Notes: a model not told the origin generated them from the sequence alone. A stretch of DNA of 54,458 nt from an uncultured Candidatus Saccharibacteria bacterium (GCA_964490365.1 CAZBAG010000001.1:1-54458); one strand, 5' to 3'; shown: positions 1-54,458, numbered from the stretch's first letter. Numbers and translations: made by a program.

Positions 1-833
1 ATACATCAATGCGTGTTGGTCACGGAAACCAAGGCCGAGTTATTTCTGTAAAAGTATTTTCACGAGAAAAAGGTCACCAACTTGAATCAGGAATTATTAA
101 AAAGGTTGTTGTAGAAGTTGCACAACTCCGAAATATTTCAGTTGGAGACAAGCTTGCGGGACGACACGGAAATAAAGGTGTTATCTCTACTATCTTACCT
201 GAAGAAGAAATGCCATATACAAAAGATGGAGAGCCGGTAGATGTAATTCTTACACCACTTGGTGTGCCGTCTCGTATGAACTTGGGACAAATTCTCGAGC
301 TTCACTTGGGACTTGCAGCGAATACGCTTGGGTACCAAGCAATCGTTCCACTCTTTGGTGGAGCAACTCCAGATGAAATTAAAACTGAACTTCGAACCGC
401 TGGTCTTCCAGAAGATGGACAAGTTCAGCTATACGATGGTCAAACCGGAGAAGCGTTTGAGCAAAAAACAGCAATGGGGTACATGTACATGATCAAGCTG
501 CACCACATGGTTGAAGATAAAGTGCACGCGCGTGCTATTGGTCCATACTCACTTATTACACAACAGCCGCTCGGAGGTAAAGCACAATCAGGAGGTCAAC
601 GATTCGGAGAAATGGAAGTGTGGGCTTTGGAAGGATACGGTGCTGCTCACGTGCTTCGAGAAATGCTTACGATTAAATCTGATGATATCTTAGGTCGATC
701 ATCTGCATTCGATTCAATTATCAAGGGAGAGAAGATTCAAGAACCAAATATCCCAGCGTCGTTTAAAGTGATGCTTAACTATTTGCGAGGTCTTGCTCTC
801 GATATTGATCTTGGAGGTCAAAAAGATAATTAA
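1..833 (+). CDS. rpoB: DNA-directed RNA polymerase beta subunit, C-terminal part (5' end lies upstream of window)
   Basis: Frame is open from base 3 to TAA at 831-833. Translation carries hallmark beta C-terminal motifs ([51 protein letters not shown]). rpoC follows 21 nt downstream. Confidence 0.96.
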
Positions 834-854
834 TTGCTAACTATTTAACATTAT

Positions 855-3800
855 ATGAAAGTTTTAGACGAAAAAGATTTCGATAAAATATTGATCAAAC
901 TTGCTTCACCTGAGCGAATCAAGGATTGGTCATATGGAGAAGTCACAAAACCAGAAACTATCAACTACCGAACAGGCAGATCAGAACGCGGTGGTCTTTT
1001 TGACGAAAAGATTTTTGGACCAGAAAAAGATTACGAATGTTACTGTAAAAAATACCGAGGAGTAAAGTACAAAGGTATTGTCTGTGAAAAATGTGGTGTT
1101 GAGCTCACAAAATCTATTGTGCGACGAGACCGCATGGGTCACATTGAACTTGCGTCACCAGTGGCTCACATCTGGTTCCTTCGGGGTGTTCCATCTCGTA
1201 TGAGTATTTTGTTGAACATCGCTCTTACTGACCTTGAAAAGGTTGTGTACTTTGCTGGGTACATGATTCACAAAGTGAATGAAGATGAAAAAGCTCGTAT
1301 TCTGAAAGATCTTGAATCTGAATATAAACAAAAAGTGAAGTCTTCAAGTGACGACGCTACAAAAGAAAAACTGAAAGAGCTTTTTGCAAACACAAAGAGA
1401 GATCTCTCTGACTTACATCTTGGACGAGTATTAAATGAAATTGAATATCACCACTACTCACTGCGATATTCATCTGCATTTGAAGCGAGTATTGGAGCAG
1501 AAGCAATTTATAACATTTTTGCAAATCTTGATCTTCAAAAATTAAAAGCAGAAACAGAACGAATGCTCGAAAAAGCAGCAACGCTTGATAAAGTAAAACT
1601 CAAAAAGCGTCTTGGTCTTATTCGATCAATGATTCACTCAAATGTTCGTCCTGAATGGATGTTCTTGAAATCTCTTCCAGTGGTACCACCAGGACTTCGC
1701 CCTATGGTTGCTCTTGAAGGTGGACGACATGCAACATCGGATGTAAACGACTTGTACCGACGTGTGATCAACAGAAACAACCGTCTTCGAAAATTGATCG
1801 AGATTAATGCACCAGATGTTATCTTGCGAAACGAAAAAAGAATCTTGCAAGAAGCGGTTGATGCCTTGCTCGATAACTCGATTGCAAAATCAGATGCGGC
1901 AATGAATCAATCTCAACGACGCGCACTGAAGTCATTGTCAGACAACCTCAAATCAAAACAAGGATTGTTCCGACAAAATCTTCTTGGTAAACGAGTAGAC
2001 TACTCTGGACGTTCTGTGATCGTGGTTGGTCCTCAGCTTAAACTCAACCAATGTGGTCTTCCAAAGAAGATGGCCCTTGAGCTTTTCCGTCCATTTGTTA
2101 TTTCTAAAATCTTGGAACGAGAATTAGCATTTAACATTCGAGGAGCAAACAAGCTCATTGAAGAAGGTGTTGCAGAAGTATGGGCTATTCTTGAAGAAGT
2201 GATTCAAGGAAAATACGTAATGCTAAACCGAGCACCAACACTGCACCGACTTGGTATTCAAGCATTCAATCCAATTCTTATTGAAGGTAAAGCTATTCAA
2301 GTGCACCCTCTGGTGTGTACGGCGTTCAACGCTGACTTCGACGGAGACCAAATGGCGGTATACGTACCACTCGGTGAACCAGCCCAAGCTGAAGCACGAG
2401 AACTGATGGCTTCAAATAAAAACCTTTTGAAACCTCAAGACGGAAACCCAATTGTAAACCCAAAACAAGACATGGTGCTTGGTTGCTACTGGATGACAAA
2501 AGAAGTTCCAGGAGATATTGGAGAAGGAAGATATTTTGCGAGTCCAAACGAAGCAATGACTGCGTACGACTACGGACAAGTGTCATTCCGGTCAAAAATC
2601 AAAGTGCTTCCAACTGATTCACCTCGATATGGAAAATTCGAAGGTAAGATCTTTGAAACAACAGTTGGTCGTCTTATGTTTAACTCATCACTGCCAAAAG
2701 ATTTCCCATATGTGAATGAGCCAATGACACAAAAACGACTATCAGCCCTTGTTGATGAAGTAATCTATAAATATGGTGTAGATGAAACTCCATCCGTCTT
2801 GGATAAAATTAAAGAGTTCGGTTTCAAATATTCAACAAAATCAGGTATTACTTGGGGTATGGACAACGTAGTTGTTCCTGTGGAAAAGAAAGCCATCGTT
2901 GCAGCTGCCCGAGCGGAAGAAGCACAAGTAATCGAACAATACCGAGAAGGTCTTCTTTCAGAAGATGAAAAATATCTAAAAGTTATTTCAATTTGGGAAG
3001 GGGCAAAGCTCAAAATTCAAGAAGCTATTCCAGCTTCTATGAACCAACATGGTCCAGCTGCTGACATGATTAACTCTCAAGCGAGAGGTAGTATGGGTCA
3101 GTTAGTACAGATGGCAGGTATGAAAGGTTTGATGACAAACACAGTTGGTAGAATTATCGACTTCCCGATTGTGCCTTCATATAAAGAAGGTCTATCGCCG
3201 CTTGAATACTTTATTACAACTCACGGTTCTCGAAAGGGTCTTGCCGACACTGCGCTTAAGACAGCGTCTGCGGGGTACCTTACTCGACGACTTGTTGACG
3301 TGTCGCAAGACGTCGTGGTGACTGAAGTTGATTGTGCTACAAAAAATGGAAAAGTAGTTCGAGAAGAAAATATTTCTGGACTTATCATTCCATTGTCTAA
3401 AAATATTATGGGACGAACACTTGGTGAAGATTTGAAAGACGCTACTGGAAAAGTACTCTTCAAAAAGAATCACATTGTGACAAAAGAAGAATCAAAAATG
3501 ATTGAGTCACTTGGTGTGAAAGAAGTCTTCATTAAAACTCCTCTTACGTGTGAGACAGTCCACGGAGTATGTCAGTCATGTTACGGTCTTGACCTTGGAC
3601 GAAATCGACAAATTAATCTTGGAGAAGCTGTTGGTATTATCGCCGCACAAGCGATCGGTGAGCCAGGAACACAGCTTACACTACGAACGTTCCACGCCGG
3701 AGGTGTGGCAGGAGGATCAGATATTACACAAGGTCTTCCTCGAGTTGAAGAAGTATTCGAACGAAGAAATCCTAAAAACCCAGCTGTGGTAAACATGGTT

Positions 3801-4475
3801 GATGGACAAGTGCTTGAGATCAAAGGGGAAGGTAAAGAGCGCGTAATTACTGTTCTCTCGGATTCAAAAGGAGATGGAAAATCAAACACAATAGAATATC
3901 CAGTTGCACTTAAGAGAACGCCAATTGTTAAAAAGGGAGAAGTTGTAGTAAAGGGTCAACTTCTGACAGATGGTTCTGCAAAAATTACAGAAGTCTTCAA
4001 GTTCGGAGGTAAGGATATGGCAGAGAACTATATTATCGACGAAATTAACAAAGTGTATGAACTACAAGGTGCGCCAATTTCTCGAAAACACCTTGAAATC
4101 ATTGTTCGACAAATGTTCTCACGACGAAAGATTGTTGACGCTGGAGACACAACACTCTCACCAAACGATGTAGTAGAAAATATTGAATTGATTGAAGAAA
4201 ATATCCGAACGAAAGACGAAGGAGGAAAAGAAGCAAAAGCAGAGCTTGTGGTAGAAGGTATTTCTCAAGTATCACTCACCACAACATCATGGCTTTCTGC
4301 AGCGTCTTTCCAAAACACAAACCGAGTACTCATTAACAATGCAATACGAGGAGGAATAGATAATCTTCGAGGTCTGAAAGAAAACGTTATCATCGGACGA
4401 TTGATTCCAGCCGGAACAGGATTCCGTGGTGATTACCAAGACGTAGTAGAACCTGAAGAAGCAAAAGAAGAATAG
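855..4475 (+). CDS. rpoC: DNA-directed RNA polymerase beta' subunit
   Basis: 1206 aa. N-terminal Cys cluster (CYCKKY...CEKCGVE), catalytic NADFDGDQMAVYVP motif, GLADTALKTASAGYLTRRLVDV region. Canonical rpoB-rpoC order. Confidence 0.97.
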   Translation: MKVLDEKDFDKILIKLASPERIKDWSYGEVTKPETINYRTGRSERGGLFDEKIFGPEKDYECYCKKYRGVKYKGIVCEKCGVELTKSIVRRDRMGHIELASPVAHIWFLRGVPSRMSILLNIALTDLEKVVYFAGYMIHKVNEDEKARILKDLESEYKQKVKSSSDDATKEKLKELFANTKRDLSDLHLGRVLNEIEYHHYSLRYSSAFEASIGAEAIYNIFANLDLQKLKAETERMLEKAATLDKVKLKKRLGLIRSMIHSNVRPEWMFLKSLPVVPPGLRPMVALEGGRHATSDVNDLYRRVINRNNRLRKLIEINAPDVILRNEKRILQEAVDALLDNSIAKSDAAMNQSQRRALKSLSDNLKSKQGLFRQNLLGKRVDYSGRSVIVVGPQLKLNQCGLPKKMALELFRPFVISKILERELAFNIRGANKLIEEGVAEVWAILEEVIQGKYVMLNRAPTLHRLGIQAFNPILIEGKAIQVHPLVCTAFNADFDGDQMAVYVPLGEPAQAEARELMASNKNLLKPQDGNPIVNPKQDMVLGCYWMTKEVPGDIGEGRYFASPNEAMTAYDYGQVSFRSKIKVLPTDSPRYGKFEGKIFETTVGRLMFNSSLPKDFPYVNEPMTQKRLSALVDEVIYKYGVDETPSVLDKIKEFGFKYSTKSGITWGMDNVVVPVEKKAIVAAARAEEAQVIEQYREGLLSEDEKYLKVISIWEGAKLKIQEAIPASMNQHGPAADMINSQARGSMGQLVQMAGMKGLMTNTVGRIIDFPIVPSYKEGLSPLEYFITTHGSRKGLADTALKTASAGYLTRRLVDVSQDVVVTEVDCATKNGKVVREENISGLIIPLSKNIMGRTLGEDLKDATGKVLFKKNHIVTKEESKMIESLGVKEVFIKTPLTCETVHGVCQSCYGLDLGRNRQINLGEAVGIIAAQAIGEPGTQLTLRTFHAGGVAGGSDITQGLPRVEEVFERRNPKNPAVVNMVDGQVLEIKGEGKERVITVLSDSKGDGKSNTIEYPVALKRTPIVKKGEVVVKGQLLTDGSAKITEVFKFGGKDMAENYIIDEINKVYELQGAPISRKHLEIIVRQMFSRRKIVDAGDTTLSPNDVVENIELIEENIRTKDEGGKEAKAELVVEGISQVSLTTTSWLSAASFQNTNRVLINNAIRGGIDNLRGLKENVIIGRLIPAGTGFRGDYQDVVEPEEAKEE

Positions 4476-4520
4476 ATGTCTACAGCTTGATTATTAAAAT
4501 TAATTATTAAAGTCGCCCAC

Positions 4521-6227
4521 ATGTTTTCTCCCGTAGATCAAATTAAAGAGCGCCTAAGTATTGTTGACGTTGTGTCAATGTATGTAACGCTGACTCCTGC
4601 GGGAAAAAACTACAAAGGGAAATCTCCGTTTAAACAAGAGCGAACTCCATCGTTCTATGTTTCTCCGGAAAAAGGTCTGTATCATTGTTTCTCGACGGGC
4701 AAAGGTGGCGATATGTTCACCTTTGTCCAGGAGATGGAGGGATTAGATTTTAAAGGCTCTTTGAAAGTACTTGCGGATAAGGCAGGTGTGTCACTTCACA
4801 ACTTTAATCCAAAGCAAAAAGAAGAAAAAGATCGGCTCTATGAAGCGATGGAAGAGGCAACAAAAGTCTTCGAGGATTTCCTGGGAGCTAGAACAGATGT
4901 TATGGATTACATAACAGGAAGAGGAATTGAACAAAAGACAATCAAAGAATTTCGAATTGGATACGTACCCGAAGGATGGAGAAATTTGTACGATAAATTA
5001 CGCAATAAATTCTCCGATGCTGAATTGGTCAACATTGGACTCATTAAAAAAACTGAAAAAGGAGCATACGATACATTTAGGGATCGAATTATGTTTCCAA
5101 TCTGTGACTCTAGTGGACGAGTCATTGCATTCTCTGGAAGGATATTTAAAGATGATGGTGTCTCGGGTAAATATGTAAACAGTCCAGATACGCCACTCTT
5201 CAATAAGTCAGATGTGTTATTTGCAATCGATAAAGCAAAGAATTATATAAGAAAATATAATTTTACGACAATCGTCGAAGGGCAGTTTGATGTTATTGCA
5301 CTTCATCAGGCAGGGTTTCGAAATACAGTTGCTGTCTCGGGTACTGCCTTGGCCGACGGCTTAATGACAAAAGATAATCACATAAACAATCTCGGTATTA
5401 TAAAACGTCTTTCAAATAATTTAGTGCTTGCGTTCGATGCAGATACTGCTGGTGTGAATGCGGCGAAACGTTCAGCTCTTATTGGTATGTCTCTTGGTAT
5501 GGATGTAAAAATAGTTGATATTACGTCGGGCAAAGATCCTGCAGACTTCATTCAAAGCTCTGGTAAAGAGGCGTGGTCAAAATTATTAAAATCAGCTGAA
5601 CACATTATTCTTTTTTACGTCAAAAAAATTCAAGATACTGCGAAAGATGATAGAGAGGTTGGAAAACGAATTAAAGAAGAGGTGTTGCCACTCGTACAAG
5701 AACTTACCAGTGAGATTGAAAAAGCATTCTTCATTAAAAAAATTAGTGAGATGACGCGTATCTCAGAAAGCTATATTGCTTCTGACTTACGAAAAATCCC
5801 AGAACGTGTTCGTACGAGTGAAGAGTCTGTAAAGCCAACCCAGAATCCAGAGCAGACGTCTCATGATGGCGTGCTTGAAAAAGAGGTGTGGGGAATGTAC
5901 ATCGCAAATAATGCCTCAGAAAAAGTTCGTGAACGTATTATTCAAATTATTGGAAATGATGAATTTGCTCTTCTCGAGAAAAAATATAAAAACAAGGAAA
6001 GTGAATTTATTTTTAGTGATAAGGACTATAGCTTGGGAGAAGAGGAGTTGTTTAAAAATCTTAAAAATTACGTCATTCGTAAAAAGATTATCCTTCTGAA
6101 AGAGCATATTAAAGATGCGGAACGAGAGGGTGATGAGCAAAAAGCAGACAGCCTCACACAGGAATTACTGAGTCTAGGAAAAGAAAAAGACAGCATTAAT
6201 AATAGTCGTCACACGCTTAACAATTAA
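4521..6227 (+). CDS. dnaG: DNA primase
   Basis: 568 aa. Zinc-finger region (YHCFSTGKGGDMFTF), primase core (RIMFPICDSSGRVIAFSGR), TOPRIM motifs (IVEGQFDVIALHQAGF, AFDADTAG). Confidence 0.93.
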   Translation: MFSPVDQIKERLSIVDVVSMYVTLTPAGKNYKGKSPFKQERTPSFYVSPEKGLYHCFSTGKGGDMFTFVQEMEGLDFKGSLKVLADKAGVSLHNFNPKQKEEKDRLYEAMEEATKVFEDFLGARTDVMDYITGRGIEQKTIKEFRIGYVPEGWRNLYDKLRNKFSDAELVNIGLIKKTEKGAYDTFRDRIMFPICDSSGRVIAFSGRIFKDDGVSGKYVNSPDTPLFNKSDVLFAIDKAKNYIRKYNFTTIVEGQFDVIALHQAGFRNTVAVSGTALADGLMTKDNHINNLGIIKRLSNNLVLAFDADTAGVNAAKRSALIGMSLGMDVKIVDITSGKDPADFIQSSGKEAWSKLLKSAEHIILFYVKKIQDTAKDDREVGKRIKEEVLPLVQELTSEIEKAFFIKKISEMTRISESYIASDLRKIPERVRTSEESVKPTQNPEQTSHDGVLEKEVWGMYIANNASEKVRERIIQIIGNDEFALLEKKYKNKESEFIFSDKDYSLGEEELFKNLKNYVIRKKIILLKEHIKDAEREGDEQKADSLTQELLSLGKEKDSINNSRHTLNN

Positions 6228-6253
6228 TACAATAACGTTTATAGTACATATAT

Positions 6254-7537
6254 ATGGCAACAAAAAAGACATCAAAAAAGGTAGTCAAAAAGACAACAAA
6301 GAAGGCTCAACCAAAGAAGCCGGTCAAAAAAGTGTCGAAAAAGGCGCCTAAAAAAACTGTTAAAAAAGTGACAAAGAAGACGACAAAACCATCTCCACGC
6401 CCTGCGGCTAAAAAACAAAAGCTTGCTCCCGTAAAGAAAGCATCAGGCTCTAAAAAACCACCAACAAAAGCAGAAGCACAGCAGAAGCTTGCAGAAACAC
6501 TGATTGAAAAAGGGCGAAAAAGAGGATTCATAACCTACGATGAAATTCTTAAGACGTTTCCAAATATCGAAAACGATGTAATTTTCCTCGATGATTTATA
6601 CGCGCAATTTCTCGATGCGGGTATTGATGTGCTCGAAGGTGGAAACTTGCTCGACTTCGAAGACCCAAAAGACAAGATTGAAAAATATGCAAAAGATAAA
6701 AAGAGTCGAGACTCAATTCAAATGTATCTCAAAGAGATTGGTCAATATTCTTTGATTAAGGCATCGGAAGAGAAAGAGCTTGCAAAAAGAATTGAAGCAG
6801 GTGATGAAGAAGCAAAAAATCTTCTTGCTCGCGCAAACCTTCGTCTTGTGGTGTCTATTGCTAAAAAATATTCTGGACGAAGCCAGGACTTAACACTTCT
6901 TGATTTGATTCAAGAAGGAAATCTAGGACTTTTTAAAGCGGTAGAAAAATTTGATTGGTCAAAGGGCTTTAAATTCTCGACCTATGCAACCTGGTGGATT
7001 CGACAATCAATCACGCGAGCACTTGCTGACCAGTCTCGAACTATCCGTATTCCAGTGCACATGGTTGAAACGATCTCAAAATACAAACAAGTCTATCGAA
7101 GACTTTTCCAAGATCTTGGCCGTGAACCACTTGCCGAAGAAGTTGCAACAGAAATGGGTGTAGAAGTTGAAAAAATTCATGTGATTGAAAAAATCAGTCA
7201 GACAACTGCTTCTCTTGAAAAACCGATCAACGAAGACGAAGATAAATCAACACTTGGTGAATTTATCGCTGATGATAAAATTGCGAGACCAGACCAGGAT
7301 TCGGCACAACGAATACTTTCAGATCAAATTCGAGAAGTGTTAAATGAATTGTCTCCAAAAGAAAAGAAAATTTTAGAAATGCGCTATGGTCTTGAAGACG
7401 GTATCCAACATACGCTCGAAGAGGTCGGGCATGAGTTTGGTGTGACTCGTGAACGTATTCGACAAATCGAAGCTAAAGTTCATGAAAAGCTTCGCAATAA
7501 TGAAAAGATTGCACGACTCCGAAACTATTTTGATTAA
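6254..7537 (+). CDS. rpoD: primary (group 1) RNA polymerase sigma factor with Lys-rich N-terminal tail
   Basis: 427 aa. Sigma regions 1.2-4.2 are present ([63 protein letters not shown]). dnaG-rpoD linkage. The first 78 residues contain 30 Lys. Confidence 0.93.
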
Positions 7538-7586
7538 TGTGTGGTATGCTATGAGTGGATCTTATTAGTATTTAATAAACACACTT

Positions 7587-7832
7587 ATGAAAAAAATTGC
7601 ATGGTGGTTGGTAATCATTGGAGGTCTTAACTGGGGACTCGTTGGACTAGGGGGATTATTCTTCGGGGGTGAAATTAACCTCGTTTCATTGATTTTCGGT
7701 ACATCTACGATTGCATATGTAGTGTACCTTCTCGTTGGACTCTGTACTGTCTACACTATTATCCGACACTGCGGATGTAAAAAGTGCATGAATGGCACTT
7801 GTGACGCACACAAGAAAGAAGGTCAAATGTAA
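7587..7832 (+). CDS. small two-TM membrane protein, DUF378-like, with Cys/His-rich tail
   Basis: 81 aa. WWLVIIGGLNWGLVG-type motif and two hydrophobic helices. C-terminal HCGCKKCMNGTCDAH. A strong terminator follows. Confidence 0.7.
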   Translation: MKKIAWWLVIIGGLNWGLVGLGGLFFGGEINLVSLIFGTSTIAYVVYLLVGLCTVYTIIRHCGCKKCMNGTCDAHKKEGQM

Positions 7833-7839
7833 TAGCTAG

Positions 7840-7875
7840 AAAAGCCGGGCAGGCTTCGCCTGCCCGGCTTTTCGT
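7840..7875 (+). terminator. intrinsic terminator
   Basis: AGCCGGGCAGG-CTTCG-CCTGCCCGGCT stem-loop followed by TTTTCGTT. Confidence 0.85.
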
Positions 7876-7935
7876 TGTAATATTGTTAAAAATGTCTTTT
7901 TGTGTTATAATAGAAAGACGTAGGAAAACATAAAA

Positions 7936-9186
7936 ATGCATAAATTTACCACCGTACTATTCTATATATTGGGCTTTATCTCCATGTATGTGCAGATCTT
8001 TTTTCTTATTACCTTTTTTGAAAAGAGAAAGACTATTCAATATCGAAAAGAGAAAATAAAACTTGAACGATACCCAACAATCACGGTTGCTGTGCCATGT
8101 TGGAATGAGCAAAACACCGTAGAAAAGACGCTCAAGTCTCTCCTTGAACTCGACTATCCAAAAGATAAAATTACCATCATTGCTGTTGATGACGGAAGTA
8201 CTGATAACACATGGGAAGTGCTCAAAAAGTTTGAAAAATATCCAAACATTAAAATCTTGAAAAAAGAAAACGGTGGTAAACACACTGCGGTAAATTATGC
8301 GATCGAAAATTCTGATTCAGAGTTTATTTCATGTCTCGATGCTGACTCATTTGTTGAGCCAGAAACGCTAAAGCGTATGATGACGTATTTCCTCAAAGAC
8401 GAAAACACAATGGCAGTTGCTCCGTCTATTTTGATTCACAATCCTAAGACAATGACCCAAACACTCCAACAAGTAGAATATAATTGGGCAGTGTTTATGA
8501 AAAAAATACTTGGGATTTTGGGCGGTATTTATGTAACTCCAGGACCTTTTTCAATATTTAGACGAAGAGTGTTTACTGATCTTGGGTTGTTCCGCAAAGC
8601 GCACAACACAGAAGATATGGAGATTGCATTTCGTATGCAGCAACACCACTATAAGATTGATCAGTGTAATGATGCCTATGTATACACAACGGGTCCACGA
8701 AATATACTCGCTCTCTACAAACAACGCCTCCGATGGATCTACGGATTCACGATGAACACCTATGACTATCGAAAACTTCTCTTTAAAAAAGAATATGGTT
8801 TCTTTTCGCTTGTGTCAGTGCCAGCAGGATTTGTGTCGATGGTAGCAGTGCCATACATTCTTGGACTATTACTTTTCCAGATTGTGAAAGGTGTTCTAAA
8901 GCTGATTGAAAAATACCAAACAGTTGGCTTTGATTTTGGATGGTCATTTGGTTGGCCAAATTTTGACACGTTTTTCTTGAACACCAATGCCTATGTATTT
9001 ACCGGCATCCTTCTGTACTTGCTTGTCATGTCGACAATCATTATCGGCCGACGTATGATTACCGGAAAATATCGATTCGACTTTAGAATTATTTACTTCA
9101 TGCTTGTCTTCAGTGTGATCGCTCCGTTTTGGGTGGTACGAGCACTCTATAATGCAGTATTTGCAAAAAAGACGGCTTGGAGGTAG
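7936..9186 (+). CDS. membrane-embedded processive family-2 glycosyltransferase (beta-polysaccharide synthase-like)
   Basis: 416 aa. N-terminal TM helix, GT-A motifs (VPCWNE, DDGSTDNT, LDADS, TEDMEIAFR), processive-synthase QxxRW motif (QRLRW), C-terminal TM bundle. Extended -10 TGTTATAAT at 7902-7910. Confidence 0.85.
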   Translation: MHKFTTVLFYILGFISMYVQIFFLITFFEKRKTIQYRKEKIKLERYPTITVAVPCWNEQNTVEKTLKSLLELDYPKDKITIIAVDDGSTDNTWEVLKKFEKYPNIKILKKENGGKHTAVNYAIENSDSEFISCLDADSFVEPETLKRMMTYFLKDENTMAVAPSILIHNPKTMTQTLQQVEYNWAVFMKKILGILGGIYVTPGPFSIFRRRVFTDLGLFRKAHNTEDMEIAFRMQQHHYKIDQCNDAYVYTTGPRNILALYKQRLRWIYGFTMNTYDYRKLLFKKEYGFFSLVSVPAGFVSMVAVPYILGLLLFQIVKGVLKLIEKYQTVGFDFGWSFGWPNFDTFFLNTNAYVFTGILLYLLVMSTIIIGRRMITGKYRFDFRIIYFMLVFSVIAPFWVVRALYNAVFAKKTAWR

Positions 9187-9197
9187 AGTATAACCCT

Positions 9198-9989
9198 ATG
9201 AAACGAGAACAACCAAACGACTGGAAAAAATACCTTATTGTATTCCTTATAACCGTGTTTATCTTTGCAACGGCTTTTTACCTATCTAATAATCTTAACA
9301 ATAAAAAGCTTGAAGAAATCCGTCAAATAGAAGACACCATTTCTATTGATATCTTGTCTCTTGAGACTCAATTTGACCTCTTTGAGCAGCTTTCTTGTGA
9401 AAATGTCACCGACTCTATTCTTTCGAAAGAGCTTGGAGAACTTGCAAGTCGAATTGAATATGGTGAAAATAATTTTGATAGTCTCAGTGAAGAACTTGTT
9501 GGGCTAAAGAAATATTATTCTCTCCTTCAAATTAAAGATTTCCTTTTGATGCAAAAAGCACGTGAACGATGTGATTTAAATATCGAATCAATTATCTACT
9601 TCTACGGACGAGAAGATTGTGATGATTGTCGTAAGCAAGGCTATGTTCTAACCGATGTTCGAAAAGACTATCCTGAAATCCGTGTATACTCGTTTGACTA
9701 CTATCTTGATGTCTCTGCAATTGAGGCAATTAAATCAATCTACAAAATTGATGAAAATCTTCCAGCACTTATCATCAACGGAAAAACATATAAAGGATTT
9801 AAAGATCGAGCAGAAATAGAAGCTATTATGCCTGAGCTTGTAAATATTAAAGAAAAGAGAGAAGCAGAGGCGAAAGCACTTCTTGATGCACAAGAAAAAG
9901 GAAAGTCAACAATCAAATCAACAAACTCAGTGCAAACAAGCAATGGTTCATCAACAGTAACTACAGATGCATCAACACAATCACAATAA
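9198..9989 (+). CDS. membrane-anchored protein with CxxC (thioredoxin-fold-like) segment and Ser/Thr-rich tail
   Basis: ATG at 9198; the track ORF starts at an upstream TTG that overlaps the GT2 stop. One N-terminal TM helix, a CDDC pair within an alpha/beta-looking segment. No family recognised with certainty. Confidence 0.55.
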   Translation: MKREQPNDWKKYLIVFLITVFIFATAFYLSNNLNNKKLEEIRQIEDTISIDILSLETQFDLFEQLSCENVTDSILSKELGELASRIEYGENNFDSLSEELVGLKKYYSLLQIKDFLLMQKARERCDLNIESIIYFYGREDCDDCRKQGYVLTDVRKDYPEIRVYSFDYYLDVSAIEAIKSIYKIDENLPALIINGKTYKGFKDRAEIEAIMPELVNIKEKREAEAKALLDAQEKGKSTIKSTNSVQTSNGSSTVTTDASTQSQ

Positions 9990-10338
9990 TATAAGCCCTG
10001 TTCTTCCACCGGGAAAGAAAAATTACCTCATCGATATCGATGGTACTATTTGCGACGATATTCCCAATGAAGAACCAGAGCGAATGGTAACAGCAGAAGA
10101 GTATGCCGGCGCCAAAGAAAAAATTAACGCTTGGTGCGATGAGGGTCATGTCATTACCTTCTTTACTTCTCGTACAAACAAAGATCACAGAGAGATTACA
10201 GAAAAGTGGCTCCGGGATCATGGGTTTAAATACCACGCGCTGTTAATGGATAAGCCTCGAGGAGGGAACTATCACTGGATTGATAATCATATTGTGGAAG
10301 GAATACTCTATAAAGATAATTGGAATGACATAAAATAA
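9967..10338 (+). CDS. small HAD-superfamily phosphatase-like protein
   Basis: 123 aa. DxDxT nucleophile motif (LIDIDGTI), FFTSR motif II, downstream K and D residues. Overlaps the preceding gene by 23 nt. Confidence 0.65.
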   Translation: MHQHNHNNISPVLPPGKKNYLIDIDGTICDDIPNEEPERMVTAEEYAGAKEKINAWCDEGHVITFFTSRTNKDHREITEKWLRDHGFKYHALLMDKPRGGNYHWIDNHIVEGILYKDNWNDIK

Positions 10339-10339
10339 T

Positions 10340-10369
10340 AAAACCCCTCGATAGGGGTTTTATTATTTT
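10340..10369. terminator. bidirectional intrinsic terminator shared by the HAD gene (+) and tRNA-Thr (-)
   Basis: AAAACCCC-TCGATA-GGGGTTTT hairpin, flanked by T-runs when read on either strand. Confidence 0.8.
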
Positions 10370-10444
10370 GGAGCCGTCTCGGAGATTCGAACTCCGGACC
10401 TACCGCTTACAAGGCGGTTGCTCTACCAACTGAGCTAAGACGGC
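10369..10444 (-). tRNA. tRNA-Thr (anticodon UGU), CCA encoded
   Basis: Reverse complement folds as a cloverleaf: acceptor GCCGTCT/AGACGGC, D-arm GCTC-AGTTGGTA-GAGC, anticodon loop CTTGTAA, T-arm CGGAG-TTCGAAT-CTCCG, 3' TCCA. Confidence 0.95.
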
Positions 10445-10469
10445 ATGTTTTCCTTTGAAAACTCTCTCT

Positions 10470-10497
10470 ATTTTATTTTTTTTCTGTATAAAGTCAA
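10470..10497 (-). promoter_or_regulatory. sigma70-type promoter for tRNA-Thr
   Basis: Minus strand reads TTGACT-16 nt-TAAAAT. The -10 ends about 25 nt upstream of the tRNA 5' end. Confidence 0.6.
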
Positions 10498-10504
10498 CCC
10501 TTGA

Positions 10505-10933
10505 TTATTCACTTTTTGTTTCGTCTTTTGGTCTCATGTTGTCTGGTTCAATTTGTTGCTTTAGTTTTTTGATTTCTTTCTTATACGCTTTGATTGTCGT
10601 AAGTAGAATAGACTGCGTCTTCACTTCTTTGTTCAAGTTGTTCTCATGTTTATGCTTAAAGTATTCTTCAATTCGGTGAACTATCTTTTTATAAACCAAA
10701 GAGATATGGTGAGCGATACGAGCCCAAAGTCGGGAAGCCATAATGGCAAATGAATGAGCAATATAGCTAAGAATAATTTTTATTTTTTCCCAGAGAGTAT
10801 AAATATGTTTTCCCATAGGGTGAGTGATCTCACCGTGTTCGAGACCTAACTCTCGAACACGTGAAATACCCAGGTAGATCATACCAACAATACCAACGAG
10901 AGATATTCCAAATATGATAAGCAGAATGTGCAT
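10505..10933 (-). CDS. hypothetical membrane protein (N-terminal TM, Lys/His-rich helical C-terminus)
   Basis: 142-aa ORF whose start lies 1 nt after the tsf stop (operon position rpsB-tsf-orf). Hydrophobic N-terminus ILLIIFGISLVGIVGMIYLGI. No recognised family. Confidence 0.55.
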   Translation of the reverse strand: MHILLIIFGISLVGIVGMIYLGISRVRELGLEHGEITHPMGKHIYTLWEKIKIILSYIAHSFAIMASRLWARIAHHISLVYKKIVHRIEEYFKHKHENNLNKEVKTQSILLTTIKAYKKEIKKLKQQIEPDNMRPKDETKSE

Positions 10934-10934
10934 G

Positions 10935-11705
10935 TTATATCTTTTCTACAACAAATGACTCGAGCGTATTATTACTTTCTTTCAAAAGTTGCTCAATAGT
11001 TTTACTTGGATCTTTAATGAATGATTGCTTCATCAGCACTTGGTCTTTAAAGTATGCATTAATCTTTCCGTTCAAGATTTGAGCCTTCATTTCTTCAGGT
11101 TTGTCTTTTGCTTGTTCTGAAACTTCTTTTTCAAAGATTTCTTTTGCGTTGTTTCGGGCTGTTTCGTCAATGTCAGATTCATGAGTAAAGATTGGTCGCA
11201 TTGCAGTAATATGCATTGCAATATCTCGAGCAAGGTCAGCGTTTGCTTCCTTAAGAGCAACAATAGCTCCTACTTGTCCATTGTGAACATATGAACCAAG
11301 ATTTCCTTTCATAACTTTCACTTCACCAATCTTAATATTTTCACCCATTTTTTGAATGAGTTCATTTACCATAGAAAGACCTGATTCCTTTACCGATTCA
11401 CCTTCCGCTAGGGCCATCTCAGCAAGTTTCTTTGCTCCGTTCACAAATTCTTCGTTTTTTGCTACGAAGTCTGTTTCAGAAAGGAGGGTAACAAGTACTG
11501 AACTATTGTTGTTTGAGGCAATAGCAAGAAATCCTGCACCTAATTCTCGATCAGCTTTTTTCTCAGCCGCTGCACCACTTTTTTTCTTGAGCACAATTCG
11601 AGCTTTTTCAATATCTCCACCCACTTCTTCAAGCGCCTTCTTGCATTGCATAATAGAAACGCCAGTTTCATCTCGAAGTTGTTTAATAAGTTCAGTTGTA
11701 ATCAT
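10935..11705 (-). CDS. tsf: translation elongation factor Ts
   Basis: 256 aa. N-terminal UBA-like motif (LIKQLRDETGVSIMQCKKALEEVGGDIEKA). Sits downstream of rpsB as in most bacteria. Confidence 0.93.
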   Translation of the reverse strand: MITTELIKQLRDETGVSIMQCKKALEEVGGDIEKARIVLKKKSGAAAEKKADRELGAGFLAIASNNNSSVLVTLLSETDFVAKNEEFVNGAKKLAEMALAEGESVKESGLSMVNELIQKMGENIKIGEVKVMKGNLGSYVHNGQVGAIVALKEANADLARDIAMHITAMRPIFTHESDIDETARNNAKEIFEKEVSEQAKDKPEEMKAQILNGKINAYFKDQVLMKQSFIKDPSKTIEQLLKESNNTLESFVVEKI

Positions 11706-11738
11706 ATATATAATGTACTAACTATTAATATAAAACGC

Positions 11739-11771
11739 GAGAACCGCTCGTACGAGTACGAGCGGTTTCTC
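11739..11771 (-). terminator. strong hairpin between rpsB and tsf (attenuator or partial terminator)
   Basis: Minus strand reads GAGAAACCGCTCGTAC-TC-GTACGAGCGGTTCTC followed by GCGTTTTATATT. Lies between the rpsB stop (11773) and the tsf start (11705). Confidence 0.6.
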
Positions 11772-11772
11772 T

Positions 11773-12450
11773 TTATGCATTACTGCTAAACGCAGATACA
11801 ATACTGTTTGTTAAAATCTTTAGACTTGAAATTGCAGAATCGTTTGCAACGACTGGATAGGTAATATCAGAAATATCACAGTCAGTGCTTGAAATTGAAA
11901 TTACTGGAATTTTAAGTGCTTGTGCTTCTTTTACCGCGTTGATTTCTTTTTTAGTGTCAATAACAAAGAGAGCATCTGGTTTTCTGTCCATACCAACAAG
12001 TCCACCAAAGTAGCCTTCCATTTTGTTGATCTGTCGTGAAAAGTCAGATTGTTCTTTCTTTGTATATTTTTCAAGTAACCCTTTTGCTCGTTTATCTTTT
12101 AAATCTACGAGAATATCAACTCGTCGTTTAATTTCAGAAAAGTTTGTAAGAGTTCCTCCGATCCATCGATTCGTAACGTATGGCATTCGAAGTGTATCAG
12201 CTGCGTTTTTTGTAACTTCTTGTGCTTCAGCCTTTGTTCCCACAAAAAGAATTTTCTTTCCATCTTTTCCAAGTGAAGCAATGAATTCTTCTGCTTTCTT
12301 TAAAAGGTCAGCTGTTTTTTCTAGATCAATAATATCTACCTTATTTTTTGTATCAAAAATAAAAGGTTTTGCGCTTGGGTGTCTTCGTGTTTTTGTGTAT
12401 CCGAAGTGTACACCTGCATCAATCATTTCTTGTAAATTTGCTTTTGACAT
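11773..12450 (-). CDS. rpsB: 30S ribosomal protein S2
   Basis: Start chosen at ATG 12450 (MSKANLQEMIDAGVHFGY...). Conserved S2 motifs HFGY, WIGGTLTNF, VIDT. Confidence 0.93.
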   Translation of the reverse strand: MSKANLQEMIDAGVHFGYTKTRRHPSAKPFIFDTKNKVDIIDLEKTADLLKKAEEFIASLGKDGKKILFVGTKAEAQEVTKNAADTLRMPYVTNRWIGGTLTNFSEIKRRVDILVDLKDKRAKGLLEKYTKKEQSDFSRQINKMEGYFGGLVGMDRKPDALFVIDTKKEINAVKEAQALKIPVISISSTDCDISDITYPVVANDSAISSLKILTNSIVSAFSSNA

Positions 12451-12621
12451 AATCTGTGCTCTGTAATTATAGAGCTCGTGTATCTGCACAAAAATTCTTG
12501 TTAAATAATGTGAATTCTCGTTTTACCACTCTTTCGACAAGAGGGCACCAAAGCCGTTTTGAGGCGGAAAAGGTTGTTAACAGACAATCAGTACTTTACT
12601 ACAAAACAAGCTTTTTTTCAA
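12451..12621 (-). promoter_or_regulatory. rpsB promoter (TTGAAA-17-TAAAGT, 12593-12621) plus an untranslated leader of about 136 nt
   Basis: The promoter hexamers were read on the minus strand. The leader holds several short hairpins, including GCTCT-ATAATTAC-AGAGC next to the start codon. Confidence 0.45.
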
Positions 12622-12634
12622 GGGTCAGTGCTTT

Positions 12635-12663
12635 TTGCTAAAAAGTTGGTTTTCCAGTATTAT
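12635..12663 (+). promoter_or_regulatory. proS promoter
   Basis: TTGCTA-17 nt-TATTAT. The -10 ends 8 nt before the proS ATG at 12672. Confidence 0.55.
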
Positions 12664-12671
12664 GGGGCGTA

Positions 12672-13928
12672 ATGAAACAGTCACAACTATTTACAAAAAC
12701 AAGAAAAGAAGCTCCAGCAGATGAGGTGTCAAAGAATGCAGAGCTTCTTATTCGAGGAGGATTTATTAATAAAGAAATGGCGGGGGTGTATTCATATTTA
12801 CCACTTGGTCTTCGAGTGATGAATAAGATTTCAAACATTATTCGTGAAGAGATGGATGCTATTGGTGGTCAGGAAGTAAAGATGACCGTATTGCAAGATG
12901 CTGATGTGTGGCAAAAGTCAGGGCGCTGGTCTGACGAGGTTGTTGATAATTGGTTCAAGACAAAATTAAAAAACGACACTGAGATTGGTCTTGGGTTTAC
13001 TCATGAAGAACCACTCACCGCGCTTCTTAAAAATCATGTTCAGTCATACAAAGATCTTCCCGTGTATCCGTATCAAATTCAAGCAAAGTTTCGAAATGAA
13101 ACACGAGCAAAGTCTGGTGTAATGCGTGGACGTGAATTTCTTATGAAAGACATGTACTCATTTTCTCGCAACGAAGCAGAGCACATGGCGTTCTATGAAA
13201 AAGTACAACATGCGTATAAAAAGATTTACAACAGACTTGGGGTCGGTCACTTAACCTACATGACCTTTGCATCGGGTGGAACTTTTTCAAAATATTCTCA
13301 CGAGTTTCAAACAATCACCGGTGCAGGTGAAGATCTTATTTATGTCGACGAAGAAACTGGTATTGCCGTGAACCAAGAAGTGTTAAACGAAGAGGTTCTA
13401 ACAAGCCTTGGTTTATCTCGAGAGAAGCTTGTTGAGCAAAAAGCAGTGGAGGTGGGTAATATTTTTACTCTTGGTGATAAATATTCAGAACCAATCAACC
13501 TGACATTTAAAGACGAAGAAGGTAAGGAGCAAAAAGTGTTTATGGGTTCATATGGACTTGGTCCATCGAGACTTATGGGAACTATTGTTGAAGTGCTTTC
13601 TGACGACAAGGGGATTATTTGGCCAAAAGAAGTTGCCCCATTTCATGTGCACGTTGTTTCTCTTGGAGAGCATGACAAAGCAAATGAGCTCTATGAAAAA
13701 CTCAAAGCAGAAAACATAGAAGTGCTTTTTGATGATCGAGACATGACCGCTGGAGAAAAATTTGCTGACAGTGATTTACTCGGTATTCCTGTTCGAGTTG
13801 TTATCAGCAAGAGAAGTATTGAAGAAGGAGGATATGAAATAAAAAGACGAACAGAGGAAAAGGGTAGAATGCTTGGAATGGAAGAGCTTGTTAAAGAACT
13901 GAAAGATTATGTTTTCCAAACTGTATAA
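12672..13928 (+). CDS. proS: prolyl-tRNA synthetase, short bacterial-type form without the large INS editing domain
   Basis: 418 aa. N-terminus MKQSQLFTKTRKE...LLIRGGFI, class II motif 2 (FRNETRAKSGVMRGREFLMKDMYSF), motif 3 region (GSYGLGPSRLMG), C-terminal anticodon-binding domain. Confidence 0.9.
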   Translation: MKQSQLFTKTRKEAPADEVSKNAELLIRGGFINKEMAGVYSYLPLGLRVMNKISNIIREEMDAIGGQEVKMTVLQDADVWQKSGRWSDEVVDNWFKTKLKNDTEIGLGFTHEEPLTALLKNHVQSYKDLPVYPYQIQAKFRNETRAKSGVMRGREFLMKDMYSFSRNEAEHMAFYEKVQHAYKKIYNRLGVGHLTYMTFASGGTFSKYSHEFQTITGAGEDLIYVDEETGIAVNQEVLNEEVLTSLGLSREKLVEQKAVEVGNIFTLGDKYSEPINLTFKDEEGKEQKVFMGSYGLGPSRLMGTIVEVLSDDKGIIWPKEVAPFHVHVVSLGEHDKANELYEKLKAENIEVLFDDRDMTAGEKFADSDLLGIPVRVVISKRSIEEGGYEIKRRTEEKGRMLGMEELVKELKDYVFQTV

Positions 13929-14958
13929 ATTATTTTCTAATGATATTGGTATTGATTTAGGAACAGCCAACACACTTGTATACCTGAAAGGAAAGGGTAT
14001 TGTTTTGTCTGAGCCATCAGTGGTTGCCGTTAATAAAAAAACCGCTCAAATTGTTGCTATTGGCGCCGAAGCAAAACAAATGCTCGGACGTACACCGCCG
14101 CACATTGAAGCTGTGCGCCCTCTTGTCGATGGTGTTGTTTCTGATTTTGAAGTCACCGAAGAAATGCTTGCATATCTTCTTGGTAAGGTTGAGAAAATGT
14201 CACCAAAGTTTTTTCGTCCACGTGTGGTGATCGGTGTCCCATCAGGGATTACCTCTGTTGAAGTTCGTGCTGTGTATGACGCTGCAAAAAATGCGGGTGC
14301 GCGCGAGGTCTATGTTGTTGAAGAGCCAACCGCAGCAGCGGTTGGTATTAGGCTCCCCATTCATGATCCAGTGGGTTCGATGATTGTTGATATTGGTGGG
14401 GGAACAACCGACATCGCGATTATTTCTCTTGGCGGTATTGTGCAGTCAAAAAATCTTATTGTTGCTGGTGACAAATTGAACGTCGACATCATGACCTATT
14501 TCCGAAACGAGTTTAAACTTTTAATTGGTGAGAAAACGGGAGAAAATATTAAAATTGCGATTGGCTCAGTGTTACCCCTCGAAGAACCGGTAGAGATAGA
14601 AGTTCGCGGGCGCGACTTGGTAACTGGTCTTCCACGACAAGTTATTGTTACTGATAGTGATATTCGTGAAGCTATTTCGAGTTCAATCAATACACTTGTT
14701 GAAGGTATCCGAGAAGTTCTTGAATCAACACCACCAGAAATATTGTCTGATGTGATGCATCGGGGAATTGTACTTACGGGTGGCGGATCTCTTATTAAGG
14801 GCTTACCAGAACTTATTCAGAAAAATATTAAAATGCCGGTTCATATTTCAGAAGATCCTCTGACGGCTGTTGCTCGGGGTACTGGTGTTATCTTGGAAAA
14901 TCTTGAAAAGTATAAGGAGGTATTAATCGATACACAATATGACTTACCGCCAAGATAA
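13909..14958 (+). CDS. mreB: rod-shape determining actin homologue MreB
   Basis: 349 aa. IGIDLGTANT, EPTAAAVG and DIGGGTTD actin-fold motifs. Overlaps the proS end by 20 nt. Confidence 0.95.
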   Translation: MFSKLYKLFSNDIGIDLGTANTLVYLKGKGIVLSEPSVVAVNKKTAQIVAIGAEAKQMLGRTPPHIEAVRPLVDGVVSDFEVTEEMLAYLLGKVEKMSPKFFRPRVVIGVPSGITSVEVRAVYDAAKNAGAREVYVVEEPTAAAVGIRLPIHDPVGSMIVDIGGGTTDIAIISLGGIVQSKNLIVAGDKLNVDIMTYFRNEFKLLIGEKTGENIKIAIGSVLPLEEPVEIEVRGRDLVTGLPRQVIVTDSDIREAISSSINTLVEGIREVLESTPPEILSDVMHRGIVLTGGGSLIKGLPELIQKNIKMPVHISEDPLTAVARGTGVILENLEKYKEVLIDTQYDLPPR

Positions 14959-15727
14959 GCGATATAAAAAAACATACTATACCGTTGTAGTGGTTATTTT
15001 GCTTGTTATTCTTTTTTTTATGTTTCGTGCCGGGAAACTCACTGGTCTTGCAAATATGTTTGCTCGCGCTGTTACCCCTATTTGGAAAACAGAACTTGCA
15101 TTTACCGATGTTTTTTTGAAAGAAGTATTTACCTCAAAAAAGGATTTGATTGGTCAGAATGAAATGCTCAAAAATAAATTACAAGAGAGTCAGATTGAGT
15201 TGATGCAGGCATCACTTCTTGAAAAAGAAAATGAAGCATTGAAAGAGATTTTCTTACGAAGCACCGGCGAAAATAATGTCGTTGCAACCATACTTTCGAA
15301 ACCAAACCATTCTCCGTATGGAACACTTGTTATTGATATTGGCTCTAAAGACGGCGTGAAAGCTGAAGACTTGGTGTTTGCGCTTGGTAATGTGGTGATC
15401 GGTGAAATTGAAAGTGTTGACACGTATTCTTCAAAAGTTATCCTTTATTCTTCTCCTGGTTATATTTCTCAGGTAACGCTTGGTACCACCGGAAGATATT
15501 TTAATGCAAAAGGTCGTGGGGCTGGGGATTTTGAAATTGCATTTCCTCGAGAATTGCCAGTCGAAGTTGGAGAAATATTTCTCTATCCAAGTATTAACAA
15601 CTACATTGTAGGAATTGTCGAAAATGTATTGTTTGATCCACGAGATTCGTATAAAAAAGTGTTGTTTAGAAGTGCTGCAAATATTCAAGAATTAAAGTGG
15701 GTGACGGTGCGAAAAAGTCTAGAATAA
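14939..15727 (+). CDS. mreC: rod-shape determining protein MreC
   Basis: 262 aa. N-terminal TM helix, coiled coil (LKNKLQESQIELMQASLLEKENEALKE), beta-barrel domain. Sits immediately after mreB. Confidence 0.85.
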   Translation: MTYRQDKRYKKTYYTVVVVILLVILFFMFRAGKLTGLANMFARAVTPIWKTELAFTDVFLKEVFTSKKDLIGQNEMLKNKLQESQIELMQASLLEKENEALKEIFLRSTGENNVVATILSKPNHSPYGTLVIDIGSKDGVKAEDLVFALGNVVIGEIESVDTYSSKVILYSSPGYISQVTLGTTGRYFNAKGRGAGDFEIAFPRELPVEVGEIFLYPSINNYIVGIVENVLFDPRDSYKKVLFRSAANIQELKWVTVRKSLE

Positions 15728-15731
15728 TTTT

Positions 15732-16952
15732 ATGGAAAATTTTAGTTTTAAAATTGAAAAGAAGCTCGAAGGGAAACTTGGTCGAGCGGGAGTTATACAT
15801 ACCCCGCACGGAGACATAGAAACTCCATCGTTTGTTGTGGTTGGCACGAAAGCTACGGTGAAGGCCATGACACCTGAAATGCTCGAAAGTCTTGGTGCAC
15901 AAGTGGTGCTTGCTAACACGTATCACCTCTATCTTCAACCGGGTTCTGATCTTGTTGCAAAGGCTGGAGGGTTTGCAAAATTTATGAGTTGGAATGGTCC
16001 AACCATGACCGACTCGGGTGGATTCCAAGTTTTTTCTCTCGGAGCTGCTTTTGGAGAACATGTGAGTAAAGTTGCAAAAGCAGGAGACGAAAAGAAAAAA
16101 CCAGAAGATGGTGGAACGGGGAATACCAGTAAGCTTGCAAAAATTGACGAAGAAGGTGTTACGTTTAAATCTCACATCGATGGAAGTCAACACAGGTTTA
16201 CTCCAGAATCATCGATGCAGGTTCAGTGGGATCTCGGAGCAGATATGATTTTTGCTTTTGATGAATGTACGAGCCCTCAAGCAAGTCACGAATACCAAAA
16301 AGAAGCAATGGAAAGAACGCATCGTTGGGCACTCAGAAGTCTTCTTGCTCACGAAAAACTTGATCCAGAAAACAAACAGGCGTTGTTTGGTGTTGTGCAG
16401 GGTGGGCGACATGAAGATCTGCGAAAAGAATCTGCGCGAGTGTTAGGAGAAATGAAAACTGAACAGGGAAGTATGTTCGATGGTTTTGGTATTGGAGGAA
16501 GTTTTGATAAAGATGATATGGGTACTGCTGTGGCGTGGGTAAACGAAAGTCTGCCAGAAAATAAACCACGACATCTGTTGGGAATTGGTGATCCGCTCGA
16601 TATTTTAGAAGCAGTTCAAAATGGCTGTGACCTTTTCGACTGCGTTGCTCCAACACGTATTGCTCGTAATGGAACGTTGTATACAAAGCAGGGTGGTATC
16701 AATATTACCAATTCAAAATTTCGGACAGATTTTTCACCGATAGAAGAGGGGTGCTCCTGCTACACTTGTAAACACTACACAAAAGCGTATCTCGCACACC
16801 TTTTTCATGCAAAAGAAATTCTCGCGAATACACTTGCGTCAGTCCACAACGTCTACTTTATTGTGAATTTTGTGAAGCAGATTCGCGAAGCTATGTTAGA
16901 GGATAGATTTGATGAGTTTAAAGACGAATTTTTAAAAAAGTATTTAAAATAA
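15732..16952 (+). CDS. tgt: queuine tRNA-ribosyltransferase
   Basis: 406 aa. LANTYHLYLQPG, MTDSGGFQVFSL, GIGG...LLGIG and zinc site CSCYTC...H. Confidence 0.93.
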   Translation: MENFSFKIEKKLEGKLGRAGVIHTPHGDIETPSFVVVGTKATVKAMTPEMLESLGAQVVLANTYHLYLQPGSDLVAKAGGFAKFMSWNGPTMTDSGGFQVFSLGAAFGEHVSKVAKAGDEKKKPEDGGTGNTSKLAKIDEEGVTFKSHIDGSQHRFTPESSMQVQWDLGADMIFAFDECTSPQASHEYQKEAMERTHRWALRSLLAHEKLDPENKQALFGVVQGGRHEDLRKESARVLGEMKTEQGSMFDGFGIGGSFDKDDMGTAVAWVNESLPENKPRHLLGIGDPLDILEAVQNGCDLFDCVAPTRIARNGTLYTKQGGINITNSKFRTDFSPIEEGCSCYTCKHYTKAYLAHLFHAKEILANTLASVHNVYFIVNFVKQIREAMLEDRFDEFKDEFLKKYLK

Positions 16953-17020
16953 AAAAGAACCCCAATTAAGGGATTCTCTTCCTGAAGTTGTGTAACCTCA
17001 GGGTGTCTTGTTTTCCGATG

Positions 17021-17242
17021 TTATCTGAGACGCCTGTAGTAGGCTTTCTCACCTGCAGACATGGGACGGCCCATATCTATCTGGCCGATATCATTCCTCA
17101 TGTGTGCATAGGGATCAGAAGACCGTCCTAGTCCAGAACCCGATTCACTGCTTGATGTTCTTCCTGACAAGGAAGAGTCTGTTGCAGAGGAACATTTTTC
17201 GTTGTTCTTGTTGTTATCTGGGGATTTATTATCTTTGTTCAT
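17021..17242 (-). CDS. hypothetical small Ser/Gly/Asn-rich protein (73 aa)
   Basis: ORF with its own promoter. A hand-counted sample at 17041-17100 gives about 52% GC, above the neighbours. No recognised family; mostly low complexity, so coding status is uncertain. Confidence 0.4.
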   Translation of the reverse strand: MNKDNKSPDNNKNNEKCSSATDSSLSGRTSSSESGSGLGRSSDPYAHMRNDIGQIDMGRPMSAGEKAYYRRLR

Positions 17243-17258
17243 TTTTCACTTTTCAAAA

Positions 17259-17287
17259 ATAGTACTATTTTCATATTTTGTAGTCAA
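17259..17287 (-). promoter_or_regulatory. promoter for the 73-aa minus-strand ORF
   Basis: Minus strand reads TTGACT-17 nt-TACTAT. The -10 ends 16 nt upstream of the ATG at 17242. Confidence 0.55.
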
Positions 17288-17316
17288 GTTATAAAAAATT
17301 CGTATAATTGAATCAC

Positions 17317-19335
17317 ATGGGTAAATTTAAACTCCATAGTGAATACAAACCAGCAGGAGATCAGCCAGAAGCTATAAAAAAGCTTGTTGGTGGACTTAAC
17401 GACGGACTCAGAAAACAAACGCTTCTTGGAGTGACAGGGTCGGGGAAGACATTTACCGTTGCGAATGTTATTGAAAAAGTTCAAAAGCCAACACTGGTGC
17501 TTGCTCACAACAAAACCCTTGCCGCCCAGCTTGCGCAAGAGTTTAAAGAATTTTTCCCTGATAATGCAGTGCACTATTTTGTTTCATACTATGACTACTA
17601 TCAGCCAGAAGCGTATATTGCCGCGAGTGATACGTATATTGAAAAAGATGCAAAGATTAACGAAGAAATTGATCGTCTTCGTCACGCATCAACCCAATCA
17701 TTGTTAACACGGGACGATGTGATTATTGTTGCGTCGGTGTCTGCTATCTACGGCCTTGGTTCTCCCGAAGAATACAAGCAAAGCAACCTAATGTTACAAG
17801 TTGGTAGTGAAATAGGACGAAGCGAGTTGATGCGTCGTTTGATCAGTATTCACTATGAACGAACAAATGCTGATCTTATTTCTGGTCAATTTCGAGTTAT
17901 TGGGAACATGGTTGAGGTGATGCCTATTTCAGAAAATTATATGTATCGGTTAAATTTTTCTGGCAATAGTATTTCTGAAATATTTAAAATTGATCCAGTA
18001 TCTTCAAAAATCGAGGAAAAACCAGAACATATTTTTATCTTCCCAGCAAAACACTTTTTAACGAACGACGACAAAAAAGAAAAAGCTATTGCTTCAATCG
18101 AAGCTGAATTAAAAGATCAACTTAAAGTGTTAGAAGCTGGCGGTAAAATTCTTGAAGCAGAACGGCTTAAGCGAAGAACACGTTATGACCTTGCCCTGAT
18201 TAAAGAGGTTGGTTATTGTTCTGGTATTGAAAACTATTCACGGCACCTTTCTGGTAAATCTCCTGGAGAAGCTCCAGAAACACTTCTTTCATATTTCCCA
18301 CACGATAAAAATGGTAAACCGGAATTTCTCACGGTGATTGATGAATCCCACGTAACACTTCCGCAACTTTCTGCAATGTATGCCGGTGATGCATCTCGAA
18401 AGCAAAACTTGGTTGAGTTTGGTTTCCGATTACCATCTGCAAAAGACAACAGACCACTTCGCTATGAAGAGTTTGATACGCGTGTTCATCAAGTATTGTA
18501 TGTCTCAGCAACACCAAGCGACAGAGAAAAAGAAATGAGTGAACAAATTGTTGAGCAAATCGTTCGTCCGACCGGCCTCATTGACCCACAGCTTGAAGTA
18601 AGACCTGTTATTGAAGGTGCGAAGTATAAGGGCCAAGTCCATGACTTTATTGATGAAGCAATTACTGAAATTAAAAAAGGTGGCAGAGTGATTGCAACGA
18701 CGCTTACAAAGAAAATGGCTGAAGATTTGTCAGAGTATTTAAAGAATGAAGGTATTAAGGCAGAATATGTGCACTCTGATATTAAAACAATCGAACGAAT
18801 TAAAATACTCACCCAGTTTAGAAAAGGAGAGTTTGATATTTTAGTTGGAGTTAATCTTTTGCGGGAAGGGCTCGATTTACCTGAAGTATCACTTATCGGT
18901 ATTCTTGATGCTGACAAAGAAGGCTTTCTCCGTTCAGAAACCTCACTGATTCAAACGATTGGCCGTGCAGCTCGAAATGTGAATGGCCGGGTTATTTTAT
19001 ATGCAGACTCGATAACGGGTTCAATGAAAAAGGCTATCGATGAAACAAATAGACGTCGTGGTGTTCAAGAAGCGTACAATAAACAACACAACATTACTCC
19101 AAAAACAATTATCAAAAAAATAAAAGATATTACAGAGGCAATGGATTCTGCTCATGAAAAAGCAGTGAAGAAAGAGCTTGAGATTGATGAAAAGATTTTT
19201 GCAAAAAATCCAAAGAAGTTAATTAAGCTCAAAGAAAAGCAAATGAATGAAGCAGTGAAAGAGCTTGATTTTGAAATTGCTGCAATACTTCGAGATGAGA
19301 TAAAAGTGCTGAAAGAAAAAAATATAGAGTCATAG
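17317..19335 (+). CDS. uvrB: excinuclease ABC subunit B
   Basis: ATG at 17317 (MGKFKLHSEYKPAGDQPEAI). Walker A GVTGSGKT, helicase motifs, C-terminal UVR domain (ELDFEIAAILRDEI). TATAAT at 17303-17308. Confidence 0.96.
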   Translation: MGKFKLHSEYKPAGDQPEAIKKLVGGLNDGLRKQTLLGVTGSGKTFTVANVIEKVQKPTLVLAHNKTLAAQLAQEFKEFFPDNAVHYFVSYYDYYQPEAYIAASDTYIEKDAKINEEIDRLRHASTQSLLTRDDVIIVASVSAIYGLGSPEEYKQSNLMLQVGSEIGRSELMRRLISIHYERTNADLISGQFRVIGNMVEVMPISENYMYRLNFSGNSISEIFKIDPVSSKIEEKPEHIFIFPAKHFLTNDDKKEKAIASIEAELKDQLKVLEAGGKILEAERLKRRTRYDLALIKEVGYCSGIENYSRHLSGKSPGEAPETLLSYFPHDKNGKPEFLTVIDESHVTLPQLSAMYAGDASRKQNLVEFGFRLPSAKDNRPLRYEEFDTRVHQVLYVSATPSDREKEMSEQIVEQIVRPTGLIDPQLEVRPVIEGAKYKGQVHDFIDEAITEIKKGGRVIATTLTKKMAEDLSEYLKNEGIKAEYVHSDIKTIERIKILTQFRKGEFDILVGVNLLREGLDLPEVSLIGILDADKEGFLRSETSLIQTIGRAARNVNGRVILYADSITGSMKKAIDETNRRRGVQEAYNKQHNITPKTIIKKIKDITEAMDSAHEKAVKKELEIDEKIFAKNPKKLIKLKEKQMNEAVKELDFEIAAILRDEIKVLKEKNIES

Positions 19336-19345
19336 TGCAAAAAGA

Positions 19346-19377
19346 AAAGGCCATCGCTCCCGCGATGGCCTTTTTTG
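19346..19377. terminator. bidirectional intrinsic terminator (uvrB on +, small ORFs on -)
   Basis: GGCCATCGC-TCC-GCGATGGCC stem-loop with a T-run on the + strand (TTTTTTG) and on the minus strand (TTTTCTTTTT). A second perfect hairpin, GTTGTGCC-TT-GGCACAAC, follows at about 19376-19395. Confidence 0.85.
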
Positions 19378-19449
19378 TTGTGCCTTGGCACAACAACATC
19401 TGCACGCATCCTCCAATGAGGCTTACACAAAGGTTTTGCTCACGCCGCC

Positions 19450-19647
19450 TTAGCGTGACCGACTTAAGAACTTGAGCTTGAAGCCCAAAGCTCTATCCCA
19501 GGTTTTACTCCAGAACCCATCAGGGTTCTCGCTCTTCTTCTTGTATCCCCATGTGGCTATTCCCATTACCACGATGAAGCTGCAGGTGAGAACCATATCA
19601 AGCTTCATTTCGTACACGGAATTTTGGGTTATTGCCAATGGCTGCAA
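19450..19647 (-). CDS. hypothetical small membrane protein (65 aa), distal ORF of an overlapping pair
   Basis: TM segment MVLTCSFIVVMGIATWGY followed by a basic tail. Overlaps the upstream ORF by 50 nt in another frame. Confidence 0.4.
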   Translation of the reverse strand: MQPLAITQNSVYEMKLDMVLTCSFIVVMGIATWGYKKKSENPDGFWSKTWDRALGFKLKFLSRSR

Positions 19648-19840
19648 GAAGCGATTCTCGCATGTCGGTGAATAATGACTTCACCCTCATCAACAGCCTC
19701 CTTCCTCTGGTGATCCGAGCCTCCACTCTTTTCGAGCTTGTGGTGACCACCCAAAGCACTGTTACGGGTAAAATGACTACGAGGCCGACAAGGCTGATCA
19801 AGTCAATTGTACTCGCAACATCCCACTCATTTTGTGTCAT
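19598..19840 (-). CDS. hypothetical small membrane protein (80 aa), proximal ORF of an overlapping pair
   Basis: TM segment LISLVGLVVILPVTVLWVV followed by an Arg-rich segment. Consensus promoter upstream. Confidence 0.45.
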   Translation of the reverse strand: MTQNEWDVASTIDLISLVGLVVILPVTVLWVVTTSSKRVEARITRGRRLLMRVKSLFTDMRESLLAAIGNNPKFRVRNEA

Positions 19841-19883
19841 GCAGTTTGTGTTTGGTTTGTGTGTAAAGAACTAACGGAAACAG

Positions 19884-19912
19884 AGTATATCTCATAACCA
19901 AACTATTGACAA
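19884..19912 (-). promoter_or_regulatory. promoter for the small membrane-protein ORFs
   Basis: Minus strand reads TTGTCA-17 nt-TATACT. A C/A-rich leader of about 37 nt runs from the expected start site to the ATG at 19840. Confidence 0.6.
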
Positions 19913-19993
19913 GTGGGGATATGAAAGTTGTTTGTTGTGTGCTATAATGACCCTATAAACCCCAAAGTACGTCGGCGGGGGAATTTATGGTAT

Positions 19994-22645
19994 ATGTCTA
20001 AAAAACAAGAATTTGATGCTGGAGAGATTGTGGTAAAGGGCGCAAAAACTCACAATCTTAAAAATGTAAGTGTTTCTATGCCACGAAATAAGATGGTGGT
20101 CTTTACTGGTTTGTCTGGTTCAGGAAAATCATCGCTGGCGTTCGATACTATTTTTGCTGAAGGTCAACGTCGATACGTTGAATCTCTTTCTTCGTATGCA
20201 CGTCAATTTCTTTCTCAAATGCCAAAACCAGATGTCGACGAAATTACCGGTTTGTCACCAGCGATATCAATTGATCAAAAATCTCGTTCAAACAATCCGC
20301 GTTCAACAGTAGCAACCATCACCGAGATTTACGACTATCTTCGTGTCTTATACGCACGTATTGGTCGACCATACTCTCCAATTTCTGGCAAAGAAATTAA
20401 AAAACTCTCAAATCAAGAAATTGCAGAACTGGTAAAAACCAAAATTAGAGCCCTGAAGCATTCTCCAAATAAGAAAGAGATCATGGGCGTTGAGTACACT
20501 GAAGATTCAGTCCATATTTTTTCTCCGGTAGTGCGAGGGAGAAAAGGTGAATACTACCAAATGCTCTATGATTTTCTCGGTAAAGGATATGCAAAAGTGC
20601 GAGTCGATGGAGAAATAAAAAGTTTACGAGATTCTATTGCGCTCTCAAAAAATAAAAAACACGACATCGATCTGCTCGTGGACTCTTTTTCATTTAATGA
20701 AGCACTCACCAGTAGTGAAGATTTCGACATGAGGCTTGCTGAAGCTATCGAGCGAGCAATTACAGAGTCTGATGGATTTGTGCGAGTTGTTGTTTCAGAT
20801 TTTCATAACAAAACAGAGGATATAGAAAATATTCTCATGTCGGCAAAACTTATTTGTCCTGATGATGGATATACATTTCCTGAAATTGAACCACGTCTCT
20901 TTTCGTTTAATTCACCATACGGTGCGTGTCCTGCGTGTAATGGTCTGGGTACAAAAAATTTCTTTGGCGATGAACCATGTGACACATGTCATGGGGCTCG
21001 TCTTCGTGAAGAGGCTTTGAACGTCTTTTTGGGCGATCGAGATAAAGGAATGAACGTTGTAAAATTCACCGACCAATCTATCGAAGAAGCGTATGAATTT
21101 ATCACCAAGCTCAAGCTTACGAAAAAAGAAAAAGAAATCTCAGTGTCAGTTCTTAAAGAGATAGAAGACCGTCTTAAATTTATGTTAAACGTTGGTCTCG
21201 ACTATCTCACGCTCGATCGAAAAGCCAGCACACTCTCAGGTGGCGAAGCGCAAAGAATTCGTCTTGCTTCACAGCTTGGCTCTCGTCTCGTAGGAGCTCT
21301 GTATGTGCTCGATGAACCAACTATTGGTTTGCATCAACGAGATAATGACCGTTTGATTAAAACACTTGAAGACCTGCGTGATCTTGGTAATACGATTATT
21401 GTCGTTGAACACGACGAAGATACTATCTACGCCTCTGATTTTATTGTCGATATTGGACCAAAAGCCGGAGTGCACGGTGGTGAAATTGTAGTTGCTGACT
21501 ATCTCACAACACTTTTGTCGGGCAAAGAAAATAAGTCGGGTTCACGAACCCTTGCGTATTTGCGAGAAGAAGAAATTATTCCGCTTCCAGAAAATAGAAG
21601 AGACAGTAATAAAGGCTGGATACGCATTAAAGGGGCAAAAGTTTTTAACCTCAAAAACATTAATGTTGAAATTCCACTTGGAAGAATGACAGCTATCACA
21701 GGAGTCTCTGGCTCTGGTAAATCTTCTTTTCTTTATGAAGTGTTGTATAAAAATTTACAAGCACGTTTTGAGAGAAAATATCGAAGTGCAAAAACATTTA
21801 ACTGTGCAGAATTTTCTGGTACAGAAAATATTTCACGTTCAATTTTGATCGACCAGTCTCCAATCGGAAGGACGCCGAGGTCAAATATTGCCACCTACAC
21901 AGGTGCATGGGGGCATATCCGTGACATGTTTGCTGCAACTGATGAAGCACGTTTCCGGGGATGGAAAGCAAATCGATTTTCTTTTAATGTGAAAGGTGGT
22001 CGTTGTGAGGCGTGCGAAGGAAAAGGTCTCCAAGCAGTTGAAATGCACTTTTTACCAACCGTCTATGTAACGTGTGATGTCTGTAATGGAAAACGATTCG
22101 ACAAAGAAACTCTGAAAGTAAAATACAAAGGTAAAAACGTGTACGATGTTTTACGTATGACCGTCGAAGAAGGATTGGAATTCTTTAACGACATCCCTGC
22201 GATTTACGACCGACTCAAAACACTTTCTGATGTAGGTCTTGCGTATGTTGAAATTGGTCAGCCAGCTACAACGCTTTCTGGTGGGGAAGCACAGCGTGTA
22301 AAAATCTCTTCAGAGCTCTATCGTCCAATGACAGAGCGAACCATCTACTTGCTTGATGAGCCAACGGTCGGGCTTCACTACGATGACGTGGCCAATCTTA
22401 TTCATGTATTAGACAAACTTGTGCAAAAAGGAAACACGGTTGTGGTGATTGAACACAACCTCGACCTGATTAAAGTGGTTGACTATATTGTTGACCTTGG
22501 TCCTGAAGGAGGGGAAAATGGTGGAAAGATTATGGCAAAGGGTACACCTGAAGAAGTTGCTGACAATGAAAAATCTCATACAGGAACCTATCTTCGAAAA
22601 ACACTCATCAAAACAAAACGAGCAATGAAAAAAGTTTCAAAATAA
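19994..22645 (+). CDS. uvrA: excinuclease ABC subunit A
   Basis: ATG at 19994 ([25 protein letters not shown]). Two ABC modules ([24 protein letters not shown], two LSGGEAQR signatures) and Cys4 zinc modules. Extended -10 TGCTATAAT at 19943-19951. Confidence 0.96.
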
Positions 22646-22664
22646 TTTTTAAAAGACCAGAATA

Positions 22665-22695
22665 ATACACCTCTTCAAAAGGTGTATTTTCTTCC
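22665..22695 (+). terminator. intrinsic terminator after uvrA
   Basis: ATACACC-TCTTCAAAA-GGTGTAT followed by TTTTCTT. Confidence 0.7.
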
Positions 22696-22751
22696 ACCTC
22701 GGCGCTCCTGTAAACAAGCGCCTCCGGTGAGCCTTTTAAAAACTACTTTAG

Positions 22752-22790
22752 GTTATAAAGAAAGAAGCCAGACCCCAAGGGTCTGGCTTC
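22752..22790 (-). terminator. intrinsic terminator of the 65-aa minus-strand ORF
   Basis: 11-bp stem GAAGCCAGACC / GGTCTGGCTTC with a 5-nt loop, followed on the minus strand by TTTCTTTAT. Confidence 0.8.
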
Positions 22791-22803
22791 TCATCAAGGG
22801 CGC

Positions 22804-23001
22804 TTAGCCTTTGATTTCCTTCTTCAGCATCTCGATCTTTTCCTCCATCATCTTGACGAGGTGTCCCCTGAGTTCCACCTTGTCTTCTTCGGTGAAGTCT
22901 GCAGAGGGAAGTTCGTTGATCTTCGAAAGGGTTTTGTCCGAAGGGCTATTGTTCAGCATTTCTTTCAGCCTATACAGGGCAAGTTTCTCAAGTCCGTTCA
23001 T
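22804..23001 (-). CDS. hypothetical small helical protein (65 aa)
   Basis: ORF bracketed by its own consensus promoter and a strong terminator. Charged, helical-looking sequence. No recognised family. Confidence 0.55.
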   Translation of the reverse strand: MNGLEKLALYRLKEMLNNSPSDKTLSKINELPSADFTEEDKVELRGHLVKMMEEKIEMLKKEIKG

Positions 23002-23021
23002 GGCTGTGTTTGTTTAATTAT

Positions 23022-23050
23022 ATAATATCACAAATAATATAAAAAGTCAA
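23022..23050 (-). promoter_or_regulatory. promoter for the 65-aa ORF
   Basis: Minus strand reads TTGACT-17 nt-TATTAT. The -10 ends 20 nt upstream of the ATG at 23001. Confidence 0.6.
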
Positions 23051-23067
23051 GAATGAGATTTTTACTC

Positions 23068-23097
23068 TATAAAATAAAACCCAACATTTCGTTGGGT
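23068..23097 (-). terminator. intrinsic terminator of the 52-aa ORF
   Basis: Minus strand reads CCCAAC-GAAAT-GTTGGG followed by TTTTATTTT. Confidence 0.7.
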
Positions 23098-23104
23098 GCT
23101 TGGT

Positions 23105-23263
23105 TTATTTGCTTTGCCCAGAATTCAATACATCTTTTGTTTCTGTATTGTTGCGCCTGCGCTCCTTATTTAAATAGCTACCAAGAAAGAGGGCCAAGAA
23201 TATGAGCAGTCCAATAGTAGGGAAAAGTAATCTGGATGTTGGTCTCTCATTTTTGTTTTCCAT
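23105..23263 (-). CDS. hypothetical single-TM micro-protein (52 aa; below the ORF-track cutoff)
   Basis: Hand translation: MENKNERPTSRLLFPTIGLLIFLALFLGSYLNKERRRNNTETKDVLNSGQSK. Central hydrophobic helix, terminator immediately downstream. Confidence 0.45.
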   Translation of the reverse strand: MENKNERPTSRLLFPTIGLLIFLALFLGSYLNKERRRNNTETKDVLNSGQSK

Positions 23264-23309
23264 GATAATAAGCTTTTTATTTTTCTTTCCATAATGCTAT
23301 ATTGATCTT

Positions 23310-24533
23310 GTGAAAAGTCAAGATTTACCAAAACTTCCAGATAATCCTGGTGTATACCTTTTTAAAGAAAAGGGGAAGATTTTGTATATTGGAAAAGCAA
23401 CATCTCTTAAAGATCGGGTAAAGAGTTATTTTGGAAATGACTTACTCAACACTCGAGGACCAATGATTCTTGATATGGTGACTAAGTCAGAAACTCTCGA
23501 CTTCTATGAGACTGACTCTGTACTTGAGGCACTCATTCTTGAGGCAAATTTGATCAAGAAGCATCAGCCTACAGCAAACACTCGAGAAAAAGATAACAAA
23601 AGTTTTTACTTGGTTGTGATCACCAAAGAAGATCGAGAGAACGGAGAAGTATCAAGAGTTCTTGCTCTTCGCGAACGTGAACTAGAGAAAAGCAATATAC
23701 AAACAAGAGCAACATTTGGCCCCTTTCCAAATGGTATGATGATCCGTGAAGCATTACGGATTATTCGTCGTATTTTTCCATTCCAAGATGATAATTCACT
23801 CAAGAAGGATCAAAAAGAATTTTATCGTCAAATTGGACTTGCGCCAGATTCATCTCAAAAAGATTTTAAACATGCCTACGAAGAGAATATTGAAAATATT
23901 ATTCTTTTCTTTAAGGGTAAGAAAAGAGAAATTGTAAAAAGACTTGAACGTGAGATGATGCAGCTTGCAAAAAAAGAGCAATTTGAACAAGCCGATATTA
24001 TAAAAAAGAAAATCTTTGCGCTCAATCATATTAAAGATGTTTCGCTGATTAAAAAAGAAAATACAGAAAACAGAGAAAAGCTGTTTCGTATCGAAGCATA
24101 CGACGTTTCTCATACAGGAGGAAAGGAAATGGTCGGTGTAATGACTGTGGTTAATAATGGCAGTGCTGAAAAATCAGAATATAGGAAATTTAAGATCAAA
24201 GGTTTCACTTCGTCGAACGATGTTGGAGCGCTCCGCGAAATGCTTCTTCGACGTTTTGCACACACAGAATGGCTGTATCCCAATATGATTGTGGTTGATG
24301 GTTCACTGGCTCAAAAGCGTACAGCAGAAAAAATTTTAAATGAAATTGGTGCGGTGATCCCAGTTGTTGCTGTTGTTAAAAATGAACACCACAAGCCAAA
24401 AGCGCTTTTGGGTGGTAAAGATTATATTAAAGGTAGGGAAGATGCTATCGTCCTAGCTAACTCAGAGGCGCACCGATTTTCAATTAACTATCATAAAGAT
24501 TTGAGAGGGAAGAAGTTTCTTGGGAAGAAATAA
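23310..24533 (+). CDS. uvrC: excinuclease ABC subunit C, short form lacking the C-terminal (HhH)2 domain
   Basis: 407 aa with a GTG start. GIY-YIG motifs (PGVYLF...ILYIGKA...RV.SYF), UVR domain (FEQADIIKKKIFALNHI), RNase H-like endonuclease domain (RIEAYDVSHTGG). Ends directly after that domain. Confidence 0.88.
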   Translation: MKSQDLPKLPDNPGVYLFKEKGKILYIGKATSLKDRVKSYFGNDLLNTRGPMILDMVTKSETLDFYETDSVLEALILEANLIKKHQPTANTREKDNKSFYLVVITKEDRENGEVSRVLALRERELEKSNIQTRATFGPFPNGMMIREALRIIRRIFPFQDDNSLKKDQKEFYRQIGLAPDSSQKDFKHAYEENIENIILFFKGKKREIVKRLEREMMQLAKKEQFEQADIIKKKIFALNHIKDVSLIKKENTENREKLFRIEAYDVSHTGGKEMVGVMTVVNNGSAEKSEYRKFKIKGFTSSNDVGALREMLLRRFAHTEWLYPNMIVVDGSLAQKRTAEKILNEIGAVIPVVAVVKNEHHKPKALLGGKDYIKGREDAIVLANSEAHRFSINYHKDLRGKKFLGKK

Positions 24534-24703
24534 ATTAACATCTTTCTTTAAAGAAAATACTAACTTCATGTAAAATAGAGAACATGGATCCCGTTAGAGA
24601 CCACGGTCACTTATGGGTATATAAAATATGGATAAGAATTTCGATAAAATTATAAACTTAATTATAGTAAGTCGTCGGGAGACCGCGACCTACCTCTAGC
24701 GGG

Positions 24704-25717
24704 ATGGAATCAAACGGGAAAATTCGTGTGGGGGTTATTCGAGGTGGTATTACTCCCGAGTACTATATATCACTTGCTGCTGGCTCATATATTCTTAACA
24801 ATATTTCTAAAGAGCGGTACCAACCTGTTGATATTCTGATTACCAAAGACGGCACGTGGCACAAGCAGGGTATTACTATGGAACCTCGCGATCTTAAAAA
24901 CCATGTAGACGTGGTTTTTAATACACTCTATGGTGTGTATGGTGAGGACGGCAAGCTCCAAGATTTCTTGGATGAACTTGGTGTGCCGTATGTTGGCTCC
25001 GATCCCTTTTCTTCTTCGCTAACCGCAAACAAAAAAAAGAAAAAAGAACGTCTTGAAGACATTGGACTCAAAACTCCAAAATATTTTATTCTTCAAGGAT
25101 TGCTCAAGATGGAAGATGAGAAAGAGCAGCTTGGGTTTTTAAGAAAAAAGGCGATGGAGATTTTTAGGAAAATTCATCCACCATGGGTTGTAAAGCCGGT
25201 ACTCGGATCTGCTTCTACATTTACCTATCTTGTAACAACATTTACTGAACTTATCTATCTCCTAAATGATTTAGCAGATCGTTTTGATGAAATTATTGTT
25301 GAAGAATTTATCGATGGTACCGAAGTAGTTTCAGGAATTATGAATGGTCTTCGTGGACAAGAAGAATATGTTCTCCCGCCATTTGAAATACAAAAACCAG
25401 GAAAGATTCTTGATTATGAAACTCGATTCAATAAAAAGCATGCACTTCGGATGCTTGATAAAAAGCTTGCTGAGCACAAAGATGCAATTACTGATATTAT
25501 GAAAACGCTTCACAAAGAATTTAATCTAAGTGACTATTCAACCGCAAATTTAATTTTGTCACCAAAAGGTGGTATCTACGTTATCGAAGTTGACAGTCAG
25601 CCAATTTTAGGAGACAAAGAAATACTGCCATCAATGATGTCTGAAATTGGTTGCCCTGATCATATTTGGATTGACCATCTTATTAAACGTAGGCTACAGA
25701 GAGATTTTACAGAATAA
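24704..25717 (+). CDS. ddl: D-alanine--D-alanine ligase family ATP-grasp enzyme
   Basis: 337 aa. N-terminal VGVIRGG..EYYISL, GEDGKLQDFLDELGVPYVGS, and a C-terminal ATP-grasp fold. Divergent sequence. Confidence 0.78.
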   Translation: MESNGKIRVGVIRGGITPEYYISLAAGSYILNNISKERYQPVDILITKDGTWHKQGITMEPRDLKNHVDVVFNTLYGVYGEDGKLQDFLDELGVPYVGSDPFSSSLTANKKKKKERLEDIGLKTPKYFILQGLLKMEDEKEQLGFLRKKAMEIFRKIHPPWVVKPVLGSASTFTYLVTTFTELIYLLNDLADRFDEIIVEEFIDGTEVVSGIMNGLRGQEEYVLPPFEIQKPGKILDYETRFNKKHALRMLDKKLAEHKDAITDIMKTLHKEFNLSDYSTANLILSPKGGIYVIEVDSQPILGDKEILPSMMSEIGCPDHIWIDHLIKRRLQRDFTE

Positions 25718-25720
25718 AAT

Positions 25721-26275
25721 ATGAAACGATGTGCTTGGCCTGGTGCTGATGTTCTCATGCAGAACTATCACGATGAAGAGTGGGGAGTTCCTTTGTACGA
25801 CGACAAAAAACTATTTGAATTTCTTGTGCTCGATGCTTTTCAAGCCGGGCTTTCTTGGAAAACTATTCTTCATAAACGAAAGAATTTTGCAAAAGCGTTT
25901 GATAACTTTAACTATAAAAAAATTGCTGTATATGATGCAAAAAAGCTTCGTACGCTCATGACAGACGCTAGTATTATCAGAAACAAACTAAAAATTCATG
26001 GCACAAAAATCAATGCACAAAAGTTTCTAGAGGTGCAAAAAGAGTTTGGAAATTTCCATACCTATATCTGGCAGTTTGTATCTGGTAAACCAATCGTAAA
26101 CAAATGGAAAAGCCCAAAGGATATACCGGTAAAAACAAAAGAGGCCGAAGCCATGTCAAAAGATTTGAAAAAGAGAGGTTTTAAATTTGTGGGTCCAACT
26201 ATTTGTTACGCATTCATGCAGGCTTCCGGCATGGTGAATGATCATACGACGGATTGTTTTCGGTATAAAAAATAA
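25721..26275 (+). CDS. tag: DNA-3-methyladenine glycosylase I
   Basis: 184 aa. RCAW...YHDEEWGVP...FEFLVLDAFQAGLSW...CYAFMQASGMVNDH..C, the typical Tag zinc-snap arrangement. Confidence 0.9.
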   Translation: MKRCAWPGADVLMQNYHDEEWGVPLYDDKKLFEFLVLDAFQAGLSWKTILHKRKNFAKAFDNFNYKKIAVYDAKKLRTLMTDASIIRNKLKIHGTKINAQKFLEVQKEFGNFHTYIWQFVSGKPIVNKWKSPKDIPVKTKEAEAMSKDLKKRGFKFVGPTICYAFMQASGMVNDHTTDCFRYKK

Positions 26276-26276
26276 A

Positions 26277-26296
26277 AGTCTCGCGTGTGCGAGACT
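26277..26296. terminator. shared hairpin terminator, stronger on the minus strand
   Basis: AGTCTCGC-GTGT-GCGAGACT. The minus strand continues TTTTATTTTTT; the + strand continues AGAGCTTTATT. Confidence 0.7.
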
Positions 26297-26302
26297 AGAG
26301 CT

Positions 26303-26695
26303 TTATTCTTTAAGATATTCACGAATGAGTATGGGTTCCTTATGGTCTGATTGAATTTCAGTGCAAATCGTGTACGTCAGATCAAACATCACAAAATACA
26401 CAGGAAGCCCAACGCCCTCTGCTGGGGAAACTATGCACATAACAGCTGTCTTGTTGTCTATTGGTAACCCAGCAGTTTCTCGTGTTTTCGCATGTAGCTC
26501 TTTTACGAGCCTTGTTACTTCTCCGGATTTTCCACCGCTATGGTCATCTTCAGTTGCAACGATGGATGATCCAACTGGGCCGGTTTTATACGGCCAATAC
26601 TCTGTGGGCACAAGTGCATCCTTGTTTTCCTTAATGTATTTCCAAAGATCTAGGTTGTGAACGATCATGATGGTGTTTTTCTTTTGTATTAACAA
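26303..26695 (-). CDS. hypothetical protein (130 aa; start may be the internal Met at 26668)
   Basis: Uninterrupted ORF with a terminator downstream. No recognised motifs. Confidence 0.5.
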   Translation of the reverse strand: MLIQKKNTIMIVHNLDLWKYIKENKDALVPTEYWPYKTGPVGSSIVATEDDHSGGKSGEVTRLVKELHAKTRETAGLPIDNKTAVMCIVSPAEGVGLPVYFVMFDLTYTICTEIQSDHKEPILIREYLKE

Positions 26696-26727
26696 TATTG
26701 TTCGTTAAAGTCAAGAAAGTTTTCAAG

Positions 26728-26755
26728 TTGCAAAAAAGTAAAAACCAGGTAGAAT
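26728..26755 (+). promoter_or_regulatory. tRNA-Ala promoter
   Basis: TTGCAA-16 nt-TAGAAT. The -10 ends 10 nt before the tRNA 5' end. Confidence 0.6.
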
Positions 26756-26765
26756 TGTTTTGTTT

Positions 26766-26838
26766 GGGCCTATAGCTCAGTTGGTAGAGCAGTCGCTTTG
26801 CAAGCGAAAGGTCAGGAGTTCGAATCTCCTTAGGTCCA
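26766..26838 (+). tRNA. tRNA-Ala (anticodon UGC), CCA not encoded
   Basis: Cloverleaf: acceptor GGGCCTA/TAGGTCC with the G3:U70 alanine identity pair, anticodon loop TTTGCAA, T-arm AGGAG-TTCGAAT-CTCCT, discriminator A. Confidence 0.95.
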
Positions 26839-26879
26839 CAAATTAGGGAAGCCAGAGTAATCTCTGGTTTTTCTTTTTG
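26835..26879 (+). repeat. junction repeat copy 1: tRNA-Ala 3' end plus terminator hairpin
   Basis: TCCACAAATTAGGGAAGCCAGAG-TAAT-CTCTGGTTTTTCTTTTTG. The same module recurs at 27625-27670 and 28193-28237. Confidence 0.85.
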
Positions 26880-26908
26880 TTGACAGGCCCTATCTAAAAA
26901 TGTAACTT
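26880..26908 (+). promoter_or_regulatory. cassette 1 promoter
   Basis: TTGACA-17 nt-TAACTT, immediately after junction copy 1. Confidence 0.55.
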
Positions 26909-26949
26909 AAAATTAGACGAACATCTACATAAATCAAAAACCGCTCCAA

Positions 26950-27507
26950 ATGCCCGTAATAAAAGTATGGTGCCTGCCGGTGTCATCAGAAGATACCCTC
27001 CAACATCTCCGTCAGTGTATTATTGGTGCAGCCTGCTCCGTTAAAGTACTTGCTTTAAAGGGTGAAGAGGATGTGACAGTCCTGTTCCCTCCAGATAGTA
27101 TGTCCTACGGACTTGGTTTAGATATTATTGTTGAGATTACAGGTCTCTTTGAGCGAGAGGAGCGGACTCGCGAAGTGATTCAAACACTTGCGTTTAGGGT
27201 TGGAAAAGTATTCAAACAATTATTCCCAAAGACCAAAAATGTCGAATGTTTCGTGTATCCATTCAACCCACACATCGGTGGCTTCTGGAGTTCACGAGAC
27301 AAAACTTCCGTACTGGATATTCCAATCACTGAACTCGATTTCAGGGGGACTCAAAAAGAGCGTTTAATAGCTGAAGGTATAAAAACCCTCGGTGATCTGA
27401 TTCAAATGCCACGTGAGAATGTGGCGAAACTTCGGACCTTTGGTAAGAAAAGTATGTACGCTTTGGATGAAGCGTTGGAGCATTTTGGTCTGGAGTTTCT
27501 GAAGTAA
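26950..27507 (+). CDS. cassette 1: fusion of tandem tautomerase-like (Pro1, beta-alpha-beta x2) domains with an RNA polymerase alpha-subunit C-terminal-domain-like HhH domain
   Basis: 185 aa. The C-terminal 60 aa (ITELDFRGTQKERLIAEGIKTLGDLIQMPRENVAKLRTFGKKSMYALDEALEHFGLEF) match the alpha-CTD pattern (L.LS.R..N.L...I..GDL.Q....EL.K..N.GKKS..EI...L...GL). The N-terminus MPVIKVW... with two beta-alpha-beta units resembles the 4-OT/MIF tautomerase superfamily; this part is the weaker call. Confidence 0.6.
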   Translation: MPVIKVWCLPVSSEDTLQHLRQCIIGAACSVKVLALKGEEDVTVLFPPDSMSYGLGLDIIVEITGLFEREERTREVIQTLAFRVGKVFKQLFPKTKNVECFVYPFNPHIGGFWSSRDKTSVLDIPITELDFRGTQKERLIAEGIKTLGDLIQMPRENVAKLRTFGKKSMYALDEALEHFGLEFLK

Positions 27508-27520
27508 TATCAGTGCTAAA

Positions 27521-27559
27521 GCCCGCAAAGGAAAGGTCCTTCGCGGGTCTTTCTTTTTT
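27521..27559 (+). terminator. cassette 1 terminator
   Basis: CCCGCAAAGG-AAAGGT-CCTTCGCGGG (one mismatch) followed by TCTTTCTTTTTT. Confidence 0.75.
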
Positions 27560-27629
27560 ACCCCAAAATCTCTCTCAATCTCACCAGTTCATCTACCATT
27601 TGTTTCGTCAAAATATTCTCCTGCTCCAC
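27558..27629 (-). CDS. candidate 23-codon micro-ORF (or relic gene 3' end) inside junction copy 2
   Basis: Minus strand: GTG-EQENILTKQMVDELVRLREILG-TAA. Versus copy 3, the last 17 sense codons before the terminal residue differ at 5 nt, all synonymous. Confidence 0.35.
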   Translation of the reverse strand: MEQENILTKQMVDELVRLREILG

Positions 27630-27670
27630 AGAATAGGGAAGCCAGACAATGTGTCTGGTTTTTCTTTTTG
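27560..27670 (+). repeat. junction repeat copy 2: conserved 71-nt block plus terminator hairpin
   Basis: ACCCCAAAATCTCTCTCAATCTCACCAGTTCATCTACCATTTGTTTCGTCAAAATATTCTCCTGCTCCACA + GAATAGGGAAGCCAGACA-ATG-TGTCTGGTTTTTCTTTTTG. About 10 mismatches in the 71-nt block versus copy 3. Confidence 0.85.
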
Positions 27671-27684
27671 TTTCAAGATTAATC

Positions 27685-27713
27685 TTGACTTTTTATATAA
27701 TCTATGCTATTGT
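27685..27713 (+). promoter_or_regulatory. cassette 2 promoter
   Basis: TTGACT-17 nt-TATTGT with TGC directly upstream of the -10 (extended -10). Confidence 0.55.
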
Positions 27714-27750
27714 ATATTTAGAAACTAAGTACCAATCAAAACCTCCTGCA

Positions 27751-28077
27751 ATGAAAATCTATATGACCGCCACGTTCACGATGATCCCTGGGTTGGTAGA
27801 AGAATTCAGAACCTGGATGAGGGACGACTTTTTGAAAAAGATCAGCAGTGAAGAACGTGCCGAAGGTATCTGTGGTCTCACCATCGATATGACAGATCCT
27901 TTGAAGAAACTCTGCTATCGGCTTGAATTCCGGAGTGAACAAGATCTCAAAGTCCACCAACTCTATTTGGCAGGAGCGGCAGACACCTATTTCAGTCAGA
28001 AATGGCTTGCACCCATGCAGCAAGGTAACTTGACCGCAATGATTGTTGTCGGACCAGAACATCAGTTCCGTATCTGA
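27751..28077 (+). CDS. cassette 2: hypothetical 108-aa alpha+beta protein (possibly DUF4286 / dimeric alpha-beta-barrel-like)
   Basis: ATG at 27751 (MKIYMTATFTMIPGLVEEFRTWMRDDFLKK...). The track ORF start at 27649 lies inside the junction and promoter. Family resemblance is weak. Confidence 0.5.
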   Translation: MKIYMTATFTMIPGLVEEFRTWMRDDFLKKISSEERAEGICGLTIDMTDPLKKLCYRLEFRSEQDLKVHQLYLAGAADTYFSQKWLAPMQQGNLTAMIVVGPEHQFRI

Positions 28078-28082
28078 TCAAG

Positions 28083-28127
28083 CCCGCCCTTGTACGGAAA
28101 GCCCGTCGCAATGGCGGGTTTTCTTTT
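28083..28127 (+). terminator. cassette 2 terminator
   Basis: CCCGCC...GGCGGG stem closing a 24-nt loop, followed by TTTTCTTTT. Confidence 0.65.
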
Positions 28128-28197
28128 ACTCCAAAATCTCCCTCAATCTCACTAACTCATCCACCATTTGTTTCGTCAAAACATTTTTGTGCTCCAC
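28126..28197 (-). CDS. candidate 23-codon micro-ORF (or relic gene 3' end) inside junction copy 3
   Basis: Minus strand: GTG-EHKNVLTKQMVDELVRLREILE-TAA. An in-frame TAA lies two codons upstream of the GTG. Confidence 0.35.
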   Translation of the reverse strand: MEHKNVLTKQMVDELVRLREILE

Positions 28198-28237
28198 AAA
28201 TTAGGGAAGCCAGATTTAGTTCTGGTTTTTCTTTTTG
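28128..28237 (+). repeat. junction repeat copy 3: conserved 71-nt block plus terminator hairpin
   Basis: ACTCCAAAATCTCCCTCAATCTCACTAACTCATCCACCATTTGTTTCGTCAAAACATTTTTGTGCTCCACA + AATTAGGGAAGCCAGA-TTTAGT-TCTGGTTTTTCTTTTTG. Confidence 0.85.
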
Positions 28238-28251
28238 GTAAATGGTTATTC

Positions 28252-28279
28252 TTGACATAAATAAAAAATATTGTAATAT
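28252..28279 (+). promoter_or_regulatory. cassette 3 promoter
   Basis: TTGACA-16 nt-TAATAT. Confidence 0.6.
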
Positions 28280-28304
28280 ATTCAATAAAGAAAATAACAA
28301 GCAC

Positions 28305-28589
28305 ATGCCACAATTATCAGCACCAGCATCGTATCTTAATGCAAGGCGTCCACCTCTTCAAGAAGCATTGGAACTTGAAGGAGGAACTCTCACAGAAAGT
28401 ATGGAATCTTTGGAGAGGAAGGGTTGCTTCACTCCTCTACCTACACCATGGGAGCTTGGATCTCATGATCAAGGAATGGGTCGATCTAGTTTTGCTGTAC
28501 TAGACTGCTTCGGAGATGTTGTAGTTGAAGTCAAAGACAAGCCGACGGCAGAGCTCATCATCGCTGCGGTGAATGCTCATCGGAAATAA
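28305..28589 (+). CDS. cassette 3a: hypothetical 94-aa protein
   Basis: ATG at 28305 (MPQLSAPASY...). The C-terminal ...FAVLDCFGDVVVEVKDKPTAELIIAAVNAH resembles small phage- or island-borne proteins ending in a ...A.LIAAAP...-type helix. Weak call. Confidence 0.5.
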   Translation: MPQLSAPASYLNARRPPLQEALELEGGTLTESMESLERKGCFTPLPTPWELGSHDQGMGRSSFAVLDCFGDVVVEVKDKPTAELIIAAVNAHRK

Positions 28590-28592
28590 GAA

Positions 28593-28805
28593 ATGCACAT
28601 GGCAAAAGGATCTCAAAAAAGTATGTTCTTTTTCCAAAAGAGCACGAGAGAGGAGAACTCTTTTCTTCTTGGGGTCAATCATGAGTTTTCGGGTGATATA
28701 ACCCTGCAGAACTTACTTGATTTTCTTCAAGAGAAGAAGATCAAGCCCAGTGATGTTCCCATAAGGGGTACTCATACATTCAATGTGTCACAGAAGAAAA
28801 AATAA
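28593..28805 (+). CDS. cassette 3b: hypothetical 70-aa protein
   Basis: ORF starting 3 nt after the 3a stop, followed by a strong terminator. No recognised family. Confidence 0.45.
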   Translation: MHMAKGSQKSMFFFQKSTREENSFLLGVNHEFSGDITLQNLLDFLQEKKIKPSDVPIRGTHTFNVSQKKK

Positions 28806-28806
28806 C

Positions 28807-28844
28807 CACCCGTAAGGAAATGCCTTAACGGGTGTTTTCTTTTC
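28807..28844 (+). terminator. cassette 3 terminator
   Basis: 12-bp stem CACCCGTAAGG / CCTTAACGGGTG with a 5-nt loop, followed by TTTTCTTTTCC. Confidence 0.8.
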
Positions 28845-28881
28845 CATGCGGGCTTCTTTTTATTTGTGTTACTATTTCTCT

Positions 28882-29991
28882 ATGACAAAACAAACAATTA
28901 TTTTTCTTCTTTCTTTTGGCACGCTTGCGCTCGGGCTTTCGTTTTTTACTTCATATGTCTATACGAAAGTGTTTCCAATGAGTGTACAACTTTCCTACGG
29001 TGTTAAAATCGCAGGTGTTGTTTTTCCACTCCTTTTTATTCTTGTAAATGTGCTGAGTCGAGTATCTGAGGCCCTTTTTGTAAAGTGGCTGTATACGATT
29101 GTGAATGTTGGCGCTGGCTTTGCATTTTATTTACTTCTTGGTGCACTCGTGCTTGGCTTCTTGTTCAGTCTTTACACCATGGTTGGCGCGTCAATGTCAG
29201 TATATCTTTCTAAAGTTGTTTTAATTATTGTACTTATATTGCCTACAATAGGTCTTTTGCAGGCTCGAACCATTACAAAAGTGTCACATCAAGTTGCTCT
29301 AGAAAACCTACCACCAGAATGGCAGGGTAAAAAAGCCATTCTATTTTCTGATTCGCATTATGGTTTAGTAAATCATACTAAAGCTGCACGAAGACTCGTG
29401 CGCGTTATGTTGCAGGAAAATCCTGACATGGTTTTTATCGCAGGAGATCTTTTTGATGGTCCAAATGTTACAACAGACTCGCTCACAGAAGCTTGGAAAG
29501 ATTTGTCTCTTACAACGCCTGTCTTTTATGCACCAGGAAATCATGAGGAATATGGTGACTACAGAAAGTTTCTACAAGCAACCCAAGAAGGGGGCTTTAC
29601 CATTCTTGAGGATAGCGTCCTCACGCACAATGGCGTACAAATTGCAGGTATTTTGTATCGTGCTAAAGGACAAGAAAGCGAAGTCTCTAATGTCCTTAAA
29701 AATATGCAGCTTGACCAAGCTCTACCAGCCATCTTGATTAGCCATCCTCCTACCTTTTTAGATATTGCTAATGCAGAAAATATTGATCTTATGTTCTCAG
29801 GACATACTCATAAAGGGCAATTTTGGCCACTGAACTACATTACAAAAGCAATCTACGGTAATTATCATTACGGACTACATACTTATGCTGATCTACAAGT
29901 ACTTACTACAAGTGGGGTTGGAACAGCCGGACCACCATTTAGACTATTTAATACGCCAGAAATTGTAGAAATTACATTCGTATCTAAGTAA
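28882..29991 (+). CDS. membrane-bound calcineurin-like metallophosphoesterase
   Basis: ATG at 28882. Four to five N-terminal TM helices, then phosphoesterase motifs (LFSDSHYG, AGDLFDG, GNHE, GHTH). Confidence 0.85.
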   Translation: MTKQTIIFLLSFGTLALGLSFFTSYVYTKVFPMSVQLSYGVKIAGVVFPLLFILVNVLSRVSEALFVKWLYTIVNVGAGFAFYLLLGALVLGFLFSLYTMVGASMSVYLSKVVLIIVLILPTIGLLQARTITKVSHQVALENLPPEWQGKKAILFSDSHYGLVNHTKAARRLVRVMLQENPDMVFIAGDLFDGPNVTTDSLTEAWKDLSLTTPVFYAPGNHEEYGDYRKFLQATQEGGFTILEDSVLTHNGVQIAGILYRAKGQESEVSNVLKNMQLDQALPAILISHPPTFLDIANAENIDLMFSGHTHKGQFWPLNYITKAIYGNYHYGLHTYADLQVLTTSGVGTAGPPFRLFNTPEIVEITFVSK

Positions 29992-30083
29992 ATACTATCC
30001 ACAACTTTGTTGACAGGGTATCTAATAAATAGTGCTATACTTTTTCTAAGTAAATTTTTTATTAGTTATTTTTTATAAACTCT

Positions 30084-31961
30084 ATGAGTCAAAGAAATAC
30101 CCAGGGAACTTCCCCAAAAAATCTTCTCAGTGCTTTTCTATTACTTGCAATTATTGGCGTGATCGGTTTTTTTATCTACCCAGCTATTATTTATCAGAAA
30201 GATGCTCCAGGGATACCTTCTGGCTTAGAAGGTGAGTCGGGCGACGAAGATGTTACTCTGATATGGATTGCCCCTGAAAGCAATGACGCTCCAATTAGTT
30301 CTTATTTAATAAAAGTTGCCGATCAAGACGGAAAAGACCCGCAGGTTGTCCAATCAGAAGGATCTGCGACTGAATACAAGGTTGTAGGGCTTACAAACGG
30401 ACTCATATACACTTTTTCAGTTGCCGCCCGTAATGAATTCGGCGATAGTGAGTTTAGCGAGGAAATACAAGTCAAACCAGATGAAAAAGATGGTGGGGGC
30501 GACAGTGAATTTCCTGGTGTGACAGATTTTCAAGTCTCTGCTGAGTCTTCCTCGATAATGCTCAGCTGGACACCACCTACTGGTGATACAAAGGAGCTCC
30601 AAGGATATGTTATCCGTTATAAACAACCTATTAATGAAAATTATACTGAAGAATATGTTGGATCGGATAAAAACGAATATACTATTGAGGGTCTAAAAAG
30701 TGGAACAGAATATTTAGTTCACATGTATGTGAAATATAATGAAGGTGATAGTGACCTTTCTGAAGAGCGAAGCATAACAACTTCTAGTAATGGAGGAGGT
30801 GGAGACGATGGCGAACTTTCATTCTCTGATGCACCATCTGTTTCGATAACAAGTACAAGTGCTCAGATTACATGGGGTACATCAAAATCTGCTTCATCAC
30901 AAGTCTACTATGGAGCAACAGACAATATGGGTTACATGACTGAGAAAATGAATACAACCCCAAGGGTGACCGGACACACTGTTTCTCTCACAAATCTTGT
31001 ACCATGTACGGCATATGTCTATAAAGTCGCGTCATTTGATGCCTCAGAAAACGGTATTGAAAGTACATCAGGGGAATTTACTACAAAAGGATGTAAGGGA
31101 GACGCAACAGTTATTGTAGCTGAAAAAGGTCAAGCAACCGTAAGTACTGGTGTTACGGTTAATGCAAAAGAATCTGGAAGGGGAATCTCTGTCGTGGTTC
31201 CACCAGCGGTTGTTGCCGGTAAAGAGCTTGCTATCCAAGCGCTCAAAGTTTCTCGAGAGGAGGTAAAAGAAGAAATTTCGAAGCCAGAAGGCAAGGTCTG
31301 GGTTGGGGGTTCGTACGTACTTAACGCCATTGAAGACGCAACTACTGAAATCACTTCGTTCGATAAATCAGTCAGTGTGTCCATTGATTACAACAATACT
31401 GATATTGTGGGTATTGATCCAAACACACTCAAAATTTGGCACTATGAAGATGGCGCTGGTTGGAGACAACTTTCATCATGTTCTGTGGTGATCAATGGTG
31501 TCGGTGGAACAGTAACCTGTCAAACATCCTCGTTCTCAGTCTTCGGTCTCTTTGGTGATTCTTCAAGTAATAATCAATCTGATAGCCCTGAAGCTTCATC
31601 TGGTCCAAATAGTAGTGGCTCTACTCCAAAAACGGTTGTCGTAAACACTCCGACATCTCCAGCTCCTGTAGTTCCACCAACTAATAGTGCAAAATTCACA
31701 AAAGATCTTTGGTACCAGATTCAAGATGTCGAAGTCGTAATGCTTCAAAAGTTTCTTAACATGAGCGGATTTAAAGTCTCTGAAACTGGCCCAGGAGCAT
31801 CTGGAGAAGAGACAGATTATTTTGGTTCAAAAACAAGAGATGCACTGGTGCGATTTCAAGAGGCATACAAGGACAAGATTCTTACTCCGCTCGGACTTAC
31901 CGTGGGCATAGGATTCTTTGGTCCTCAAACACGAAATTTCATAAATTCTTTATCAAACTAA
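30084..31961 (+). CDS. membrane-anchored surface protein: 3 fibronectin-III-like domains, beta-rich domain, Ser/Pro linker, C-terminal peptidoglycan-binding (PG_binding_1-like) domain
   Basis: 625 aa. N-terminal TM helix. FN3-like repeats (VTLIWIAP...YTFSVAARNEFG; IMLSWTPP...YLVHMYV; AQITWGTS...YVYKVASFD). C-terminus VVMLQKFLNMSGF...GSKTRDALVRFQ. Confidence 0.8.
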   Translation: MSQRNTQGTSPKNLLSAFLLLAIIGVIGFFIYPAIIYQKDAPGIPSGLEGESGDEDVTLIWIAPESNDAPISSYLIKVADQDGKDPQVVQSEGSATEYKVVGLTNGLIYTFSVAARNEFGDSEFSEEIQVKPDEKDGGGDSEFPGVTDFQVSAESSSIMLSWTPPTGDTKELQGYVIRYKQPINENYTEEYVGSDKNEYTIEGLKSGTEYLVHMYVKYNEGDSDLSEERSITTSSNGGGGDDGELSFSDAPSVSITSTSAQITWGTSKSASSQVYYGATDNMGYMTEKMNTTPRVTGHTVSLTNLVPCTAYVYKVASFDASENGIESTSGEFTTKGCKGDATVIVAEKGQATVSTGVTVNAKESGRGISVVVPPAVVAGKELAIQALKVSREEVKEEISKPEGKVWVGGSYVLNAIEDATTEITSFDKSVSVSIDYNNTDIVGIDPNTLKIWHYEDGAGWRQLSSCSVVINGVGGTVTCQTSSFSVFGLFGDSSSNNQSDSPEASSGPNSSGSTPKTVVVNTPTSPAPVVPPTNSAKFTKDLWYQIQDVEVVMLQKFLNMSGFKVSETGPGASGEETDYFGSKTRDALVRFQEAYKDKILTPLGLTVGIGFFGPQTRNFINSLSN

Positions 31962-31982
31962 AAAGAAAATAACCCAATAAAA

Positions 31983-32014
31983 ACAAGCACTTTTTTGACA
32001 AAAGTGCTTGTTTT
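31983..32014 (+). terminator. intrinsic terminator
   Basis: 12-bp stem ACAAGCACTTTT / AAAAGTGCTTGT with a 5-nt loop, followed by TTTT. Confidence 0.85.
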
Positions 32015-32047
32015 GCTATGCTAGGTGAAGCTTTACAAATACGGCAC

Positions 32048-32077
32048 TTGACAAACTAGATACATATAGTGTATAAT
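32048..32077 (+). promoter_or_regulatory. promoter of the 1222-aa surface-protein gene
   Basis: TTGACA-18 nt-TATAAT. Implies a 5' UTR of about 150 nt before the ATG at 32232. Confidence 0.65.
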
Positions 32078-32231
32078 AAGCCCCGTATAAAACCCTAAAA
32101 CTTAAAAACCAATAAGGGTCAGCATTGTTCATTCAGAGACATATAAGAGACAAAAATCTTTTGTATGTGTCCTTTATAAGTTAGTAACGAAGGAAAGCTT
32201 ATTAGTTTTATTAAAAGACATATTTAATTAT

Positions 32232-35200
32232 ATGAAGAAATTCAAGAAAAATCTTTCAAAGACAATTTTTGCTTCTTTCTTTGTTTTTCAATTTGTGGTT
32301 TCGACCTCAGTCATGCCTCTTATTGTAAACGCGGAAGACATTGTCTCTGAGTCATCAGACACCCAATCTTCTTCTGAAGAAAAGGTATCTGAGGCTACAA
32401 AAGAAGAAGGTGCTTCTTTTGAAGAATCTACAGGCCAAGAAAGTTCTGAATCATCTGATTCTGAAGTTTCAGGTCCTGAAGTAGATTTATCTACAACAGA
32501 AGAAAAGCCTTCTGAAGAAATTAAAGAAGAGGAATCAAAACCTGCTTCTGATATTTCAAAAGAACCAACAAAGCCAACAGAAGAAAAACCAGGTAAACCA
32601 ACAAAACCTGAAGATGGTAAAAAATCATCTGCGACTGTTCGCGTATGTAAGGTTATTTTGGATGAAAATGGTAACCAAGTAGAAGGTGCAGAATTTCCTG
32701 GCGCAGAGTTTTCTCTGACTCTTGGTATTCAAGGTGGTCTTAAAACAGTCACTCTTGCTGCAGACGACTATGCAGACAAGCGATTTGTATATGAAGGTGG
32801 AAACGCTTTTCATGCAATGTGCGATGAAACTGTACTTGAATTCGATCCATCACTTGTTGTTGGTGGAACAGTCTATGCAAAGTATTTCGAAGAAGAAACC
32901 TCTGGTGACTATCTTTGGAAAGAAAACTATAACGACGGAGACGTAAGCGGAGATGCTGGTTTTGAAAATAAATACTGGTCATACTTCGACGAGGGCGGCC
33001 TAAATGATTTAGCCGATGGAAAACTTATTCTTACTGGTAACACAGCTACTGGTTTTGAAGGAAAAATTCTACTTGTTAACAAATTTGACAAGTATGTTGA
33101 TCCAACCGCAACAAACAAAGGTTCAATTACTGTTTGTAAAATTATTGCAAAACAAGTAAATGGAACAACAACTCTTGCATCTGCAAGTGAGGTTCCAGGA
33201 TACACCTTTACTGTTCCATGGATCGATGAACCAACAACACCTGGTACACAAGGTTTTAACTCTCAACCAGTTATCTCTCCAGATGCAACCTTTGCAACAA
33301 ACTCATTTGCGCCAAATAAGAAAATTCTTTCAAGTTCAAATGGAAACGATGCAATGTGTCAAACATTTCCTAACCTAACTCTAGGAAGTTACTACTACGG
33401 AGAAGAAACTATTGCGGGCGGAGACGGCTTCGTAACATGGACTACAAAATACAGTGACCAAGTACTCCTTCCAGTAAATGATTTCGGTGATGTTGATACA
33501 TACCGAAACAATATTTTTACGGTAGGACTTGATCTTGCTGCTGACCCTAAAGGTAGTATCGATGCTAACGGAAATGCCTTCAACACGAATGCTGACGGAC
33601 ACATCGTACTCAATAGAAGTAATGCTGGCCGAAACCGAACAATTGTGGTTGTAAATATCTTTGATGACAAACGAACACCACCAAAGTTCTGTGAGTCTAC
33701 ACGAAACCTTATCACCAACCCTTCATTTGAAACTCCAGAAGTTTCAAACGCTGGATGGGATATTTACGGAAATGGAACAGCAGGCCTTGGATGGACTGTT
33801 GCATGGAATGGTATTAATCCTAACGTAGCCCCAAAACTTGAACTCCAAGAAAATGTTTCAGGTTGGGATGCTCACACAGGAGATCAATATGCTGAACTTG
33901 ATGCAGATCAAAATGGACACGTTGGAAACCTTAACGGTGAACCAGCATCGACAAAGATCTCACAAGTAATCAACACTGTTCCTGGTCAATTCTACAAAGT
34001 AACGTATCACTTCGCTGCGCGACCAGGTACACCAGAATCAGACAACCGACTTGGTTTCTATGTTGATGGTGAACTCTATGACGATGTAAGTGCTTCAGGT
34101 CTTGGTCTAACACAACCATACTGGCAAACACGAATCTTCGCATTTTACGCGGAGGGAACTCAAACAACTATTTCATTTGCTGACCTTGGAAATCCAAATT
34201 CTTTCGGAACATTCCTTGATAGTGTAGAAGTAGTGTGTGTTGATGACGAAGATCCACAAAATACACCACCAAAAATTATCGTAAACCCACTCGAAGTGTG
34301 TTTACCAACATCAGCAGAATCATATAAATTCCTTTCTGGTGTATCTGCACAAGATGCAGAAGACGGAGACCTTACAAGCGAAATAACATTTACTCCAAAC
34401 ACTATTGTTTTCGGAACATCAGGTACTCATTCGATAGAGTACTCGGTAACCGACAGTAATGGAGCGACAGTAACTGCAACACGAACAATTTTAATTAAAG
34501 AAAATTGTGGTGGAGGCGGTGGCGACAAACATCCAACAATTACACTTCCAGAAAATCAATGTTATGAAGTTGGAACAACAAACTTTAATTTCTTAACAGG
34601 AGTTGTTGCTCGAGATTCTGAAGGAAATCTATTCACTCTTGATCTTGTAGCGCACGTAACTGGAGAACAAAATATTGACTTTACTCAAGTTGGACAAGAT
34701 CCTGATCTTGTAACCTACAAGTTCACAGATCCTTATACAGGAGAAATTGCAGAAGTTACTCGATCATTCTTTATCTCAGCAGACTGTGATAACGGTGGAG
34801 GCGGAGATGATGAAGATCCAACAATTACTATTAGTGGCGGAGCGTGTATCCTTACATCAGCAACTTCTTTTGACTTCATGTCAGGGGTTACGGTAACTGA
34901 TGACGAAGGAGCAGGAAACGTAACTACTACAAACGATGGCTCTACTGTAGTTACATTCGGTACAGCAGGAACATACACAGTAACCTATACAGCAACAGAT
35001 TCTGACGGTAATACTGCAACTGCTACTCGAACAATTACAATCGACGAAGATTGTGATAATGGCGGAGGTGGAGGCGGAGATGATGATCTTGTTCTCGACA
35101 TTAGCGATGCTTGTGTGGAACGAGGAGCAGAAAACTTTGATGTACTTTCAGGTCTTTCTGTGAAATATCTTGGAGAAACAGTAGCTCTTGATGACGAAGC

Positions 35201-35900
35201 TCTTGAAATCACAACAGCTTCAAATCCAACTCTTGATCTTACTACAAACGGATCATACACAATTACCTACACTGTTGAATTCGCAGGAGAAACAGAAACA
35301 ACTGAACGAGTTATCTCAGTACAAGATGATTGTGATAATGGCGGAGGTGGAGGCGGTGGAGGTGGAGGCGGAAGTTCTTCATCAGGCGGTTCTCGAGGTA
35401 ACAGAGGAGAAGTACTTGGTGCTGCAACATGTGTTGCATTCACTACATACAACCGACTTGGAAACAGAGGTGGAGAAATCAAAGCACTACAAACATTCCT
35501 TAACGAATACATGGACGCAGGACTTACAGTAGACGGTGTGTACGGAAGAACAACAGCACAAGCTGTTCACGACTTCCAAGCATTCCACTGGTCAGAAGTT
35601 ATTGACCCTTGGACACCACCACTTAGTCCAAACACAACAGGCTGGCAATATAAGACAACACGAGCAACAATCAATGCAATTATCGATTGTCCAGAACCTG
35701 CAGTATATCTAGAAGATCCAGGTGTGATGTATGAAGTAACAGAAGTAAAAGACATGAAGCCATTTACAACAGAACAAATGGAAATGATCTACAATTTGCT
35801 TGCAGAAGCACAGTCAGGACAAGTTCTTGGTGCAACAGATTCAAATGTTGTTACTCCAGATATCTTCGATCCTAACTACGATCTCATGTTCGGAAAATAA
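32232..35900 (+). CDS. giant secreted surface protein (modular; PG_binding_1-like C-terminal anchor)
   Basis: 1222 aa. Signal peptide (...PLIVNA/ED). Acidic S/E/P/T/K linker. Two beta-sandwich modules starting V(R/T)VCK. DUF642/CBM-like module (NLITNPSFETPEV...GW...YAELD...PGQFYKVTY). Four Ig-like repeats of about 90 aa resembling DUF5011/HYR, separated by DCDNGGGG linkers. An 11-Gly tract. Then ...GGEIKALQTFLN...GLTVDGVYGRTTAQAVHDFQ. Confidence 0.85.
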   Translation: MKKFKKNLSKTIFASFFVFQFVVSTSVMPLIVNAEDIVSESSDTQSSSEEKVSEATKEEGASFEESTGQESSESSDSEVSGPEVDLSTTEEKPSEEIKEEESKPASDISKEPTKPTEEKPGKPTKPEDGKKSSATVRVCKVILDENGNQVEGAEFPGAEFSLTLGIQGGLKTVTLAADDYADKRFVYEGGNAFHAMCDETVLEFDPSLVVGGTVYAKYFEEETSGDYLWKENYNDGDVSGDAGFENKYWSYFDEGGLNDLADGKLILTGNTATGFEGKILLVNKFDKYVDPTATNKGSITVCKIIAKQVNGTTTLASASEVPGYTFTVPWIDEPTTPGTQGFNSQPVISPDATFATNSFAPNKKILSSSNGNDAMCQTFPNLTLGSYYYGEETIAGGDGFVTWTTKYSDQVLLPVNDFGDVDTYRNNIFTVGLDLAADPKGSIDANGNAFNTNADGHIVLNRSNAGRNRTIVVVNIFDDKRTPPKFCESTRNLITNPSFETPEVSNAGWDIYGNGTAGLGWTVAWNGINPNVAPKLELQENVSGWDAHTGDQYAELDADQNGHVGNLNGEPASTKISQVINTVPGQFYKVTYHFAARPGTPESDNRLGFYVDGELYDDVSASGLGLTQPYWQTRIFAFYAEGTQTTISFADLGNPNSFGTFLDSVEVVCVDDEDPQNTPPKIIVNPLEVCLPTSAESYKFLSGVSAQDAEDGDLTSEITFTPNTIVFGTSGTHSIEYSVTDSNGATVTATRTILIKENCGGGGGDKHPTITLPENQCYEVGTTNFNFLTGVVARDSEGNLFTLDLVAHVTGEQNIDFTQVGQDPDLVTYKFTDPYTGEIAEVTRSFFISADCDNGGGGDDEDPTITISGGACILTSATSFDFMSGVTVTDDEGAGNVTTTNDGSTVVTFGTAGTYTVTYTATDSDGNTATATRTITIDEDCDNGGGGGGDDDLVLDISDACVERGAENFDVLSGLSVKYLGETVALDDEALEITTASNPTLDLTTNGSYTITYTVEFAGETETTERVISVQDDCDNGGGGGGGGGGGSSSSGGSRGNRGEVLGAATCVAFTTYNRLGNRGGEIKALQTFLNEYMDAGLTVDGVYGRTTAQAVHDFQAFHWSEVIDPWTPPLSPNTTGWQYKTTRATINAIIDCPEPAVYLEDPGVMYEVTEVKDMKPFTTEQMEMIYNLLAEAQSGQVLGATDSNVVTPDIFDPNYDLMFGK

Positions 35901-35946
35901 TAAACCAATGATGTAAGAAATGATGTAAGATTTGTTCCTTAAAACA

Positions 35947-35974
35947 AAAAACCCCGAAAGGGGTTTTTTGTTTT
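35947..35974 (+). terminator. intrinsic terminator
   Basis: AAAAACCCC-GAAA-GGGGTTTTT followed by TGTTTT. Confidence 0.88.
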
Positions 35975-36030
35975 CCACAAATAAGCATCTCTCAATTGTG
36001 ATGGTGTTGGTATAATAGATTCAAATTATT

Positions 36031-36519
36031 ATGAAAAATAAAAGTTTTTCAAAAACTAAATTTAATATTGCATGGGTCTCTGCAATAACAATTTTTCTTG
36101 GGTCTGTTGTCTATGTGCCGACACTCGTGCTACTTAACAAAGAGCAGGAGGTCATCTACTATCGAGTTCCTGTTACTGTGGCGCCGGTTGCTCCAGAGTA
36201 TTCAGAACCTGTGGCCCCTCTACCAGACAAAGAAATTGTAATTGAGCAACCAAAAGATTTAATCACGAAAGAGTTACGACTCGGTGATGACGATGCAGAG
36301 GTAAAAGTTCTACAAGAATATTTAAACGCTCGAGGTTTTACTATTGCTGTATCAGGGCCAGGTTCTCTCGGACAGGAAACAACGCGTTTCGGTAAGGGGA
36401 CTCAAGATGCACTTATTCGTTTTCAAGAAGCTCACGCTGACATTATTTTAAAACCCTTTGGTTTAACAAAGGGAACAGGTATTGTGGGTGAGATGACCAG
36501 AAAACTTATTAACTCATAA
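36031..36519 (+). CDS. membrane-anchored peptidoglycan-binding-domain protein
   Basis: 162 aa. N-terminal TM helix and Pro-rich spacer. The PG_binding_1-like domain (VKVLQEYLNARGF...GKGTQDALIRFQEAH) is paralogous to the C-terminus of the 30084 gene product. Confidence 0.75.
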   Translation: MKNKSFSKTKFNIAWVSAITIFLGSVVYVPTLVLLNKEQEVIYYRVPVTVAPVAPEYSEPVAPLPDKEIVIEQPKDLITKELRLGDDDAEVKVLQEYLNARGFTIAVSGPGSLGQETTRFGKGTQDALIRFQEAHADIILKPFGLTKGTGIVGEMTRKLINS

Positions 36520-36612
36520 ATACAAGGTTTCTAAAATTTGATAGTTTGCTACTATATAGATACGAAAGGCGAGAGCACTTGATTTTTATTTTATTTATGT
36601 TATAATATATAC

Positions 36613-37704
36613 ATGAAAAAAGGTTTCAAAAAATACTTTATTCCAAACCAAGACAACGACCATAAACCACACTTTCTTCGAGAAAAATCTGTCATCGCTG
36701 TTACTGCATTTGCTGCAGTACTCCTTTTTGCATCAGTGGTTGGTTCATATGTTATAAAAAACTCAAAGTTTCTTGCTTCAATACAATCAGCATTTCTTGT
36801 TGACCTTGCGAACGAAGATCGAGAAAAACAAGGTGCAACAAAACTTGTGATGAATGAAAAACTCATCGCAGCAGCTCAACTGAAAGCAAATGACATGGCA
36901 GAGAAAAGTTACTTTGCTCACGTGAGTCCTGAAGGTGTAACACCGTGGCACTGGTTTGAAGAAGCTGGCTATACGTATATTTATGCGGGTGAAAACCTGG
37001 CAGTTAACTTCAATCGTTCAGAAGATGTACAAGAAGCATGGATGAATTCACCGCTTCACCGAGCAAACATTTTGAATAATCGATATAAAGAAATCGGAAT
37101 TGCCACTGCGGAAGGTATGTATAAAGGAGACAAAACAACATTTGTGGTCCAAATGTTTGGAACACCAGTGTCACCAAGTCTTTCTGCTACGCTCAATAAT
37201 CAATCAGCTTCAGTTCCTTCTGCAACCCCAGCCGAAGAACTTGTTGCTGTAAATACTGCAAACCCAGAAGTAGAAGGTGATTCTGATGTAAACAAAGATG
37301 CTGTAAAAACTACAACCCCAGCTCCAGTTTCTGCAACAAAAGTTGCTGATGTAGAATCTACTCCAACTCAAAAGCCAGTAGAAGAACAAATTTTTACTGA
37401 AACAAGTAATCCTCTTTACGAAGGAAGTAGTGTTGCTGGCGCAGAAGACGTGCCAACAAACGAAGACGGCACATATACAAATTGGTTTGAAAGACTTCTG
37501 GTAAGTCCTAATAAAGCTGTGAACAAAGCATATGTTGTTCTATTTGTTATTATTCTTTTCTCTCTTATTCTTAAGATTTTTGTCGCGATACAAAAACAGC
37601 ATCCTAAAAATATTGCGTATGGAGTTCTCTTACTTATCTTGGTTTTGATTTTCATGTATATTAACCAAGAAATGTTTGTTACTCCAGTTATTGCTTCTGT
37701 GTAG
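36613..37704 (+). CDS. CAP/SCP (PR-1-like) domain protein with N- and C-terminal TM segments
   Basis: 363 aa. CAP motifs (YFAHVSPEG, AGENLA, AWMNSPLHRANIL, IGIA). Thr/Pro/Ala-rich linker and a C-terminal hydrophobic helix pair. TTGATT-16-TATAAT promoter ends 6 nt before the ATG. Confidence 0.8.
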   Translation: MKKGFKKYFIPNQDNDHKPHFLREKSVIAVTAFAAVLLFASVVGSYVIKNSKFLASIQSAFLVDLANEDREKQGATKLVMNEKLIAAAQLKANDMAEKSYFAHVSPEGVTPWHWFEEAGYTYIYAGENLAVNFNRSEDVQEAWMNSPLHRANILNNRYKEIGIATAEGMYKGDKTTFVVQMFGTPVSPSLSATLNNQSASVPSATPAEELVAVNTANPEVEGDSDVNKDAVKTTTPAPVSATKVADVESTPTQKPVEEQIFTETSNPLYEGSSVAGAEDVPTNEDGTYTNWFERLLVSPNKAVNKAYVVLFVIILFSLILKIFVAIQKQHPKNIAYGVLLLILVLIFMYINQEMFVTPVIASV

Positions 37705-37713
37705 TTGCTCCAT

Positions 37714-37744
37714 AAAAGACCCTTCTCTTGAAGGGTCTTTTATG
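37714..37744 (+). terminator. intrinsic terminator
   Basis: AAAAGACCCTT-CTCTTG-AAGGGTCTTTT. Confidence 0.85.
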
Positions 37745-37773
37745 TTGACAATGGTAGCTCAAAAGAGCATAAT
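37745..37773 (+). promoter_or_regulatory. promoter of the 839-aa surface-protein gene
   Basis: TTGACA-17 nt-CATAAT, directly abutting the preceding terminator. Confidence 0.6.
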
Positions 37774-37824
37774 CCTAAACGAGATAACTAATTATAATAA
37801 TTTAGTTCTTGACGTGTTTTATTA

Positions 37825-40344
37825 ATGTCGAATTTATCATTTATTAGTAGAAAGAATCGTATGAACGTACAAACTATATTATCAAAGTCAGTGAGTCTTC
37901 TTACTGTTTTCGCGATGACATTTAACATGGCATTTGCACAAACTGTTGACGTAGAAGCTCCGGCAGCTCAAGAAGAAATAATGGAGGCAACAGAAGAAAT
38001 GGTCACAGAACCAGAAACTTCTGAATCAGAGGAAGAGGGTGGTGGAATTATAGAAGAAGTTCTTGGAGCTTTTTCTTTCGTGCAAGCGCCTGAAGAAGTA
38101 GTGGCGTTACCACCACCTCCTACTGGACCTGGATCTATTACGGTATGTAAAGCAATCGCTAAAAAAGTAGGCGATACCGTTTCTATTGCTGATCCAAGTG
38201 AGGTTCCAGGATATACATTTGAGATTCCTTGGGTTGAGGCTCCAGGAACTCCAGGCACAGAAGGATTCAATGTGCAACCACAAATTGCATCAAATGCTGT
38301 ATTCACTACGGATGCATTTAATCCAGAAAAAGCATTTTTTGGAGAAGTAAACGATAGTGATTGTACAAAATTCTCAAATCTTCCTCTTGGAAGTTATTTT
38401 TACGGTGAAGAAAAAATCACTGGTGGAGATGATTCAGTAACTTGGACTACAAAATATAGTGATCAAGTTTTACTTCCAGTAGATGCATTTGAAGATGTTG
38501 ATGAATACAATGATAATCTTTTTACTTCAGGGTTTAATACAACGTATGGTCCAGGTAACAAAGATGCTGATGGAAATATCTTTAATACAAATGCTGACGG
38601 ACACATAGTACTCAATCAAAGTAATGCGGGACGAAATCGAACAATTATTGTCCTCAATATTTTTGAAGAAATTCCTCGAGAAGAATACTGTGAGGTTGAC
38701 GACAATCTTGTTGTAAACGGCGGGTTTGAAACTCCTGTTGTAACAAATGGTTCTGGATGGGATATCTATAATGATGGAACATCAGGACTTGGATGGGATG
38801 TTGCGTGGAGAAGTGGACTTGTGGGTACTCCAACTATTCCAAAACTTGAATTACACCGAGGTGTAAATGGCTGGGTGCCAGAAGAAGGATCACAATATGC
38901 AGAGCTTGACACTGATTGGGGATATGCAAATAACGAACAAGCGTCTGTCGTAATTTCTCAGGAGATTGCAACAATTCCAGGTCAATACTACGAACTTAGT
39001 TATGCGTATTCTCCACGACCAGGAACAGACTACGAAGATAACATTATCAGAGTGTATATCAATGGTAGTCACGAAGATACACAAGGATTTTTCCTTGGTG
39101 GAGCAAACACTCTCTGGAATACCTATACTGTAGGATTCACCGCTGACTCTGCAACAACAACTATTGCATTTGAAGATGCAGGTTTGCCAAACTCACTTGG
39201 ATCATTCCTCGACGATGTACGAGTGAATTGTGCAGATGAACCAGCAGAACCAGAAATTACTCTTGTTGGACAAAAGATTGTATGTCTTCGAGAAGCAGAT
39301 CTTCCAAACTGGGGAGCTGGCGCAGCGAATATCACATCAACAACAGCTGCTGACTGGGTTGCGCATCGACCAGGATGTACTCTTATGAAAGGTTGGGAAT
39401 TTGAATGGGCATATTACAACACGCCAAACCCAGGAGACAATGACACGGGCCCAACAGGTGGAGATTGGAATCTATTTAACTCATATACAAACGTTCCAAT
39501 GCCAAGTGATACGGCTGACGATACAAAGCTATGGGTACGAGAAGTGCTTCCAGAAGGATACATTCCTTTCACTGGAGCAAATACTACAGAAAATGTAAGT
39601 GCTGAAATCTACTGTCACACTGATGTTTTGCACTACGATAACTATGAAAGAATCGACGATCTTGTAGAAGGTGGAACATACAACTGTGTTGCATGGAATG
39701 TTGAAGTACAAGATGATGAGCCTTCTTGTGAAGAAACTCAAAGTTGTGAAGAAGAAGAGATTACTATTTGTCATGTAAACGAAGGTAATGGAAATGACAA
39801 CACACTTACTCTTCCAATGAGCGGTGCACAAAATCACCTAGAAAACCATGAAGGTGATTATGAAGGCGTGTGTGAAGGGGATGATAATGATGACGACAAC
39901 AATGACCAACCAAACAATAATAATTCTGGTAGTAACTCATCGGGCTCACAACGACGAAGTGGAGGTTCAGTAGCAGGAGCTTCAACAGGCGATGTACTTG
40001 GTGCATGTGTTCCATTCACTGAGTATCACAGAAAAGGTGATACAGGTGGAGAAGTTGCGCGAATCCAAGAATTCTTAAATGAACACATGAACGCAGGTCT
40101 TACTGTTGACGGAGTATATGGAGATACAACAGTAAAAGCGGTTCATACCTTCCAACAAAAATACTTTGAACAAATTATCCGACCTTGGGTTCCGTCATTT
40201 ATGGCGCGAACAACAGGTAAGTGGTACAAGACAACACGAATGATGGCAAACGAACTTATCGTATGCCCAGAATCAGAAGTGTATCTTGAAGATCCAAAAG
40301 TAATGTACAAAGTGAAGTGGGAAGCAGCAGTAAAACAAGACTAA
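37825..40344 (+). CDS. large secreted surface protein, paralogue of the 32232 gene product
   Basis: 839 aa. Signal peptide (...FNMAFA/QT) and acidic linker. A SITVCK beta-sandwich plus DUF642-like module collinear with the 1222-aa protein. Extra beta-sandwich (VREVLPEGYIP). Cys-rich ITICH...H..H motif. Asp/Asn-rich linker. The same PG-binding C-terminal module. Confidence 0.85.
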   Translation: MSNLSFISRKNRMNVQTILSKSVSLLTVFAMTFNMAFAQTVDVEAPAAQEEIMEATEEMVTEPETSESEEEGGGIIEEVLGAFSFVQAPEEVVALPPPPTGPGSITVCKAIAKKVGDTVSIADPSEVPGYTFEIPWVEAPGTPGTEGFNVQPQIASNAVFTTDAFNPEKAFFGEVNDSDCTKFSNLPLGSYFYGEEKITGGDDSVTWTTKYSDQVLLPVDAFEDVDEYNDNLFTSGFNTTYGPGNKDADGNIFNTNADGHIVLNQSNAGRNRTIIVLNIFEEIPREEYCEVDDNLVVNGGFETPVVTNGSGWDIYNDGTSGLGWDVAWRSGLVGTPTIPKLELHRGVNGWVPEEGSQYAELDTDWGYANNEQASVVISQEIATIPGQYYELSYAYSPRPGTDYEDNIIRVYINGSHEDTQGFFLGGANTLWNTYTVGFTADSATTTIAFEDAGLPNSLGSFLDDVRVNCADEPAEPEITLVGQKIVCLREADLPNWGAGAANITSTTAADWVAHRPGCTLMKGWEFEWAYYNTPNPGDNDTGPTGGDWNLFNSYTNVPMPSDTADDTKLWVREVLPEGYIPFTGANTTENVSAEIYCHTDVLHYDNYERIDDLVEGGTYNCVAWNVEVQDDEPSCEETQSCEEEEITICHVNEGNGNDNTLTLPMSGAQNHLENHEGDYEGVCEGDDNDDDNNDQPNNNNSGSNSSGSQRRSGGSVAGASTGDVLGACVPFTEYHRKGDTGGEVARIQEFLNEHMNAGLTVDGVYGDTTVKAVHTFQQKYFEQIIRPWVPSFMARTTGKWYKTTRMMANELIVCPESEVYLEDPKVMYKVKWEAAVKQD

Positions 40345-40352
40345 CTAACAAG

Positions 40353-40380
40353 AAAAAATCCGCCTATGGGCGGATTTTTT
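40353..40380 (+). terminator. intrinsic terminator
   Basis: AAAAAATCCGCC-TATG-GGCGGATTTTTT. Confidence 0.9.
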
Positions 40381-40420
40381 CATTTGAGAAACAGAGCGTT
40401 TTAAGGTATTATTCTAGAAT

Positions 40421-42808
40421 ATGAAGCAATACGACCATAAAGAAATAGAATCGAAATGGCAGAAATTCTGGCAAGAACAAGGAGTCTACACAACAGAAGA
40501 TTTTTCACAAAAACCAAAGCACTACATTCTCGACATGTTTCCGTATCCATCGGGAGCCGGGCTTCATGTTGGCCACCCTCGAGGTTATATTGGTTCTGAT
40601 GTTCTTGCTCGCATGCGACGCATGCAAGGTTTTAACGTGCTTCATCCAATGGGCTTCGATGCCTTTGGTCTTCCAGCCGAACAGTACGCCATTCAAACGG
40701 GCGAACATCCATTAGTTATTACTGAAAAAGCAATCGAGACATATAAAAAACAATTAGAAATTATTGGTCTTTCATATGACTGGTCACGAGAAGTACAAAC
40801 GATTGATCCGAAATATTACAAATGGACTCAGTGGATTTTTCTCCAGCTTTTTGATTCGTACTACGACGAACAAGAAAAAAAAGCAAAACCAATACAAAAT
40901 TTAATTTCAAAGTTTGAACACGAAGATGCTTCTTGGTCTTCTAAGACAGAACAAGAACAACAAGATGTGCTGATGAACTATCGTTTGGCATATGAAGGAT
41001 ATAGAGATGTGAACTGGTGTCCGGAGCTTGGCACAGTGCTTGCTAACGACGAGATTGTCGATGGTCCAGATGGAAAGCCTGTTTCAGAGCGAGGTGGTTT
41101 TCCTGTTGAAAAGAAAAATATGCGGCAGTGGTTTTTACGAATTACTGCATATGCCGACAGACTTTTATCTGGTCTTGAAGGACTTGCTTGGCCAGAGCAT
41201 ATCAAAGAAATTCAAAAGAATTGGATTGGAAGATCTGTTGGTGCGGAGATTGAATTTTCTGTAAAAGATAGTGATGAAAAAATAAAAGTTTTTACTACGA
41301 GACCAGACACGCTGTTTGGCGTGACCTATCTTGCAATACCTGGAGGAGAAAATACATTTACTGGAAAGTATGCAATCAACCCTGCAAACGACGAAGAAGT
41401 TCCGATCTGGGAAGCAGACTATGTTTTAGAGGGTTATGGCACTGGGGCTGTGATGGGTGTACCTGCTCACGATGAGCGTGATTTTGAATTTGCGAAAAAG
41501 TTTGGTTTACCAATAAAAGAGGTAATTGAAAAACCTAAAACTTTTAATGTTGATATTTATACAGACTACGGCATTGTTAAAAACAGCGCAAGCTGGATGA
41601 ATGGACTTTTTTCAGAAGATGCAGCACAAGAAGTTGTTGAACACTTAGAAGCTGCAGGTCTTGCAAAATTTGTTACAAAATACAGAATGCGTGATGCTAT
41701 TTTTGCTCGCCAACGATATTGGGGTGAGCCGATTCCTCTTGTACATAAGGATGGAATAATTTCTTCGCTTTCAGAAAAAGATTTACCACTTGAGCTTCCA
41801 AACGTAGATTCATATAAACCAACAGGTACGGGAGAGTCTCCACTTGCTGGTGTTTCCGAATGGGTAGAAAAAGGGTACGAAACAAACACTATGCCTGGCT
41901 GGGCAGGATCTTCATGGTATTTCTTGCGGTATATGGATCCGAAAAACAGCGAGGCGTTCGCTGGAAAGGAAGCGGTCGACTATTGGCAAGATGTTGATGT
42001 ATATATTGGAGGAGCAGAGCATGCAACAGGGCACCTTCTTTATGCGCGTTTTTGGCATAAAGTTCTCCATGACCTCGGACATGTTCCAACCGAAGAACCG
42101 TTTAAATTTTTGAAAAACCAAGGTCTTATTTTAGCGAGCGATGGACGCAAAATGTCAAAACGATGGGGGAATGTTGTAAACCCAGACGAGATGGTTGATC
42201 GATTTGGTGCGGATGCGTTTCGTCTCTACGAAATGTTTATTGGTCCATTTGAACAATACACATCGTGGAATACTGATGGACTTGTGGGAACGTATCGATT
42301 TTTAGAAAGGGTGTGGAGAGCGAAAGAAAAGATTGGCGATGTAAGTAAAGAAATTGATGTGCTCGTACACAAAACTATCAAAAAAATTACTGAAGATGTT
42401 GAAAATTTCAGATTCAACACGTCTGTGTCATCGATGATGATTCTTGTAAATGGTATGGAAGAAGTACATTCTTTTTCAAAAGAAAGCTATCTAAATTTTC
42501 TAAAAATTCTTGCACCATTTGCTCCGCATATGACTGAAGAACTTTGGCATGAGCTCGGAGAAACAAGTTCAATCCATCTTTCCGATTGGCCAAAATCTGA
42601 TGAATCAAAATTTAAAGATGAAAAAGTAACAATTGCTGTTCAAGTGAATGGAAAAGTTCGCGACGAAATAGAGATCGCTCCCAATGCCACAGAAAGTGAA
42701 GCAAAAGATCTTGCCCTGTCATCTTCTTTAGTTCAGGAATTTATAGGGGGTCATACTGTGAAGAAGTTTATTTATGTTCCTGGTAAGATAGTAAATATTG
42801 TTATCTAA
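40421..42808 (+). CDS. leuS: leucyl-tRNA synthetase
   Basis: 795 aa. HVGH (HIGH) motif, CP1 editing region, KMSKR (KMSKS) motif. Confidence 0.96.
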   Translation: MKQYDHKEIESKWQKFWQEQGVYTTEDFSQKPKHYILDMFPYPSGAGLHVGHPRGYIGSDVLARMRRMQGFNVLHPMGFDAFGLPAEQYAIQTGEHPLVITEKAIETYKKQLEIIGLSYDWSREVQTIDPKYYKWTQWIFLQLFDSYYDEQEKKAKPIQNLISKFEHEDASWSSKTEQEQQDVLMNYRLAYEGYRDVNWCPELGTVLANDEIVDGPDGKPVSERGGFPVEKKNMRQWFLRITAYADRLLSGLEGLAWPEHIKEIQKNWIGRSVGAEIEFSVKDSDEKIKVFTTRPDTLFGVTYLAIPGGENTFTGKYAINPANDEEVPIWEADYVLEGYGTGAVMGVPAHDERDFEFAKKFGLPIKEVIEKPKTFNVDIYTDYGIVKNSASWMNGLFSEDAAQEVVEHLEAAGLAKFVTKYRMRDAIFARQRYWGEPIPLVHKDGIISSLSEKDLPLELPNVDSYKPTGTGESPLAGVSEWVEKGYETNTMPGWAGSSWYFLRYMDPKNSEAFAGKEAVDYWQDVDVYIGGAEHATGHLLYARFWHKVLHDLGHVPTEEPFKFLKNQGLILASDGRKMSKRWGNVVNPDEMVDRFGADAFRLYEMFIGPFEQYTSWNTDGLVGTYRFLERVWRAKEKIGDVSKEIDVLVHKTIKKITEDVENFRFNTSVSSMMILVNGMEEVHSFSKESYLNFLKILAPFAPHMTEELWHELGETSSIHLSDWPKSDESKFKDEKVTIAVQVNGKVRDEIEIAPNATESEAKDLALSSSLVQEFIGGHTVKKFIYVPGKIVNIVI

Positions 42809-42811
42809 TCT

Positions 42812-44536
42812 ATGGTAAAAAGGGTATTTAATTTACTACAAAGAGAGTTCTCGAACATTAACCAAGCTGCTATTATTTTAGGTTTCTTCACCTTACTTTC
42901 TCAAGTACTTGGTCTTGTTCGTGACAGAATGTTTGCACACCAACTTGGTCCATCCAGCTCTCTTGATGTGTATTATGCAGCATTTCGAATACCTGATTTT
43001 ATCTTTGTGTCGGTTGCATCACTTGCTTCGGTGACCGTCCTACTTCCGTTTCTTGTAGAAAAACTTGGCGTGAAAGAAGATGGGGAATTAAACGGCAATT
43101 CACTCAAAGCAAAAAAATTCTTAAATGATACCTTCACCATTTTTTTGGCGGCAATGATTATTGTTTCAATACTTTGCTTTATCTGTATGCCACTTCTGGT
43201 AAAATTTGTGGCTCCTGGTTTTTCTGGACAAGAGCTCAAAGACCTCATTGTGTTAAGTAGAATTATGATCTTGTCTCCTATTTTTCTAGGACTTTCAAAT
43301 CTATTTGGGTCGGTTACTCAAATGTTCAAAAAGTTCTTTATTTTTGCCCTGAGCCCGCTTTTCTATAATATTGGGATAATCCTCGGTATTTTGGTCTTTT
43401 ATCCAATCTGGGGCCTTCCAGGGCTTGCTGTGGGGGTTGTGGTTGGGGCTTTTATGCACATGCTCATACAATTTCCTGTATTGGCAAAACATGATTTTCT
43501 GCCTCAAATTTCCTGGAAAATTTCTTGGTCTGATCTGAAAGAAATGGTGCTGACATCGCTCCCAAGAACAATCGGACTTTCACTCAGTACCATATCTTTG
43601 ATTGCGATCGTGGCCATTGCGTCACTTATTGGCGAAGGAGCAATTTCAACATTTCAATTTTCTTTGAACTTACAAAATGTTCCGCTTGGTATTATCGGTA
43701 TTTCGTATTCGGTAGCCGCGTTTCCAACGCTCACTCGATTTTTCCAAGGACAAAAAATGAGTGAGTTTGTTTCGTATATTGCGCTGGCGGCACGACAAAT
43801 TATTTTCTGGTCACTTCCAGTGATGTTTCTTTTTATTGTGCTTCGTGCGCAAGTTGTTCGTGTTATTCTTGGTACAGGAAATTTTTCTTGGGACGATACA
43901 CGTCTCACTGCTGCGTCGCTCGCATTGTTTGCGATCTCAATTTCTGCGCAAAGTCTTATTCTGCTTTTTACCAGAGGATACTATGCTGCAGGGAATACTA
44001 AAAAACCACTTTATATCAATGTATGCTCAACAGCAGTGACGATTGTTGCTGCGTTTTATTTTGTGCATATTTTTAAACACCACGAAATGTTCAGGTACTT
44101 TTTTGAATCGTTGCTTCGTATTGAAGATATTGCACATTCCGAGATCGTCATGCTTCCACTCGCATATTCTCTTGGCGCCATTCTCAATGCCTTCTTTTTG
44201 TGGATTAATTTCCGAAGCGATTTCCGAGTGGAAGACACAAAAGATTCTTTCTTATTAAAATCATTCTTTCAAAGTTTTGCCGGAGCCTTCTTTATGGGTT
44301 ATGTTGCATATGCATTCTTAAATGTGTTTGATAAGTTTTTTGATATCAATACGTTTTGGGGAATTTTAGGTCAAGGATTTTTCTCAGGACTCCTCGGAAT
44401 TTGTTCAGGATATGTTGTGCTTAAAGTTTTGAAGAATGAACAAATGGAACAAATAGAAAATGCGCTCAGCAAAAAACGATTTTGGAAAACACCAGTAGTG
44501 CAGGGAAGTGAAGACGAACTCCACACTCTTTCATAA
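42812..44536 (+). CDS. murJ: lipid II flippase MurJ (MviN family)
   Basis: 574 aa, polytopic. N-terminal LGLVRDRMFAHQLG...DVYYAAFRIPDF pattern typical of MurJ. Confidence 0.88.
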   Translation: MVKRVFNLLQREFSNINQAAIILGFFTLLSQVLGLVRDRMFAHQLGPSSSLDVYYAAFRIPDFIFVSVASLASVTVLLPFLVEKLGVKEDGELNGNSLKAKKFLNDTFTIFLAAMIIVSILCFICMPLLVKFVAPGFSGQELKDLIVLSRIMILSPIFLGLSNLFGSVTQMFKKFFIFALSPLFYNIGIILGILVFYPIWGLPGLAVGVVVGAFMHMLIQFPVLAKHDFLPQISWKISWSDLKEMVLTSLPRTIGLSLSTISLIAIVAIASLIGEGAISTFQFSLNLQNVPLGIIGISYSVAAFPTLTRFFQGQKMSEFVSYIALAARQIIFWSLPVMFLFIVLRAQVVRVILGTGNFSWDDTRLTAASLALFAISISAQSLILLFTRGYYAAGNTKKPLYINVCSTAVTIVAAFYFVHIFKHHEMFRYFFESLLRIEDIAHSEIVMLPLAYSLGAILNAFFLWINFRSDFRVEDTKDSFLLKSFFQSFAGAFFMGYVAYAFLNVFDKFFDINTFWGILGQGFFSGLLGICSGYVVLKVLKNEQMEQIENALSKKRFWKTPVVQGSEDELHTLS

Positions 44537-44537
44537 A

Positions 44538-44743
44538 CAAAAAACTACCCCCTGGGGAGTAGTCATGAATTGGTCAGTGACCAAACGAGAAGCCTTGGCT
44601 TCAGTTGTAAATTCTTGAAAGAACAGTGCACCATCGGCGGCGCCAGGAAGAGACAAGTTCTCGGTAACTTTCAACCCATTTCGCCGAGTCTAGTTTTACA
44701 GATTACTCATCTCTTCCGGACCACCACCATTGGATTACTTGTT
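44538..44743 (-). ncRNA. candidate structured small RNA (about 205 nt), class unassigned
   Basis: Minus-strand promoter TTGACA-17 nt-TATACT at 44750-44778. Minus-specific terminator (hairpin 44545-44562, then TTTTTTGTTT). A hand-counted 60-nt sample gives 57% GC. A long helix forms between 44710-44728 and 44636-44653; its G:U pairs form only in the minus-strand transcript. Longest minus-strand ORF inside is 23 codons. Confidence 0.55.
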
Positions 44744-45081
44744 GACTTAAGTATATATGGTTTTGAAATACTTGTCAAAGGGTTTTCTCTTACTTTTTTC
44801 ATGACAAAAAAGTAACAAAAACTCTAGACCCACTCTTCATACCTAAACTTTATGTAGTTTAAGCCAAAAAACCAGCAAACTCGGAAAGTCTATACTTTCC
44901 TCAAACAGTGCTTGTTTTTAAGGCAAACCACATAAAGTTTTTAACGGTATTCTCGAGTAGGGTCGAAGGATTCTGGTTTTAAGCGTCAAAGGTCAGAGGA
45001 GCCTTTTTTAAAGGGTGGTTTTAGGTGTTAAAGATTTTAGTTTTAAGTTTTAAAAAGATTGAGAAATAAGAGTTTTTAAAC

Positions 45082-45111
45082 TTGACAAAATGGGTATATG
45101 TGTGCTATAAT
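45082..45111 (+). promoter_or_regulatory. promoter of the lipoprotein gene
   Basis: TTGACA-18 nt-TATAAT with TGC immediately upstream (extended -10). Confidence 0.65.
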
Positions 45112-45132
45112 AAAATTAGAAACCAACAACGA

Positions 45133-45546
45133 ATGTACATGAAAAACCTTATCTGTCTTCTTCTGGTGCTGGCAACCATGGTGGCTTGTGACAAGTCAGA
45201 GAGTAATCCTCTTGGACCAGAAAATGATCCAACACTGGAGATTACTGCTTGGAATGTACCAGACTCTGGTGATTTTCGAGGAACACTGCAGAAAGTTTGC
45301 GTATTTCCTGCACGAGTAGTGAGTTATGTACGACAAGGAGATACGTATGCTGGTGACGTTCTTGTGGTGCCGATAAGTAATAGATGGAATACTCAAATAC
45401 GTCTACGTTACTTCTCGCAAAAAGCAGCTCTAAAAACCAGCGATCTCATCTATATTAAGGCCTTTGCCTTTGCTGATGATCGTAAGAGTGGAAGGTACTC
45501 CTGGGAGTATTATCCTCTAGATGAGAATGGGAGAGTGATAGACTAG
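45133..45546 (+). CDS. putative lipoprotein (137 aa)
   Basis: ATG at 45133 (or 45139). Signal peptide with a lipobox-like LATMVAC. The track ORF start at 45082 falls inside the -35 box. Confidence 0.6.
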   Translation: MYMKNLICLLLVLATMVACDKSESNPLGPENDPTLEITAWNVPDSGDFRGTLQKVCVFPARVVSYVRQGDTYAGDVLVVPISNRWNTQIRLRYFSQKAALKTSDLIYIKAFAFADDRKSGRYSWEYYPLDENGRVID

Positions 45547-45563
45547 AGATCTAATAAGCTCGA

Positions 45564-45596
45564 AAAGCCCTGACGGAATGCGTTCGGGGCTTTTTC
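45564..45596 (+). terminator. intrinsic terminator after the lipoprotein gene
   Basis: AAAGCCC...GGGCTTT stem closing a 16-nt loop, followed by TTCAATT. Confidence 0.6.
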
Positions 45597-45623
45597 AATT
45601 CTTGCTTTTCTGCTTTTTACGCA

Positions 45624-45701
45624 CTACTTTTTACTTTCTAGCTTATGTGGATTGTGGTTTGGACATTTTTTGTCAGAACATCGTTCTGGGATTGTCTTAG
45701 G
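45624..45701 (-). pseudogene. relic duplicate of the topA 3' end (25 codons plus stop)
   Basis: Minus strand reads (TGA)-PKTIPERCSDKKCPNHNPHKLESKK-TAG. The authentic TopA C-terminus reads ...KTIPERCSDKKCPNHRPDKVAK. The 15-aa identity is encoded with several synonymous differences. Confidence 0.7.
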
Positions 45702-45791
45702 TCACAAGTAAAATTCCTGACGGAATTTTCTCGCGACCCCGGCTCGCGGTTTTTGCCTTGAGCTCCGCTCAAACAAAAACATCGCTCCGCC

Positions 45792-45827
45792 TCACAAAAA
45801 CCAAAACACACGAAGCAGTTCGTGTGT
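45792..45827 (-). terminator. topA intrinsic terminator
   Basis: Minus strand reads ACACACGAA-CTGC-TTCGTGTGT followed by TTTGGTTTTTGTG. The hairpin starts at the stop codon. Confidence 0.8.
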
Positions 45828-48007
45828 TATTTTGCCACTTTGTCTGGTCGGTGGTTAGGGCACTTTTTATCAGAACATCTCTCCGGTATGGTTTTTGTGC
45901 CTTCCATCATCAGTTTGCCGCACATTGGGCAGAGAGCGCCTGTTGGTTTTGTTTTGATTGCGTGTTTACAGTCAGGATAATTTGAACAACTATAAAATAT
46001 TCCAAATCGCCCTTTTCGTTCCACCATCTCTCCATTTTTACATTCGGTGCATTTCACACCAGTTTTTCTTTTTGCCACTTCTGCTTCGTCTTCTTTTATG
46101 AATTTACATTTTGGATATCGTGAGCACGATATGAACATGCCAAACCGTCCTTCTCGAAGCACGAGTTTTCCTCCGTGTTTTTCTCCACAATCAGGACATG
46201 TTTCACCAATTTCTTTTGGTCCTTCCATAATTTTCCCTTCTTCGGTTCGAGCACCAACACAGTTTGGAAAATCAGAACAACTCATGAATTTTCCATTCTT
46301 TGAAAGTTTATATACCATCGATTTACCACACACAGGACAAGGAAATTCTTTTGGCGCATCACCAATGTTGGTGAGTTTTTCAATACCATCTTTTTCTTTG
46401 AGTGCTTTGGTAAAAGGTCCATAAAAATCTGAAAGTGTTTTGACGTAGGTTGCTTTGCCGAGCGCAATTTCGTCTAAATTTCCTTCCATCTCAGATGTGA
46501 ATGAATCTGAAATATAGTTTCCGAAATTGTTTTCGATAAATGTTGAGACTACGTCGCCGGTGTCGGTCGGTACGAGTGTGCGTGCATCTTTCACTACGTA
46601 CCCTCGATCAACAATCGTTTTAATAATTGATGCGTAGGTTGAAGGTCGACCAATATCTCTTTTTTCAAGCTCCTTAATAAGTCCAGCTTCAGTGTATCGT
46701 CCTGGTGGTACTGTTTCTTTTTCTTCCATATTTGCTTTAGAAAGGGATAGAGCATCCTTCACTGCAAGTTTTGGTACTTCAACATCTTCTCCTCGAGATC
46801 GTTTGTCTACCGCAAGCCAACCTGGAAAGAGGATCCGAGAACCGTTAATAGAAAAGTTTGGAATAGTCTCTCCCTCTATGTTTGCAGATACTTTTGTTCG
46901 GAGAATTTTTGCCGGAGTCATTTGTGAAGCGATCGCTCGTTCCCAAATCAGGGTGTAAAGCTTCTTTTCATCTTCCGTTGTACCCATGCTCGCGCGCATT
47001 GGATTTGTTGGACGGATTGCTTCGTGTGCCTCCTGAGCGTTCTTTGATTTTTTTGCGTACACATTTGGCTTAGCATATTCTTTGCCAAGATTTTGTTCTA
47101 TATATGAGAGCATTTGTGCTTGGGCTGTTTTTGAAAGGTTGACACTGTCTGTTCTCATGTAGGTTATCAAACCTTTTTCGTAGAGTTTTTGCGCCACACC
47201 CATTGTTCGTGATGGTGCAAAGCCAAGCCTGGTTGATGCAACTTGTTGCATGGTCGATGTGGTAAATGGTGGTCTTGCAACTCTGTTTGCCTCGGTTTCT
47301 TTTACTGATAGCACAGACCAAGCACCGTTTTTAGCTTTTGCAAAAATATCTTCTGCTTCTTTCTTATCCCAAATTTCTTTGTCACAGGTAAAAAGCATTT
47401 CGTCACTTCCTTTTTTAAGAAGTGCCGAAAGGATGTAATAGTTTTCTGGAACAAAGGCTCTGATTTCTCGTTCACGTTCCATAATAATCCGAAGAGCAGG
47501 GGACTGAACGCGACCCGCAGAAAGTCCATAGCGAACTTTTTTCCAGATAAGTCCAGAAAGGTCGTATCCAAAAAGTCTATCAAGTACTCGACGAGCCTCT
47601 TGAGCATTCTTTAAATTCATGTCGACCTCTCTAGGGTGTTGGAGCGCCTCTTTGATTGCTGATTCTGTGATTTCATTGAAAACAATTCTCTTTGGTTTTT
47701 TGAGGCCAAGCGCTTCCTGAAGATGCCAAGCAATAGCTTCTCCTTCGCGGTCGAGGTCAGTTGCTAGAACCACCTCATCGGCTTTTTTAGCTATGGTGCG
47801 TAGTTCATCTACTACCTTTTTCTTGAGTGGAGAAATTTCATAGGTTGGTGCAAAATCATTTTTAATATCAACTGCTTTTTTGTTTGATTTTGGCAAATCT
47901 CGAATGTGTCCAACAGACGCGCGAACGGTATATTTATTGTCTAAGTATTTCTCGATTGTTTTTGCTTTTGATGGTGACTCAACGATAAGTAGTTTCATAA
48001 CTTTCAT
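45827..48007 (-). CDS. topA: DNA topoisomerase I with multiple C-terminal zinc ribbons
   Basis: 726 aa. TOPRIM (LLIVESPSKAKTI, ATDLDREGEAIAWH), catalytic region (ITYMRTDS), four CxxC...CxxC zinc-ribbon repeats. Confidence 0.96.
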   Translation of the reverse strand: MKVMKLLIVESPSKAKTIEKYLDNKYTVRASVGHIRDLPKSNKKAVDIKNDFAPTYEISPLKKKVVDELRTIAKKADEVVLATDLDREGEAIAWHLQEALGLKKPKRIVFNEITESAIKEALQHPREVDMNLKNAQEARRVLDRLFGYDLSGLIWKKVRYGLSAGRVQSPALRIIMEREREIRAFVPENYYILSALLKKGSDEMLFTCDKEIWDKKEAEDIFAKAKNGAWSVLSVKETEANRVARPPFTTSTMQQVASTRLGFAPSRTMGVAQKLYEKGLITYMRTDSVNLSKTAQAQMLSYIEQNLGKEYAKPNVYAKKSKNAQEAHEAIRPTNPMRASMGTTEDEKKLYTLIWERAIASQMTPAKILRTKVSANIEGETIPNFSINGSRILFPGWLAVDKRSRGEDVEVPKLAVKDALSLSKANMEEKETVPPGRYTEAGLIKELEKRDIGRPSTYASIIKTIVDRGYVVKDARTLVPTDTGDVVSTFIENNFGNYISDSFTSEMEGNLDEIALGKATYVKTLSDFYGPFTKALKEKDGIEKLTNIGDAPKEFPCPVCGKSMVYKLSKNGKFMSCSDFPNCVGARTEEGKIMEGPKEIGETCPDCGEKHGGKLVLREGRFGMFISCSRYPKCKFIKEDEAEVAKRKTGVKCTECKNGEMVERKGRFGIFYSCSNYPDCKHAIKTKPTGALCPMCGKLMMEGTKTIPERCSDKKCPNHRPDKVAK

Positions 48008-48041
48008 AGTAATACTATAAATTGTTCATGTATGCAAATTA

Positions 48042-48074
48042 ATAAAAGAATAGCCCGTGCATAACACGGGCTAT
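48042..48074 (-). terminator. intrinsic terminator of the 147-aa ORF
   Basis: ATAGCCCGTG-loop-CACGGGCTAT, followed on the minus strand by TCTTTTATT. Confidence 0.8.
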
Positions 48075-48090
48075 TTAGGGTGATTGCGCA

Positions 48091-48534
48091 TTAATCAAAA
48101 ACCTTAATGGAGGAGATGAGAGTGTTACCTTTTGTAGGAATATCAGCAACCTCCAATGTTGATAATTCAATTTTCCTACAACCCTCCTTTGAGAGTAGTG
48201 CGATCACAAAAATATCTCCATCTCCCGCCTCTAAAACCAGGCCGTTCCTCGTCCAGGTTTCCGCTGACTTGTAAGATGAGATTGGAGTATCCATCCAACG
48301 AGCAATTTCGTTATTGAGATCTATGGTTGAAAAACGATCTGTGAGCATTTTTACTCGGATGTTTTGTTCTCCCACAATATTTACTAGATGGAGAGACCCA
48401 ACTTTCTTGAATTGATCAGTTTCCCAGATGATACTAAGAGCCTCTTTGATTGAGGTGATAAGACTCTGCTTCCAGTCAACATCAGTATTGATACTTCCAG
48501 CATCTATACTAAGAAGTGCAATATACTTTTTCAT
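48091..48534 (-). CDS. hypothetical protein (147 aa) between dprA and topA
   Basis: Uninterrupted ORF with its own terminator. No recognised motif. Confidence 0.55.
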   Translation of the reverse strand: MKKYIALLSIDAGSINTDVDWKQSLITSIKEALSIIWETDQFKKVGSLHLVNIVGEQNIRVKMLTDRFSTIDLNNEIARWMDTPISSYKSAETWTRNGLVLEAGDGDIFVIALLSKEGCRKIELSTLEVADIPTKGNTLISSIKVFD

Positions 48535-48591
48535 GAGAACATGTATTGGTTTTGACCATTGTGCACATTTTTGTATGACAAGTCAACCAAC

Positions 48592-49446
48592 CTATATACG
48601 CTCAATTTTTTCACCTTCTTGCGTAATAAGTCCGCGAATTTCAAGCATGGTTACTAACGTGTTTATTTCAGAAATTGATTTCTGACATTTTTCAGCAAGT
48701 TCTTCTTTTGTTCTAGGCTCACGAAGAAGTTCTAAGATTGCTCGTTCCTCATCTGGTAGATCAGAGGGTGCCCGAGGAGTCGCCGCTGTCTCTTTTGGGG
48801 TAAGTCCGAGCGCTTCTAAAATATCAGCACTTTTTAAAACCGGAGTTGCTCCAAGGCGAAGAAGTTCGTTGGTGCCTTTTGAGGTTGGGGAATTAATATT
48901 TCCAGGAATTACTAATACTTCACGGTTGTAGTCTGTCGCAAGGCGCGCTGTGGTCAGCGTTCCCGATTTTTCCTCGGCTTCTATTAATAGAACTGCATCG
49001 GAAAGTCCTGCACCAATTCTATTTCTTTGAATAAAACTCCAAGGCGTTGCTTTGAAGTTTGGTTCAAATTCTGAAAGAAGGCATCCACCCGACTCTAAAA
49101 TCTTTCGTGAGAGCTTGAAGTTGCTTTTAGGATAGAGAACTGATGGATCGAGTCCTGAGCCGGGCACTGCGATAGTTTTTAATCCTGCTCGGATTGCACT
49201 TTCGTGAGCAATTGCATCAATACCAAGCGCCATGCCTGAAACAATAACAATAGGGTAGCCAGCAAGTTTTTCAATTAATTTTTCGCACACCATTTTCCCA
49301 TAGGTGCTATGCTTTCGTGAACCAACGACCGTTAAAAATTTCATTTCTTCATCAGGAAATTCACCCTGGATATAGAGCTTCGTAGGAGGATCTGCTATTT
49401 CTTGAAGGCGATATGGAATATGTAAAAATTCTTCTATCGGAAACAT
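48592..49446 (-). CDS. dprA: DNA-processing protein A (Smf)
   Basis: 284 aa. Rossmann-like core (VVGSRKHSTYG, IVSGMALGIDAIAHESA, PGSGLD) and a C-terminal winged-helix-like tail. Confidence 0.9.
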   Translation of the reverse strand: MFPIEEFLHIPYRLQEIADPPTKLYIQGEFPDEEMKFLTVVGSRKHSTYGKMVCEKLIEKLAGYPIVIVSGMALGIDAIAHESAIRAGLKTIAVPGSGLDPSVLYPKSNFKLSRKILESGGCLLSEFEPNFKATPWSFIQRNRIGAGLSDAVLLIEAEEKSGTLTTARLATDYNREVLVIPGNINSPTSKGTNELLRLGATPVLKSADILEALGLTPKETAATPRAPSDLPDEERAILELLREPRTKEELAEKCQKSISEINTLVTMLEIRGLITQEGEKIERI

Positions 49447-49484
49447 ACTTTCTAAATTGTATCATTTTTTGTATAATACCAATC

Positions 49485-50747
49485 ATGTTAGATATCAAAT
49501 TTATTCGCGAAAATAAAGATATTGTAGAGATCGCAATAACTAAAAAGAAGGTGAAACTCAACCTGAACGAGTTACTTGAAGCTGATGACAAGCGTCTTAC
49601 GGTACTTGCAGAGGTTGAGCGTCTTCGTGCAAAACAAAATCTTGTCAGCGAACGAATGCCACAATTAAAAGACGAATCGGAAAAAGCCGAACTTATTCGT
49701 CAAATGCAAATTCTTAAAGAAGATCTTAAAAAAGAAGAAGATGTTCTGAAAGAGGTGATGGAAGTTTGGCGAGGACTCATGCTTCGCGTTCCAAACGTTC
49801 CCGATATTTCTGTTCCCGATGGAGATTCAGATGCCGATAATAAAGAAGTAAAAGTATGGGGAGAAAAAACCATTTTTGATTTTAAACCAAAAGATCATGT
49901 TGAGATTATGACAAAGCTCGATATGGTTGATTTCGAACGCGGAACAAAAGTGCACGGTTTCCGAGGATACTTCTTAAAGAATGATGGGGCGATACTTTCA
50001 ATGGCGATCTGGCGATATGCAATGGACTTTTTTGGAAAGCGTGGTTTTACTCCAATGATTGCGCCCGCGATTGCTCGTAAAGAACATTTCTTTGGAACGG
50101 GGCATTTGCCAGGTGATGCTGAAGATTTGTTTGAAACCCAGGACGATGACTACCTATCTGGAACAGCTGAAGTTCCGGTTATGGGCTATTATTCAAATGA
50201 AGTGCTGACCAAAGCTGATCTGCCGAAAAAATTCCTAGCGTTTTCTCCATGCTACCGTCGAGAAGCTGGTAGTCATGGAAAAGACACCAAAGGACTTATT
50301 CGTGTGCACGAGTTTTATAAAGTTGAACAAGTGATTTTGTGTGAAGCGAGTCACGAAACATCGGTTACGCTCCACGAATGGCTCAACCGAAACACCGAAG
50401 AATTTATTGAGTCTTTGAATATTCCGTATCATACGGTGATGAACTGTGGTGGCGACCTTGGTCTTGGTCAGGTAAAAAAATATGACATTGAGCTGTGGGT
50501 TCCTGGTGAAGAAAAATATCGCGAGATCTCTTCTGCGTCATACTTCCACGATTTCCAAACACGACGATTTAATATTCGATATAAAGACGAAGAGGGTAAA
50601 ATACGATTTGCTCACTCACTCAACTGTACAGCGATCCCAACACCTCGTATTCTTGTTTCGTTGATAGAAAATTTCCAACAAGCTGATGGCTCAGTGCGCA
50701 TACCAGATGTGCTTGTACCATACATGGGTAAAGATAGTATCTCTTAA
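49485..50747 (+). CDS. serS: seryl-tRNA synthetase
   Basis: ATG at 49485 (MLDIKFIRENKD...). N-terminal coiled coil and class II motifs (FRGYFLK, CYRREAGSHGKDTKGLIRVHEF, NCTAIPTPR). TATAAT ends 7 nt before the ATG. Confidence 0.95.
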   Translation: MLDIKFIRENKDIVEIAITKKKVKLNLNELLEADDKRLTVLAEVERLRAKQNLVSERMPQLKDESEKAELIRQMQILKEDLKKEEDVLKEVMEVWRGLMLRVPNVPDISVPDGDSDADNKEVKVWGEKTIFDFKPKDHVEIMTKLDMVDFERGTKVHGFRGYFLKNDGAILSMAIWRYAMDFFGKRGFTPMIAPAIARKEHFFGTGHLPGDAEDLFETQDDDYLSGTAEVPVMGYYSNEVLTKADLPKKFLAFSPCYRREAGSHGKDTKGLIRVHEFYKVEQVILCEASHETSVTLHEWLNRNTEEFIESLNIPYHTVMNCGGDLGLGQVKKYDIELWVPGEEKYREISSASYFHDFQTRRFNIRYKDEEGKIRFAHSLNCTAIPTPRILVSLIENFQQADGSVRIPDVLVPYMGKDSIS

Positions 50748-50752
50748 TCTTT

Positions 50753-51616
50753 ATGATGCGAGAACGAATTACAAGTACTTCAAACGTTACCCGAGAACGT
50801 CAAAAAAGGACTTTTATAAAAATGCTTTGGATAGTTTTGGCAAGCATTGTGTTCGTTATCGGTCTTGCATTTCTTTCTCACATAGATAATTTACTTATCA
50901 ATACCGTTTCTGTTTCAGGGAATCAAATTCTTAAAGAAGAAGATATTGAAAAAGAAACATTTGAGCTGCTTTCAAAAAAACGTTTTTTGGTGTTTGCTGG
51001 AGAGAATAAATTTCTGTACTCCAAAAAAAATATTGAAGCTGGCTTAAAAGAGGTATTTCCTCGAATTTTGACTATTACGACAAAACGAGAAGGTTTCAAC
51101 CTTCATTTTAGTCTTGTCGAACGAGAGCGAGCCCATTTGTGGTGCGGGGAAACACCTCCACAATACGGAGATGTATCTCCACAAGAAGATTGTTACTTTC
51201 TCGACGACAGTGGATTTATTTTTGACACCTCACCAAGATTTTCTTCTGGGGTCTATTTTACGTTCTATTCACCTATTCCGAGCGAAAATCCAATTGGTCA
51301 ACATATTTTAGATTTTGATTTCTTGAAAGATATTGAGTTGTTAATTAAAGGAGTTGATGATGCGGGGTTTCCGGTCCATTCTCTTGTGGCTCGGCATGAT
51401 GGTCAATATGAACTACTCTTTAATATGTCATCACTACGTGGAGAATATCCAAAGTTACTCTTTACCGCCGATCAGAGTTTAGACGAGGTATACAATAAGT
51501 TTATTTCAATTGTAGGGGAGGATCCTTTTAAAACTGATTTTGAAATGTCGCCTGGCAAGCTCGAATATATCGATGCGCGGTTTAATAATAGAATATTCTA
51601 TAAATTTACAGAGTAA
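50753..51616 (+). CDS. ftsQ: cell-division protein FtsQ/DivIB-like (POTRA domain)
   Basis: 287 aa. N-terminal TM helix and a POTRA-like segment (INTVSVSGNQILKEEDIEKE...FSLVERERAHLW). Confidence 0.7.
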   Translation: MMRERITSTSNVTRERQKRTFIKMLWIVLASIVFVIGLAFLSHIDNLLINTVSVSGNQILKEEDIEKETFELLSKKRFLVFAGENKFLYSKKNIEAGLKEVFPRILTITTKREGFNLHFSLVERERAHLWCGETPPQYGDVSPQEDCYFLDDSGFIFDTSPRFSSGVYFTFYSPIPSENPIGQHILDFDFLKDIELLIKGVDDAGFPVHSLVARHDGQYELLFNMSSLRGEYPKLLFTADQSLDEVYNKFISIVGEDPFKTDFEMSPGKLEYIDARFNNRIFYKFTE

Positions 51617-51617
51617 T

Positions 51618-52673
51618 ATGATATTGAATTGGTTTAAAAAAAAGAACGTTCAGTATGATCCATATCTTAATGAAACTATTCACTTGGGTTTTTGGGAAAA
51701 GCTTGTTCAAACAAAGCGTCCGTTTTTTGTTTTAGCTCCAATGGCCGATGTCACTGATATTGCGTTTCGTAGTGTTATTGCTAAATATTCACGACATGGG
51801 GAAATTGGAGGTGGTCCGGATGTGTTTTGGACAGAATTTGTTTCAGCTGATGGGCTTAGTTCTGCAGGAAAAGAAAAACTACTTATTGATTTAGCATACG
51901 AACCAAACCAGCATCCAATTGTTGCTCAAATCTTTGGTTCTGATGAACAAAATATGGAGGCGGTGGCGAGACTTTGCAAAGATCTTGGCTTTGACGGTAT
52001 CGATATTAATATGGGTTGTCCTGATAAGGCGATTATAAAGCAAGGTTGTGGTGCTGGTGCCATTCAAGATCCTGACAAGGCGGTAAAAATTATTCAAGCA
52101 GTGAAGCGTGGTGCGGGGGATATTCCAGTGTCGGTTAAAACACGACTTGGTTTTAATAAAAATGAAATCGATACATGGATTCCGAAAATTTTATCCGCAG
52201 GAATTGCTGTACTTACTATTCATGGTCGAACAAAAAAGGACATGTCAAAAGTTCCAGCTCGTTGGGATGATATCAAAAAGGTAACAGATCTTGTTCGTCA
52301 AAGCGGTCTTAAAACACTAGTAATTGGGAACGGAGATGTTATGTCAGTTTCTGACGGAAGAGAAAAGGCGAGTCATTCCGGTGTTGATGGTCTTATGTTG
52401 GGGCGAGCTATTTTCGGAAACCCATGGCTTTTTGATGAACAGAAACAAGAAGTTTCTATTTCGGAAAAACTCACCGTTATGCTTGAGCATACAAAATTAT
52501 TTGTGTCGTATTTAGGACAACATAAAAATTTTAATATTATGAAGAAGCACTATAAGGCATATGTGAATAATTTCCCAGGAGCTAAAGAGCTTCGTATCAA
52601 GTTGATGGAGTCAGAAAATTATGAAGAAATTGAAAGATATACCCATGAATTTCTTGCTTCACTGAAGGTCTAG
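51618..52673 (+). CDS. dus: tRNA-dihydrouridine synthase
   Basis: ATG at 51618. FVLAPMADVTDIAFR, DINMGCP and TIHGRT motifs. Confidence 0.9.
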   Translation: MILNWFKKKNVQYDPYLNETIHLGFWEKLVQTKRPFFVLAPMADVTDIAFRSVIAKYSRHGEIGGGPDVFWTEFVSADGLSSAGKEKLLIDLAYEPNQHPIVAQIFGSDEQNMEAVARLCKDLGFDGIDINMGCPDKAIIKQGCGAGAIQDPDKAVKIIQAVKRGAGDIPVSVKTRLGFNKNEIDTWIPKILSAGIAVLTIHGRTKKDMSKVPARWDDIKKVTDLVRQSGLKTLVIGNGDVMSVSDGREKASHSGVDGLMLGRAIFGNPWLFDEQKQEVSISEKLTVMLEHTKLFVSYLGQHKNFNIMKKHYKAYVNNFPGAKELRIKLMESENYEEIERYTHEFLASLKV

Positions 52674-52730
52674 TTAATTATATTGACTTTTAAATTATAA
52701 ATCGGTAGATTTCTGGGGTACAATTTATAT

Positions 52731-53159
52731 ATGGAAGCATCACAAAAGAAAATTATTGGTCGCCTTGAATATGTTGATCTGCCAGATTTTGGTTTGTCGG
52801 GAATTATCGGGAAAATAGATACCGGGGCGTATAACGGGGCCATTCACACCACTCACGTACACGAGACAACTATTGATGGGGTGAATGTTATAGAATTTAG
52901 TTTACTTGATTCTGATCATCCGGAATTTAAAGAAGATGTCTATCGGGTTGATGATTTTAAAAAGAGAATGGTTAAAAATTCAAATGGTGATTCTGAGCTT
53001 CGATATTTTATCTCTACAAAAATTATACTGAAAGGTGAAGAGATACCTGTCCGATTTAGTTTAAGCAATCGCAAAAATCTTAAACATCCGATTCTGGTTG
53101 GACGAAAAATTATTAAAAAACGTTTTATTGTTGATGTAAGTAAAAAATTTACAAAATAG
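52731..53159 (+). CDS. RimK-associated retropepsin-like protein (putative ATP-dependent zinc protease family, DUF785-like)
   Basis: 142 aa. IGRLEYVDLPDFGL...GKIDTGAYNGAIH and PILVGRKIIKKRFIVDV. Sits directly upstream of rimK, the usual context for this family. Confidence 0.75.
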   Translation: MEASQKKIIGRLEYVDLPDFGLSGIIGKIDTGAYNGAIHTTHVHETTIDGVNVIEFSLLDSDHPEFKEDVYRVDDFKKRMVKNSNGDSELRYFISTKIILKGEEIPVRFSLSNRKNLKHPILVGRKIIKKRFIVDVSKKFTK

Positions 53160-53161
53160 GT

Positions 53162-54112
53162 ATGCATATTGTTATTCTTTCAAGAAAGCCAGAGCTCTAT
53201 TCAACACGACGACTGGTAGAAGCGGGTCAGCAAGCGGGACACACCGTCTCTATTATTGACCACACAAAATGTAATTTGATTATGGAAAAGGCGAAGCCTG
53301 CTATTCGTGTTGGCGCTGACTATATTAAAGACGTTGATATTATTATTCCAAGAATCGGAGCATCGGTGACAGTATATGGCGCAGCAGTAATTAGACAGTT
53401 TGATCTGATGGGTGTTGCGTCGACACTTACGTCAACAGCGCTTATTCGATCAAGAGATAAACTACGCAGTTTACAAATCCTTTCAAAGTCTGGTGTTGGT
53501 ATTCCTAAATCAGTATTTGCTCGCCATCCAAAAGCTGACGACGTAAAAACTATGATTAGTGAAGCAGGTGGTACACCAGTAATTCTTAAGCTTCTTGAAG
53601 GTACACACGGAACAGGTGTTATTAAAGTAGATTCAGTATCATCTGCAAAATCTGCCGTCGAAGCTTTTTCTGGGCTTAAAAAAGATATCATTGTTCAAGA
53701 ATTTATTGAAGAGGCAAATGGAAAAGATATCCGAGCTTTTGTGGTTGACGGAGAAGTTGTTGGGGCAATGGAGCGCAGTGGTCAGGGAGACGAATTTCGT
53801 TCAAATCTTCACAAGGGCGGAGTTGCGAGGCCAATTACGTTATCTCCGAAAGAAAAAGCAGTTGCTATTGAAGCGGCAAACTTGCATGGCCTTACGGTTG
53901 CTGGTGTTGATATGCTCATTTCAGCACGCGGGCCGCTTATTATTGAAGTGAACTCCTCTCCTGGGCTTCAAGGGATCGAACGAGCAACAGGAGTAGATAT
54001 TGCCGGAAAGATTATTGAAGCTGCTACGAAAAAAATACACAAAAAAATCAAAGAAAAAGAAAAGGCAAAATCTAAAAAGAAAAAGAAGAAGAAAGTTGAT
54101 AATAATGAGTAA
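53162..54112 (+). CDS. rimK: RimK-family ATP-grasp alpha-L-glutamate ligase with Lys-rich C-terminal tail
   Basis: 316 aa. ILSRKPELYSTRRL, PVILKLLEGTHGTGV, VQEFIEEANGKDIRAFVV, GVDML...PLIIEVNSSPG. Tail KKIHKKIKEKEKAKSKKKKKKKV. Confidence 0.9.
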   Translation: MHIVILSRKPELYSTRRLVEAGQQAGHTVSIIDHTKCNLIMEKAKPAIRVGADYIKDVDIIIPRIGASVTVYGAAVIRQFDLMGVASTLTSTALIRSRDKLRSLQILSKSGVGIPKSVFARHPKADDVKTMISEAGGTPVILKLLEGTHGTGVIKVDSVSSAKSAVEAFSGLKKDIIVQEFIEEANGKDIRAFVVDGEVVGAMERSGQGDEFRSNLHKGGVARPITLSPKEKAVAIEAANLHGLTVAGVDMLISARGPLIIEVNSSPGLQGIERATGVDIAGKIIEAATKKIHKKIKEKEKAKSKKKKKKKVDNNE

Positions 54113-54115
54113 TTA

Positions 54116-54141
54116 AAGGCCTCCTTTTTGGAGGCTTTTTG
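54116..54141 (+). terminator. intrinsic terminator
   Basis: GCCTCC-TTTTT-GGAGGC followed by TTTTTG. Confidence 0.85.
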
Positions 54142-54151
54142 CTTCTGCTAT

Positions 54152-54458
54152 AATGGGAGCATGTCAGAATTAGCATTGTATAGAAAATATAGACCTTCGG
54201 CTTTTAATGAAGTGTTGGGTCAAGATCATATTGTTACTGTTCTTAAAGGGGCTCTAAAGCTTGGTAATATATCTCACGCGTATCTTTTTTATGGACCGCG
54301 AGGAACAGGGAAGACATCGATTGCAAGAATTGTTGCGCGCGAACTCGATACAAAAGATCACGATGTCTACGAGATAGACGCTGCATCAAACAGAAAAATT
54401 GAAGATATTCGAGAAGTTCGAGATTCAGTTCGAACACTTCCTTTTGATTCAAAATATA
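54152..54458 (+). CDS. dnaX: DNA polymerase III gamma/tau subunit, N-terminal part (continues beyond window)
   Basis: Hand translation: MSELALYRKYRPSAFNEVLGQDHIVTVLKGALKLGNISHAYLFYGPRGTGKTSIARI... (Walker A). Extended -10 TGCTATAAT ends 6 nt before the ATG. Confidence 0.9.

Follow-up and report, generated by a model that had tools for sequence, protein, structure and literature searches.

Single-gene units separated by copies of a tRNA trailer-terminator junction between tRNA-Ala and a metallophosphoesterase gene of a CPR bacterium: a possible site of serial cassette insertion

Analysis of a 54,458-nt stretch of DNA (the window) from a Paceibacteria-type CPR bacterium with a small genome reveals a tandem array of short transcription-type units built around three copies of a 45-nt core (J1, J2 and J3, Table 1). 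The genes for Ddl and Tag, a 121-aa open reading frame (ORF) and tRNA-Ala border the array on one side, and a metallophosphoesterase (MPE) gene on the other. The repeat search recovers the three copies noticed in the initial annotation, spaced 790 and 568 nt apart, with gapped identities of 91% (J1-J3) and 85% (J1-J2 and J2-J3) and a longest exact stretch of 22 nt shared by J1 and J3. The 13-mer TAGGGAAGCCAGA has three exact copies in the 54 kb and, with up to two mismatches, six matches against 0.72 expected from shuffled sequences. The repeat had been described as a copy of the tRNA 3' end followed by the terminator; the trailer and terminator are indeed repeated, but only 5 nt (TCCA and one further base) belong to the tRNA. 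The remainder is tRNA trailer and RNA-type terminator, and the notion of a tRNA-derived recombination core does not hold. The arms of about 65 nt reported before the second and third copies are 85% identical to each other; no other copy of the arm occurs in the window, and it has no significant similarity to the tRNA. The junction does not behave as a dispersed repeat of the MITE or REP type: neither the window nor some 600 kb of related loci contains additional dispersed copies, and no terminal inverted repeats were found at it.

Table 1. Features of the array and its flanks (window coordinates)
Feature	Position	Strand	Remarks
121-aa ORF	26303..26668	-	Function unknown; upstream of tRNA-Ala
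Head of 121-aa unit	26687..26750	-	Promoter-like TTGACT-17-TAATAC, half core hairpin, T-run
tRNA-Ala(UGC)	26766..26838	+	No encoded CCA; ARAGORN and Rfam, 70.9 bits
Junction J1	26835..26879	+	attL-like; TCCAC, trailer, 13-bp hairpin, T-run
ORF1 promoter-like site	26880..26908	+	TTGACA-17-TAACTT, TG before second hexamer; by eye, below scanner threshold
ORF1	26950..27507	+	185 aa
ORF1 private terminator	27518..27559	+	Hairpin and T-run; by eye
65-nt arm	27560..27624	+	Right end of ORF1 cassette
Junction J2 core	27625..27670	+	Hybrid between two cassettes; TCCAC, trailer, hairpin, T-run
ORF2 promoter-like site	27685..27713	+	TTGACT-17-TATTGT, TG before second hexamer; scanner
ORF2	27751..28077	+	108 aa, orphan
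ORF2 private terminator	28080..28127	+	By eye
65-nt arm	28128..28192	+	Right end of ORF2 cassette
Junction J3 core	28193..28237	+	attR-like
ORF3-ORF4 promoter-like site	28252..28279	+	TTGACA-16-TAATAT; scanner
ORF3	28305..28589	+	94 aa; small family of unknown function
ORF4	28593..28805	+	70 aa; common to relative L045
ORF4 terminator	28806..28843	+	
GCGGGCTTCTTTTT	28849..28861	+	Apparent 3' half of lost terminator
MPE gene	28882..29991	+	Pfam PF00149; conserved right-hand anchor of variable interval

J1 is the intrinsic terminator of the tRNA-Ala transcript (-21.7 kcal/mol, z = -4.9). All three cores score as intrinsic (Rho-independent) terminators and share with these a G+C-containing hairpin, here of 12-14 bp, followed by a T-run on the transcribed strand (TTTTTCTTTTT). 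The common 12-bp stem comprises 10 invariant pairs and two one-sided changes from G-U to A-U, with no double compensatory change among the three copies. The stems had been said to differ while remaining self-complementary: pairing is kept, but the copies diverge only at the top of the hairpin, in the loop and one or two extra apical pairs. Because of three G-U pairs, the core hairpin pairs fully only as plus-strand RNA. Unlike ordinary terminators, J2 and J3 are redundant, each lying just 65 nt past a private terminator, and a terminator role leaves their repetition together with the arm in need of another explanation. One candidate is selection for the junction as a functional module, either a double-terminator insulator coupled to the next promoter or a small gene, namely a minus-strand ORF of 17-18 aa in the arm, (M/L)TKQ[M/I]VDELVRL[R/K]E[I/N]L.., which in J2 has AGGAG 6 nt before a TTG start. 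Such a role would agree with the complete retention of hairpin pairing, whose G-U pairs work in plus-strand RNA only, with a junction conservation of 75-85% as compared with 66% for neighbouring coding DNA, and with a small ORF that is open in J2, J3 and the sister species L056 and has 8 of its 14 variable columns at codon position 3. This codon-phase bias is however not significant (p = 0.058), the antisense frame is just as open, no minus-strand promoter was identified for the small ORF, a second terminator 65 nt past a private one is redundant, and function alone explains neither the direct-repeat geometry nor the presence/absence pattern described below; we hold this explanation to be highly improbable.

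The ORFs are mutually unrelated, in agreement with the initial annotation, and every unit of the array carries both a private terminator and a promoter-like sequence. ORF1 joins an N-terminal domain belonging to a CPR family of about 116 aa, which bears a tautomerase-like name in some sources, to a C-terminal domain resembling that of the RNA polymerase alpha subunit (Pfam PF03118, E = 7.7e-8; E = 2.6e-6 against alpha-subunit C-terminal domains in the PDB), and has 102 homologues. ORF2 found only the window's own protein in a word-seeded search of a protein database of 5.8 billion clusters, together with a weak Pfam match to DUF4286. The ORF3 family counts 32 representative clusters at E <= 1e-3 and is missing from the corresponding unit of the relative L045, where a 74-aa ORF matches ORF4 with 38% identity (E = 4e-12 in a small local database). 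By hand count, the promoter of the ORF3-ORF4 unit agrees with that of the L045 homologue at 24 of 28 positions, and about 35 of 36 nt are identical between the two ORF4 terminators despite the low identity of the proteins. Promoter, one or more ORFs and private terminator recur in every interval as first described, but the third interval lacks a closing junction; likewise, the promoters proposed after each repeat were recovered by the scanner downstream of J2 and J3, whereas the one after J1 was recognized by eye. The higher GC content attributed to the array did not survive measurement: at 42.0% for the segment, 39.5% for the window and 37-42% for neighbouring genes, there is no real contrast.

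The flanks carry what look like traces of further units. The 121-aa ORF resembles a fourth cassette-type gene in inverted orientation: without any match in Pfam, PHROG, PADLOC or the PDB, it has homologues (32-35% identity, E ~1e-16 in a small local database) that sit downstream of tRNA-Ala in L045 and of tRNA-Leu in L047. The head of this unit can be aligned to what follows J2 and J3, with inverted repeats detected, and half of a core hairpin together with its T-run is recognizable in 26731-26750 when read on the other strand (ACCTGGTTTTTACTTTTTTG); judging from these alignments, the unit may be a relocated cassette. At the other edge lies the short segment listed in Table 1 before the MPE gene. 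In L045 a 127-aa unit stands in front of MPE, and the segment matches the 3' half of this unit's terminator; it could be the scar of a unit deleted or relocated from this position.

Related loci were fetched via MPE orthologues, and their comparison reveals a different content of the tRNA-Ala-MPE interval in each of four related species; the segment is not the invariant block which the initial annotation had considered as a counter-indication of mobility. L045 (MPE 60% identical) keeps the order UvrB, UvrA, UvrC, Ddl, tRNA-Ala, followed by MPE and an fn3 protein, and its tRNA-Ala is 100% identical over 76 nt to that of the window; ORF1, ORF2 and ORF3 are missing, the promoter, ORF4 and terminator of the ORF4 unit are present, and a junction of its own (an arm-like segment, GTCCAC and a hairpin) stands before the 127-aa unit. 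L070 (MPE 61% amino acid identity) has no ORF cassette at this place. Its tRNA-Ala is followed by an insert of about 205 nt of non-coding DNA, after which 18 nt of the tRNA 3' end are repeated (17 of 18 positions matching); a degenerate version of the core terminator, homologous to that of the window, and MPE come next. The sister species L056 (MPE 58%), which co-occurs in the same samples, has other cargo, a gene of at least 240 aa with a terminator behind it; next come an arm homologous to those of the window, TCCAC and the hairpin, and MPE starts 17 nt further on. Its junction is 75-78% identical to those of the window, the adjacent MPE gene 66% at the DNA level; its arm is 76% identical to the first arm of the window. 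Among the three hairpins, that of J3 is closest to the one beside the L056 MPE gene (core identity 80%, against 73-74% for J1 and J2), and J3 is probably, from this resemblance and from the degenerate homologue before MPE in L070, the native trailer and terminator of tRNA-Ala. Contigs of the sister species in three separate assemblies start exactly at TCCAC, which fits a repeat or branch point at the core boundary. The junction family was seen in two species only; the pattern is absent from the GTDB species representatives and from IMG/VR, and its sole match in JGI metagenomes is a chance match.

Related genes and short inserts behind other tRNAs were also found among the relatives. In L033 the ORF1 homologue (66% amino acid identity) follows another tRNA at a distance of about 320 nt from its 3' end, with the 9-nt repeat TCACAAATA at the tRNA end and again past the gene, and a terminator homologous to the private terminator of ORF1. 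As this module has other flanks, cargo and att-like ends do not always travel together; some genes of the ORF1 family moreover have no adjoining tRNA. Other tRNA genes of the relatives show direct repeats of 21-28 nt of their 3' ends around short inserts (17-28 nt when the tRNA-Ala repeat of L070 is counted), and an insert of this kind in L016 has a matching empty site in L014, from which it follows that tRNA 3'-end insertion is active in the clade.

The presence/absence differences are those between species, and the population of the window strain showed none. Logan assemblies reproduce the array with 100% identity from four samples, two of which yield contigs unbroken from inside the tRNA through J1, J2 and J3, and two further ones shorter contigs spanning J2 and J3; with four samples identical base for base, the array looks fixed and stable. 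An origin of the repeats in assembly, by duplication or collapse of segments, would have nothing but the presence of repeats in its favour and is effectively refuted by these four independent, concordant assemblies, in which the longest exact repeat of 22 nt remains below the assembler's k = 31. No circular junction, empty-site variant of the strain or population polymorphism was seen in the same Logan contigs. As regards enzymes, a Pfam scan of 37 ORFs of the window (31 ORFs of at least 120 aa together with the cassette ORFs and the 121-aa ORF) gave no recombinase or transposase, in line with the initial annotation; it left out 14 listed ORFs of at least 120 aa, including the two largest (37825-40344 and 40421-42808) and 42812-44536, the others mostly overlapping longer scanned ORFs. 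The cassettes hold one small ORF apiece and no recombinase domain, and the gene tables of related loci list no integrase or recombinase.

The fixity of the array in the four samples also bears on the question of whether any mobility is needed, as the terminator/junction module might have been duplicated locally long ago, with ordinary gene gain, loss and rearrangement in a fast-evolving intergenic region thereafter. The rearrangements nearby (the inverted 121-aa gene with its half hairpin and the half-terminator before MPE) point in this direction, as does the closest relative found, L044 (MPE 86% amino acid identity), which has another gene upstream of MPE. Nevertheless, unrelated genes with their own promoter and terminator would have had to arrive again and again at exact positions between copies of the junction, and neither the same junction beside other cargo in the sister species, nor the ORF1 module behind another tRNA, nor the occupied and empty pair L016/L014 is explained; we regard this account as quite improbable.

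We lean, with moderate confidence, towards the tRNA-Ala-MPE interval being, in this group of Paceibacteria-type CPR bacteria, an insertion hotspot into which the ORF1 and ORF2 cassettes were inserted serially by site-specific recombination. The array's anatomy, its presence or absence among relatives and the recurrence of its junction with different cargo are matters of direct observation; the insertion would be due to a site-specific recombinase encoded elsewhere, the crossover may lie at or near TCCAC, and mobilization in trans is conceivable. Two single-gene cassettes of 790 bp (about 26840-27629, ORF1) and 568 bp (about 27630-28197, ORF2) would each consist of trailer and terminator hairpin, promoter, one ORF, private terminator and 65-nt arm, the insertion point being the boundary between the tRNA 3' end (TCCAC) and the trailer/terminator. 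Circularization would join arm, TCCAC and hairpin into an attP-like site of about 110 nt, whose recombination with the chromosomal TCCAC-trailer-terminator would duplicate the 45-nt segment. J1 would then be the attL-like product (tRNA and core), J2 the arm of cassette 1 with a core running into cassette 2, and J3 the attR-like product, made of the arm of cassette 2 and the native terminator. The ORF3-ORF4 unit would be an older neighbour common to L045, and a further unit beside MPE would have been lost or moved, its homologue now lying inverted upstream of the tRNA. The serial insertion behind the tRNA proposed initially is retained as to the variable site and the recurring junction, but with two lineage-specific insertions instead of three. 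In its favour are the three cores and two arms in the exact order expected of two tandem insertions, the contents of L070, L056 and L045, the ORF1 homologue behind another tRNA, the homologues of the 121-aa ORF beside tRNA-Ala and tRNA-Leu, the inserts at other tRNA 3' ends and the sister-species contigs starting at TCCAC. On the other hand, the lack of a recombinase in the scanned ORFs, of a circle and of a within-strain empty site speaks against it, as do the apparent fixity of the array, the differing flanks in L033, the ORF1-family genes away from tRNAs, the sighting of the junction in two species only and the 5-nt tRNA share of the duplicated segment, since integrases that target tRNAs do not usually leave so little.

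Homologous recombination is another possible source of a direct repeat of 45 nt. In that case the incoming DNA, circular or linear, would bring along the end of tRNA-Ala with its trailer and terminator and would enter through RecA, with no dedicated recombinase, by a Campbell-type or anchor-mediated event duplicating 45-110 nt. DNA uptake occurs in CPR bacteria, and DprA is encoded in the window. The tRNA-Ala would be an ideal anchor, since it shows no difference between species that share only about 60% identity in their proteins; the 22-nt exact stretch of J1 and J3 and the absence of a recombinase from the scanned ORFs also favour this route, and so does a duplication lying mostly outside the tRNA, as would be expected of homology more than of a classic att core in a tRNA. 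Junction copies that are just 75-91% identical, with short exact stretches, would however be a poor RecA substrate, the conservation of the arm across species beside unrelated cargo suggests a recognized site instead of incidental homology, and the clean 17-28-nt repeats of tRNA 3' ends in the relatives are typical of integrases. We consider homologous recombination unlikely.

The proposed serial insertion has partial counterparts in several known systems. Integrons have an IntI integrase with attI and Pc beside the array, and attC sites that fold as single-stranded DNA and possess conserved R/L boxes; CALINs are clusters of attC sites without a nearby integrase, and integron cassettes are mostly promoterless and expressed from Pc. 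Integron arrays and CALINs resemble the present array in being made of short units, mostly with one gene, whose functions are unrelated; a conserved element resembling a recombination site ends each unit, and no recombinase lies inside. The integron-like accretion suggested earlier nevertheless founders on the integrase and on the promoterless cassettes: no IntI adjoins the array, and each unit has its own promoter-like site and terminator. In addition, the hairpin with its three G-U pairs and T-run looks like an RNA-type intrinsic terminator more than like the bottom-strand DNA fold of attC, and a tRNA trailer takes the place of attI as platform. Another parallel is offered by the cis-mobilizable elements (CIMEs) of the accretion-mobilization model in streptococci (PMC5704250), integrase-less DNA lying between att-type repeats in tandem at a specific site and using the recombinase of another element. 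Here 45-nt direct repeats flank both units, which carry no recombinase; CIMEs however originate from an identified ICE or IME whose att sites they share and with which they occur in tandem, no such partner is known here, and the present units are much smaller. Genomic islands are inserted at tRNA and tmRNA genes by tyrosine integrases, tandem arrays included (Islander, PMC4383910), as exemplified by the ssrA islands of Dehalococcoides (PMC3146451). They share with the array the choice of a small-RNA gene and its 3' end as insertion point, the direct repeats at their ends, the tandem units split by repeat copies after serial insertion and a content that varies among relatives. Such islands are kilobases long, usually with the integrase aboard, and the repeat they create is a genuine part of the tRNA, whereas the present units are single-gene, of 0.57-0.79 kb and without integrase, and duplicate trailer and terminator with an overlap of 5 nt. 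The displaced tRNA 3' fragment characteristic of islands is not seen in the window and is found around the short inserts of the relatives; the presence/absence polymorphism of islands has its parallel at the locus itself, with L070 lacking an ORF cassette and L045 and L056 carrying other units.

Comparison of the interval between tRNA-Ala(UGC) and the metallophosphoesterase (MPE) gene confirms that a repeat at the tRNA-Ala trailer is real: the three copies of a 45-nt core, J1 to J3 in order from the tRNA, share 85–91% gapped identity in pairwise comparison, and the two arms directly 5' of J2 and J3 are 85% identical to each other. Across the 54 kb the 13-mer TAGGGAAGCCAGA has exactly three occurrences, and no further arm copies are found elsewhere in the window. 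The initial annotation described the repeat as a copy of the tRNA 3' end, which has to be revised since only 5 nt belong to the tRNA and the unit consists of tRNA trailer plus terminator. The hairpin stems had also been said to differ between copies and still pair; pairing is indeed kept, but the differences are confined to the loop and one or two apical pairs. Of the 12 bp common to all copies 10 pairs are invariant, and the common stem shows two one-sided G-U to A-U changes and no compensatory evolution. With three G-U pairs it can pair fully only as plus-strand RNA, which identifies it as an intrinsic terminator and not a DNA cruciform. As originally proposed, each interval has its own promoter-like site, a private terminator and small ORFs; sequence comparison finds these ORFs mutually unrelated, which rules out tandem gene duplication. 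The GC contrast noted initially proved to be no anomaly, the 42.0% of the array segment against 39.5% for the window not being distinctive of a compositional island. At the level of sequence the arms are without recognisable tRNA origin, local alignments that treat them as decayed tRNA scoring no better than shuffles (p about 0.1–0.4). An assembly artefact, the obvious concern with a repeated structure, has a practically negligible probability: the array is identical base for base in Logan assemblies of four sequencing runs and its longest exact repeat (22 nt) is below k = 31.

Features of the tRNA-Ala-to-MPE array and of related loci (window positions unless a locus is named)
Feature	Position	Remark
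121-aa ORF	26303–26668 (−)	unit 26303–26750 (−)
tRNA-Ala(UGC)	26766–26838	
Core J1	26835–26879	TCCAC + 7-nt trailer + hairpin + TTTTTCTTTTT
ORF1	26950–27507	homologue L033:344–904
Arm 5' of J2	27560–27624	65 nt
Core J2	27625–27670	
ORF2	27751–28077	
Arm 5' of J3	28128–28192	65 nt
Core J3	28193–28237	
ORF3	28305–28589	
ORF4	28593–28805	
Terminator after ORF4	28806–28843	compared with L045:7333–7372
MPE gene	start 28882	
Small frame in arm	27560–27630, 28128–28198 (−); L056:774–845	conserved in 3/3 arms
Non-coding inserts	L045:6819–7027; L070:47–264; L047:1486–1689 (also L048); L016:11954–12112	
tRNA ends ..CA·CA(A/T)A..	26838–26845; L033:26–35; L016:11951–11960; L047:1483–1492	

The MPE homologues point to a Paceibacteria/Nomurabacteria-type CPR bacterium as the window organism. 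In contig L070 (MPE 61% amino acid identity), which begins inside tRNA-Ala, the tRNA is followed by 205 nt of inserted non-coding sequence, then by 18 nt that repeat the tRNA 3' end (GATTCTCCTTAGGTCCAC, 17/18 positions matching), a degenerate homologue of the core terminator, and MPE. Its tRNA-Ala-to-MPE interval holds no ORF cassette. This locus comes nearest to an empty site, and it indicates that tRNA-Ala, TCCAC, the trailer, the terminator and MPE originally followed one another. The sister species L056 (MPE 58%), which shares its samples with the window strain, has another gene here (240 aa or longer) with its terminator; next come a homologous arm, TCCAC and the hairpin, and 17 nt further on MPE. 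Its junction is 75–78% identical to J2 and J3, its MPE gene 66% at the DNA level. Sister-species contigs from three other assemblies start exactly at TCCAC (L004:1, L057:1, L058:1), and two Logan contigs (L059:1, L060:1) start with a 30-mer of hairpin and T-run, which suggests that in the sister species too the core is repeated or its upstream side polymorphic. Contig L045 (MPE 60%) has the gene order of the window (UvrB, UvrA, UvrC, Ddl, tRNA-Ala ... MPE, fn3 protein). Behind its tRNA-Ala come a 190-nt non-coding insert, a tRNA 3'-end repeat, a promoter matching that of J3 at 24/28 positions and a 74-aa homologue of ORF4 (38% identity) whose terminator is identical to that after ORF4 over about 35/36 nt. 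Next is an arm-like segment with GTCCAC and a hairpin; between this and MPE lies a 127-aa ORF with a promoter, homologous to the 121-aa ORF of the window. In the ORF4 unit, conservation is far higher at the ends than in the coding part (ORF4 38%, MPE proteins 60%). Upstream of MPE, L044 (MPE 86%) has a different gene, and the more distant MPE relatives L005–L016 (42–47% amino acid identity) show neither a conserved gene order nor an upstream tRNA-Ala.

The hairpin of J3 is the copy nearest to the MPE-adjacent one of the sister species (80% vs 73–74%). The simplest history suggested by these alignments would have J3 as the native tRNA-Ala trailer and terminator, and two insertions at the TCCAC/trailer site, of an ORF1 cassette (790 bp) and an ORF2 cassette (568 bp), each leaving an arm on its right and a core copy on its left. 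J1 would then be attL-like and J3 attR-like, with J2 as a hybrid where one cassette meets the other, and the puzzle of a missing fourth junction is removed. Of the tandem cassettes first proposed, the ORF1 and ORF2 units are retained as inserted, whereas the third interval, with ORF3 and ORF4, has promoter, ORF4 and terminator in common with L045. The observation itself is real, and its interpretation as serial insertion of integrase-less cassettes mobilised in trans is partly supported.

On balance we lean towards insertion by site-specific recombination, with the enzyme encoded elsewhere: the repeats are direct and spaced accordingly, the arm is conserved although the cargo next to it is unrelated, and relatives show repeats of integrase style. 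Against this stands the missing recombinase: in agreement with the initial reading, none is detected by Pfam among the 37 window ORFs scanned (31 with 120 aa or more, together with the cassette ORFs and the 121-aa ORF), all functions found being housekeeping. Fourteen further listed ORFs of 120 aa or more were outside the scan, including the two largest (37825–40344 and 40421–42808), most of the others overlapping longer scanned ORFs. Moreover, neither a circular form nor polymorphism is seen for the window strain, and Logan contigs run unbroken through the junctions. The junction is seen in two species only, and the duplicated segment barely touches the tRNA. Homologous recombination anchored on the perfectly conserved tRNA is an alternative that we regard as unlikely. 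The junction pattern TAGGGAAGCCAGN{4,14}CTGGTTTTTC has 0 matches in GTDB genomes and 0 in IMG/VR, the single JGI metagenome match (L003) being an unrelated terminator from a higher-GC organism. Searches of IMG/VR gave 9 matches to an arm 18-mer, whose dissimilar flanks mark them as chance, 0 to a degenerate arm 22-mer, and for the tRNA-Ala 3' end only an irrelevant phage tRNA array. Profiles run with nhmmer revealed no new junction or arm copies in about 600 kb of related loci, and Rfam recognises only tRNA in the window region and in the short inserts of relatives. A local duplication of old date, with normal gene gain and loss after it, is rather improbable.

Signs of module movement come from other loci. 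In contig L033 the closest ORF1 homologue (66% amino acid identity) is found some 320 nt past another tRNA's 3' end and in a different neighbourhood (adk, tsaD); the 9-nt repeat TCACAAATA stands at that tRNA end and again after the gene, and DNA homology with the window covers promoter, ORF and terminator, excluding the flanks. Homologues of the 121-aa ORF lie downstream of tRNA-Ala (L045) and behind tRNA-Leu (L047). Linkage to a tRNA is not general for the ORF1 family, none being nearby in two further contexts (L061; L062–L065). At the head of the 121-aa ORF unit, which is inverted and lies upstream of tRNA-Ala, are half a core hairpin, a T-run and a cassette-type promoter (TTGACT-17-TAATAC), and the unit looks like a relocated, inverted cassette with one breakpoint in the hairpin loop. 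In L045 the unit preceding MPE has a terminator whose 3' half is resembled by the stretch GCGGGCTTCTTTTT at 28849–28861 of the window; this half-terminator and the inverted gene fit a rearrangement at the locus.

Relatives further carry non-coding inserts of 140–205 nt at tRNA 3' ends, directly behind tRNA-Ala, tRNA-Leu(CAA) and tRNA-Arg(GCG) and bounded by 17–28-nt direct repeats of the tRNA end; the tRNA-Arg of L016 has the insert, and L014:11447 is the matching empty site. Each insert opens with a new terminator hairpin; further inside, the tRNA T-arm recurs in inverted orientation (GGAGATTCGAA, AGAGAGAATCGAA, GGTAGGAATC) and is able to pair with the downstream repeat. Folds computed together with the neighbouring tRNA show strong structure (z = −6.6 and −8.6). 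Candidate identities are integrative elements lacking cargo, att scars and small RNA genes. Four different tRNAs with inserts or cassettes all end in ..CA·CA(A/T)A.. (TCCACAAAT, GTCACAAAT, AGCACAAAT, GGCACATAA), which may be a common left-end or crossover motif; the empty-site tRNA-Arg of L014 reads AGCACATGG, and the window tRNA-Thr has an encoded CCA instead. Taken more broadly, though speculatively, the array could represent a gene-capture platform of Paceibacteria-type CPR bacteria, integron-like in working and different in build: self-expressed single-gene cassettes of ~0.6–0.8 kb with an attP-like site of ~110 nt (65-nt arm, TCCAC and trailer/terminator hairpin) would be stacked serially at the tRNA-Ala trailer by a recombinase encoded elsewhere, and the 140–205-nt inserts that relatives have at tRNA-Ala, tRNA-Leu and tRNA-Arg would be members without cargo, or would have been made by machinery of this kind.

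A full-text literature search found no description of such units in CPR bacteria. Among known systems, the array comes closest to tRNA/tmRNA-gene islands, tandem arrays included (PMC4383910, PMC3146451), to integrase-less CIMEs (PMC5704250) and to integron cassette arrays. The window array works like these, yet fails the defining features of each: an integrase is lacking both within the unit and next to the array, the repeat holds no real tRNA fragment, every unit has its own promoter and the hairpin is of terminator type, probably not an attC-like DNA fold. Should the units prove to be genuine mobile cassettes, few integrative elements described so far would be smaller: each consists of a single gene with promoter and terminator, plus a site of ~110 nt. 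CPR bacteria have tiny genomes, and gene gain and loss in them are little understood; such cassettes would offer orphan genes a route into reduced genomes beside a conserved tRNA anchor. Were they only the scar of an old recombination, the locus would be an ordinary tRNA-adjacent variable region. The junction is a concrete sequence handle for searching metagenomes for cassette turnover and a co-occurring recombinase.

With respect to cargo, ORF1 combines a CPR-specific domain of ~116 aa, called phenylpyruvate tautomerase family or tautomerase-like in some sources and without a Pfam match, with an RNA polymerase alpha C-terminal-like domain, an architecture seen in only a few of 102 homologues. 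No homologue of ORF2 was found, leaving it an orphan, the ORF3 family is small (32 representative clusters), and ORF4 and the 121-aa ORF have no annotation. Phage or defence cargo was rejected, PHROG and PADLOC giving no match. The arm contains a minus-strand small frame of 17–18 aa, (TTG/ATG) TKQ[M/I]VDELVRL[R/K]E[I/N]L.. stop, with AGGAG 6 nt before its start in J2 and 8/14 variable columns at codon position 3 (p = 0.058); its coding is unproven because the antisense frame is open as well. That the junction is kept by selection, whether as an insulator or as a small-ORF module, is quite improbable. At the MPE gene, a −10-like hexamer stands only 6 nt before the ATG (TACTAT in the window, 28862–28884; TAGAAT in L056, 885–904), no Shine-Dalgarno sequence is found at either start, and the MPE mRNA may be leaderless.
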